A stretch of DNA of 64,000 nucleotides from Thalia democratica (lineage: Eukaryota). Positions 1-64,000 of this stretch are shown here, one piece after another. Where the stretch lies: contig OZ241832.1 of assembly GCA_965202585.1 (NCBI GenBank), positions 54,374,001 to 54,438,000 of the forward strand, in the 5' to 3' direction. The first letter of the stretch is position 1. The number at the start of each line of letters is the position of its first letter. Below the pieces are notes generated by a model that worked only from the letters and a program-made list of their open reading frames with translations, was not told the DNA's origin and made no database searches. The translations under genes and the position numbers were made by a program.

Positions 1-15
1 CTTGGTACGAGCCAT
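1..15 (-). CDS. H3: Histone H3, 5' end only (MARTK), truncated by window edge
   Basis: Bases 1-15 are identical to 7219-7233. Minus-strand ATG at 15-13 is preceded by the H3 promoter. Confidence 0.9.
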
Positions 16-162
16 TTTGATGATAAATCTGTTTGTTGCAAGACAGCTTATATACTGTTCGCATAGACACGGACGCGAGCGATTCCGCTGTGTAGTCTAA
101 TTTGCATATTTTCAACTTAGCATTGTTTATGCATTTTGAGTTGCGTTATACTTTGTTTGAGT

Positions 163-178
163 GGTCCTAAAAAGGACC
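163..178 (-). terminator. Histone 3' stem-loop of H1 (GGTCCT-TTTT-AGGACC); same in every unit, e.g. 7381-7396
   Basis: 6-bp stem and 4-nt loop, 17 nt after the stop codon, followed by ACTC. Matches the metazoan SLBP-binding consensus. Confidence 0.95.
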
Positions 179-195
179 TTGGGTAAAAGAACAAC

Positions 196-756
196 TTATT
201 TTTTGCAGCTCTTCTTCTTGGATGCTTTTTTGGCTGCCGGCTTCTTCTTGGTTACTTTCTTCTTCTTGCTTGCAGCTTTTTTAGATGCTGCCTTCTTAGG
301 AGCGCACTTTTTAGCAGGTCGCTTTTTGGCTGCTGGTTTTTTTGCAGCCTTCTTGGGAGCACACTTCTTTTTTGGTTTTTTAACTGCGGCCTTCTTTGCT
401 GCTGGCTTTTTAGCTACTTTTTTTGTCCTCTTCTTGGGCCCAGCAGCTGGCATTGGAGCAAGCTTGAACGAGCCAGAAGCGCCTTTTCCAGTTGTCTGGA
501 GAAAAGCACCTTTGGTCACGCCGCTGGTAAGTGCTCTCTTCAAGTGAGAATTGGAAGCTGTGAGGTCCAGCTTGTAGGTGTCCGCGATATACTTTTGTAT
601 CTTCTGGCGGGATGTACCTTTTCGTTCCTTCATTGCTCCAAGGGCAGAGCTAATCATTTCCCTGTAAGTAGGGTGCTCTGCCTTCTTGGCGCTTGGTCTC
701 TTGGAAGACCTGGCTGCGGCTGGCGCTGGTACTGCTGCTACTGCTGTGGTAGACAT
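196..756 (-). CDS. H1: Linker histone H1 (U1)
   Basis: 186 aa. Winged-helix globular domain (HPTYREMI...GKGASGSFKL), K/A/P-rich C-terminal tail, stem-loop at 163-178. Confidence 0.97.
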   Translation of the reverse strand: MSTTAVAAVPAPAAARSSKRPSAKKAEHPTYREMISSALGAMKERKGTSRQKIQKYIADTYKLDLTASNSHLKRALTSGVTKGAFLQTTGKGASGSFKLAPMPAAGPKKRTKKVAKKPAAKKAAVKKPKKKCAPKKAAKKPAAKKRPAKKCAPKKAASKKAASKKKKVTKKKPAAKKASKKKSCKK

Positions 757-3700
757 GTTGAATGAAAATTAAAGCGACCAAAACCTTACTTGCAAGAGTT
801 ACTGACTGTGACGAATTGACTGTTGAGCAGTTATGTTTTGCAAGGTACCTTTTACTTCTTAATACAAGCATTATCACGTTTGTTTAAGACACATATGCTT
901 ATAAAAATTTAGTTGTCTTATTACGAATGTTGAAAAAGTTCCAGTAAGAAAGAAACCATATCTAACTTGTTCTGAAAGTAACTTTTTTTAAAACATTAGT
1001 TTGAAAAGTCAAGAAATAACAGCCTGTATCTTACAGCACACCTCTAAATATATTAAGAAAAACATAAATGAAAAAAAAACATGTTAGCACACTTCCGACT
1101 GAATTTTCCTTTGCCGCTCGCCTAAAGTAATAAAATTTTAACAAAGCACAAGGTTTTTTTACCTCAAACTTAAACAAAGCTTCATTATTTCGATTTCATG
1201 GAGTTTTGTAAATCGTAAGTTCTATCAAGTGTGTTCAAGTTAATTACATTTTAAACTAATGTGTTAAAAGTAATTCCAAAAAATAAAAGTGTTCATTTTG
1301 TTTAGCTTTACTAGTTATGATTACTCAAAATATACTCATAAGCAATATACTCAAAACTTTTATTAAAATTTTTTTTTTATTAAACTGTTTTTTTTATGTT
1401 GCACATACTAGTAACTTACCTTACAACAATGTTTTCCAAACAACCTTTCAAAAACGTACAGTAACTATGATCATACTTGTTTGAAAATTATAAACTACTT
1501 TTAAACAAAATTTTTCGGTGTATATGAAAAACTAGTTTAACAAGTAAGTAGTTCAACATTAAATTAGCATTTCAAACAACTGATTCAAGCTGTTATACAG
1601 TTTAAAAAATACCGATGCAATTTTGCTCGTTACACTTAAACCTTGATCAAACTAAGAACTTATTCTTTGCAGATTTCAACCGAACAAAGTGTGCTGATAA
1701 AAGTGAACAAATGGATTTGGTTGTAAATTTTTCAAACAAAATAAAGTCAATTAGATTCAAAGAAATAAATAAGTCGAAAAAGCTTATGAAAACTAGCACT
1801 GAATATGAACTTAAACAAAAGTTGATATTTTTTGGACGAAAAATTTTACGTAAAAAAAGAGGTTGGTTTATTTTTTAAGCAGTATTAAGATACAAAGGGT
1901 AGTAAACAAAATAAAAACGAGTAAAGAAATCGAAAAGAAAAGCTTTTGAAATAAGGTTGACAAACGTTAGTGTTTGAATACAGCTTTGTTTACAATCAGA
2001 ACTCATAAGCTTTCAAATTATCTTTAAAAAATAATGCAATTAAGCTTTTTTTTTCAAACTTTGTTTTGTCACTTCTCATAAATCTAAAGTCAGTCGAAAC
2101 AACATAGAACAACTTATTACTTTCTTGACACATATTTTGAAACAACAACAGTACTGTTTATTAAAGTTTACGATTGAAGTGTTTACCAAGTTAAACATGT
2201 GTTTAATTCAGTTTAAGTTGCTTTACTGCTAAAACTAGTTTCTTAGTTTACTCAACCTAGATTAATCATAAAGTTCTGTACAATTGCTTTCATTGACTCG
2301 TTACTAGTTATCACTAACTTTTTATTAATGTAGTTCAGAACACAACTTAGGATAAGCTACATTTTATTCTCGGATGTCGTTCAGAACATAGCTGTTGTAG
2401 CAACAACATACAGATTTGAAAGAAAATCTCATTATCTTACTCAATTATAAATTATATAAAACAAGGTCTTTGCTTGACTCAAAGCTTTATGTTTGCCTAT
2501 TACGAAACTTGTACTATCATATAATAAGCTGTGAAAAAATGAAGGCTAAAAAAGTTTTATTTTTGCTTTGTCCAAATTTTTTTTCTTCTTTAGATTTACA
2601 AAAACTGCATAGCTTAAAGCAACAAGTTACAGTAATTTTAATTTTCTTATGTATAGCGTACAAAAGAGTTACAAATAAGTGGTAGCAAGTTTTTTACTTC
2701 TTTTCTTTGTATCATGTTTCACCTAATCATTTGGTTTATTTCGTATGCATGACAAGATAGGCAGCCTTAAACCAACCAAGTAGATGTAAGCTTAGTAAAA
2801 TTAAATATTTAATTGTACAAGTTCATCATTTTATTAAAGTATTTTGTTGTGTTAAATTGTGTACCTGGTAATAGTGTTCTCTTTCTTTTGAACAATCGAT
2901 CATGTTTACATTTATGTGTTATATCAGATTTGAATTGTTAAGAATGTTTCAGTTGTAATTGAACAGTTTTTTTTTAAGGACATTAAAAATTGTTTGTTGT
3001 TAACAGCTTAAAACGTTTTCAGTTGTTAAGTCAAAGTTTTATTTCTATTTCTGTTTAAGCGTATTATTTTCATTGAAAAATATAACTAGTTTTTACAATG
3101 ACGTAGGCACAGCTTTTTTTAATAAACTAAAAAAAATGAAATATTGAATTAAAAAAATGTCCACAAAGTAAGCATGAATAAGAATAAGTTTTATTTTGAA
3201 AAGAAAATTAAACGGAAAAAGCCTACGAAAAGGACACTCAAGTTAGTTAAAGCTTTTCACTAAGCATTCAGTAATAGTAAGCAATAAAGTAAGGATTAGG
3301 GCATCTAGCTAGAGTTCCCTTCTTAACAGCTGCACAAAAAAAGTAAAGTAGAGAAATTGTAGCAAGCTAGGTATTTAATAAATAATAGATTTATAGTTTG
3401 GAACGAAATGGTTTATGATTCTTTACCACCACAAAGTTGATTAAGTATGTACATTTGTGTTGTTGAGTCTAGTAGTCAATAGTAGCTTGTGTAATTAATT
3501 GGTGATCCACCTAACCTTTAAATTTAAAAAGTACATAGCTTAAAACAAACAAGTATAGTCGTTTTGAGTTGTCTCAAACATAGTTTAAAAAAGAGTTACA
3601 AAAAATGGTAAAAAAGTGTTCTTTTTTTTACCTTTGAATCATGTCGTTATTTGGCATAGCCACAGAAAAAAAAGTTCAACAAAACAAGTATGAGCTTTGT

Positions 3701-5206
3701 AAACAGAAAGATTATTTCAATAGTACGTTTGTTTTAAACAATCACTGTTGTTTACATTAGTTTAATTGTTCAACTTTTAAACACCTTTGTACTGTTTCAT
3801 TTGCATTCTGATAAATAAGACTAATACACTTTTGACAATCAAACCTCCGTTAAATTAATACCATTGAGTATTTTTAAATATCAATGTAAAGTTTTCTTCT
3901 CATTTATTATAATGTCTTACTTAAGCATAATTTTTTATTTAGTATCGTTGTTTTTTTATTAAACTAACCACAAATATCTATTGAGTGTTTGATAAACAAG
4001 TCTAAAAAGTTAATTGAACCAGAGTGAGTTTTGTTTAAACAACACGTTAAACAAGAAGATGCCCATTGAAAAAACTTTTTTACCTAACATTTAAATAGTA
4101 GTGAAGCAGAAAAACATGTTCTACGGTTTAAGCTCATTATCAAGAATAGTTTAAAATGAAAAGTAAAACTACAAAAACTGAAGTAAGTGTAACTAACTGG
4201 TAAAAATAAAAACAGAGAAATTCTGTTTTGAAAATTTATTTACAAGTTATTGAAGTACACTAACTTTTTTACCAACACGCACAATGTAGATATAAATTTG
4301 TACATTTTTTTGTCGCTTAGCTAGAGCTTGTTTGACATTCTTTACTCGACATTAGTAGCTGGTCAAATCAATTGGTGGTCCTGATTACTTTAGATTTGTA
4401 GAAACATGACTTTAAGCAAACTATTAGAGTTGTTTTAGGTCATCAATTTGTCTCATTTCTAATTAAAACAAGTAACTTTTACTTTGAAAACTAGCATAAT
4501 AAGTACAAGCAGTTAATCTTTTGTGTTTTACCAATAATGAGCTGGTTTGTTTTATGTGTTTATGTTTTGAATTGAAAATGTTTCTTAAACAAGGTAAACA
4601 GAAGTTAACTTTGAAAGAAGGAATATTTAATTTGAAAAAGACATTTATTATTTTTTGTTTTGAACAATCACTTTTAATTCATTTATGCATTCTTATGTTT
4701 TCAAAATGTGTTACATGGCCTCAATTGCAATTAAATTGATAAGAAGGAAAAACGTTTAAAAAGTTAAAGCTCGGTTGTTTTAATAATAATCAACAACAAC
4801 TTAAAATGAATACTAAGTTTTTGCTTGTTATAAGTGATATAAATTTCTGTTTAAAAAGTTTTGTAACTTATTGAATGCTTTTACAGAACTTCAACAAACG
4901 AATAAAAAAAATGTTACGTACAAAAAGTATTCAGATGAAAAATCTTACGGACAACATAATCAAGTTAGTTAAGCCTCATTTAATTACAAGTACTACTACT
5001 GTTTTGTGAATAAGACTAATGCAATGCTTTTTCTACAATATAACGAGTTACAAATTTATTAAGTGTTTGAAACAAAAAATAGTTTGTTCATTCAAGTGTA
5101 TGAGTTTTTAATTTACACGAATAAGAACTTATTTGTACTAAGCTTACATTCTTAACTGTAGCTTGTACTTTAAGTAAATACCAAAAGCTGGTTCTATTCT
5201 AATGGT
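757..5206. other. AT-rich intergenic spacer (~4.45 kb) containing the H1 upstream region; present in every unit
   Basis: Very AT-rich with many A/T homopolymers. No credible ORF or RNA gene. Confidence 0.9.
2580..4700. repeat. Degenerate internal direct repeats in the spacer, period ~0.85-0.95 kb (at least 3 copies)
   Basis: Collinear matches: AAAAGAGTTACAAA at 2662 and 3589 (offset 927); CTTTG[T/A]ATCATGT at 2705 and 3632 (927); 24/29 match of 3480-3508 to 4353-4381 (873); 18/19 match of 3728-3746 to 4654-4672 (926). Confidence 0.75.
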
Positions 5207-5222
5207 GGTCCTGAAAAGGACC
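5207..5222 (-). terminator. Histone 3' stem-loop of H2B (GGTCCT-TTTC-AGGACC, then ACCA); repeated in each unit
   Basis: Canonical 16-nt hairpin 13 nt after the H2B stop codon. Confidence 0.95.
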
Positions 5223-5235
5223 GGTTGTTGAGCGT

Positions 5236-5595
5236 TTATTTTGAGCTGGTGTACTTGGTAACAGCTTTAGTACCTTCTGAAACTGCGTGCTTTGACAACT
5301 CGCCGGGGAGCAAAAGCCTGACAGCAGTTTGGATTTCGCGGCTGCTAACAGTAGACCTCTTGTTGTAATGAGCCAAACGTGAAGCCTCTGCTGCAATGCG
5401 CTCGAAGATGTCGTTGACAAAAGAGTTCATGATTCCCATCGCCTTGCTGGAGATTCCGGTGTCGGGGTGCACTTGCTTCAAAACTTTGTACACGTAGATG
5501 CCAAAGCTTTCTTTGTTCCTCCTCCTTCGCTTCTTCTTGCCGTCGACCGGAGCGGTCTTGGCTACTGACTTCTTCGCGCTTTTGGTTGCTGTCAT
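5236..5595 (-). CDS. H2B: Histone H2B (U1)
   Basis: 119 aa. Histone fold [14 protein letters not shown]...[16 protein letters not shown]-terminus TKYTSSK. Confidence 0.98.
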
Positions 5596-5626
5596 GATGA
5601 TGTGTGAACTTCAGTCTCGGCGCCGG

Positions 5627-5632
5627 TTTATA
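5627..5632 (-). promoter_or_regulatory. TATA box of H2B (TATAAA)
   Basis: First T lies 37 nt upstream of the ATG. Confidence 0.8.
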
Positions 5633-5643
5633 TCCTGAAAAAT

Positions 5644-5655
5644 TATGCAAATTAG
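5644..5655 (-). promoter_or_regulatory. Extended octamer CTAATTTGCATA in the H2B promoter (ATTTGCAT on the sense strand)
   Basis: Contains the POU octamer just upstream of the TATA box. The same 12-mer occurs in the H2A, H4 and H3 promoters. Confidence 0.8.
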
Positions 5656-5729
5656 CAGAGTTCCGTACGCGAACGATAGCTTGTTTCTCTCACTTCACAA
5701 TTCTCTCGTTTGTTGTAAATACTTTTGGT

Positions 5730-5745
5730 GGTCCTGAAAAGGACC
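5730..5745 (-). terminator. Histone 3' stem-loop of H2A (GGTCCT-TTTC-AGGACC, then ACCA); repeated in each unit
   Basis: Canonical hairpin 14 nt after the stop codon. Confidence 0.95.
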
Positions 5746-5759
5746 TGGTTTTTTTTAAC

Positions 5760-6140
5760 TTAGGCTGACTTTTTTGAAGCGGTCTTCTTAGGCAACAGTA
5801 CTGCCTGGATGTTTGGAAGAACACCACCTTGAGCAATTGTGACGCCGCCGAGAAGTTTGTTCAACTCTTCGTCGTTGCGAATAGCTAGTTGCAAATGGCG
5901 AGGAATGATCCTGCTTTTCTTGTTGTCACGAGCAGCGTTACCGGCAAGCTCGAGCACTTCTGCGCTCAAGTACTCGAGAACGGCAGCCAGATAAACTGGA
6001 GCACCAGCTCCGACTCTTTGGCTGTAGTTGCCGGTGCGCAACAGGCGGTGCACGCGACCGACTGGAAACTGCAGTCCTGCACGGGAAGACCTGCTCTTCG
6101 GCTTAGATTTGAGTTTTGATCCTTTACCACGTCCTGACAT
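5760..6140 (-). CDS. H2A: Histone H2A (U1), 126 aa, start corrected to MSGRGK
   Basis: [14 protein letters not shown]...QAVLLPKK. The ORF-track ATG at 6194 lies upstream of the TATA-like box. Confidence 0.97.
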
Positions 6141-6180
6141 TTTGTTGTTCGAATGATTGTGATGATAGCTTGCACAGCTC

Positions 6181-6186
6181 AATATA
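6181..6186 (-). promoter_or_regulatory. TATA-like box of H2A (TATATT), with Inr-like TCATTC at 6156-6151
   Basis: The first T is 32 nt upstream of the A of TCATTC, the classical histone cap-site motif. The TATA sequence is non-canonical. Confidence 0.6.
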
Positions 6187-6217
6187 AAACTCATACCTAA
6201 CCGCGTCGAACGAACAA

Positions 6218-6229
6218 CTAATTTGCATA
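6218..6229 (+). promoter_or_regulatory. Extended octamer CTAATTTGCATA in the H2A promoter (ATGCAAAT on the sense strand)
   Basis: Exact 12-mer shared by the four core histone promoters. Confidence 0.75.
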
Positions 6230-6289
6230 TGTCATAGCTAATGCTAATCTTGTCAAAAATGTTGTAAAAACTTTTATATTGAATTAGGT

Positions 6290-6305
6290 GGTCCTAAAAA
6301 GGACC
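6290..6305 (-). terminator. Histone 3' stem-loop of H4 (GGTCCT-TTTT-AGGACC, then ACCT); repeated in each unit
   Basis: Canonical hairpin 17 nt after the stop codon. Confidence 0.95.
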
Positions 6306-6322
6306 GGGTTTGCTAAAAGCGA

Positions 6323-6677
<355 letters not shown>

Positions 6678-6711
6678 CAAGCTGTTACGGACGCGTACGG
6701 TTACTATTAAA

Positions 6712-6723
6712 CTAATTTGCATA
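6712..6723 (+). promoter_or_regulatory. Extended octamer CTAATTTGCATA in the H4 promoter
   Basis: Exact shared 12-mer, ~35 nt upstream of the TATA box. Confidence 0.75.
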
Positions 6724-6791
6724 CTCAAAAAAGTCTCTTAACTTACATCTTTTCGTTTGCTTTCTTTTTCTCACTATCAAAGTTTTAAGGT

Positions 6792-6807
6792 GGCCCTGAA
6801 AAGGACC
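6792..6807 (-). terminator. Histone 3' stem-loop of H3 (GGTCCT-TTTC-AGGGCC, one U-G wobble); repeated in each unit
   Basis: Hairpin 15 nt after the stop codon, followed by ACCT and a purine-rich tract (GATAGTGAGAAAAAGAAAG). Confidence 0.93.
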
Positions 6808-6822
6808 GGTTTTAGCTAACGC

Positions 6823-7314
<492 letters not shown>

Positions 7315-7326
7315 CTAATTTGCATA
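7315..7326 (+). promoter_or_regulatory. Extended octamer CTAATTTGCATA in the H3 promoter
   Basis: Exact shared 12-mer, ~42 nt upstream of the TATA box. Also at 97-108. Confidence 0.75.
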
Positions 7327-7413
7327 TTTTCAACTTAGCATTGTTTATGCATTTTGAGTTGCGTTATACTTTGTTTGAGTGGTCCTAAAAAGGACCTTGG
7401 GTAAAAGAACAAC

Positions 7414-7974
7414 TTATTTTTTGCAGCTCTTCTTCTTGGATGCTTTTTTGGCTGCCGGCTTCTTCTTGGTTACTTTCTTCTTCTTGCTTGCAGCTTTTTT
7501 AGATGCTGCCTTCTTAGGAGCGCACTTTTTAGCAGGTCGCTTTTTGGCTGCTGGTTTTTTTGCAGCCTTCTTGGGAGCACACTTCTTTTTTGGTTTTTTA
7601 ACTGCGGCCTTCTTTGCTGCTGGCTTTTTAGCTACTTTTTTTGTCCTCTTCTTGGGCCCAGCAGCTGGCATTGGAGCAAGCTTGAACGAGCCAGAAGCGC
7701 CTTTTCCAGTTGTCTGGAGAAAAGCACCTTTGGTCACGCCGCTGGTAAGTGCTCTCTTCAAGTGAGAATTGGAAGCTGTGAGGTCAAGCTTGTAGGTGTC
7801 CGCGATATACTTTTGTATCTTCTGGCGGGATGTACCTTTTCGTTCCTTCATTGCTCCAAGGGCAGAGCTAATCATTTCCCTGTAAGTAGGGTGCTCTGCC
7901 TTCTTGGCGCTTGGTCTCTTGGAAGACCTGGCTGCGGCTGGCGCTGGTACTGCTGCTACTGCTGTGGTAGACAT
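7414..7974 (-). CDS. H1: Linker histone H1 (U2)
   Basis: Same protein as U1. Confidence 0.97.
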   Translation of the reverse strand: MSTTAVAAVPAPAAARSSKRPSAKKAEHPTYREMISSALGAMKERKGTSRQKIQKYIADTYKLDLTASNSHLKRALTSGVTKGAFLQTTGKGASGSFKLAPMPAAGPKKRTKKVAKKPAAKKAAVKKPKKKCAPKKAAKKPAAKKRPAKKCAPKKAASKKAASKKKKVTKKKPAAKKASKKKSCKK

Positions 7975-10900
7975 GTTGAATGAAAATTAAAGCGACCAAA
8001 ACCTTACTTGCAAGAGTTACTGACTGTGACGAATTGACTGTTGAGCAGTTATGTTTTGCAAGGTACCTTTTACTTCTTAATACAAGCATTATCACGTTTG
8101 TTTAAGACACATATGCTTATAAAAACTTAGTTGTCTTATTACGAATGTTGAAAAAGTTCCAGTAAGAAAGAAACCATATCTAACTTGTTCTGAAAGTAAC
8201 TTTTTTTAAAACATTAGTTTGAAAAGTCCAGAAATAACAGCCTGTATCTTACAGCACACCTCTAAATATATTAAGAAAAACATAAATGAAAAAAAAACAT
8301 GTTAGCACACTTCCGACTGAATTTTCCTTTGCCGCTCGCCTAAAGTAATAAAATTTTAACAAAGCACAAGGTTTTTTTACCTCAAACTTAAACAAAGTTT
8401 CATTATTTCGATTTCATGGAGTTTTGTAAATCGTAAGTTCTATCAAGTGTGTTCAAGTTAATTACATTTTAAACTAATGTGTTAAAAGTAATTCCAAAAA
8501 ATAAAAGCGTTCATTTTGTTTAGCTTTACTAGTTATGATTACTCAAAATATACTCATAAGCAATATACTCAAAACTTTTATTAAAATTTTTTTTTTTATT
8601 AAACTATTTTTTTTATGTTGCACATACTAGTAACTTACCTTACAACAATGTTTTCCAAACAACCTTTCAAAAACGTACAGTAACTATGATCATACTTGTT
8701 TGAAAATTATAAACTACTTTTAAACAAAATTTTTCGGTGTATATGAAAAACTAGTTTAACAAGTAAGTAGTTCAACATTAAATTAGCATTTCAAACAACT
8801 GATTCAAGCTGTTATACAGTTTAAAAAATACCGATGCAATTTTGCTCGTTACACTTAAACCTTGATCAAACTAAGAACTTATTCTTTGCAGATTTCAACC
8901 GAACAAAGTGTGCTGATAAAAGTGAACAAATGGATTTGGTTGTAAATTTTTCAAACAAAATAAAGTCAATTAGATTCAAAGAAATAAATAAGTCGAAAAA
9001 GCTTATGAAAACTAGCACTGAATATGAACTTAAACAAAAGTTGATATTTTTTGGACGAAAAATTTTACGTAAAAAAAGAGGTTGGTTTATTTTTTAAGCA
9101 GTATTAAGATACAAAGGGTAGTAAACAAAATAAAAACGAGTAAAGAAATCGAAAAGAAAAGCTTTTGAAATAAGGTTGACAAACGTTAGTGTTTGAATAC
9201 AGCTTTGTTTACAATCAGAACTCATAAGCTTTCAAATTATCTTTAAAAAATAATGCAATTAAGCTTTTTTTTTTCAAACTTTGTTTTGTCACTTCTCATA
9301 AATTTAAAGTTAATCGAAACAACATAGAACAACTTATTACTTTCTTGACACATATTTTGAAACAACAACAGTACTGTTTATTAAAGTTTACGATTGAAGT
9401 GTTTACCAAGTTAAACATGTGTTTAATTCAGTTTAAGTTGCTTTACTGCTAAAACTAGTTTCTTAGTTTACTCAACCTAGATTAATCATAAAGTTCTGTA
9501 CAATTGCTTTCATTGACTCGTTACTAGTTATCACTAACTTACTATTAATGTAGTTCAGAACACAACTTAGGATAAGCTACATTTTATTCTCGGATGTCGT
9601 TCAGAACATAGCTGTTGTAGCAACAACATACAGATTTGAAAGAAAATCTCATTATCTTACTCAATTATAAATTATATAAAACAAGGTCTTTGCTTGACTC
9701 AAAGCTTTATGTTTGCCTATTACGAAACTTGTACTATCATATAATAAGCTGTGAAAAAATGAAGGCTAAAAAAGTTTTATTTTTGCTTTGTCCAAATTTT
9801 TTTTCTTCTTTAGATTTACAAAAACTGCATAGCTTAAAGCAACAAGTTACAGTAATTTTAATTTTCTTATGTATAGCGTACAAAAGAGTTACAAATAAGT
9901 GGTAGCAAGTTTTTTACTTCTTTTCTTTGTATCATGTTTCACCTAATCATTTGGTTTATTTCGTATGCATGACAAGATAGGCAGCCTTAAACCAACCAAG
10001 TAGATGTAAGCTTAGTAAAATTAAATATTTAATTGTACAAGTTCATCATTTTATTAAAGTATTTTGTTGTGTTAAATTGTGTACCTGGTAATAGTGTTCT
10101 CTTTCTTTTGAACAATCGATCATGTTTACATTTATGTGTTATATCAGATTTGAATTGTTAAGAATGTTTCAGTTGTAATTGAACAGTTTTTTTTTAAGGA
10201 CATTAAAAATTGTTTGTTGTTAACAGCTTAAAACGTTTTCAGTTGTTAAGTCAAAGTTTTATTTCTATTTCTGTTTAAGCGTATTATTTTCATTGAAAAA
10301 TATAACTAGTTTTTACAATGACGTAGGCACAGCTTTTTTTAATAAACTAAAAAAAATGAAATATTGAATTAAAAAAATGTCCACAAAGTAAGCATGAATA
10401 AGAATAAGTTTTATTTTGAAAAGAAAATTAAACGGAAAAAGCCTACGAAAAGGACACTCAAGTTAGTTAAAGCTTTTCACTAAGCATTCAGTAATAGTAA
10501 GCAATAAAGTAAGGATTAGGGCATCTAGCTAGAGTTCCCTTCTTAACAGCTGCACAAAAAAAGTAAAGTAGAGAAATTGTAGCAAGCTAGGTATTTAATA
10601 AATAATAGATTTATAGTTTGGAACGAAATGGTTTATGATTCTTTACCACCACAAAGTTGATTAAGTATGTACATTTGTGTTGTTGAGTCTAGTAGTCAAT
10701 AGTAGCTTGTGTAATTAATTGGTGATCCACCTAACCTTTAAATTTAAAAAGTACATAGCTTAAAACAAACAAGTATAGTCGTTTTGAGTTGTCTCAAACA
10801 TAGTTTAAAAAAGAGTTACAAAAAATGGTAAAAAAGTGTTCTTTTTTTTACCTTTGAATCATGTCGTTATTTGGCATAGCCACAGAAAAAAAAGTTCAAC

Positions 10901-12455
10901 AAAACAAGTATGAGCTTTGTAAACAGAAAGATTATTTCAATAGTACGTTTGTTTTAAACAATCACTGTTGTTTACATTAGTTTAATTGTTCAACTTTTAA
11001 ACACCTTTGTACTGTTTCATTTGCATTCTGATAAATAAGACTAATACACTTTTGACAATCAAACCTCCGTTAAATTAATACCATTGAGTATTTTTAAATA
11101 TCAATGTAAAGTTTTCTTCTCATTTATTATAATGTCTTACTTAAGCATAATTTTTTATTTAGTATCGTTGTTTTTTTATTAAACTAACCACAAATATCTA
11201 TTGAGTGTTTGATAAACAAGTCTAAAAAGTTAATTGAACCAGAGTGAGTTTTGTTTAAACAACACGTTAAACAAGAAGATGCCCATTGAAAAAACTTTTT
11301 TACCTAACATTTAAATAGTAGTGAAGCAGAAAAACATGTTCTACGGTTTAAGCTCATTATCAAGAATAGTTTAAAATGAAAAGTAAAACTACAAAAACTG
11401 AAGTAAGTGTAACTAACTGGTAAAAATAAAAACAGAGAAATTCTGTTTTGAAAATTTATTTACAAGTTATTGAAGTACACTAACTTTTTTACCAACACGC
11501 ACAATGTAGATATAAATTTGTACATTTTTTTGTCGCTTAGCTAGAGCTTGTTTGACATTCTTTACTCGACATTAGTAGCTGGTCAAATCAATTGGTGGTC
11601 CTGATTACTTTAGATTTGTAGAAACATGACTTTAAGCAAACTATTAGAGTTGTTTTAGGTCATCAATTTGTCTCATTTCTAATTAAAACAAGTAACTTTT
11701 ACTTTGAAAACTAGCATAATAAGTACAAGCAGTTAATCTTTTGTGTTTTACCAATAATGAGCTGGTTTGTTTTATGTGTTTATGTTTTGAATTGAAAATG
11801 TTTCTTAAACAAGGTAAACAGAAGTTAACTTTGAAAGAAGGAATATTTAATTTGAAAAAGACATTTATTATTTTTTGTTTTGAACAATCACTTTTAATTC
11901 ATTTATGCATTCTTATGTTTTCAAAATGTGTTACATGGCCTCAATTGCAATTAAATTGATAAGAAGGAAAAACGTTTAAAAAGTTAAAGCTCGGTTGTTT
12001 TAATAATAATCAACAACAACTTAAAATGAATACTAAGTTTTTGCTTGTTATAAGTGATATAAATTTCTGTTTAAAAAGTTTTGTAACTTATTGAATGCTT
12101 TTACAGAACTTCAACAAACGAATAAAAAAAATGTTACGTACAAAAAGTATTCAGATGAAAAATCTTACGGACAACATAATCAAGTTAGTTAAGCCTCATT
12201 TAATTACAAGTACTACTACTGTTTTGTGAATAAGACTAATGCAATGCTTTTTCTACAATATAACGAGTTACAAATTTATTAAGTGTTTGAAACAAAAAAT
12301 AGTTTGTTCATTCAAGTGTATGAGTTTTTAATTTACACGAATAAGAACTTATTTGTACTAAGCTTACATTCTTAACTGTAGCTTGTACTTTAAGTAAATA
12401 CCAAAAGCTGGTTCTATTCTAATGGTGGTCCTGAAAAGGACCGGTTGTTGAGCGT

Positions 12456-12815
12456 TTATTTTGAGCTGGTGTACTTGGTAACAGCTTTAGTACCTTCTGA
12501 AACTGCGTGCTTTGACAACTCGCCGGGGAGCAAAAGCCTGACAGCAGTTTGGATTTCGCGGCTGCTAACAGTAGACCTCTTGTTGTAATGAGCCAAACGT
12601 GAAGCCTCTGCTGCAATGCGCTCGAAGATGTCGTTGACAAAAGAGTTCATGATTCCCATCGCCTTGCTGGAGATTCCGGTGTCGGGGTGCACTTGCTTCA
12701 AAACTTTGTACACGTAGATGCCAAAGCTTTCTTTGTTCCTCCTCCTTCGCTTCTTCTTGCCGTCGACCGGAGCGGTCTTGGCTACTGACTTCTTCGCGCT
12801 TTTGGTTGCTGTCAT
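12456..12815 (-). CDS. H2B: Histone H2B (U2)
   Basis: Same protein as U1. Confidence 0.98.
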
Positions 12816-12979
12816 GATGATGTGTGAACTTCAGTCTCGGCGCCGGTTTATATCCTGAAAAATTATGCAAATTAGCAGAGTTCCGTACGCGAACGATAGC
12901 TTGTTTCTCTCACTTCACAATTCTCTCGTTTGTTGTAAATACTTTTGGTGGTCCTGAAAAGGACCTGGTTTTTTTTAAC

Positions 12980-13360
12980 TTAGGCTGACTTTTTTGAAGC
13001 GGTCTTCTTAGGCAACAGTACTGCCTGGATGTTTGGAAGAACACCACCTTGAGCAATTGTGACGCCGCCGAGAAGTTTGTTCAACTCTTCGTCGTTGCGA
13101 ATAGCTAGTTGCAAATGGCGAGGAATGATCCTGCTTTTCTTGTTGTCACGAGCAGCGTTACCGGCAAGCTCGAGCACTTCTGCGCTCAAGTACTCGAGAA
13201 CGGCAGCCAGATAAACTGGAGCACCAGCTCCGACTCTTTGGCTGTAGTTGCCGGTGCGCAACAGGCGGTGCACGCGACCGACTGGAAACTGCAGTCCTGC
13301 ACGGGAAGACCTGCTCTTCGGCTTAGATTTGAGTTTTGATCCTTTACCACGTCCTGACAT
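12980..13360 (-). CDS. H2A: Histone H2A (U2), start corrected
   Basis: Same protein as U1. Confidence 0.97.
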
Positions 13361-13542
13361 TTTGTTGTTCGAATGATTGTGATGATAGCTTGCACAGCTC
13401 AATATAAAACTCATACCTAACCGCGTCGAACGAACAACTAATTTGCATATGTCATAGCTAATGCTAATCTTGTCAAAAATGTTGTAAAAACTTTTATATT
13501 GAATTAGGTGGTCCTAAAAAGGACCGGGTTTGCTAAAAGCGA

Positions 13543-13890
<348 letters not shown>

Positions 13891-14042
13891 TTATATACAA
13901 GCTGTTACGGACGCGTACGGTTACTATTAAACTAATTTGCATACTCAAAAAAGTCTCTTAACTTACATCTTTTCGTTTGCTTTCTTTTTCTCACTATCAA
14001 AGTTTTAAGGTGGCCCTGAAAAGGACCGGTTTTAGCTAACGC

Positions 14043-14534
<492 letters not shown>

Positions 14535-14633
14535 CTAATTTGCATATTTTCAACTTAGCATTGTTTATGCATTTTGAGTTGCGTTATACTTTGTTTGAGT
14601 GGTCCTAAAAAGGACCTTGGGTAAAAGAACAAC

Positions 14634-15194
14634 TTATTTTTTGCAGCTCTTCTTCTTGGATGCTTTTTTGGCTGCCGGCTTCTTCTTGGTTACTTTCTTC
14701 TTCTTGCTTGCAGCTTTTTTAGATGCTGCCTTCTTAGGAGCGCACTTTTTAGCAGGTCGCTTTTTGGCTGCTGGTTTTTTTGCAGCCTTCTTGGGAGCAC
14801 ACTTCTTTTTTGGTTTTTTAACTGCGGCCTTCTTTGCTGCTGGCTTTTTAGCTACTTTTTTTGTCCTCTTCTTGGGCCCAGCAGCTGGCATTGGAGCAAG
14901 CTTGAACGAGCCAGAAGCGCCTTTTCCAGTTGTCTGGAGAAAAGCACCTTTGGTCACGCCGCTGGTAAGTGCTCTCTTCAAGTGAGAATTGGAAGCTGTG
15001 AGGTCAAGCTTGTAGGTGTCCGCGATATACTTTTGTATCTTCTGGCGGGATGTACCTTTTTGTTCCTTCATTGCTCCAAGGGCAGAGCTAATCATTTCCC
15101 TGTAAGTAGGGTGCTCTGCCTTCTTGGCGCTTGGTCTCTTGGAAGACCTGGCTGCGGCTGGCGCTGGTACTGCTGCTACTGCTGTGGTAGACAT
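14634..15194 (-). CDS. H1: Linker histone H1 (U3), R45Q variant
   Basis: C>T at 15061 changes KERKG to KEQKG. Confidence 0.97.
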   Translation of the reverse strand: MSTTAVAAVPAPAAARSSKRPSAKKAEHPTYREMISSALGAMKEQKGTSRQKIQKYIADTYKLDLTASNSHLKRALTSGVTKGAFLQTTGKGASGSFKLAPMPAAGPKKRTKKVAKKPAAKKAAVKKPKKKCAPKKAAKKPAAKKRPAKKCAPKKAASKKAASKKKKVTKKKPAAKKASKKKSCKK

Positions 15195-18100
15195 GTTGAA
15201 TGAAAATTAAAGCGACCAAAACCTTACTTGCAAGAGTTACTGACTGTGACGAATTGACTGTTGAGCAGTTATGTTTTGCAAGGTACCTTTTACTTCTTAA
15301 TACAAGCATTATCACGTTTGTTTAAGACACATATGCTTATAAAAACTTAGTTGTCTTATTACGAATGTTGAAAAAGTTCCAGTAAGAAAGAAACCATATC
15401 TAACTTGTTCTGAAAGTAACTTTTTTTAAAACATTAGTTTGAAAAGTCCAGAAATAACAGCCTGTATCTTACAGCACACCTCTAAATATATTAAGAAAAA
15501 CATAAATGAAAAAAAAACATGTTAGCACACTTCCGACTGAATTTTCCTTTGCCGCTCGCCTAAAGTAATAAAATTTTAACAAAGCACAAGGTTTTTTTAC
15601 CTCAAACTTAAACAAAGTTTCATTATTTCGATTTCATGGAGTTTTGTAAATCGTAAGTTCTATCAAGTGTGTTCAAGTTAATTACATTTTAAACTAATGT
15701 GTTAAAAGTAATTCCAAAAAATAAAAGCGTTCATTTTGTTTAGCTTTACTAGTTATGATTACTCAAAATATACTCATAAGCAATATACTCAAAACTTTTA
15801 TTAAAATTTTTTTTTTTATTAAACTATTTTTTTTATGTTGCACATACTAGTAACTTACCTTACAACAATGTTTTCCAAACAACCTTTCAAAAACGTACAG
15901 TAACTATGATCATACTTGTTTGAAAATTATAAACTACTTTTAAACAAAATTTTTCGGTGTATATGAAAAACTAGTTTAACAAGTAAGTAGTTCAACATTA
16001 AATTAGCATTTCAAACAACTGATTCAAGCTGTTATACAGTTTAAAAAATACCGATGCAATTTTGCTCGTTACACTTAAACCTTGATCAAACTAAGAACTT
16101 ATTCTTTGCAGATTTCAACCGAACAAAGTGTGCTGATAAAAGTGAACAAATGGATTTGGTTGTAAATTTTTCAAACAAAATAAAGTCAATTAGATTCAAA
16201 GAAATAAATAAGTCGAAAAAGCTTATGAAAACTAGCACTGAATATGAACTTAAACAAAAGTTGATATTTTTTGGACGAAAAATTTTACGTAAAAAAAGAG
16301 GTTGGTTTATTTTTTAAGCAGTATTAAGATACAAAGGGTAGTAAACAAAATAAAAACGAGTAAAGAAATCGAAAAGAAAAGCTTTTGAAATAAGGTTGAC
16401 AAACGTTAGTGTTTGAATACAGCTTTGTTTACAATCAGAACTCATAAGCTTTCAAATTATCTTTAAAAAATAATGCAATTAAGCTTTTTTTTTTCAAACT
16501 TTGTTTTGTCACTTCTCATAAATTTAAAGTTAATCGAAACAACATAGAACAACTTATTACTTTCTTGACACATATTTTGAAACAACAACAGTACTGTTTA
16601 TTAAAGTTTACGATTGAAGTGTTTACCAAGTTAAACATGTGTTTAATTCAGTTTAAGTTGCTTTACTGCTAAAACTAGTTTCTTAGTTTACTCAACCTAG
16701 ATTAATCATAAAGTTCTGTACAATTGCTTTCATTGACTCGTTACTAGTTATCACTAACTTACTATTAATGTAGTTCAGAACACAACTTAGGATAAGCTAC
16801 ATTTTATTCTCGGATGTCGTTCAGAACATAGCTGTTGTAGCAACAACATACAGATTTGAAAGAAAATCTCATTATCTTACTCAATTATAAATTATATAAA
16901 ACAAGGTCTTTGCTTGACTCAAAGCTTTATGTTTGCCTATTACGAAACTTGTACTATCATATAATAAGCTGTGAAAAAATGAAGGCTAAAAAAGTTTTAT
17001 TTTTGCTTTGTCCAAATTTTTTTTCTTCTTTAGATTTACAAAAACTGCATAGCTTAAAGCAACAAGTTACAGTAATTTTAATTTTCTTATGTATAGCGTA
17101 CAAAAGAGTTACAAATAAGTGGTAGCAAGTTTTTTACTTCTTTTCTTTGTATCATGTTTCACCTAATCATTTGGTTTATTTCGTATGCATGACAAGATAG
17201 GCAGCCTTAAACCAACCAAGTAGATGTAAGCTTAGTAAAATTAAATATTTAATTGTACAAGTTCATCATTTTATTAAAGTATTTTGTTGTGTTAAATTGT
17301 GTACCTGGTAATAGTGTTCTCTTTCTTTTGAACAATCGATCATGTTTACATTTATGTGTTATATCAGATTTGAATTGTTAAGAATGTTTCAGTTGTAATT
17401 GAACAGTTTTTTTTTAAGGACATTAAAAATTGTTTGTTGTTAACAGCTTAAAACGTTTTCAGTTGTTAAGTCAAAGTTTTATTTCTATTTCTGTTTAAGC
17501 GTATTATTTTCATTGAAAAATATAACTAGTTTTTACAATGACGTAGGCACAGCTTTTTTTAATAAACTAAAAAAAATGAAATATTGAATTAAAAAAATGT
17601 CCACAAAGTAAGCATGAATAAGAATAAGTTTTATTTTGAAAAGAAAATTAAACGGAAAAAGCCTACGAAAAGGACACTCAAGTTAGTTAAAGCTTTTCAC
17701 TAAGCATTCAGTAATAGTAAGCAATAAAGTAAGGATTAGGGCATCTAGCTAGAGTTCCCTTCTTAACAGCTGCACAAAAAAAGTAAAGTAGAGAAATTGT
17801 AGCAAGCTAGGTATTTAATAAATAATAGATTTATAGTTTGGAACGAAATGGTTTATGATTCTTTACCACCACAAAGTTGATTAAGTATGTACATTTGTGT
17901 TGTTGAGTCTAGTAGTCAATAGTAGCTTGTGTAATTAATTGGTGATCCACCTAACCTTTAAATTTAAAAAGTACATAGCTTAAAACAAACAAGTATAGTC
18001 GTTTTGAGTTGTCTCAAACATAGTTTAAAAAAGAGTTACAAAAAATGGTAAAAAAGTGTTCTTTTTTTTACCTTTGAATCATGTCGTTATTTGGCATAGC

Positions 18101-19675
18101 CACAGAAAAAAAAGTTCAACAAAACAAGTATGAGCTTTGTAAACAGAAAGATTATTTCAATAGTACGTTTGTTTTAAACAATCACTGTTGTTTACATTAG
18201 TTTAATTGTTCAACTTTTAAACACCTTTGTACTGTTTCATTTGCATTCTGATAAATAAGACTAATACACTTTTGACAATCAAACCTCCGTTAAATTAATA
18301 CCATTGAGTATTTTTAAATATCAATGTAAAGTTTTCTTCTCATTTATTATAATGTCTTACTTAAGCATAATTTTTTATTTAGTATCGTTGTTTTTTTATT
18401 AAACTAACCACAAATATCTATTGAGTGTTTGATAAACAAGTCTAAAAAGTTAATTGAACCAGAGTGAGTTTTGTTTAAACAACACGTTAAACAAGAAGAT
18501 GCCCATTGAAAAAACTTTTTTACCTAACATTTAAATAGTAGTGAAGCAGAAAAACATGTTCTACGGTTTAAGCTCATTATCAAGAATAGTTTAAAATGAA
18601 AAGTAAAACTACAAAAACTGAAGTAAGTGTAACTAACTGGTAAAAATAAAAACAGAGAAATTCTGTTTTGAAAATTTATTTACAAGTTATTGAAGTACAC
18701 TAACTTTTTTACCAACACGCACAATGTAGATATAAATTTGTACATTTTTTTGTCGCTTAGCTAGAGCTTGTTTGACATTCTTTACTCGACATTAGTAGCT
18801 GGTCAAATCAATTGGTGGTCCTGATTACTTTAGATTTGTAGAAACATGACTTTAAGCAAACTATTAGAGTTGTTTTAGGTCATCAATTTGTCTCATTTCT
18901 AATTAAAACAAGTAACTTTTACTTTGAAAACTAGCATAATAAGTACAAGCAGTTAATCTTTTGTGTTTTACCAATAATGAGCTGGTTTGTTTTATGTGTT
19001 TATGTTTTGAATTGAAAATGTTTCTTAAACAAGGTAAACAGAAGTTAACTTTGAAAGAAGGAATATTTAATTTGAAAAAGACATTTATTATTTTTTGTTT
19101 TGAACAATCACTTTTAATTCATTTATGCATTCTTATGTTTTCAAAATGTGTTACATGGCCTCAATTGCAATTAAATTGATAAGAAGGAAAAACGTTTAAA
19201 AAGTTAAAGCTCGGTTGTTTTAATAATAATCAACAACAACTTAAAATGAATACTAAGTTTTTGCTTGTTATAAGTGATATAAATTTCTGTTTAAAAAGTT
19301 TTGTAACTTATTGAATGCTTTTACAGAACTTCAACAAACGAATAAAAAAAATGTTACGTACAAAAAGTATTCAGATGAAAAATCTTACGGACAACATAAT
19401 CAAGTTAGTTAAGCCTCATTTAATTACAAGTACTACTACTGTTTTGTGAATAAGACTAATGCAATGCTTTTTCTACAATATAACGAGTTACAAATTTATT
19501 AAGTGTTTGAAACAAAAAATAGTTTGTTCATTCAAGTGTATGAGTTTTTAATTTACACGAATAAGAACTTATTTGTACTAAGCTTACATTCTTAACTGTA
19601 GCTTGTACTTTAAGTAAATACCAAAAGCTGGTTCTATTCTAATGGTGGTCCTGAAAAGGACCGGTTGTTGAGCGT

Positions 19676-20035
19676 TTATTTTGAGCTGGTGTACTTGGTA
19701 ACAGCTTTAGTACCTTCTGAAACTGCGTGCTTTGACAACTCGCCGGGGAGCAAAAGCCTGACAGCAGTTTGGATTTCGCGGCTGCTAACAGTAGACCTCT
19801 TGTTGTAATGAGCCAAACGTGAAGCCTCTGCTGCAATGCGCTCGAAGATGTCGTTGACAAAAGAGTTCATGATTCCCATCGCCTTGCTGGAGATTCCGGT
19901 GTCGGGGTGCACTTGCTTCAAAACTTTGTACACGTAGATGCCAAAGCTTTCTTTGTTCCTCCTCCTTCGCTTCTTCTTGCCGTCGACCGGAGCGGTCTTG
20001 GCTACTGACTTCTTCGCGCTTTTGGTTGCTGTCAT
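19676..20035 (-). CDS. H2B: Histone H2B (U3)
   Basis: Same protein as U1. Confidence 0.98.
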
Positions 20036-20199
20036 GATGATGTGTGAACTTCAGTCTCGGCGCCGGTTTATATCCTGAAAAATTATGCAAATTAGCAGAG
20101 TTCCGTACGCGAACGATAGCTTGTTTCTCTCACTTCACAATTCTCTCGTTTGTTGTAAATACTTTTGGTGGTCCTGAAAAGGACCTGGTTTTTTTTAAC

Positions 20200-20580
20200 T
20201 TAGGCTGACTTTTTTGAAGCGGTCTTCTTAGGCAACAGTACTGCCTGGATGTTTGGAAGAACACCACCTTGAGCAATTGTGACGCCGCCGAGAAGTTTGT
20301 TCAACTCTTCGTCGTTGCGAATAGCTAGTTGCAAATGGCGAGGAATGATCCTGCTTTTCTTGTTGTCACGAGCAGCGTTACCGGCAAGCTCGAGCACTTC
20401 TGCGCTCAAGTACTCGAGAACGGCAGCCAGATAAACTGGAGCACCAGCTCCGACTCTTTGGCTGTAGTTGCCGGTGCGCAACAGGCGGTGCACGCGACCG
20501 ACTGGAAACTGCAGTCCTGCACGGGAAGACCTGCTCTTCGGCTTAGATTTGAGTTTTGATCCTTTACCACGTCCTGACAT
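20200..20580 (-). CDS. H2A: Histone H2A (U3), start corrected
   Basis: Same protein as U1. Confidence 0.97.
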
Positions 20581-20762
20581 TTTGTTGTTCGAATGATTGT
20601 GATGATAGCTTGCACAGCTCAATATAAAACTCATACCTAACCGCGTCGAACGAACAACTAATTTGCATATGTCATAGCTAATGCTAATCTTGTCAAAAAT
20701 GTTGTAAAAACTTTTATATTGAATTAGGTGGTCCTAAAAAGGACCGGGTTTGCTAAAAGCGA

Positions 20763-21110
<348 letters not shown>

Positions 21111-21262
21111 TTATATACAAGCTGTTACGGACGCGTACGGTTACTATTAAACTAATTTGCATACTCAAAAAAGTCTCTTAACTTACATCTTTTCGTTTGC
21201 TTTCTTTTTCTCACTATCAAAGTTTTAAGGTGGCCCTGAAAAGGACCGGTTTTAGCTAACGC

Positions 21263-21754
<492 letters not shown>

Positions 21755-21853
21755 CTAATTTGCATATTTTCAACTTAGCATTGTTTATGCATTTTGAGTT
21801 GCGTTATACTTTGTTTGAGTGGTCCTAAAAAGGACCTTGGGTAAAAGAACAAC

Positions 21854-22414
21854 TTATTTTTTGCAGCTCTTCTTCTTGGATGCTTTTTTGGCTGCCGGCT
21901 TCTTCTTGGTTACTTTCTTCTTCTTGCTTGCAGCTTTTTTAGATGCTGCCTTCTTAGGAGCGCACTTTTTAGCAGGTCGCTTTTTGGCTGCTGGTTTTTT
22001 TGCAGCCTTCTTGGGAGCACACTTCTTTTTTGGTTTTTTAACTGCGGCCTTCTTTGCTGCTGGCTTTTTAGCTACTTTTTTTGTCCTCTTCTTGGGCCCA
22101 GCAGCTGGCATTGGAGCAAGCTTGAACGAGCCAGAAGCGCCTTTTCCAGTTGTCTGGAGAAAAGCACCTTTGGTCACGCCGCTGGTAAGTGCTCTCTTCA
22201 AGTGAGAATTGGAAGCTGTGAGGTCAAGCTTGTAGGTGTCCGCGATATACTTTTGTATCTTCTGGCGGGATGTACCTTTTCGTTCCTTCATTGCTCCAAG
22301 GGCAGAGCTAATCATTTCCCTGTAAGTAGGGTGCTCTGCCTTCTTGGCGCTTGGTCTCTTGGAAGACCTGGCTGCGGCTGGCGCTGGTACTGCTGCTACT
22401 GCTGTGGTAGACAT
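21854..22414 (-). CDS. H1: Linker histone H1 (U4)
   Basis: Same protein as U1. Confidence 0.97.
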   Translation of the reverse strand: MSTTAVAAVPAPAAARSSKRPSAKKAEHPTYREMISSALGAMKERKGTSRQKIQKYIADTYKLDLTASNSHLKRALTSGVTKGAFLQTTGKGASGSFKLAPMPAAGPKKRTKKVAKKPAAKKAAVKKPKKKCAPKKAAKKPAAKKRPAKKCAPKKAASKKAASKKKKVTKKKPAAKKASKKKSCKK

Positions 22415-25400
22415 GTTGAATGAAAATTAAAGCGACCAAAACCTTACTTGCAAGAGTTACTGACTGTGACGAATTGACTGTTGAGCAGTTATGTTTTGCA
22501 AGGTACCTTTTACTTCTTAATACAAGCATTATCACGTTTGTTTAAGACACATATGCTTATAAAAACTTAGTTGTCTTATTACGAATGTTGAAAAAGTTCC
22601 AGTAAGAAAGAAACCATATCTAACTTGTTCTGAAAGTAACTTTTTTTAAAACATTAGTTTGAAAAGTCCAGAAATAACAGCCTGTATCTTACAGCACACC
22701 TCTAAATATATTAAGAAAAACATAAATGAAAAAAAAACATGTTAGCACACTTCCGACTGAATTTTCCTTTGCCGCTCGCCTAAAGTAATAAAATTTTAAC
22801 AAAGCACAAGGTTTTTTTACCTCAAACTTAAACAAAGTTTCATTATTTCGATTTCATGGAGTTTTGTAAATCGTAAGTTCTATCAAGTGTGTTCAAGTTA
22901 ATTACATTTTAAACTAATGTGTTAAAAGTAATTCCAAAAAATAAAAGCGTTCATTTTGTTTAGCTTTACTAGTTATGATTACTCAAAATATACTCATAAG
23001 CAATATACTCAAAACTTTTATTAAAATTTTTTTTTTTATTAAACTATTTTTTTTATGTTGCACATACTAGTAACTTACCTTACAACAATGTTTTCCAAAC
23101 AACCTTTCAAAAACGTACAGTAACTATGATCATACTTGTTTGAAAATTATAAACTACTTTTAAACAAAATTTTTCGGTGTATATGAAAAACTAGTTTAAC
23201 AAGTAAGTAGTTCAACATTAAATTAGCATTTCAAACAACTGATTCAAGCTGTTATACAGTTTAAAAAATACCGATGCAATTTTGCTCGTTACACTTAAAC
23301 CTTGATCAAACTAAGAACTTATTCTTTGCAGATTTCAACCGAACAAAGTGTGCTGATAAAAGTGAACAAATGGATTTGGTTGTAAATTTTTCAAACAAAA
23401 TAAAGTCAATTAGATTCAAAGAAATAAATAAGTCGAAAAAGCTTATGAAAACTAGCACTGAATATGAACTTAAACAAAAGTTGATATTTTTTGGACGAAA
23501 AATTTTACGTAAAAAAAGAGGTTGGTTTATTTTTTAAGCAGTATTAAGATACAAAGGGTAGTAAACAAAATAAAAACGAGTAAAGAAATCGAAAAGAAAA
23601 GCTTTTGAAATAAGGTTGACAAACGTTAGTGTTTGAATACAGCTTTGTTTACAATCAGAACTCATAAGCTTTCAAATTATCTTTAAAAAATAATGCAATT
23701 AAGCTTTTTTTTTTCAAACTTTGTTTTGTCACTTCTCATAAATTTAAAGTTAATCGAAACAACATAGAACAACTTATTACTTTCTTGACACATATTTTGA
23801 AACAACAACAGTACTGTTTATTAAAGTTTACGATTGAAGTGTTTACCAAGTTAAACATGTGTTTAATTCAGTTTAAGTTGCTTTACTGCTAAAACTAGTT
23901 TCTTAGTTTACTCAACCTAGATTAATCATAAAGTTCTGTACAATTGCTTTCATTGACTCGTTACTAGTTATCACTAACTTACTATTAATGTAGTTCAGAA
24001 CACAACTTAGGATAAGCTACATTTTATTCTCGGATGTCGTTCAGAACATAGCTGTTGTAGCAACAACATACAGATTTGAAAGAAAATCTCATTATCTTAC
24101 TCAATTATAAATTATATAAAACAAGGTCTTTGCTTGACTCAAAGCTTTATGTTTGCCTATTACGAAACTTGTACTATCATATAATAAGCTGTGAAAAAAT
24201 GAAGGCTAAAAAAGTTTTATTTTTGCTTTGTCCAAATTTTTTTTCTTCTTTAGATTTACAAAAACTGCATAGCTTAAAGCAACAAGTTACAGTAATTTTA
24301 ATTTTCTTATGTATAGCGTACAAAAGAGTTACAAATAAGTGGTAGCAAGTTTTTTACTTCTTTTCTTTGTATCATGTTTCACCTAATCATTTGGTTTATT
24401 TCGTATGCATGACAAGATAGGCAGCCTTAAACCAACCAAGTAGATGTAAGCTTAGTAAAATTAAATATTTAATTGTACAAGTTCATCATTTTATTAAAGT
24501 ATTTTGTTGTGTTAAATTGTGTACCTGGTAATAGTGTTCTCTTTCTTTTGAACAATCGATCATGTTTACATTTATGTGTTATATCAGATTTGAATTGTTA
24601 AGAATGTTTCAGTTGTAATTGAACAGTTTTTTTTTAAGGACATTAAAAATTGTTTGTTGTTAACAGCTTAAAACGTTTTCAGTTGTTAAGTCAAAGTTTT
24701 ATTTCTATTTCTGTTTAAGCGTATTATTTTCATTGAAAAATATAACTAGTTTTTACAATGACGTAGGCACAGCTTTTTTTAATAAACTAAAAAAAATGAA
24801 ATATTGAATTAAAAAAATGTCCACAAAGTAAGCATGAATAAGAATAAGTTTTATTTTGAAAAGAAAATTAAACGGAAAAAGCCTACGAAAAGGACACTCA
24901 AGTTAGTTAAAGCTTTTCACTAAGCATTCAGTAATAGTAAGCAATAAAGTAAGGATTAGGGCATCTAGCTAGAGTTCCCTTCTTAACAGCTGCACAAAAA
25001 AAGTAAAGTAGAGAAATTGTAGCAAGCTAGGTATTTAATAAATAATAGATTTATAGTTTGGAACGAAATGGTTTATGATTCTTTACCACCACAAAGTTGA
25101 TTAAGTATGTACATTTGTGTTGTTGAGTCTAGTAGTCAATAGTAGCTTGTGTAATTAATTGGTGATCCACCTAACCTTTAAATTTAAAAAGTACATAGCT
25201 TAAAACAAACAAGTATAGTCGTTTTGAGTTGTCTCAAACATAGTTTAAAAAAGAGTTACAAAAAATGGTAAAAAAGTGTTCTTTTTTTTACCTTTGAATC
25301 ATGTCGTTATTTGGCATAGCCACAGAAAAAAAAGTTCAACAAAACAAGTATGAGCTTTGTAAACAGAAAGATTATTTCAATAGTACGTTTGTTTTAAACA

Positions 25401-26895
25401 ATCACTGTTGTTTACATTAGTTTAATTGTTCAACTTTTAAACACCTTTGTACTGTTTCATTTGCATTCTGATAAATAAGACTAATACACTTTTGACAATC
25501 AAACCTCCGTTAAATTAATACCATTGAGTATTTTTAAATATCAATGTAAAGTTTTCTTCTCATTTATTATAATGTCTTACTTAAGCATAATTTTTTATTT
25601 AGTATCGTTGTTTTTTTATTAAACTAACCACAAATATCTATTGAGTGTTTGATAAACAAGTCTAAAAAGTTAATTGAACCAGAGTGAGTTTTGTTTAAAC
25701 AACACGTTAAACAAGAAGATGCCCATTGAAAAAACTTTTTTACCTAACATTTAAATAGTAGTGAAGCAGAAAAACATGTTCTACGGTTTAAGCTCATTAT
25801 CAAGAATAGTTTAAAATGAAAAGTAAAACTACAAAAACTGAAGTAAGTGTAACTAACTGGTAAAAATAAAAACAGAGAAATTCTGTTTTGAAAATTTATT
25901 TACAAGTTATTGAAGTACACTAACTTTTTTACCAACACGCACAATGTAGATATAAATTTGTACATTTTTTTGTCGCTTAGCTAGAGCTTGTTTGACATTC
26001 TTTACTCGACATTAGTAGCTGGTCAAATCAATTGGTGGTCCTGATTACTTTAGATTTGTAGAAACATGACTTTAAGCAAACTATTAGAGTTGTTTTAGGT
26101 CATCAATTTGTCTCATTTCTAATTAAAACAAGTAACTTTTACTTTGAAAACTAGCATAATAAGTACAAGCAGTTAGTCTTTTGTGTTTTACCAATAATGA
26201 GCTGGTTTGTTTTATGTGTTTATGTTTTGAATTGAAAATGTTTCTTAAACAAGGTAAACAGAAGTTAACTTTGAAAGAAGGAATATTTAATTTGAAAAAG
26301 ACATTTATTATTTTTTGTTTTGAACAATCACTTTTAATTCATTTATGCATTCTTATGTTTTCAAAATGTGTTACATGGCCTCAATTGCAATTAAATTGAT
26401 AAGAAGGAAAAACGTTTAAAAAGTTAAAGCTCGGTTGTTTTAATAATAATCAACAACAACTTAAAATGAATACTAAGTTTTTGCTTGTTATAAGTGATAT
26501 AAATTTCTGTTTAAAAAGTTTTGTAACTTATTGAATGCTTTTACAGAACTTCAACAAACGAATAAAAAAAATGTTACGTACAAAAAGTATTCAGATGAAA
26601 AATCTTACGGACAACATAATCAAGTTAGTTAAGCCTCATTTAATTACAAGTACTACTACTGTTTTGTGAATAAGACTAATGCAATGCTTTTTCTACAATA
26701 TAACGAGTTACAAATTTATTAAGTGTTTGAAACAAAAAATAGTTTGTTCATTCAAGTGTATGAGTTTTTAATTTACACGAATAAGAACTTATTTGTACTA
26801 AGCTTACATTCTTAACTGTAGCTTGTACTTTAAGTAAATACCAAAAGCTGGTTCTATTCTAATGGTGGTCCTGAAAAGGACCGGTTGTTGAGCGT

Positions 26896-27255
26896 TTATT
26901 TTGAGCTGGTGTACTTGGTAACAGCTTTAGTACCTTCTGAAACTGCGTGCTTTGACAACTCGCCGGGGAGCAAAAGCCTGACAGCAGTTTGGATTTCGCG
27001 GCTGCTAACAGTAGACCTCTTGTTGTAATGAGCCAAACGTGAAGCCTCTGCTGCAATGCGCTCGAAGATGTCGTTGACAAAAGAGTTCATGATTCCCATC
27101 GCCTTGCTGGAGATTCCGGTGTCGGGGTGCACTTGCTTCAAAACTTTGTACACGTAGATGCCAAAGCTTTCTTTGTTCCTCCTCCTTCGCTTCTTCTTGC
27201 CGTCGACCGGAGCGGTCTTGGCTACTGACTTCTTCGCGCTTTTGGTTGCTGTCAT
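26896..27255 (-). CDS. H2B: Histone H2B (U4)
   Basis: Same protein as U1. Confidence 0.98.
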
Positions 27256-27419
27256 GATGATGTGTGAACTTCAGTCTCGGCGCCGGTTTATATCCTGAAA
27301 AATTATGCAAATTAGCAGAGTTCCGTACGCGAACGATAGCTTGTTTCTCTCACTTCACAATTCTCTCGTTTGTTGTAAATACTTTTGGTGGTCCTGAAAA
27401 GGACCTGGTTTTTTTTAAC

Positions 27420-27800
27420 TTAGGCTGACTTTTTTGAAGCGGTCTTCTTAGGCAACAGTACTGCCTGGATGTTTGGAAGAACACCACCTTGAGCAATTGT
27501 GACGCCGCCGAGAAGTTTGTTCAACTCTTCGTCGTTGCGAATAGCTAGTTGCAAATGGCGAGGAATGATCCTGCTTTTCTTGTTGTCACGAGCAGCGTTA
27601 CCGGCAAGCTCGAGCACTTCTGCGCTCAAGTACTCGAGAACGGCAGCCAGATAAACTGGAGCACCAGCTCCGACTCTTTGGCTGTAGTTGCCGGTGCGCA
27701 ACAGGCGGTGCACGCGACCGACTGGAAACTGCAGTCCTGCACGGGAAGACCTGCTCTTCGGCTTAGATTTGAGTTTTGATCCTTTACCACGTCCTGACAT
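27420..27800 (-). CDS. H2A: Histone H2A (U4), start corrected
   Basis: Same protein as U1. Confidence 0.97.
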
Positions 27801-27982
27801 TTTGTTGTTCGAATGATTGTGATGATAGCTTGCACAGCTCAATATAAAACTCATACCTAACCGCGTCGAACGAACAACTAATTTGCATATGTCATAGCTA
27901 ATGCTAATCTTGTCAAAAATGTTGTAAAAACTTTTATATTGAATTAGGTGGTCCTAAAAAGGACCGGGTTTGCTAAAAGCGA

Positions 27983-28330
<348 letters not shown>

Positions 28331-28482
28331 TTATATACAAGCTGTTACGGACGCGTACGGTTACTATTAAACTAATTTGCATACTCAAAAAAGTCTCTTA
28401 ACTTACATCTTTTCGTTTGCTTTCTTTTTCTCACTATCAAAGTTTTAAGGTGGCCCTGAAAAGGACCGGTTTTAGCTAACGC

Positions 28483-28974
<492 letters not shown>

Positions 28975-29073
28975 CTAATTTGCATATTTTCAACTTAGCA
29001 TTGTTTATGCATTTTGAGTTGCGTTATACTTTGTTTGAGTGGTCCTAAAAAGGACCTTGGGTAAAAGAACAAC

Positions 29074-29634
29074 TTATTTTTTGCAGCTCTTCTTCTTGGA
29101 TGCTTTTTTGGCTGCCGGCTTCTTCTTGGTTACTTTCTTCTTCTTGCTTGCAGCTTTTTTAGATGCTGCCTTCTTAGGAGCGCACTTTTTAGCAGGTCGC
29201 TTTTTGGCTGCTGGTTTTTTTGCAGCCTTCTTGGGAGCACACTTCTTTTTTGGTTTTTTAACTGCGGCCTTCTTTGCTGCTGGCTTTTTAGCTACTTTTT
29301 TTGTCCTCTTCTTGGGCCCAGCAGCTGGCATTGGAGCAAGCTTGAACGAGCCAGAAGCGCCTTTTCCAGTTGTCTGGAGAAAAGCACCTTTGGTCACGCC
29401 GCTGGTAAGTGCTCTCTTCAAGTGAGAATTGGAAGCTGTGAGGTCAAGCTTGTAGGTGTCCGCGATATACTTTTGTATCTTCTGGCGGGATGTACCTTTT
29501 CGTTCCTTCATTGCTCCAAGGGCAGAGCTAATCATTTCCCTGTAAGTAGGGTGCTCTGCCTTCTTGGCGCTTGGTCTCTTGGAAGACCTGGCTGCGGCTG
29601 GCGCTGGTACTGCTGCTACTGCTGTGGTAGACAT
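29074..29634 (-). CDS. H1: Linker histone H1 (U5)
   Basis: Same protein as U1. Confidence 0.97.
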   Translation of the reverse strand: MSTTAVAAVPAPAAARSSKRPSAKKAEHPTYREMISSALGAMKERKGTSRQKIQKYIADTYKLDLTASNSHLKRALTSGVTKGAFLQTTGKGASGSFKLAPMPAAGPKKRTKKVAKKPAAKKAAVKKPKKKCAPKKAAKKPAAKKRPAKKCAPKKAASKKAASKKKKVTKKKPAAKKASKKKSCKK

Positions 29635-32600
29635 GTTGAATGAAAATTAAAGCGACCAAAACCTTACTTGCAAGAGTTACTGACTGTGACGAATTGACTG
29701 TTGAGCAGTTATGTTTTGCAAGGTACCTTTTACTTCTTAATACAAGCATTATCACGTTTGTTTAAGACACATATGCTTATAAAAACTTAGTTGTCTTATT
29801 ACGAATGTTGAAAAAGTTCCAGTAAGAAAGAAACCATATCTAACTTGTTCTGAAAGTAACTTTTTTTAAAACATTAGTTTGAAAAGTCCAGAAATAACAG
29901 CCTGTATCTTACAGCACACCTCTAAATATATTAAGAAAAACATAAATGAAAAAAAAACATGTTAGCACACTTCCGACTGAATTTTCCTTTGCCGCTCGCC
30001 TAAAGTAATAAAATTTTAACAAAGCACAAGGTTTTTTTACCTCAAACTTAAACAAAGCTTCATTATTTCGATTTCATGGAGTTTTGTAAATCGTAAGTTC
30101 TATCAAGTGTGTTCAAGTTAATTACATTTTAAACTAATGTGTTAAAAGTAATTCCAAAAAATAAAAGTGTTCATTTTGTTTAGCTTTACTAGTTATGATT
30201 ACTCAAAATATACTCATAAGCAATATACTCAAAACTTTTATTAAAATTTTTTTTTTATTAAACTGTTTTTTTTATGTTGCACATACTAGTAACTTACCTT
30301 ACAACAATGTTTTCCAAACAACCTTTCAAAAACGTACAGTAACTATGATCATACTTGTTTGAAAATTATAAACTACTTTTAAACAAAATTTTTCGGTGTA
30401 TATGAAAAACTAGTTTAACAAGTAAGTAGTTCAACATTAAATTAGCATTTCAAACAACTGATTCAAGCTGTTATACAGTTTAAAAAATACCGATGCAATT
30501 TTGCTCGTTACACTTAAACCTTGATCAAACTAAGAACTTATTCTTTGCAGATTTCAACCGAACAAAGTGTGCTGATAAAAGTGAACAAATGGATTTGGTT
30601 GTAAATTTTTCAAACAAAATAAAGTCAATTAGATTCAAAGAAATAAATAAGTCGAAAAAGCTTATGAAAACTAGCACTGAATATGAACTTAAACAAAAGT
30701 TGATATTTTTTGGACGAAAAATTTTACGTAAAAAAAGAGGTTGGTTTATTTTTTAAGCAGTATTAAGATACAAAGGGTAGTAAACAAAATAAAAACGAGT
30801 AAAGAAATCGAAAAGAAAAGCTTTTGAAATAAGGTTGACAAACGTTAGTGTTTGAATACAGCTTTGTTTACAATCAGAACTCATAAGCTTTCAAATTATC
30901 TTTAAAAAATAATGCAATTAAGCTTTTTTTTTCAAACTTTGTTTTGTCACTTCTCATAAATCTAAAGTCAGTCGAAACAACATAGAACAACTTATTACTT
31001 TCTTGACACATATTTTGAAACAACAACAGTACTGTTTATTAAAGTTTACGATTGAAGTGTTTACCAAGTTAAACATGTGTTTAATTCAGTTTAAGTTGCT
31101 TTACTGCTAAAACTAGTTTCTTAGTTTACTCAACCTAGATTAATCATAAAGTTCTGTACAATTGCTTTCATTGACTCGTTACTAGTTATCACTAACTTAC
31201 TATTAATGTAGTTCAGAACACAACTTAGGATAAGCTACATTTTATTCTCGGATGTCGTTCAGAACATAGCTGTTGTAGCAACAACATACAGATTTGAAAG
31301 AAAATCTCATTATCTTACTCAATTATAAATTATATAAAACAAGGTCTTTGCTTGACTCAAAGCTTTATGTTTGCCTATTACGAAACTTGTACTATCATAT
31401 AATAAGCTGTGAAAAAATGAAGGCTAAAAAAGTTTTATTTTTGCTTTGTCCAAATTTTTTTTCTTCTTTAGATTTACAAAAACTGCATAGCTTAAAGCAA
31501 CAAGTTACAGTAATTTTAATTTTCTTATGTATAGCGTACAAAAGAGTTACAAATAAGTGGTAGCAAGTTTTTTACTTCTTTTCTTTGTATCATGTTTCAC
31601 CTAATCATTTGGTTTATTTCGTATGCATGACAAGATAGGCAGCCTTAAACCAACCAAGTAGATGTAAGCTTAGTAAAATTAAATATTTAATTGTACAAGT
31701 TCATCATTTTATTAAAGTATTTTGTTGTGTTAAATTGTGTACCTGGTAATAGTGTTCTCTTTCTTTTGAACAATCGATCATGTTTACATTTATGTGTTAT
31801 ATCAGATTTGAATTGTTAAGAATGTTTCAGTTGTAATTGAACAGTTTTTTTTTAAGGACATTAAAAATTGTTTGTTGTTAACAGCTTAAAACGTTTTCAG
31901 TTGTTAAGTCAAAGTTTTATTTCTATTTCTGTTTAAGCGTATTATTTTCATTGAAAAATATAACTAGTTTTTACAATGACGTAGGCACAGCTTTTTTTAA
32001 TAAACTAAAAAAAATGAAATATTGAATTAAAAAAATGTCCACAAAGTAAGCATGAATAAGAATAAGTTTTATTTTGAAAAGAAAATTAAACGGAAAAAGC
32101 CTACGAAAAGGACACTCAAGTTAGTTAAAGCTTTTCACTAAGCATTCAGTAATAGTAAGCAATAAAGTAAGGATTAGGGCATCTAGCTAGAGTTCCCTTC
32201 TTAACAGCTGCACAAAAAAAGTAAAGTAGAGAAATTGTAGCAAGCTAGGTATTTAATAAATAATAGATTTATAGTTTGGAACGAAATGGTTTATGATTCT
32301 TTACCACCACAAAGTTGATTAAGTATGTACATTTGTGTTGTTGAGTCTAGTAGTCAATAGTAGCTTGTGTAATTAATTGGTGATCCACCTAACCTTTAAA
32401 TTTAAAAAGTACATAGCTTAAAACAAACAAGTATAGTCGTTTTGAGTTGTCTCAAACATAGTTTAAAAAAGAGTTACAAAAAATGGTAAAAAAGTGTTCT
32501 TTTTTTTACCTTTGAATCATGTCGTTATTTGGCATAGCCACAGAAAAAAAAGTTCAACAAAACAAGTATGAGCTTTGTAAACAGAAAGATTATTTCAATA

Positions 32601-34113
32601 GTACGTTTGTTTTAAACAATCACTGTTGTTTACATTAGTTTAATTGTTCAACTTTTAAACACCTTTGTACTGTTTCATTTGCATTCTGATAAATAAGACT
32701 AATACACTTTTGACAATCAAACCTCCGTTAAATTAATACCATTGAGTATTTTTAAATATCAATGTAAAGTTTTCTTCTCATTTATTATAATGTCTTACTT
32801 AAGCATAATTTTTTATTTAGTATCGTTGTTTTTTTATTAAACTAACCACAAATATCTATTGAGTGTTTGATAAACAAGTCTAAAAAGTTAATTGAACCAG
32901 AGTGAGTTTTGTTTAAACAACACGTTAAACAAGAAGATGCCCATTGAAAAAACTTTTTTACCTAACATTTAAATAGTAGTGAAGCAGAAAAACATGTTCT
33001 ACGGTTTAAGCTCATTATCAAGAATAGTTTAAAATGAAAAGTAAAACTACAAAAACTGAAGTAAGTGTAACTAACTGGTAAAAATAAAAACAGAGAAATT
33101 CTGTTTTGAAAATTTATTTACAAGTTATTGAAGTACACTAACTTTTTTACCAACACGCACAATGTAGATATAAATTTGTACATTTTTTTGTCGCTTAGCT
33201 AGAGCTTGTTTGACATTCTTTACTCGACATTAGTAGCTGGTCAAATCAATTGGTGGTCCTGATTACTTTAGATTTGTAGAAACATGACTTTAAGCAAACT
33301 ATTAGAGTTGTTTTAGGTCATCAATTTGTCTCATTTCTAATTAAAACAAGTAACTTTTACTTTGAAAACTAGCATAATAAGTACAAGCAGTTAATCTTTT
33401 GTGTTTTACCAATAATGAGCTGGTTTGTTTTATGTGTTTATGTTTTGAATTGAAAATGTTTCTTAAACAAGGTAAACAGAAGTTAACTTTGAAAGAAGGA
33501 ATATTTAATTTGAAAAAGACATTTATTATTTTTTGTTTTGAACAATCACTTTTAATTCATTTATGCATTCTTATGTTTTCAAAATGTGTTACATGGCCTC
33601 AATTGCAATTAAATTGATAAGAAGGAAAAACGTTTAAAAAGTTAAAGCTCGGTTGTTTTAATAATAATCAACAACAACTTAAAATGAATACTAAGTTTTT
33701 GCTTGTTATAAGTGATATAAATTTCTGTTTAAAAAGTTTTGTAACTTATTGAATGCTTTTACAGAACTTCAACAAACGAATAAAAAAAATGTTACGTACA
33801 AAAAGTATTCAGATGAAAAATCTTACGGACAACATAATCAAGTTAGTTAAGCCTCATTTAATTACAAGTACTACTACTGTTTTGTGAATAAGACTAATGC
33901 AATGCTTTTTCTACAATATAACGAGTTACAAATTTATTAAGTGTTTGAAACAAAAAATAGTTTGTTCATTCAAGTGTATGAGTTTTTAATTTACACGAAT
34001 AAGAACTTATTTGTACTAAGCTTACATTCTTAACTGTAGCTTGTACTTTAAGTAAATACCAAAAGCTGGTTCTATTCTAATGGTGGTCCTGAAAAGGACC
34101 GGTTGTTGAGCGT

Positions 34114-34473
34114 TTATTTTGAGCTGGTGTACTTGGTAACAGCTTTAGTACCTTCTGAAACTGCGTGCTTTGACAACTCGCCGGGGAGCAAAAGCCTGAC
34201 AGCAGTTTGGATTTCGCGGCTGCTAACAGTAGACCTCTTGTTGTAATGAGCCAAACGTGAAGCCTCTGCTGCAATGCGCTCGAAGATGTCGTTGACAAAA
34301 GAGTTCATGATTCCCATCGCCTTGCTGGAGATTCCGGTGTCGGGGTGCACTTGCTTCAAAACTTTGTACACGTAGATGCCAAAGCTTTCTTTGTTCCTCC
34401 TCCTTCGCTTCTTCTTGCCGTCGACCGGAGCGGTCTTGGCTACTGACTTCTTCGCGCTTTTGGTTGCTGTCAT
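34114..34473 (-). CDS. H2B: Histone H2B (U5)
   Basis: Same protein as U1. Confidence 0.98.
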
Positions 34474-34637
34474 GATGATGTGTGAACTTCAGTCTCGGCG
34501 CCGGTTTATATCCTGAAAAATTATGCAAATTAGCAGAGTTCCGTACGCGAACGATAGCTTGTTTCTCTCACTTCACAATTCTCTCGTTTGTTGTAAATAC
34601 TTTTGGTGGTCCTGAAAAGGACCTGGTTTTTTTTAAC

Positions 34638-35018
34638 TTAGGCTGACTTTTTTGAAGCGGTCTTCTTAGGCAACAGTACTGCCTGGATGTTTGGAAGAAC
34701 ACCACCTTGAGCAATTGTGACGCCGCCGAGAAGTTTGTTCAACTCTTCGTCGTTGCGAATAGCTAGTTGCAAATGGCGAGGAATGATCCTGCTTTTCTTG
34801 TTGTCACGAGCAGCGTTACCGGCAAGCTCGAGCACTTCTGCGCTCAAGTACTCGAGAACGGCAGCCAGATAAACTGGAGCACCAGCTCCGACTCTTTGGC
34901 TGTAGTTGCCGGTGCGCAACAGGCGGTGCACGCGACCGACTGGAAACTGCAGTCCTGCACGGGAAGACCTGCTCTTCGGCTTAGATTTGAGTTTTGATCC
35001 TTTACCACGTCCTGACAT
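34638..35018 (-). CDS. H2A: Histone H2A (U5), start corrected
   Basis: Same protein as U1. Confidence 0.97.
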
Positions 35019-35200
35019 TTTGTTGTTCGAATGATTGTGATGATAGCTTGCACAGCTCAATATAAAACTCATACCTAACCGCGTCGAACGAACAACTAAT
35101 TTGCATATGTCATAGCTAATGCTAATCTTGTCAAAAATGTTGTAAAAACTTTTATATTGAATTAGGTGGTCCTAAAAAGGACCGGGTTTGCTAAAAGCGA

Positions 35201-35548
<348 letters not shown>

Positions 35549-35700
35549 TTATATACAAGCTGTTACGGACGCGTACGGTTACTATTAAACTAATTTGCAT
35601 ACTCAAAAAAGTCTCTTAACTTACATCTTTTCGTTTGCTTTCTTTTTCTCACTATCAAAGTTTTAAGGTGGCCCTGAAAAGGACCGGTTTTAGCTAACGC

Positions 35701-36192
<492 letters not shown>

Positions 36193-36291
36193 CTAATTTG
36201 CATATTTTCAACTTAGCATTGTTTATGCATTTTGAGTTGCGTTATACTTTGTTTGAGTGGTCCTAAAAAGGACCTTGGGTAAAAGAACAAC

Positions 36292-36852
36292 TTATTTTTT
36301 GCAGCTCTTCTTCTTGGATGCTTTTTTGGCTGCCGGCTTCTTCTTGGTTACTTTCTTCTTCTTGCTTGCAGCTTTTTTAGATGCTGCCTTCTTAGGAGCG
36401 CACTTTTTAGCAGGTCGCTTTTTGGCTGCTGGTTTTTTTGCAGCCTTCTTGGGAGCACACTTCTTTTTTGGTTTTTTAACTGCGGCCTTCTTTGCTGCTG
36501 GCTTTTTAGCTACTTTTTTTGTCCTCTTCTTGGGCCCAGCAGCTGGCATTGGAGCAAGCTTGAACGAGCCAGAAGCGCCTTTTCCAGTTGTCTGGAGAAA
36601 AGCACCTTTGGTCACGCCGCTGGTAAGTGCTCTCTTCAAGTGAGAATTGGAAGCTGTGAGGTCCAGCTTGTAGGTGTCCGCGATATACTTTTGTATCTTC
36701 TGGCGGGATGTACCTTTTCGTTCCTTCATTGCTCCAAGGGCAGAGCTAATCATTTCCCTGTAAGTAGGGTGCTCTGCCTTCTTGGCGCTTGGTCTCTTGG
36801 AAGACCTGGCTGCGGCTGGCGCTGGTACTGCTGCTACTGCTGTGGTAGACAT
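36292..36852 (-). CDS. H1: Linker histone H1 (U6)
   Basis: Same protein. Carries the synonymous CTG allele (36664) shared with U1. Confidence 0.97.
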   Translation of the reverse strand: MSTTAVAAVPAPAAARSSKRPSAKKAEHPTYREMISSALGAMKERKGTSRQKIQKYIADTYKLDLTASNSHLKRALTSGVTKGAFLQTTGKGASGSFKLAPMPAAGPKKRTKKVAKKPAAKKAAVKKPKKKCAPKKAAKKPAAKKRPAKKCAPKKAASKKAASKKKKVTKKKPAAKKASKKKSCKK

Positions 36853-39800
36853 GTTGAATGAAAATTAAAGCGACCAAAACCTTACTTGCAAGAGTTACTG
36901 ACTGTGACGAATTGACTGTTGAGCAGTTATGTTTTGCAAGGTACCTTTTACTTCTTAATACAAGCATTATCACGTTTGTTTAAGACACATATGCTTATAA
37001 AAACTTAGTTGTCTTATTACGAATGTTGAAAAAGTTCCAGTAAGAAAGAAACCATATCTAACTTGTTCTGAAAGTAACTTTTTTTAAAACATTAGTTTGA
37101 AAAGTCCAGAAATAACAGCCTGTATCTTACAGCACACCTCTAAATATATTAAGAAAAACATAAATGAAAAAAAAACATGTTAGCACACTTCCGACTGAAT
37201 TTTCCTTTGCCGCTCGCCTAAAGTAATAAAATTTTAACAAAGCACAAGGTTTTTTTACCTCAAACTTAAACAAAGTTTCATTATTTCGATTTCATGGAGT
37301 TTTGTAAATCGTAAGTTCTATCAAGTGTGTTCAAGTTAATTACATTTTAAACTAATGTGTTAAAAGTAATTCCAAAAAATAAAAGCGTTCATTTTGTTTA
37401 GCTTTACTAGTTATGATTACTCAAAATATACTCATAAGCAATATACTCAAAACTTTTATTAAAATTTTTTTTTTTATTAAACTATTTTTTTTATGTTGCA
37501 CATACTAGTAACTTACCTTACAACAATGTTTTCCAAACAACCTTTCAAAAACGTACAGTAACTATGATCATACTTGTTTGAAAATTATAAACTACTTTTA
37601 AACAAAATTTTTCGGTGTATATGAAAAACTAGTTTAACAAGTAAGTAGTTCAACATTAAATTAGCATTTCAAACAACTGATTCAAGCTGTTATACAGTTT
37701 AAAAAATACCGATGCAATTTTGCTCGTTACACTTAAACCTTGATCAAACTAAGAACTTATTCTTTGCAGATTTCAACCGAACAAAGTGTGCTGATAAAAG
37801 TGAACAAATGGATTTGGTTGTAAATTTTTCAAACAAAATAAAGTCAATTAGATTCAAAGAAATAAATAAGTCGAAAAAGCTTATGAAAACTAGCACTGAA
37901 TATGAACTTAAACAAAAGTTGATATTTTTTGGACGAAAAATTTTACGTAAAAAAAGAGGTTGGTTTATTTTTTAAGCAGTATTAAGATACAAAGGGTAGT
38001 AAACAAAATAAAAACGAGTAAAGAAATCGAAAAGAAAAGCTTTTGAAATAAGGTTGACAAACGTTAGTGTTTGAATACAGCTTTGTTTACAATCAGAACT
38101 CATAAGCTTTCAAATTATCTTTAAAAAATAATGCAATTAAGCTTTTTTTTTTCAAACTTTGTTTTGTCACTTCTCATAAATTTAAAGTTAATCGAAACAA
38201 CATAGAACAACTTATTACTTTCTTGACACATATTTTGAAACAACAACAGTACTGTTTATTAAAGTTTACGATTGAAGTGTTTACCAAGTTAAACATGTGT
38301 TTAATTCAGTTTAAGTTGCTTTACTGCTAAAACTAGTTTCTTAGTTTACTCAACCTAGATTAATCATAAAGTTCTGTACAATTGCTTTCATTGACTCGTT
38401 ACTAGTTATCACTAACTTACTATTAATGTAGTTCAGAACACAACTTAGGATAAGCTACATTTTATTCTCGGATGTCGTTCAGAACATAGCTGTTGTAGCA
38501 ACAACATACAGATTTGAAAGAAAATCTCATTATCTTACTCAATTATAAATTATATAAAACAAGGTCTTTGCTTGACTCAAAGCTTTATGTTTGCCTATTA
38601 CGAAACTTGTACTATCATATAATAAGCTGTGAAAAAATGAAGGCTAAAAAAGTTTTATTTTTGCTTTGTCCAAATTTTTTTTCTTCTTTAGATTTACAAA
38701 AACTGCATAGCTTAAAGCAACAAGTTACAGTAATTTTAATTTTCTTATGTATAGCGTACAAAAGAGTTACAAATAAGTGGTAGCAAGTTTTTTACTTCTT
38801 TTCTTTGTATCATGTTTCACCTAATCATTTGGTTTATTTCGTATGCATGACAAGATAGGCAGCCTTAAACCAACCAAGTAGATGTAAGCTTAGTAAAATT
38901 AAATATTTAATTGTACAAGTTCATCATTTTATTAAAGTATTTTGTTGTGTTAAATTGTGTACCTGGTAATAGTGTTCTCTTTCTTTTGAACAATCGATCA
39001 TGTTTACATTTATGTGTTATATCAGATTTGAATTGTTAAGAATGTTTCAGTTGTAATTGAACAGTTTTTTTTTAAGGACATTAAAAATTGTTTGTTGTTA
39101 ACAGCTTAAAACGTTTTCAGTTGTTAAGTCAAAGTTTTATTTCTATTTCTGTTTAAGCGTATTATTTTCATTGAAAAATATAACTAGTTTTTACAATGAC
39201 GTAGGCACAGCTTTTTTTAATAAACTAAAAAAAATGAAATATTGAATTAAAAAAATGTCCACAAAGTAAGCATGAATAAGAATAAGTTTTATTTTGAAAA
39301 GAAAATTAAACGGAAAAAGCCTACGAAAAGGACACTCAAGTTAGTTAAAGCTTTTCACTAAGCATTCAGTAATAGTAAGCAATAAAGTAAGGATTAGGGC
39401 ATCTAGCTAGAGTTCCCTTCTTAACAGCTGCACAAAAAAAGTAAAGTAGAGAAATTGTAGCAAGCTAGGTATTTAATAAATAATAGATTTATAGTTTGGA
39501 ACGAAATGGTTTATGATTCTTTACCACCACAAAGTTGATTAAGTATGTACATTTGTGTTGTTGAGTCTAGTAGTCAATAGTAGCTTGTGTAATTAATTGG
39601 TGATCCACCTAACCTTTAAATTTAAAAAGTACATAGCTTAAAACAAACAAGTATAGTCGTTTTGAGTTGTCTCAAACATAGTTTAAAAAAGAGTTACAAA
39701 AAATGGTAAAAAAGTGTTCTTTTTTTTACCTTTGAATCATGTCGTTATTTGGCATAGCCACAGAAAAAAAAGTTCAACAAAACAAGTATGAGCTTTGTAA

Positions 39801-41333
39801 ACAGAAAGATTATTTCAATAGTACGTTTGTTTTAAACAATCACTGTTGTTTACATTAGTTTAATTGTTCAACTTTTAAACACCTTTGTACTGTTTCATTT
39901 GCATTCTGATAAATAAGACTAATACACTTTTGACAATCAAACCTCCGTTAAATTAATACCATTGAGTATTTTTAAATATCAATGTAAAGTTTTCTTCTCA
40001 TTTATTATAATGTCTTACTTAAGCATAATTTTTTATTTAGTATCGTTGTTTTTTTATTAAACTAACCACAAATATCTATTGAGTGTTTGATAAACAAGTC
40101 TAAAAAGTTAATTGAACCAGAGTGAGTTTTGTTTAAACAACACGTTAAACAAGAAGATGCCCATTGAAAAAACTTTTTTACCTAACATTTAAATAGTAGT
40201 GAAGCAGAAAAACATGTTCTACGGTTTAAGCTCATTATCAAGAATAGTTTAAAATGAAAAGTAAAACTACAAAAACTGAAGTAAGTGTAACTAACTGGTA
40301 AAAATAAAAACAGAGAAATTCTGTTTTGAAAATTTATTTACAAGTTATTGAAGTACACTAACTTTTTTACCAACACGCACAATGTAGATATAAATTTGTA
40401 CATTTTTTTGTCGCTTAGCTAGAGCTTGTTTGACATTCTTTACTCGACATTAGTAGCTGGTCAAATCAATTGGTGGTCCTGATTACTTTAGATTTGTAGA
40501 AACATGACTTTAAGCAAACTATTAGAGTTGTTTTAGGTCATCAATTTGTCTCATTTCTAATTAAAACAAGTAACTTTTACTTTGAAAACTAGCATAATAA
40601 GTACAAGCAGTTAATCTTTTGTGTTTTACCAATAATGAGCTGGTTTGTTTTATGTGTTTATGTTTTGAATTGAAAATGTTTCTTAAACAAGGTAAACAGA
40701 AGTTAACTTTGAAAGAAGGAATATTTAATTTGAAAAAGACATTTATTATTTTTTGTTTTGAACAATCACTTTTAATTCATTTATGCATTCTTATGTTTTC
40801 AAAATGTGTTACATGGCCTCAATTGCAATTAAATTGATAAGAAGGAAAAACGTTTAAAAAGTTAAAGCTCGGTTGTTTTAATAATAATCAACAACAACTT
40901 AAAATGAATACTAAGTTTTTGCTTGTTATAAGTGATATAAATTTCTGTTTAAAAAGTTTTGTAACTTATTGAATGCTTTTACAGAACTTCAACAAACGAA
41001 TAAAAAAAATGTTACGTACAAAAAGTATTCAGATGAAAAATCTTACGGACAACATAATCAAGTTAGTTAAGCCTCATTTAATTACAAGTACTACTACTGT
41101 TTTGTGAATAAGACTAATGCAATGCTTTTTCTACAATATAACGAGTTACAAATTTATTAAGTGTTTGAAACAAAAAATAGTTTGTTCATTCAAGTGTATG
41201 AGTTTTTAATTTACACGAATAAGAACTTATTTGTACTAAGCTTACATTCTTAACTGTAGCTTGTACTTTAAGTAAATACCAAAAGCTGGTTCTATTCTAA
41301 TGGTGGTCCTGAAAAGGACCGGTTGTTGAGCGT

Positions 41334-41693
41334 TTATTTTGAGCTGGTGTACTTGGTAACAGCTTTAGTACCTTCTGAAACTGCGTGCTTTGACAACTCG
41401 CCGGGGAGCAAAAGCCTGACAGCAGTTTGGATTTCGCGGCTGCTAACAGTAGACCTCTTGTTGTAATGAGCCAAACGTGAAGCCTCTGCTGCAATGCGCT
41501 CGAAGATGTCGTTGACAAAAGAGTTCATGATTCCCATCGCCTTGCTGGAGATTCCGGTGTCGGGGTGCACTTGCTTCAAAACTTTGTACACGTAGATGCC
41601 AAAGCTTTCTTTGTTCCTCCTCCTTCGCTTCTTCTTGCCGTCGACCGGAGCGGTCTTGGCTACTGACTTCTTCGCGCTTTTGGTTGCTGTCAT
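41334..41693 (-). CDS. H2B: Histone H2B (U6)
   Basis: Same protein as U1. Confidence 0.98.
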
Positions 41694-41857
41694 GATGATG
41701 TGTGAACTTCAGTCTCGGCGCCGGTTTATATCCTGAAAAATTATGCAAATTAGCAGAGTTCCGTACGCGAACGATAGCTTGTTTCTCTCACTTCACAATT
41801 CTCTCGTTTGTTGTAAATACTTTTGGTGGTCCTGAAAAGGACCTGGTTTTTTTTAAC

Positions 41858-42238
41858 TTAGGCTGACTTTTTTGAAGCGGTCTTCTTAGGCAACAGTACT
41901 GCCTGGATGTTTGGAAGAACACCACCTTGAGCAATTGTGACGCCGCCGAGAAGTTTGTTCAACTCTTCGTCGTTGCGAATAGCTAGTTGCAAATGGCGAG
42001 GAATGATCCTGCTTTTCTTGTTGTCACGAGCAGCGTTACCGGCAAGCTCGAGCACTTCTGCGCTCAAGTACTCGAGAACGGCAGCCAGATAAACTGGAGC
42101 ACCAGCTCCGACTCTTTGGCTGTAGTTGCCGGTGCGCAACAGGCGGTGCACGCGACCGACTGGAAACTGCAGTCCTGCACGGGAAGACCTGCTCTTCGGC
42201 TTAGATTTGAGTTTTGATCCTTTACCACGTCCTGACAT
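41858..42238 (-). CDS. H2A: Histone H2A (U6), start corrected
   Basis: Same protein as U1. Confidence 0.97.
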
Positions 42239-42420
42239 TTTGTTGTTCGAATGATTGTGATGATAGCTTGCACAGCTCAATATAAAACTCATACCTAACC
42301 GCGTCGAACGAACAACTAATTTGCATATGTCATAGCTAATGCTAATCTTGTCAAAAATGTTGTAAAAACTTTTATATTGAATTAGGTGGTCCTAAAAAGG
42401 ACCGGGTTTGCTAAAAGCGA

Positions 42421-42768
<348 letters not shown>

Positions 42769-42920
42769 TTATATACAAGCTGTTACGGACGCGTACGGTT
42801 ACTATTAAACTAATTTGCATACTCAAAAAAGTCTCTTAACTTACATCTTTTCGTTTGCTTTCTTTTTCTCACTATCAAAGTTTTAAGGTGGCCCTGAAAA
42901 GGACCGGTTTTAGCTAACGC

Positions 42921-43412
<492 letters not shown>

Positions 43413-43511
43413 CTAATTTGCATATTTTCAACTTAGCATTGTTTATGCATTTTGAGTTGCGTTATACTTTGTTTGAGTGGTCCTAAAAAGGACCTTGGGT
43501 AAAAGAACAAC

Positions 43512-44072
43512 TTATTTTTTGCAGCTCTTCTTCTTGGATGCTTTTTTGGCTGCCGGCTTCTTCTTGGTTACTTTCTTCTTCTTGCTTGCAGCTTTTTTAG
43601 ATGCTGCCTTCTTAGGAGCGCACTTTTTAGCAGGTCGCTTTTTGGCTGCTGGTTTTTTTGCAGCCTTCTTGGGAGCACACTTCTTTTTTGGTTTTTTAAC
43701 TGCGGCCTTCTTTGCTGCTGGCTTTTTAGCTACTTTTTTTGTCCTCTTCTTGGGCCCAGCAGCTGGCATTGGAGCAAGCTTGAACGAGCCAGAAGCGCCT
43801 TTTCCAGTTGTCTGGAGAAAAGCACCTTTGGTCACGCCGCTGGTAAGTGCTCTCTTCAAGTGAGAATTGGAAGCTGTGAGGTCAAGCTTGTAGGTGTCCG
43901 CGATATACTTTTGTATCTTCTGGCGGGATGTACCTTTTCGTTCCTTCATTGCTCCAAGGGCAGAGCTAATCATTTCCCTGTAAGTAGGGTGCTCTGCCTT
44001 CTTGGCGCTTGGTCTCTTGGAAGACCTGGCTGCGGCTGGCGCTGGTACTGCTGCTACTGCTGTGGTAGACAT
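43512..44072 (-). CDS. H1: Linker histone H1 (U7)
   Basis: Same protein as U1. Confidence 0.97.
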   Translation of the reverse strand: MSTTAVAAVPAPAAARSSKRPSAKKAEHPTYREMISSALGAMKERKGTSRQKIQKYIADTYKLDLTASNSHLKRALTSGVTKGAFLQTTGKGASGSFKLAPMPAAGPKKRTKKVAKKPAAKKAAVKKPKKKCAPKKAAKKPAAKKRPAKKCAPKKAASKKAASKKKKVTKKKPAAKKASKKKSCKK

Positions 44073-47000
44073 GTTGAATGAAAATTAAAGCGACCAAAAC
44101 CTTACTTGCAAGAGTTACTGACTGTGACGAATTGACTGTTGAGCAGTTATGTTTTGCAAGGTACCTTTTACTTCTTAATACAAGCATTATCACGTTTGTT
44201 TAAGACACATATGCTTATAAAAACTTAGTTGTCTTATTACGAATGTTGAAAAAGTTCCAGTAAGAAAGAAACCATATCTAACTTGTTCTGAAAGTAACTT
44301 TTTTTAAAACATTAGTTTGAAAAGTCCAGAAATAACAGCCTGTATCTTACAGCACACCTCTAAATATATTAAGAAAAACATAAATGAAAAAAAAACATGT
44401 TAGCACACTTCCGACTGAATTTTCCTTTGCCGCTCGCCTAAAGTAATAAAATTTTAACAAAGCACAAGGTTTTTTTACCTCAAACTTAAACAAAGTTTCA
44501 TTATTTCGATTTCATGGAGTTTTGTAAATCGTAAGTTCTATCAAGTGTGTTCAAGTTAATTACATTTTAAACTAATGTGTTAAAAGTAATTCCAAAAAAT
44601 AAAAGCGTTCATTTTGTTTAGCTTTACTAGTTATGATTACTCAAAATATACTCATAAGCAATATACTCAAAACTTTTATTAAAATTTTTTTTTTTATTAA
44701 ACTATTTTTTTTATGTTGCACATACTAGTAACTTACCTTACAACAATGTTTTCCAAACAACCTTTCAAAAACGTACAGTAACTATGATCATACTTGTTTG
44801 AAAATTATAAACTACTTTTAAACAAAATTTTTCGGTGTATATGAAAAACTAGTTTAACAAGTAAGTAGTTCAACATTAAATTAGCATTTCAAACAACTGA
44901 TTCAAGCTGTTATACAGTTTAAAAAATACCGATGCAATTTTGCTCGTTACACTTAAACCTTGATCAAACTAAGAACTTATTCTTTGCAGATTTCAACCGA
45001 ACAAAGTGTGCTGATAAAAGTGAACAAATGGATTTGGTTGTAAATTTTTCAAACAAAATAAAGTCAATTAGATTCAAAGAAATAAATAAGTCGAAAAAGC
45101 TTATGAAAACTAGCACTGAATATGAACTTAAACAAAAGTTGATATTTTTTGGACGAAAAATTTTACGTAAAAAAAGAGGTTGGTTTATTTTTTAAGCAGT
45201 ATTAAGATACAAAGGGTAGTAAACAAAATAAAAACGAGTAAAGAAATCGAAAAGAAAAGCTTTTGAAATAAGGTTGACAAACGTTAGTGTTTGAATACAG
45301 CTTTGTTTACAATCAGAACTCATAAGCTTTCAAATTATCTTTAAAAAATAATGCAATTAAGCTTTTTTTTTTCAAACTTTGTTTTGTCACTTCTCATAAA
45401 TTTAAAGTTAATCGAAACAACATAGAACAACTTATTACTTTCTTGACACATATTTTGAAACAACAACAGTACTGTTTATTAAAGTTTACGATTGAAGTGT
45501 TTACCAAGTTAAACATGTGTTTAATTCAGTTTAAGTTGCTTTACTGCTAAAACTAGTTTCTTAGTTTACTCAACCTAGATTAATCATAAAGTTCTGTACA
45601 ATTGCTTTCATTGACTCGTTACTAGTTATCACTAACTTACTATTAATGTAGTTCAGAACACAACTTAGGATAAGCTACATTTTATTCTCGGATGTCGTTC
45701 AGAACATAGCTGTTGTAGCAACAACATACAGATTTGAAAGAAAATCTCATTATCTTACTCAATTATAAATTATATAAAACAAGGTCTTTGCTTGACTCAA
45801 AGCTTTATGTTTGCCTATTACGAAACTTGTACTATCATATAATAAGCTGTGAAAAAATGAAGGCTAAAAAAGTTTTATTTTTGCTTTGTCCAAATTTTTT
45901 TTCTTCTTTAGATTTACAAAAACTGCATAGCTTAAAGCAACAAGTTACAGTAATTTTAATTTTCTTATGTATAGCGTACAAAAGAGTTACAAATAAGTGG
46001 TAGCAAGTTTTTTACTTCTTTTCTTTGTATCATGTTTCACCTAATCATTTGGTTTATTTCGTATGCATGACAAGATAGGCAGCCTTAAACCAACCAAGTA
46101 GATGTAAGCTTAGTAAAATTAAATATTTAATTGTACAAGTTCATCATTTTATTAAAGTATTTTGTTGTGTTAAATTGTGTACCTGGTAATAGTGTTCTCT
46201 TTCTTTTGAACAATCGATCATGTTTACATTTATGTGTTATATCAGATTTGAATTGTTAAGAATGTTTCAGTTGTAATTGAACAGTTTTTTTTTAAGGACA
46301 TTAAAAATTGTTTGTTGTTAACAGCTTAAAACGTTTTCAGTTGTTAAGTCAAAGTTTTATTTCTATTTCTGTTTAAGCGTATTATTTTCATTGAAAAATA
46401 TAACTAGTTTTTACAATGACGTAGGCACAGCTTTTTTTAATAAACTAAAAAAAATGAAATATTGAATTAAAAAAATGTCCACAAAGTAAGCATGAATAAG
46501 AATAAGTTTTATTTTGAAAAGAAAATTAAACGGAAAAAGCCTACGAAAAGGACACTCAAGTTAGTTAAAGCTTTTCACTAAGCATTCAGTAATAGTAAGC
46601 AATAAAGTAAGGATTAGGGCATCTAGCTAGAGTTCCCTTCTTAACAGCTGCACAAAAAAAGTAAAGTAGAGAAATTGTAGCAAGCTAGGTATTTAATAAA
46701 TAATAGATTTATAGTTTGGAACGAAATGGTTTATGATTCTTTACCACCACAAAGTTGATTAAGTATGTACATTTGTGTTGTTGAGTCTAGTAGTCAATAG
46801 TAGCTTGTGTAATTAATTGGTGATCCACCTAACCTTTAAATTTAAAAAGTACATAGCTTAAAACAAACAAGTATAGTCGTTTTGAGTTGTCTCAAACATA
46901 GTTTAAAAAAGAGTTACAAAAAATGGTAAAAAAGTGTTCTTTTTTTTACCTTTGAATCATGTCGTTATTTGGCATAGCCACAGAAAAAAAAGTTCAACAA

Positions 47001-48553
47001 AACAAGTATGAGCTTTGTAAACAGAAAGATTATTTCAATAGTACGTTTGTTTTAAACAATCACTGTTGTTTACATTAGTTTAATTGTTCAACTTTTAAAC
47101 ACCTTTGTACTGTTTCATTTGCATTCTGATAAATAAGACTAATACACTTTTGACAATCAAACCTCCGTTAAATTAATACCATTGAGTATTTTTAAATATC
47201 AATGTAAAGTTTTCTTCTCATTTATTATAATGTCTTACTTAAGCATAATTTTTTATTTAGTATCGTTGTTTTTTTATTAAACTAACCACAAATATCTATT
47301 GAGTGTTTGATAAACAAGTCTAAAAAGTTAATTGAACCAGAGTGAGTTTTGTTTAAACAACACGTTAAACAAGAAGATGCCCATTGAAAAAACTTTTTTA
47401 CCTAACATTTAAATAGTAGTGAAGCAGAAAAACATGTTCTACGGTTTAAGCTCATTATCAAGAATAGTTTAAAATGAAAAGTAAAACTACAAAAACTGAA
47501 GTAAGTGTAACTAACTGGTAAAAATAAAAACAGAGAAATTCTGTTTTGAAAATTTATTTACAAGTTATTGAAGTACACTAACTTTTTTACCAACACGCAC
47601 AATGTAGATATAAATTTGTACATTTTTTTGTCGCTTAGCTAGAGCTTGTTTGACATTCTTTACTCGACATTAGTAGCTGGTCAAATCAATTGGTGGTCCT
47701 GATTACTTTAGATTTGTAGAAACATGACTTTAAGCAAACTATTAGAGTTGTTTTAGGTCATCAATTTGTCTCATTTCTAATTAAAACAAGTAACTTTTAC
47801 TTTGAAAACTAGCATAATAAGTACAAGCAGTTAATCTTTTGTGTTTTACCAATAATGAGCTGGTTTGTTTTATGTGTTTATGTTTTGAATTGAAAATGTT
47901 TCTTAAACAAGGTAAACAGAAGTTAACTTTGAAAGAAGGAATATTTAATTTGAAAAAGACATTTATTATTTTTTGTTTTGAACAATCACTTTTAATTCAT
48001 TTATGCATTCTTATGTTTTCAAAATGTGTTACATGGCCTCAATTGCAATTAAATTGATAAGAAGGAAAAACGTTTAAAAAGTTAAAGCTCGGTTGTTTTA
48101 ATAATAATCAACAACAACTTAAAATGAATACTAAGTTTTTGCTTGTTATAAGTGATATAAATTTCTGTTTAAAAAGTTTTGTAACTTATTGAATGCTTTT
48201 ACAGAACTTCAACAAACGAATAAAAAAAATGTTACGTACAAAAAGTATTCAGATGAAAAATCTTACGGACAACATAATCAAGTTAGTTAAGCCTCATTTA
48301 ATTACAAGTACTACTACTGTTTTGTGAATAAGACTAATGCAATGCTTTTTCTACAATATAACGAGTTACAAATTTATTAAGTGTTTGAAACAAAAAATAG
48401 TTTGTTCATTCAAGTGTATGAGTTTTTAATTTACACGAATAAGAACTTATTTGTACTAAGCTTACATTCTTAACTGTAGCTTGTACTTTAAGTAAATACC
48501 AAAAGCTGGTTCTATTCTAATGGTGGTCCTGAAAAGGACCGGTTGTTGAGCGT

Positions 48554-48913
48554 TTATTTTGAGCTGGTGTACTTGGTAACAGCTTTAGTACCTTCTGAAA
48601 CTGCGTGCTTTGACAACTCGCCGGGGAGCAAAAGCCTGACAGCAGTTTGGATTTCGCGGCTGCTAACAGTAGACCTCTTGTTGTAATGAGCCAAACGTGA
48701 AGCCTCTGCTGCAATGCGCTCGAAGATGTCGTTGACAAAAGAGTTCATGATTCCCATCGCCTTGCTGGAGATTCCGGTGTCGGGGTGCACTTGCTTCAAA
48801 ACTTTGTACACGTAGATGCCAAAGCTTTCTTTGTTCCTCCTCCTTCGCTTCTTCTTGCCGTCGACCGGAGCGGTCTTGGCTACTGACTTCTTCGCGCTTT
48901 TGGTTGCTGTCAT
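48554..48913 (-). CDS. H2B: Histone H2B (U7)
   Basis: Same protein as U1. Confidence 0.98.
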
Positions 48914-49077
48914 GATGATGTGTGAACTTCAGTCTCGGCGCCGGTTTATATCCTGAAAAATTATGCAAATTAGCAGAGTTCCGTACGCGAACGATAGCTT
49001 GTTTCTCTCACTTCACAATTCTCTCGTTTGTTGTAAATACTTTTGGTGGTCCTGAAAAGGACCTGGTTTTTTTTAAC

Positions 49078-49458
49078 TTAGGCTGACTTTTTTGAAGCGG
49101 TCTTCTTAGGCAACAGTACTGCCTGGATGTTTGGAAGAACACCACCTTGAGCAATTGTGACGCCGCCGAGAAGTTTGTTCAACTCTTCGTCGTTGCGAAT
49201 AGCTAGTTGCAAATGGCGAGGAATGATCCTGCTTTTCTTGTTGTCACGAGCAGCGTTACCGGCAAGCTCGAGCACTTCTGCGCTCAAGTACTCGAGAACG
49301 GCAGCCAGATAAACTGGAGCACCAGCTCCGACTCTTTGGCTGTAGTTGCCGGTGCGCAACAGGCGGTGCACGCGACCGACTGGAAACTGCAGTCCTGCAC
49401 GGGAAGACCTGCTCTTCGGCTTAGATTTGAGTTTTGATCCTTTACCACGTCCTGACAT
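49078..49458 (-). CDS. H2A: Histone H2A (U7), start corrected
   Basis: Same protein as U1. Confidence 0.97.
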
Positions 49459-49640
49459 TTTGTTGTTCGAATGATTGTGATGATAGCTTGCACAGCTCAA
49501 TATAAAACTCATACCTAACCGCGTCGAACGAACAACTAATTTGCATATGTCATAGCTAATGCTAATCTTGTCAAAAATGTTGTAAAAACTTTTATATTGA
49601 ATTAGGTGGTCCTAAAAAGGACCGGGTTTGCTAAAAGCGA

Positions 49641-49988
<348 letters not shown>

Positions 49989-50140
49989 TTATATACAAGC
50001 TGTTACGGACGCGTACGGTTACTATTAAACTAATTTGCATACTCAAAAAAGTCTCTTAACTTACATCTTTTCGTTTGCTTTCTTTTTCTCACTATCAAAG
50101 TTTTAAGGTGGCCCTGAAAAGGACCGGTTTTAGCTAACGC

Positions 50141-50632
<492 letters not shown>

Positions 50633-50731
50633 CTAATTTGCATATTTTCAACTTAGCATTGTTTATGCATTTTGAGTTGCGTTATACTTTGTTTGAGTGG
50701 TCCTAAAAAGGACCTTGGGTAAAAGAACAAC

Positions 50732-51292
50732 TTATTTTTTGCAGCTCTTCTTCTTGGATGCTTTTTTGGCTGCCGGCTTCTTCTTGGTTACTTTCTTCTT
50801 CTTGCTTGCAGCTTTTTTAGATGCTGCCTTCTTAGGAGCGCACTTTTTAGCAGGTCGCTTTTTGGCTGCTGGTTTTTTTGCAGCCTTCTTGGGAGCACAC
50901 TTCTTTTTTGGTTTTTTAACTGCGGCCTTCTTTGCTGCTGGCTTTTTAGCTACTTTTTTTGTCCTCTTCTTGGGCCCAGCAGCTGGCATTGGAGCAAGCT
51001 TGAACGAGCCAGAAGCGCCTTTTCCAGTTGTCTGGAGAAAAGCACCTTTGGTCACGCCGCTGGTAAGTGCTCTCTTCAAGTGAGAATTGGAAGCTGTGAG
51101 GTCAAGCTTGTAGGTGTCCGCGATATACTTTTGTATCTTCTGGCGGGATGTACCTTTTCGTTCCTTCATTGCTCCAAGGGCAGAGCTAATCATTTCCCTG
51201 TAAGTAGGGTGCTCTGCCTTCTTGGCGCTTGGTCTCTTGGAAGACCTGGCTGCGGCTGGCGCTGGTACTGCTGCTACTGCTGTGGTAGACAT
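50732..51292 (-). CDS. H1: Linker histone H1 (U8)
   Basis: Same protein as U1. Confidence 0.97.
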   Translation of the reverse strand: MSTTAVAAVPAPAAARSSKRPSAKKAEHPTYREMISSALGAMKERKGTSRQKIQKYIADTYKLDLTASNSHLKRALTSGVTKGAFLQTTGKGASGSFKLAPMPAAGPKKRTKKVAKKPAAKKAAVKKPKKKCAPKKAAKKPAAKKRPAKKCAPKKAASKKAASKKKKVTKKKPAAKKASKKKSCKK

Positions 51293-54200
51293 GTTGAATG
51301 AAAATTAAAGCGACCAAAACCTTACTTGCAAGAGTTACTGACTGTGACGAATTGACTGTTGAGCAGTTATGTTTTGCAAGGTACCTTTTACTTCTTAATA
51401 CAAGCATTATCACGTTTGTTTAAGACACATATGCTTATAAAAACTTAGTTGTCTTATTACGAATGTTGAAAAAGTTCCAGTAAGAAAGAAACCATATCTA
51501 ACTTGTTCTGAAAGTAACTTTTTTTAAAACATTAGTTTGAAAAGTCCAGAAATAACAGCCTGTATCTTACAGCACACCTCTAAATATATTAAGAAAAACA
51601 TAAATGAAAAAAAAACATGTTAGCACACTTCCGACTGAATTTTCCTTTGCCGCTCGCCTAAAGTAATAAAATTTTAACAAAGCACAAGGTTTTTTTACCT
51701 CAAACTTAAACAAAGTTTCATTATTTCGATTTCATGGAGTTTTGTAAATCGTAAGTTCTATCAAGTGTGTTCAAGTTAATTACATTTTAAACTAATGTGT
51801 TAAAAGTAATTCCAAAAAATAAAAGCGTTCATTTTGTTTAGCTTTACTAGTTATGATTACTCAAAATATACTCATAAGCAATATACTCAAAACTTTTATT
51901 AAAATTTTTTTTTTTATTAAACTATTTTTTTTATGTTGCACATACTAGTAACTTACCTTACAACAATGTTTTCCAAACAACCTTTCAAAAACGTACAGTA
52001 ACTATGATCATACTTGTTTGAAAATTATAAACTACTTTTAAACAAAATTTTTCGGTGTATATGAAAAACTAGTTTAACAAGTAAGTAGTTCAACATTAAA
52101 TTAGCATTTCAAACAACTGATTCAAGCTGTTATACAGTTTAAAAAATACCGATGCAATTTTGCTCGTTACACTTAAACCTTGATCAAACTAAGAACTTAT
52201 TCTTTGCAGATTTCAACCGAACAAAGTGTGCTGATAAAAGTGAACAAATGGATTTGGTTGTAAATTTTTCAAACAAAATAAAGTCAATTAGATTCAAAGA
52301 AATAAATAAGTCGAAAAAGCTTATGAAAACTAGCACTGAATATGAACTTAAACAAAAGTTGATATTTTTTGGACGAAAAATTTTACGTAAAAAAAGAGGT
52401 TGGTTTATTTTTTAAGCAGTATTAAGATACAAAGGGTAGTAAACAAAATAAAAACGAGTAAAGAAATCGAAAAGAAAAGCTTTTGAAATAAGGTTGACAA
52501 ACGTTAGTGTTTGAATACAGCTTTGTTTACAATCAGAACTCATAAGCTTTCAAATTATCTTTAAAAAATAATGCAATTAAGCTTTTTTTTTTCAAACTTT
52601 GTTTTGTCACTTCTCATAAATTTAAAGTTAATCGAAACAACATAGAACAACTTATTACTTTCTTGACACATATTTTGAAACAACAACAGTACTGTTTATT
52701 AAAGTTTACGATTGAAGTGTTTACCAAGTTAAACATGTGTTTAATTCAGTTTAAGTTGCTTTACTGCTAAAACTAGTTTCTTAGTTTACTCAACCTAGAT
52801 TAATCATAAAGTTCTGTACAATTGCTTTCATTGACTCGTTACTAGTTATCACTAACTTACTATTAATGTAGTTCAGAACACAACTTAGGATAAGCTACAT
52901 TTTATTCTCGGATGTCGTTCAGAACATAGCTGTTGTAGCAACAACATACAGATTTGAAAGAAAATCTCATTATCTTACTCAATTATAAATTATATAAAAC
53001 AAGGTCTTTGCTTGACTCAAAGCTTTATGTTTGCCTATTACGAAACTTGTACTATCATATAATAAGCTGTGAAAAAATGAAGGCTAAAAAAGTTTTATTT
53101 TTGCTTTGTCCAAATTTTTTTTCTTCTTTAGATTTACAAAAACTGCATAGCTTAAAGCAACAAGTTACAGTAATTTTAATTTTCTTATGTATAGCGTACA
53201 AAAGAGTTACAAATAAGTGGTAGCAAGTTTTTTACTTCTTTTCTTTGTATCATGTTTCACCTAATCATTTGGTTTATTTCGTATGCATGACAAGATAGGC
53301 AGCCTTAAACCAACCAAGTAGATGTAAGCTTAGTAAAATTAAATATTTAATTGTACAAGTTCATCATTTTATTAAAGTATTTTGTTGTGTTAAATTGTGT
53401 ACCTGGTAATAGTGTTCTCTTTCTTTTGAACAATCGATCATGTTTACATTTATGTGTTATATCAGATTTGAATTGTTAAGAATGTTTCAGTTGTAATTGA
53501 ACAGTTTTTTTTTAAGGACATTAAAAATTGTTTGTTGTTAACAGCTTAAAACGTTTTCAGTTGTTAAGTCAAAGTTTTATTTCTATTTCTGTTTAAGCGT
53601 ATTATTTTCATTGAAAAATATAACTAGTTTTTACAATGACGTAGGCACAGCTTTTTTTAATAAACTAAAAAAAATGAAATATTGAATTAAAAAAATGTCC
53701 ACAAAGTAAGCATGAATAAGAATAAGTTTTATTTTGAAAAGAAAATTAAACGGAAAAAGCCTACGAAAAGGACACTCAAGTTAGTTAAAGCTTTTCACTA
53801 AGCATTCAGTAATAGTAAGCAATAAAGTAAGGATTAGGGCATCTAGCTAGAGTTCCCTTCTTAACAGCTGCACAAAAAAAGTAAAGTAGAGAAATTGTAG
53901 CAAGCTAGGTATTTAATAAATAATAGATTTATAGTTTGGAACGAAATGGTTTATGATTCTTTACCACCACAAAGTTGATTAAGTATGTACATTTGTGTTG
54001 TTGAGTCTAGTAGTCAATAGTAGCTTGTGTAATTAATTGGTGATCCACCTAACCTTTAAATTTAAAAAGTACATAGCTTAAAACAAACAAGTATAGTCGT
54101 TTTGAGTTGTCTCAAACATAGTTTAAAAAAGAGTTACAAAAAATGGTAAAAAAGTGTTCTTTTTTTTACCTTTGAATCATGTCGTTATTTGGCATAGCCA

Positions 54201-55773
54201 CAGAAAAAAAAGTTCAACAAAACAAGTATGAGCTTTGTAAACAGAAAGATTATTTCAATAGTACGTTTGTTTTAAACAATCACTGTTGTTTACATTAGTT
54301 TAATTGTTCAACTTTTAAACACCTTTGTACTGTTTCATTTGCATTCTGATAAATAAGACTAATACACTTTTGACAATCAAACCTCCGTTAAATTAATACC
54401 ATTGAGTATTTTTAAATATCAATGTAAAGTTTTCTTCTCATTTATTATAATGTCTTACTTAAGCATAATTTTTTATTTAGTATCGTTGTTTTTTTATTAA
54501 ACTAACCACAAATATCTATTGAGTGTTTGATAAACAAGTCTAAAAAGTTAATTGAACCAGAGTGAGTTTTGTTTAAACAACACGTTAAACAAGAAGATGC
54601 CCATTGAAAAAACTTTTTTACCTAACATTTAAATAGTAGTGAAGCAGAAAAACATGTTCTACGGTTTAAGCTCATTATCAAGAATAGTTTAAAATGAAAA
54701 GTAAAACTACAAAAACTGAAGTAAGTGTAACTAACTGGTAAAAATAAAAACAGAGAAATTCTGTTTTGAAAATTTATTTACAAGTTATTGAAGTACACTA
54801 ACTTTTTTACCAACACGCACAATGTAGATATAAATTTGTACATTTTTTTGTCGCTTAGCTAGAGCTTGTTTGACATTCTTTACTCGACATTAGTAGCTGG
54901 TCAAATCAATTGGTGGTCCTGATTACTTTAGATTTGTAGAAACATGACTTTAAGCAAACTATTAGAGTTGTTTTAGGTCATCAATTTGTCTCATTTCTAA
55001 TTAAAACAAGTAACTTTTACTTTGAAAACTAGCATAATAAGTACAAGCAGTTAATCTTTTGTGTTTTACCAATAATGAGCTGGTTTGTTTTATGTGTTTA
55101 TGTTTTGAATTGAAAATGTTTCTTAAACAAGGTAAACAGAAGTTAACTTTGAAAGAAGGAATATTTAATTTGAAAAAGACATTTATTATTTTTTGTTTTG
55201 AACAATCACTTTTAATTCATTTATGCATTCTTATGTTTTCAAAATGTGTTACATGGCCTCAATTGCAATTAAATTGATAAGAAGGAAAAACGTTTAAAAA
55301 GTTAAAGCTCGGTTGTTTTAATAATAATCAACAACAACTTAAAATGAATACTAAGTTTTTGCTTGTTATAAGTGATATAAATTTCTGTTTAAAAAGTTTT
55401 GTAACTTATTGAATGCTTTTACAGAACTTCAACAAACGAATAAAAAAAATGTTACGTACAAAAAGTATTCAGATGAAAAATCTTACGGACAACATAATCA
55501 AGTTAGTTAAGCCTCATTTAATTACAAGTACTACTACTGTTTTGTGAATAAGACTAATGCAATGCTTTTTCTACAATATAACGAGTTACAAATTTATTAA
55601 GTGTTTGAAACAAAAAATAGTTTGTTCATTCAAGTGTATGAGTTTTTAATTTACACGAATAAGAACTTATTTGTACTAAGCTTACATTCTTAACTGTAGC
55701 TTGTACTTTAAGTAAATACCAAAAGCTGGTTCTATTCTAATGGTGGTCCTGAAAAGGACCGGTTGTTGAGCGT

Positions 55774-56133
55774 TTATTTTGAGCTGGTGTACTTGGTAAC
55801 AGCTTTAGTACCTTCTGAAACTGCGTGCTTTGACAACTCGCCGGGGAGCAAAAGCCTGACAGCAGTTTGGATTTCGCGGCTGCTAACAGTAGACCTCTTG
55901 TTGTAATGAGCCAAACGTGAAGCCTCTGCTGCAATGCGCTCGAAGATGTCGTTGACAAAAGAGTTCATGATTCCCATCGCCTTGCTGGAGATTCCGGTGT
56001 CGGGGTGCACTTGCTTCAAAACTTTGTACACGTAGATGCCAAAGCTTTCTTTGTTCCTCCTCCTTCGCTTCTTCTTGCCGTCGACCGGAGCGGTCTTGGC
56101 TACTGACTTCTTCGCGCCTTTGGTTGCTGTCAT
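55774..56133 (-). CDS. H2B: Histone H2B (U8), S6G variant, apparently chimeric
   Basis: T>C at 56118 gives MTATKGAKK. The 3' synonymous sites are majority type. Confidence 0.98.
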
Positions 56134-56297
56134 GATGATGTGTGAACTTCAGTCTCGGCGCCGGTTTATATCCTGAAAAATTATGCAAATTAGCACAGTT
56201 CCGTACGCGAACGATAGCTAATTTCTCTCACTTCACAATTCTCTCGTTTGTTGTAAATACTTTTGGTGGTCCTGAAAAGGACCTGGTTTTTTTTAAC

Positions 56298-56678
56298 TTA
56301 GGCTGACTTTTTTGAAGCGGTCTTCTTAGGCAACAGTACTGCCTGGATGTTTGGAAGAACACCACCTTGAGCAATTGTGACGCCGCCGAGAAGTTTGTTC
56401 AACTCTTCGTCGTTGCGAATAGCTAGTTGCAAATGGCGAGGAATGATCCTGCTTTTCTTGTTGTCACGAGCAGCGTTACCGGCAAGCTCGAGCACTTCTG
56501 CGCTCAAGTACTCGAGAACGGCAGCCAGATAAACTGGAGCACCAGCTCCGACTCTTTGGCTGTAGTTGCCGGTGCGCAACAGGCGGTGCACGCGACCGAC
56601 TGGAAACTGCAGTCCTGCACGGGAAGACCTGCTCTTCGGCTTAGATTTGAGTTTTGATCCTTTACCACGTCCTGACAT
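56298..56678 (-). CDS. H2A: Histone H2A (U8), start corrected
   Basis: Same 126-aa protein. Promoter carries variant-type SNPs. Confidence 0.97.
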
Positions 56679-56848
56679 TTTGTTGTTCGAATGATTGTGA
56701 TGATAGCTTGCACAGCTCAATATACAACTCATACCTAACCGCGTCGAATGAACAACTAATTTGCATATGTCATAGCTAATGCTAATCTTGTCAAAACTTT
56801 TATATTGAATTAGGTGGTCCTAAAAAGGACCGGGTTTGCTAAAAGCGA

Positions 56849-57196
<348 letters not shown>

Positions 57197-57348
57197 TTAT
57201 ATACAAGCTGTTACGGACGCGTACGGTTACTACTAAACTAATTTGCATACTCAAAAAAGTCTCTTAACTTACATCTTTTCGTTTGCTTTCTTTTTCTCAC
57301 TATCAAAGTTTTAAGGTGGCCCTGAAAAGGACCGGTTTTAGCTAACGC

Positions 57349-57840
<492 letters not shown>

Positions 57841-57939
57841 CTAATTTGCATATTTTCAACTTAGCATTGTTTATGCATTTTGAGTTGCGTTATACTTTGT
57901 TTGAGTGGTCCTAAAAAGGACCTTGGGTAAAAGAACAAC

Positions 57940-58500
57940 TTATTTTTTGCAGCTCTTCTTCTTGGATGCTTTTTTGGCTGCCGGCTTCTTCTTGGTTACT
58001 TTCTTCTTCTTGCTTGCAGCTTTTTTAGATGCTGCCTTCTTAGGAGCGCACTTTTTAGCAGGTCGCTTTTTGGCTGCTGGTTTTTTTGCAGCCTTCTTGG
58101 GAGCACACTTCTTTTTTGGTTTTTTAACTGCGGCCTTCTTTGCTGCTGGCTTTTTAGCTACTTTTTTTGTCCTCTTCTTGGGCCCAGCAGCTGGCATTGG
58201 AGCAAGCTTGAACGAGCCAGAAGCGCCTTTTCCAGTTGTCTGGAGAAAAGCACCTTTGGTCACGCCGCTGGTAAGTGCTCTCTTCAAGTGAGAATTGGAA
58301 GCTGTGAGGTCAAGCTTGTAGGTGTCCGCGATATACTTTTGTATCTTCTGGCGGGATGTACCTTTTCGTTCCTTCATTGCTCCAAGGGCAGAGCTAATCA
58401 TTTCCCTGTAAGTAGGGTGCTCTGCCTTCTTGGCGCTTGGTCTCTTGGAAGACCTGGCTGCGGCTGGCGCTGGTACTGCTGCTACTGCTGTGGTAGACAT
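57940..58500 (-). CDS. H1: Linker histone H1 (U9)
   Basis: Same protein as U1. Confidence 0.97.
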   Translation of the reverse strand: MSTTAVAAVPAPAAARSSKRPSAKKAEHPTYREMISSALGAMKERKGTSRQKIQKYIADTYKLDLTASNSHLKRALTSGVTKGAFLQTTGKGASGSFKLAPMPAAGPKKRTKKVAKKPAAKKAAVKKPKKKCAPKKAAKKPAAKKRPAKKCAPKKAASKKAASKKKKVTKKKPAAKKASKKKSCKK

Positions 58501-61500
58501 GTTGAATGAAAATTAAAGCGACCAAAACCTTACTTGCAAGAGTTACTGACTGTGACGAATTGACTGTTGAGCAGTTATGTTTTGCAAGGTACCTTTTACT
58601 TCTTAATACAAGCATTATCACGTTTGTTTAAGACACATATGCTTATAAAAACTTAGTTGTCTTATTACGAATGTTGAAAAAGTTCCAGTAAGAAAGAAAC
58701 CATATCTAACTTGTTCTGAAAGTAACTTTTTTTAAAACATTAGTTTGAAAAGTCCAGAAATAACAGCCTGTATCTTACAGCACACCTCTAAATATATTAA
58801 GAAAAACATAAATGAAAAAAAAACATGTTTGCACACTTCCGACTGAATTTTCCTTTGCCGCTCGCCTAAAGTAATAAAATTTTAACAAAGCACAAGGTTT
58901 TTTTACCTCAAACTTAAACAAAGTTTCATTATTTCGATTTCATGGAGTTTTGTAAATCGTAAGTTCTATCAAGTGTGTTCAAGTTAATCACATTTTAAAC
59001 TAATGTGTTAAAAGTAATTCCAAAAAATAAAAGTGTTCATTTTGTTTAGCTTTACTAGTTATGATTACTCAAAATATACTCATAAGCAATATACTCAAAA
59101 CTTTTATTAAAATTTTTTTTTTTATTAAACTATTTTTTTTATGTTGCACATACTAGTAACTTACCTTACAACAATGTTTTCCAAACAACCTTTCAAAAAC
59201 GTACAGTAACTATGATCATACTTGTTTGAAAATTATAAACTACTTTTAAACAAAATTTTTCGGTGTATATGAAAAACTAGTTTAACAAGTAAGTAGTTCA
59301 ACATTAAATTAGCATTTCAAACAACTGATTCAAGCTGTTATACAGTTTAAAAAATACCGATGCAATTTTGCTCGTTACACTTAAACCTTGATCAAACTAA
59401 GAACTTATTCTTTGCAGATTTCAACCGAACAAAGTGTGCTGATAAAAGTGAACAAATGGATTTGGTTGTAAATTTTTCAAACAAAATAAAGTCAATTAGA
59501 TTCAAAGAAATAAATAAGTCGAAAAAGCTTATGAAAACTAGCACTGAATATGAACTTAAACAAAAGTTGATATTTTTTGGACGAAAAATTTTACGTAAAA
59601 AAAGAGGTTGGTTTATTTTTTAAGCAGTATTAAGATACAAAGGGTAGTAAACAAAATAAAAACGAGTAAAGAAATCGAAAAGAAAAGCTTTTGAAATAAG
59701 GTTGACAAACGTTAGTGTTTGAATACAGCTTTGTTTACAATCAGAACTCATAAGCTTTCAAATTATCTTTAAAAAATAATGCAATTAAGCTTTTTTTTTT
59801 CAAACTTTGTTTTGTCACTTCTCATAAATTTAAAGTTAATCGAAACAACATAGAACAACTTATTACTTTCTTGACACATATTTTGAAACAACAACAGTAC
59901 TGTTTATTAAAGTTTACGATTGAAGTGTTTACCAAGTTAAACATGTGTTTAATTCAGTTTAAGTTGCTTTACTGCTAAAACTAGTTTCTTAGTTTACTCA
60001 ACCTAGATTAATCATAAAGTTCTGTACAATTGCTTTCATTGACTCGTTACTAGTTATCACTAACTTACTATTAATGTAGTTCAGAACACAACTTAGGATA
60101 AGCTACATTTTATTCTCGGATGTCGTTCAGAACATAGCTGTTGTAGCAACAACATACAGATTTGAAAGAAAATCTCATTATCTTACTCAATTATAAATTA
60201 TATAAAACAAGGTCTTTGCTTGACTCAAAGCTTTATGTTTGCCTATTACGAAACTTGTACTATCATATAATAAGCTGTGAAAAAATGAAGGCTAAAAAAG
60301 TTTTATTTTTGCTTTGTCCAAATTTTTTTTCTTCTTTAGATTTACAAAAACTGCATAGCTTAAAGCAACAAGTTACAGTAATTTTAATTTTCTTATGTAT
60401 AGCGTACATAAGAGTTACAAATAAGTGGTAGCAAGTTTTTTACTTCTTTTCTTTGTATCATGTTTCACCTAATCATTTGGTTTATTTCGTATGCATGACA
60501 AGATAGGCAGCCTTAAACCAACCAAGTAGATGTAAGCTTAGTAAAATTAAATATTTAATTGTACAAGTTCATCATTTTATTAAAGTATTTGTTGTGTTAA
60601 ATTGTGTACCTGGTAATAGTGTTCTCTTTCTTTTGAACAATCGATCATGTTTACATTTATGTGTTATATCAGATTTGAATTGTTAAGAATGTTTCAGTTG
60701 TAATTGAACAGTTTTTTTTTAAGGACATTAAAAATTGTTTGTTGTTAACAGCTTAAAACGTTTTCAGTTGTTAAGTCAAAGTTTTATTTCTATTTCTGTT
60801 TAAGCGTATTATTTTCATTGAAAAATATAACTAGTTTTTACAATGACGTAGGCACAGCTTTTTTTAATAAACTAAAAAAAATGAAATATTGAATTAAAAA
60901 AATGTCCACAAAGTAAGCATGAATAAGAATAAGTTTTATTTTGAAAAGAAAATTAAACGGAAAAAGCCTACGAAAAGGACACTCAAGTTAGTTAAAGCTT
61001 TTCACTAAGCATTCAGTGATAGTAAGCAATAAAGTAAGGATTAGGGCATCTAGCTAGAGTTCCCTTCTTAACAGCTGCACAAAAAAAGTAAAGTAGAGAA
61101 ATTGTAGCAAGCTAGGTATTTAATAAATAATAGATTTATAGTTTGGAACGAAATGGTTTATGATTCTTTACCACCACAAAGTTGATTAAGTATGTACATT
61201 TGTGTTGTTGAGTCTAGTAGTCAATAGTAGCTTGTGTAATTAATTGGTGATCCACCTAACCTTTAAATTTAAAAAGTACATAGCTTAAAACAAACAAGTA
61301 TAGTCGTTTTGAGTTGTCTCAAACATAGTTTAAAAAAGAGTTACAAAAAATGGTAAAAAAGTGTTCTTTTTTTTACCTTTGAATCATGTCGTTATTTGGC
61401 ATAGCCACAGAAAAAAAAGTTCAACAAAACAAGTATGAGCTTTGTAAACAGAAAGATTATTTCAATAGTATGTTTGTTTTAAACAATCACTGTTGTTTAC

Positions 61501-63004
61501 ATTAGTTTAATTGTTCAACTTTTAAACACCCTTGTACTGTTTCATTTGCATTCTGATAAATAAGACTAATACACTTTTGACAATCAAACCTCCGTTAAAT
61601 TAATACCATTGAGTATTTTTAAATATCAATGTAAAGTTTTCTTCTCATTTATTATAATGTCTTACTTAAGCATAAATTTTTATTTAGTATCGTTGTTTTT
61701 TTATTAAACTAACCACAAATATCTATTGAGTGTTTGATAAACAAGTCTAAAAAGTTAATTGAACCAGAGTGAGTTTTGTTTAAACAACACGTTAAACAAG
61801 AAGATGCCCATTGAAAAAACTTTTTTACCTAACATTTAAATAGTAGTGAAGCAGAAAAACATGTTCTACGGTTTAAGCTCATTATCAAGAATAGTTTAAA
61901 ATGAAAAGTAAAACTACAAAAACTGAAGTAAGTGTAACTAACTGGTAGAAATAAAAACAGAGAAATTCTGTTTTGAAAATTTATTTACAAGTTATTGAAG
62001 TACACTAACTGTTACTTTTCACCAACACGCACAATGTAGATATAAATTTGTACATTTTTTTGTCGCTTAGCTAGAGCTTGTTTGACATTCTTTACTCGAC
62101 ATTAGTAGCTGGTCAAATCAATTGGTGGTCCTGATTACTTTAGATTTGTAGAAACATGACTTTAAGCAAACTATTAGAGTTGTTTTAGGTCATCAATTTG
62201 TCTCATTTCTAATTAAAACAAGTAACTTTTACTTTGAAAACTAGCATAATAAATTACTTAAAAAAGTATAAGCAGTTAATTTTTTGTGTTTTACCAATAA
62301 TGAGCTGGTTTGTTTTATGTGTTTATGTTTTGAATTGAAAATGTTTCTTAAACAAGGTAAACAGAAGTTAACTTTGAAAGAATGAATATTTAATTTGAAA
62401 AAGACATTTATTATTTTTTGTTTTGAACAATCACTTTTAATTCATTTATGCATTCTTATGTTTTCAAAATGTGTTACATGGCTTCAATTGCAATTAAATT
62501 GATAAGAAGGAAAAACGTTTAAAAAGTTAAAGCTCGGTTGTTTTAATAATAATCAACAACAACTTAAAATGAATACTAAGTTTTTGCTTGTTATAAGTGA
62601 TATAAATTTCTGTTTAAAAAGTTTTGTAATTTATTGAATGCTTTTACAGAACTTCAACAAACGAATAAAAAAAATGTTACGTACAAAAAGTATTCAGATG
62701 AAAAATCTTACGGACAACATAATCAACTTAGTTAAGCCTCATTTAATTACAAGTACTACTACTGTTTTGTGAATAAGACTAATGCAATGCTTTTTCTACA
62801 ATATAACGAGTTACAAATTTATTAAGTGTTTGAAACAAAAAATAGTTTGTTCATTCAAGTGTATGAGTTTTTAATTTACACGAATAAGAACTTATTTGTA
62901 CTATTACTAAGCTTACATTCTTAACTGTAGCTTGTACTTTAAGTAAATATCAAAAGCTGGTTCTATTCTAATGGTGGTCCTGAAAAGGACCGGTTGTTGA
63001 GCGT

Positions 63005-63364
63005 TTATTTTGAGCTGGTGTACTTGGTAACAGCTTTAGTTCCTTCTGAAACTGCGTGCTTTGACAACTCGCCGGGGAGTAAGAGCCTGACAGCAGTTTG
63101 GATTTCGCGGCTGCTAACAGTAGACCTCTTGTTGTAATGAGCCAAACGTGAAGCCTCTGCTGCAATGCGCTCGAAGATGTCGTTGACAAAAGAGTTCATG
63201 ATTCCCATTGCCTTGCTGGAGATTCCGGTGTCGGGGTGCACTTGCTTCAAAACTTTGTACACGTAGATGCCAAAGCTTTCTTTGTTCCTCCTCCTTCGCT
63301 TCTTCTTGCCGTCGACCGGAGCGGTCTTGGCTACTGACTTCTTCGCGCCTTTGGTTGCTGTCAT
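63005..63364 (-). CDS. H2B: Histone H2B (U9), S6G variant
   Basis: S6G plus four synonymous changes (63041, 63080, 63083, 63209). Confidence 0.98.
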
Positions 63365-63528
63365 GATGATGTGTGAACTTCAGTCTCGGCGCCGGTTTAT
63401 ATCCTGAAAAATTATGCAAATTAGCACAGTTCCGTACGCGAACGATAGCTAATTTCTCTCACTTCACAATTCTCTCGTTTGTTGTAAATACTTTTGGTGG
63501 TCCTGAAAAGGACCTGGTTTTTTTTAAC

Positions 63529-63909
63529 TTAGGCTGACTTTTTTGAAGCGGTCTTCTTAGGCAACAGTACTGCCTGGATGTTTGGAAGAACACCACCTTG
63601 AGCAATTGTGACGCCGCCGAGAAGTTTGTTCAACTCTTCGTCGTTGCGAATAGCTAGTTGCAAATGGCGAGGAATGATCCTGCTTTTCTTGTTGTCACGA
63701 GCAGCGTTACCGGCAAGCTCGAGCACTTCTGCGCTCAAGTACTCGAGAACGGCAGCCAGATAAACTGGAGCACCAGCTCCGACTCTTTGGCTGTAGTTGC
63801 CGGTGCGCAACAGGCGGTGCACGCGACCGACTGGAAACTGCAGTCCTGCACGGGAAGACCTGCTCTTCGGCTTAGATTTGAGTTTTGATCCTTTACCACG
63901 TCCTGACAT
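63529..63909 (-). CDS. H2A: Histone H2A (U9), start corrected
   Basis: Same 126-aa protein. Variant-type promoter runs to the window edge. Confidence 0.97.
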
Positions 63910-64000
63910 TTTGTTGTTCGAATGATTGTGATGATAGCTTGCACAGCTCAATATACAACTCATACCTAACCGCGTCGAATGAACAACTAATTTGCATATG

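Follow-up and report, generated by a model that had tools for sequence, protein, structure and literature searches.

Diverged 0.9-kb units in a Thalia democratica histone spacer as probable relics of duplications of the H2B 3′ flank

Repeats nested within repeats are known from ribosomal DNA, where the intergenic spacer (IGS) of a far larger tandem gene repeat carries head-to-tail subrepeats, as in Xenopus. Individual subrepeats measure 60-330 bp; a spacer contains many of them, they resemble one another, their number varies, and some act as enhancers or spacer promoters. They derive from the promoter, and those of Drosophila include promoter duplications (PMC1215480). Tandem histone quintets, in turn, have been described in sea urchin, Drosophila, Chaetopterus, Mytilus and Hydractinia (reviewed in PMC13525598 and PMC12153100), and the 5,998 bp unit of Hydractinia additionally contains 5S, U1, U2 and tRNA genes (PMC5011920). 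A 2026 review of histone repeats makes no mention of repeats inside histone spacers, and our literature search turned up no account of spacer subrepeats that had arisen from the 3′ flank of a histone gene.

The window analyzed here, a 64,000-nucleotide stretch of the Thalia democratica genome, contains a tandem histone unit with a period of ~7,220 bp. Open reading frame translations identified H1, H2A, H2B, H3 and H4 genes, and an Rfam scan placed five stem-loops in each 7.2-kb unit, one behind each histone gene. With these genes, stem-loops and tandem period, the locus is a replication-dependent histone quintet repeat, and it resembles other invertebrate quintets in its five single-exon genes with 3′ stem-loops, its unit length of several kilobases and its AT-rich spacers. 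Unlike the Hydractinia unit, it revealed no 5S, U1, U2 or tRNA genes in Rfam and tRNA scans. Along the minus strand, in gene sense, H2B and its 3′ stem-loop are followed by three related units designated D, C and B, then by ~1.8 kb of spacer unrelated to them, and finally by the H1 promoter and gene. The same three units occur in 9/9 of the 7.2-kb copies within the window. The features of one copy are as follows.

196..756, minus strand: H1 coding sequence (ORF translation), the gene at the other side of the spacer
757..2587, no strand assigned: remaining spacer upstream of H1, without demonstrable homology to B, C or D
2588..3515, no strand assigned: unit B, 928 bp, the last demonstrable unit, whose far end (2588) bears no stem-loop remnant (nhmmer, Smith-Waterman)
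3497..3515, minus strand: B/C joint, the same half stem-loop as at the C/D joint but more decayed (GGTGATCCAC)
3516..4387, no strand assigned: unit C, 872 bp, matched to B by nhmmer over 857/872 positions (E 3e-9) and by Smith-Waterman
4370..4387, minus strand: C/D joint, a remnant of the H2B stem-loop (end of the loop plus 3′ arm) with similar downstream bases
4388..5206, no strand assigned: unit D, ~820 bp, today's H2B 3′ flank, ending (+ strand) in the live H2B stem-loop (nhmmer, Smith-Waterman)
5182..5227, minus strand: live H2B 3′ stem-loop, template of the joints (Rfam RF00032, 33.1 bits, E 1e-6)
5236..5595, minus strand: H2B coding sequence (ORF translation)

The first-pass annotation of this DNA proposed a decayed array of 3-5 copies with a ~0.9-kb period at 1220-4700, and the strings quoted in its favor are all present where it placed them. 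Over 2588-5206 the proposal is borne out, with B, C and D forming direct head-to-tail repeats wholly inside the spacer of the larger repeat. Over the whole spacer (757-5206), 40-nt windows with at least 26 matches numbered 129 at offsets of 801-950, versus ~4 expected from 100 dinucleotide shuffles, an excess of z 8 to 17 per 50-bp bin; weaker signals appeared at offsets of 1701-1850 and 2451-2600. All one-period segments fell within 2590-4693. Single-sequence nhmmer aligned B with C over nearly their full length (E 1e-7 to 3e-9) and C with D at E 2e-8 to 3e-7, including a match of 4264-4786 to 3418-3861 (E 2e-8). Smith-Waterman scores were 304 for B/C (86 ± 10 in 100 shuffles), 147 for C/D (90 ± 11 in 100 shuffles) and 109 for B/D (86 ± 9, with 1/100 shuffles reaching 109), which makes B/C the closest pair of the three; lower exchange at the edge of an array would fit this pattern. 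As had been proposed, the copies are heavily diverged, indels included, with mutual identities of ~50-56%. The similarity between B and C is uneven, with a 130-bp block at the unit start 73-78% identical and the remainder near background. Separately, contig joints from 3196 to 4070 (873 bp skipped) and from 3611 back to 2696 give weak hints of one-period gain or loss.

The proposed array did not extend left of 2588, and three units, not five, are demonstrable. Smith-Waterman comparison of 757-2587 with B, C and D together gave z 0.9, a score reached by 15/100 shuffles, and comparison of 757-1660 with 1661-2587 gave z -0.5; a three-unit HMM found nothing above shuffles in 757-2499. The pairs that the annotation had matched at 1310/2234 and 1787/4485, and its motif near 1985, are in phase yet indistinguishable from chance. 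A sequence-only Infernal model, built on the initial 215 unit positions from two array types, matched 2386-2573 at 13.2 bits (nominal E 2.5e-4). We rejected this segment as a partial fourth copy beside B, as chance matches in 50 kb of unrelated DNA, sampled from the same genome at 24-25% GC, scored 15.1, 14.8 and 10.8 bits. An nhmmer match of 4152-4237 to 758-847 (E 0.03; z 2.7) is non-significant once the number of tests is counted. A loosely scored blastn self-comparison produced kilobase alignments of ~53-55% identity on many diagonals and was set aside because such loose scoring lets alignments run on through AT-rich DNA.

Judged by its sequence, the repeated unit is the 3′ flank of H2B rather than a foreign element. 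The units share their register with the 3′ end of H2B. Unit D adjoins the live stem-loop of that gene, and an exact 10-mer, GGTGGTCCTG, is common to the C/D joint and the H2B and H2A stem-loops. Both joints share with RF00032 the 3′ arm and the bases beyond it, oriented as in the H2B signal. They differ from it in lacking the 5′ arm: of a histone 3′ stem-loop, with its six-base-pair stem, four-base loop and conserved flanks, the stem contributes only its 3′ arm, and because this arm alone remains, neither joint can form a hairpin. At E up to 1, neither 3497-3515 nor 4370-4387 matched RF00032 or any other Rfam family, and the GTATTTAC-like element common downstream of H2B, H2A and H4 is not kept after them.

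With one half stem-loop per joint, these units resemble rDNA IGS subrepeats in consisting of duplicated gene-flanking DNA that retains a partial gene signal and is carried by the concerted evolution of the larger repeat. The comparison also has limits. The histone units derive from a 3′ processing signal instead of a promoter, and they are three in number, 0.8-0.9 kb long, only ~50-56% identical and without functional sign. Exchange has not kept them alike, and their number does not vary within the window, where all nine copies are three-unit forms.

Other histone arrays of the genome share this organization. Both joints and the cross-unit similarity are also present in arrays on chromosome 10, which are ~94% identical over aligned whole-unit columns, with the spacer at ~86% by BLAST; a chromosome-10 array differs from the window by ~10% over the whole unit. 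The annotation's view that the structure is fixed across the 7.2-kb units thus holds within the window and in arrays on other contigs. Since both joints occur in a diverged array on another chromosome, the duplications must be older than the split of the arrays. Inter-array identity is flat across the unit zone (~0.85-0.95) and below that of the 1.1 kb next to H1, with no conservation islands in the unit zone between the arrays compared, a comparison of low power because the arrays differ by only ~10%. A natural short form of the array lacks 634 bp, the C/D joint included. A genome search with unit C, in which 40/179 candidates were scored, returned histone arrays only, and three diverged copies per histone unit are unlike satellite DNA, which forms separate long arrays of many homogenized copies.

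The spacer was also searched for genes and RNAs. Its open reading frames had no Pfam match, a tRNA scan found none, and the Rfam scan returned a single chance-level sRNA match inside unit C (3565-3608; 21.4 bits, E 0.32). The only RNA libraries containing this stretch, two marine metatranscriptomes kept as contigs, cover the spacer at a low level, at a depth not exceeding plausible DNA carry-over from a high-copy array, although some spacer transcription could also contribute. These searches remove a false lead, as no hidden gene, RNA or mobile element is detectable in the spacer with the tools used.

The best-kept motif of the units, 17 nt long, is present once in each of B, C and D, with a near-palindromic TTGTT(1-3 nt)AACAA shape and an AACAAT core. 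Its copies, and a related site further left, are as follows.

1985..1998, plus strand: 14-mer resembling the motif, 897 bp ahead of the B copy, in surroundings without homology
2882..2898, plus strand: best-kept motif, B copy, with 2 mismatches to the consensus TTTGTTTTRAACAATCA
3728..3744, plus strand: best-kept motif, C copy
4654..4670, plus strand: best-kept motif, D copy

By a rough estimate, survival of the motif in three units under uniform decay would be unlikely (~1 in 100), and both the kept motif and the uneven similarity could reflect constraint in the past or a patch of local conversion. The 14-mer at 1985-1998 is possibly the trace of a fourth unit.

These observations bear on whether the units might have been retained for a repeated working site, such as a factor-binding site or, among the elements that the annotation had suggested, an enhancer or boundary (here for H1 or H2B), a replication origin or a seed of the histone locus body. 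The recurrence of the motif at 2882, 3728 and 4654, the similar in-phase 14-mer at 1985 and the well-kept 130-bp block beginning B and C would suit such a site. The motif, however, is altered in B and D of one chromosome-10 array (L013) and in C of another (L014), two more (L015 and L016) have lost the 1985 site, and the short array form is missing the D copy; together with the absence of inter-array conservation islands and the natural variant that dispenses with 634 bp including the C/D joint, this makes retention for function improbable, and none of the sequence-based tests run supported a functional element. More specifically, TTGTT(1-3 nt)AACAA might be a candidate site for HMG-box/forkhead-type binding or an origin element, the units then forming a phased set that helps to organize the histone locus, a proposal that we regard as distinctly improbable. 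It is highly unlikely that the half stem-loops and their flanks provide RNA polymerases reading through from H2B towards H1 with back-up sites of 3′ end formation or termination. Although they descend from a real processing signal, on the same strand and downstream of H2B, and low-level RNA-library contigs lie on the spacer, a lone 3′ arm that folds into no hairpin, escapes RF00032 even at permissive E values and has lost its downstream element is poorly suited to that role, and the RNA-library depth is within reach of DNA carry-over.

The annotation had raised a relic satellite or transposon that entered the spacer as a further source, and repeated AT-rich DNA naturally invites this reading. 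The unit, however, begins inside the H2B stem-loop, D is the gene's own flank, and we found neither a transposon protein domain nor dispersed copies outside histone arrays, the last point being the weaker one with 40/179 candidates scored; such an origin is accordingly very remote. Chance similarity in AT-rich DNA does account for every claim left of 2588 and for the 13.2-bit match at 2386-2573. As an explanation of 2588-5206 it is barely credible, since offset counts and the B/C and C/D scores lie far beyond shuffles and one unit joint coincides exactly with a GC-rich 10-mer that matches the stem-loop arm in full.

Overall, B, C and D are most likely neutral leftovers of old tandem duplications of ~0.9 kb behind H2B, and by analogy they may be regarded as a relic counterpart of rDNA spacer subrepeats. 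The three units, their register with H2B, the half stem-loops at their joints and their occurrence in diverged arrays are direct observations; neutrality and the order and mechanism of the duplications are inferred. One duplication would have had two breakpoints, the first within the loop of the palindromic H2B stem-loop and the second ~0.9 kb downstream; a breakpoint in the loop leaves a new joint with the 3′ arm of the stem only. Unequal exchange between the two copies could then have generated at least one further unit, copying the joint along with it. The form with extra units would have spread through the array, and through arrays now on other chromosomes, via the exchange that homogenizes the 7.2-kb repeat. 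Afterwards, the three units would have diverged separately until nearly saturated, since exchange pairs whole 7.2-kb repeats in register and not the units within them.

The half stem-loop scars would put one duplication breakpoint inside a short palindrome, at its loop, consistent with the fragility of hairpin-prone DNA. The 7.2-kb unit is homogenized within an array and ~86-100% alike between arrays while the 0.9-kb units are near saturation, which argues for in-register exchange between whole units. Of little significance by itself, the spacer offers a small, clean case of two repeat levels evolving differently.

The histone array in the window comprises ~9 tandem copies of a ~7,220-bp unit (the last period measures 7,208 bp, versus 7,220 bp elsewhere). 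All five histone genes of the unit are on the minus strand, each having a histone 3′ stem-loop (Rfam RF00032) downstream. The spacer studied here is 73% A+T and contains three diverged segments, termed units B, C and D.

Features of the first histone unit and its spacer
196-756, minus strand, H1 gene
757-5181, studied spacer of 4.4 kb, 3′ of H2B and 5′ of H1
2588-3515, unit B
3516-4387, unit C
4388-5206, unit D
5236-5595, minus strand, H2B gene
5760-6140, minus strand, H2A gene
6323-6634, minus strand, H4 gene
6823-7233, minus strand, H3 gene

A T-rich short tandem at 1358-1397 recurs every 7.22 kb and exists in two versions, one of 17-nt and one of 18-nt period; window copies 1 and 5 carry one version and the remaining copies the other, indicating that variants are interleaved along the array. 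On the minus strand 3′ of the stem-loops (5165-5200, 5690-5725 and 6250-6285), H2A and H4 have in common an element GT(A/T)TTTACAAC, with GTATTTAC as the H2B counterpart and a spacing from the stem-loops that varies from ~6 to 26 nt. It is a candidate for the U7-binding downstream element in this species.

The first-pass annotation had proposed an array of three to five ~0.9-kb copies at 1220-4700, and all strings quoted in its support are present at their positions. We scanned all diagonals of 757-5206 for 40-nt windows matching at ≥26 positions, using 100 dinucleotide-preserving shuffles as the control. Offsets of 801-950 held 129 matching windows versus ~4 expected (z 8-17 in 50-bp bins), such that the proposed ~0.9-kb signal clearly exceeds shuffled sequence; a weaker excess appeared at offsets 1701-1850 and 2451-2600, and k-mer autocorrelation pointed in the same direction. 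One-period segments were confined to 2590-4693. Single-sequence nhmmer searches aligned 2588-3515 with 3516-4387 over almost their full length (E of 1e-7 to 3e-9), and 3418-3861 with 4264-4786 (E of 2e-8 to 3e-7). Local alignment scores, each judged against 100 shuffles, were 304 for B/C (shuffles 86 ± 10), 147 for C/D (90 ± 11) and 109 for B/D (86 ± 9, with 1 of 100 shuffles reaching 109), and pairwise identities in a three-way alignment were 49-56%. Overall, the diagonal excess, nhmmer matches, alignment scores and three-way alignment establish three units at 2588-5206. The ~0.9-kb array is therefore real, but its demonstrable copy number is three, not five.

The joints between adjacent units provide the clue to their origin. 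Along the minus strand, unit D comes next after the H2B stem-loop. At the C/D joint (4370-4387), the end of the loop and the entire 3′ arm are present, followed by bases resembling those after the real stem-loop, and the B/C joint (3497-3515) carries the same half stem-loop in a more decayed state. The 10-mer GGTGGTCCTG at 4374, its sole occurrence in the spacer, is the exact arm of the H2B and H2A stem-loops. The putative U7-type downstream element is not kept at the joints, and no further stem-loop remnant was found at the end of unit B (2588). The repeated segment thus begins in the loop of the H2B hairpin and ends ~0.9 kb downstream, and unit D is the present-day flank of the H2B gene. Because the units start in the H2B stem-loop and D is the gene's own flank, this register excludes insertion of a satellite or transposon, a relic of which had been one earlier suggestion. 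A Pfam search of spacer open reading frames gave zero matches, and Rfam and tRNA scans of the spacer yielded nothing of note beyond one chance-level sRNA match (3565-3608, E 0.32). Among 40 scored of 179 candidates, a genome search with unit C matched only histone arrays with a 7.2-kb period, on contigs C7, C8, C10, C342, C1021 and C1248 of the same assembly.

No test detected homology to the units in the left half of the spacer (757-2587). Local alignment of this region to B, C and D gave a z of 0.9 against shuffles, its two halves aligned to one another gave a z of −0.5, and a three-unit HMM scored no higher than in shuffles; the array start proposed at 1220 thus finds no significant homology left of 2588. 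From the first 215 positions of the units in two array types, we built a model on sequence alone; it matched 2386-2573 at 13.2 bits (nominal E 2.5e-4). We discarded this segment as a further copy because it scored no better than unrelated DNA, which gave chance matches of 15.1, 14.8 and 10.8 bits in 50 kb of the same genome (five arbitrary stretches, L020-L024). Matches with a nominal E of 5e-4 arise across these stretches, and L020 (contig C8, 10.00-10.01 Mb; 10 kb) has only ~24-25% G+C; at such a composition, calibrated E-values from DNA profile searches are overly optimistic. The matches reported earlier (1310/2234, 1787/4485 and 1985) keep phase with the period and could be remnants of older copies, at no demonstrable excess over chance.

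Sister arrays in the genome are in some cases 95-96% and in others ~86% identical to the window spacer. Those on chromosome 10 (C10 25.63-26.02 Mb; loci L013-L016 and L019) lie in both orientations and take two forms, a long form with a ~7.27-kb period and a short form (~6.68 kb) without window 4051-4684. This 634-bp deletion is not one period and takes out the C/D joint; short-form copies are tandem at a ~6.7-kb period in several blocks. L019 is a rearranged copy with spacer pieces out of order, and additional histone arrays lie on C7 and C342. The long form carries both half stem-loop joints and the short form the B/C joint, and the cross-match of the block in B to unit C also holds against chromosome-10 arrays (73-78%), so the unit duplications predate the divergence of the arrays.

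Compared with the long form L013, the unit zone has flat identity (~0.85-0.95 per 50 bp) without conservation islands, and lies below the 1.1 kb adjoining H1. Spacer 757-1850, beside the H1 start, is roughly 6-7% diverged from the chromosome-10 array and 1851-5200 roughly 12%; the less-diverged stretch may mark H1 upstream control DNA. The best-kept motif, consensus TTTGTTTTRAACAATCA, has copies at 2882, 3728 and 4654 and a 14-mer relative at 1985. Its B and D copies are changed in L013 and its C copy in L014, and the exact match at 1985 is gone in L015 and L016. With just ~10% divergence between the arrays, these comparisons have low power; they lend no support to constraint, and both the absent islands and the motif changes speak against the repeated functional element also suggested previously.

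RNA libraries with the stretch were two marine metatranscriptomes, as contigs. Spacer depth equaled H1 depth in one and was ~30x under H2B depth in the other, and DNA carry-over from a repetitive array could give either result. Contigs from two DNA runs contained a joint from 3196 to 4070, skipping 873 bp with 13 other letters between, and one from 3611 to 2696, stepping back 915 bp. These would be loss and gain of one unit between B and C in some array copies, and hint that units still misalign occasionally; we take them only as a hint because the matched sides are short.

We propose that one breakpoint of the first duplication fell in the loop of the palindromic H2B stem-loop. Subsequent unequal exchange between copies would have given at least one extra unit, the enlarged spacer would have spread through the same exchange that keeps the 7.2-kb repeats homogeneous, and the units would afterwards have decayed independently. 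That B and C are the most similar pair is compatible either with a more recent duplication or with reduced exchange near the edge of a small array. Demonstrated within this history are the three units, their H2B register, the joint scars and the occurrence of these features in diverged arrays.

Among known systems, subrepeats of rDNA intergenic spacers come closest; they likewise duplicate gene-flanking DNA, in that case bearing the promoter (PMC1215480). In contrast, the histone-spacer units are few, long and heavily decayed, stem from a 3′ processing signal and show no evidence of function. Repeats within histone spacers are not treated in a 2026 review that covers the organisation of histone genes in >250 species (PMC13525598), our literature search found no description of them, and the published Hydractinia histone unit (PMC5011920) differs from that of the window. 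The decayed units are a real but ordinary relic, a new example of an already known kind.
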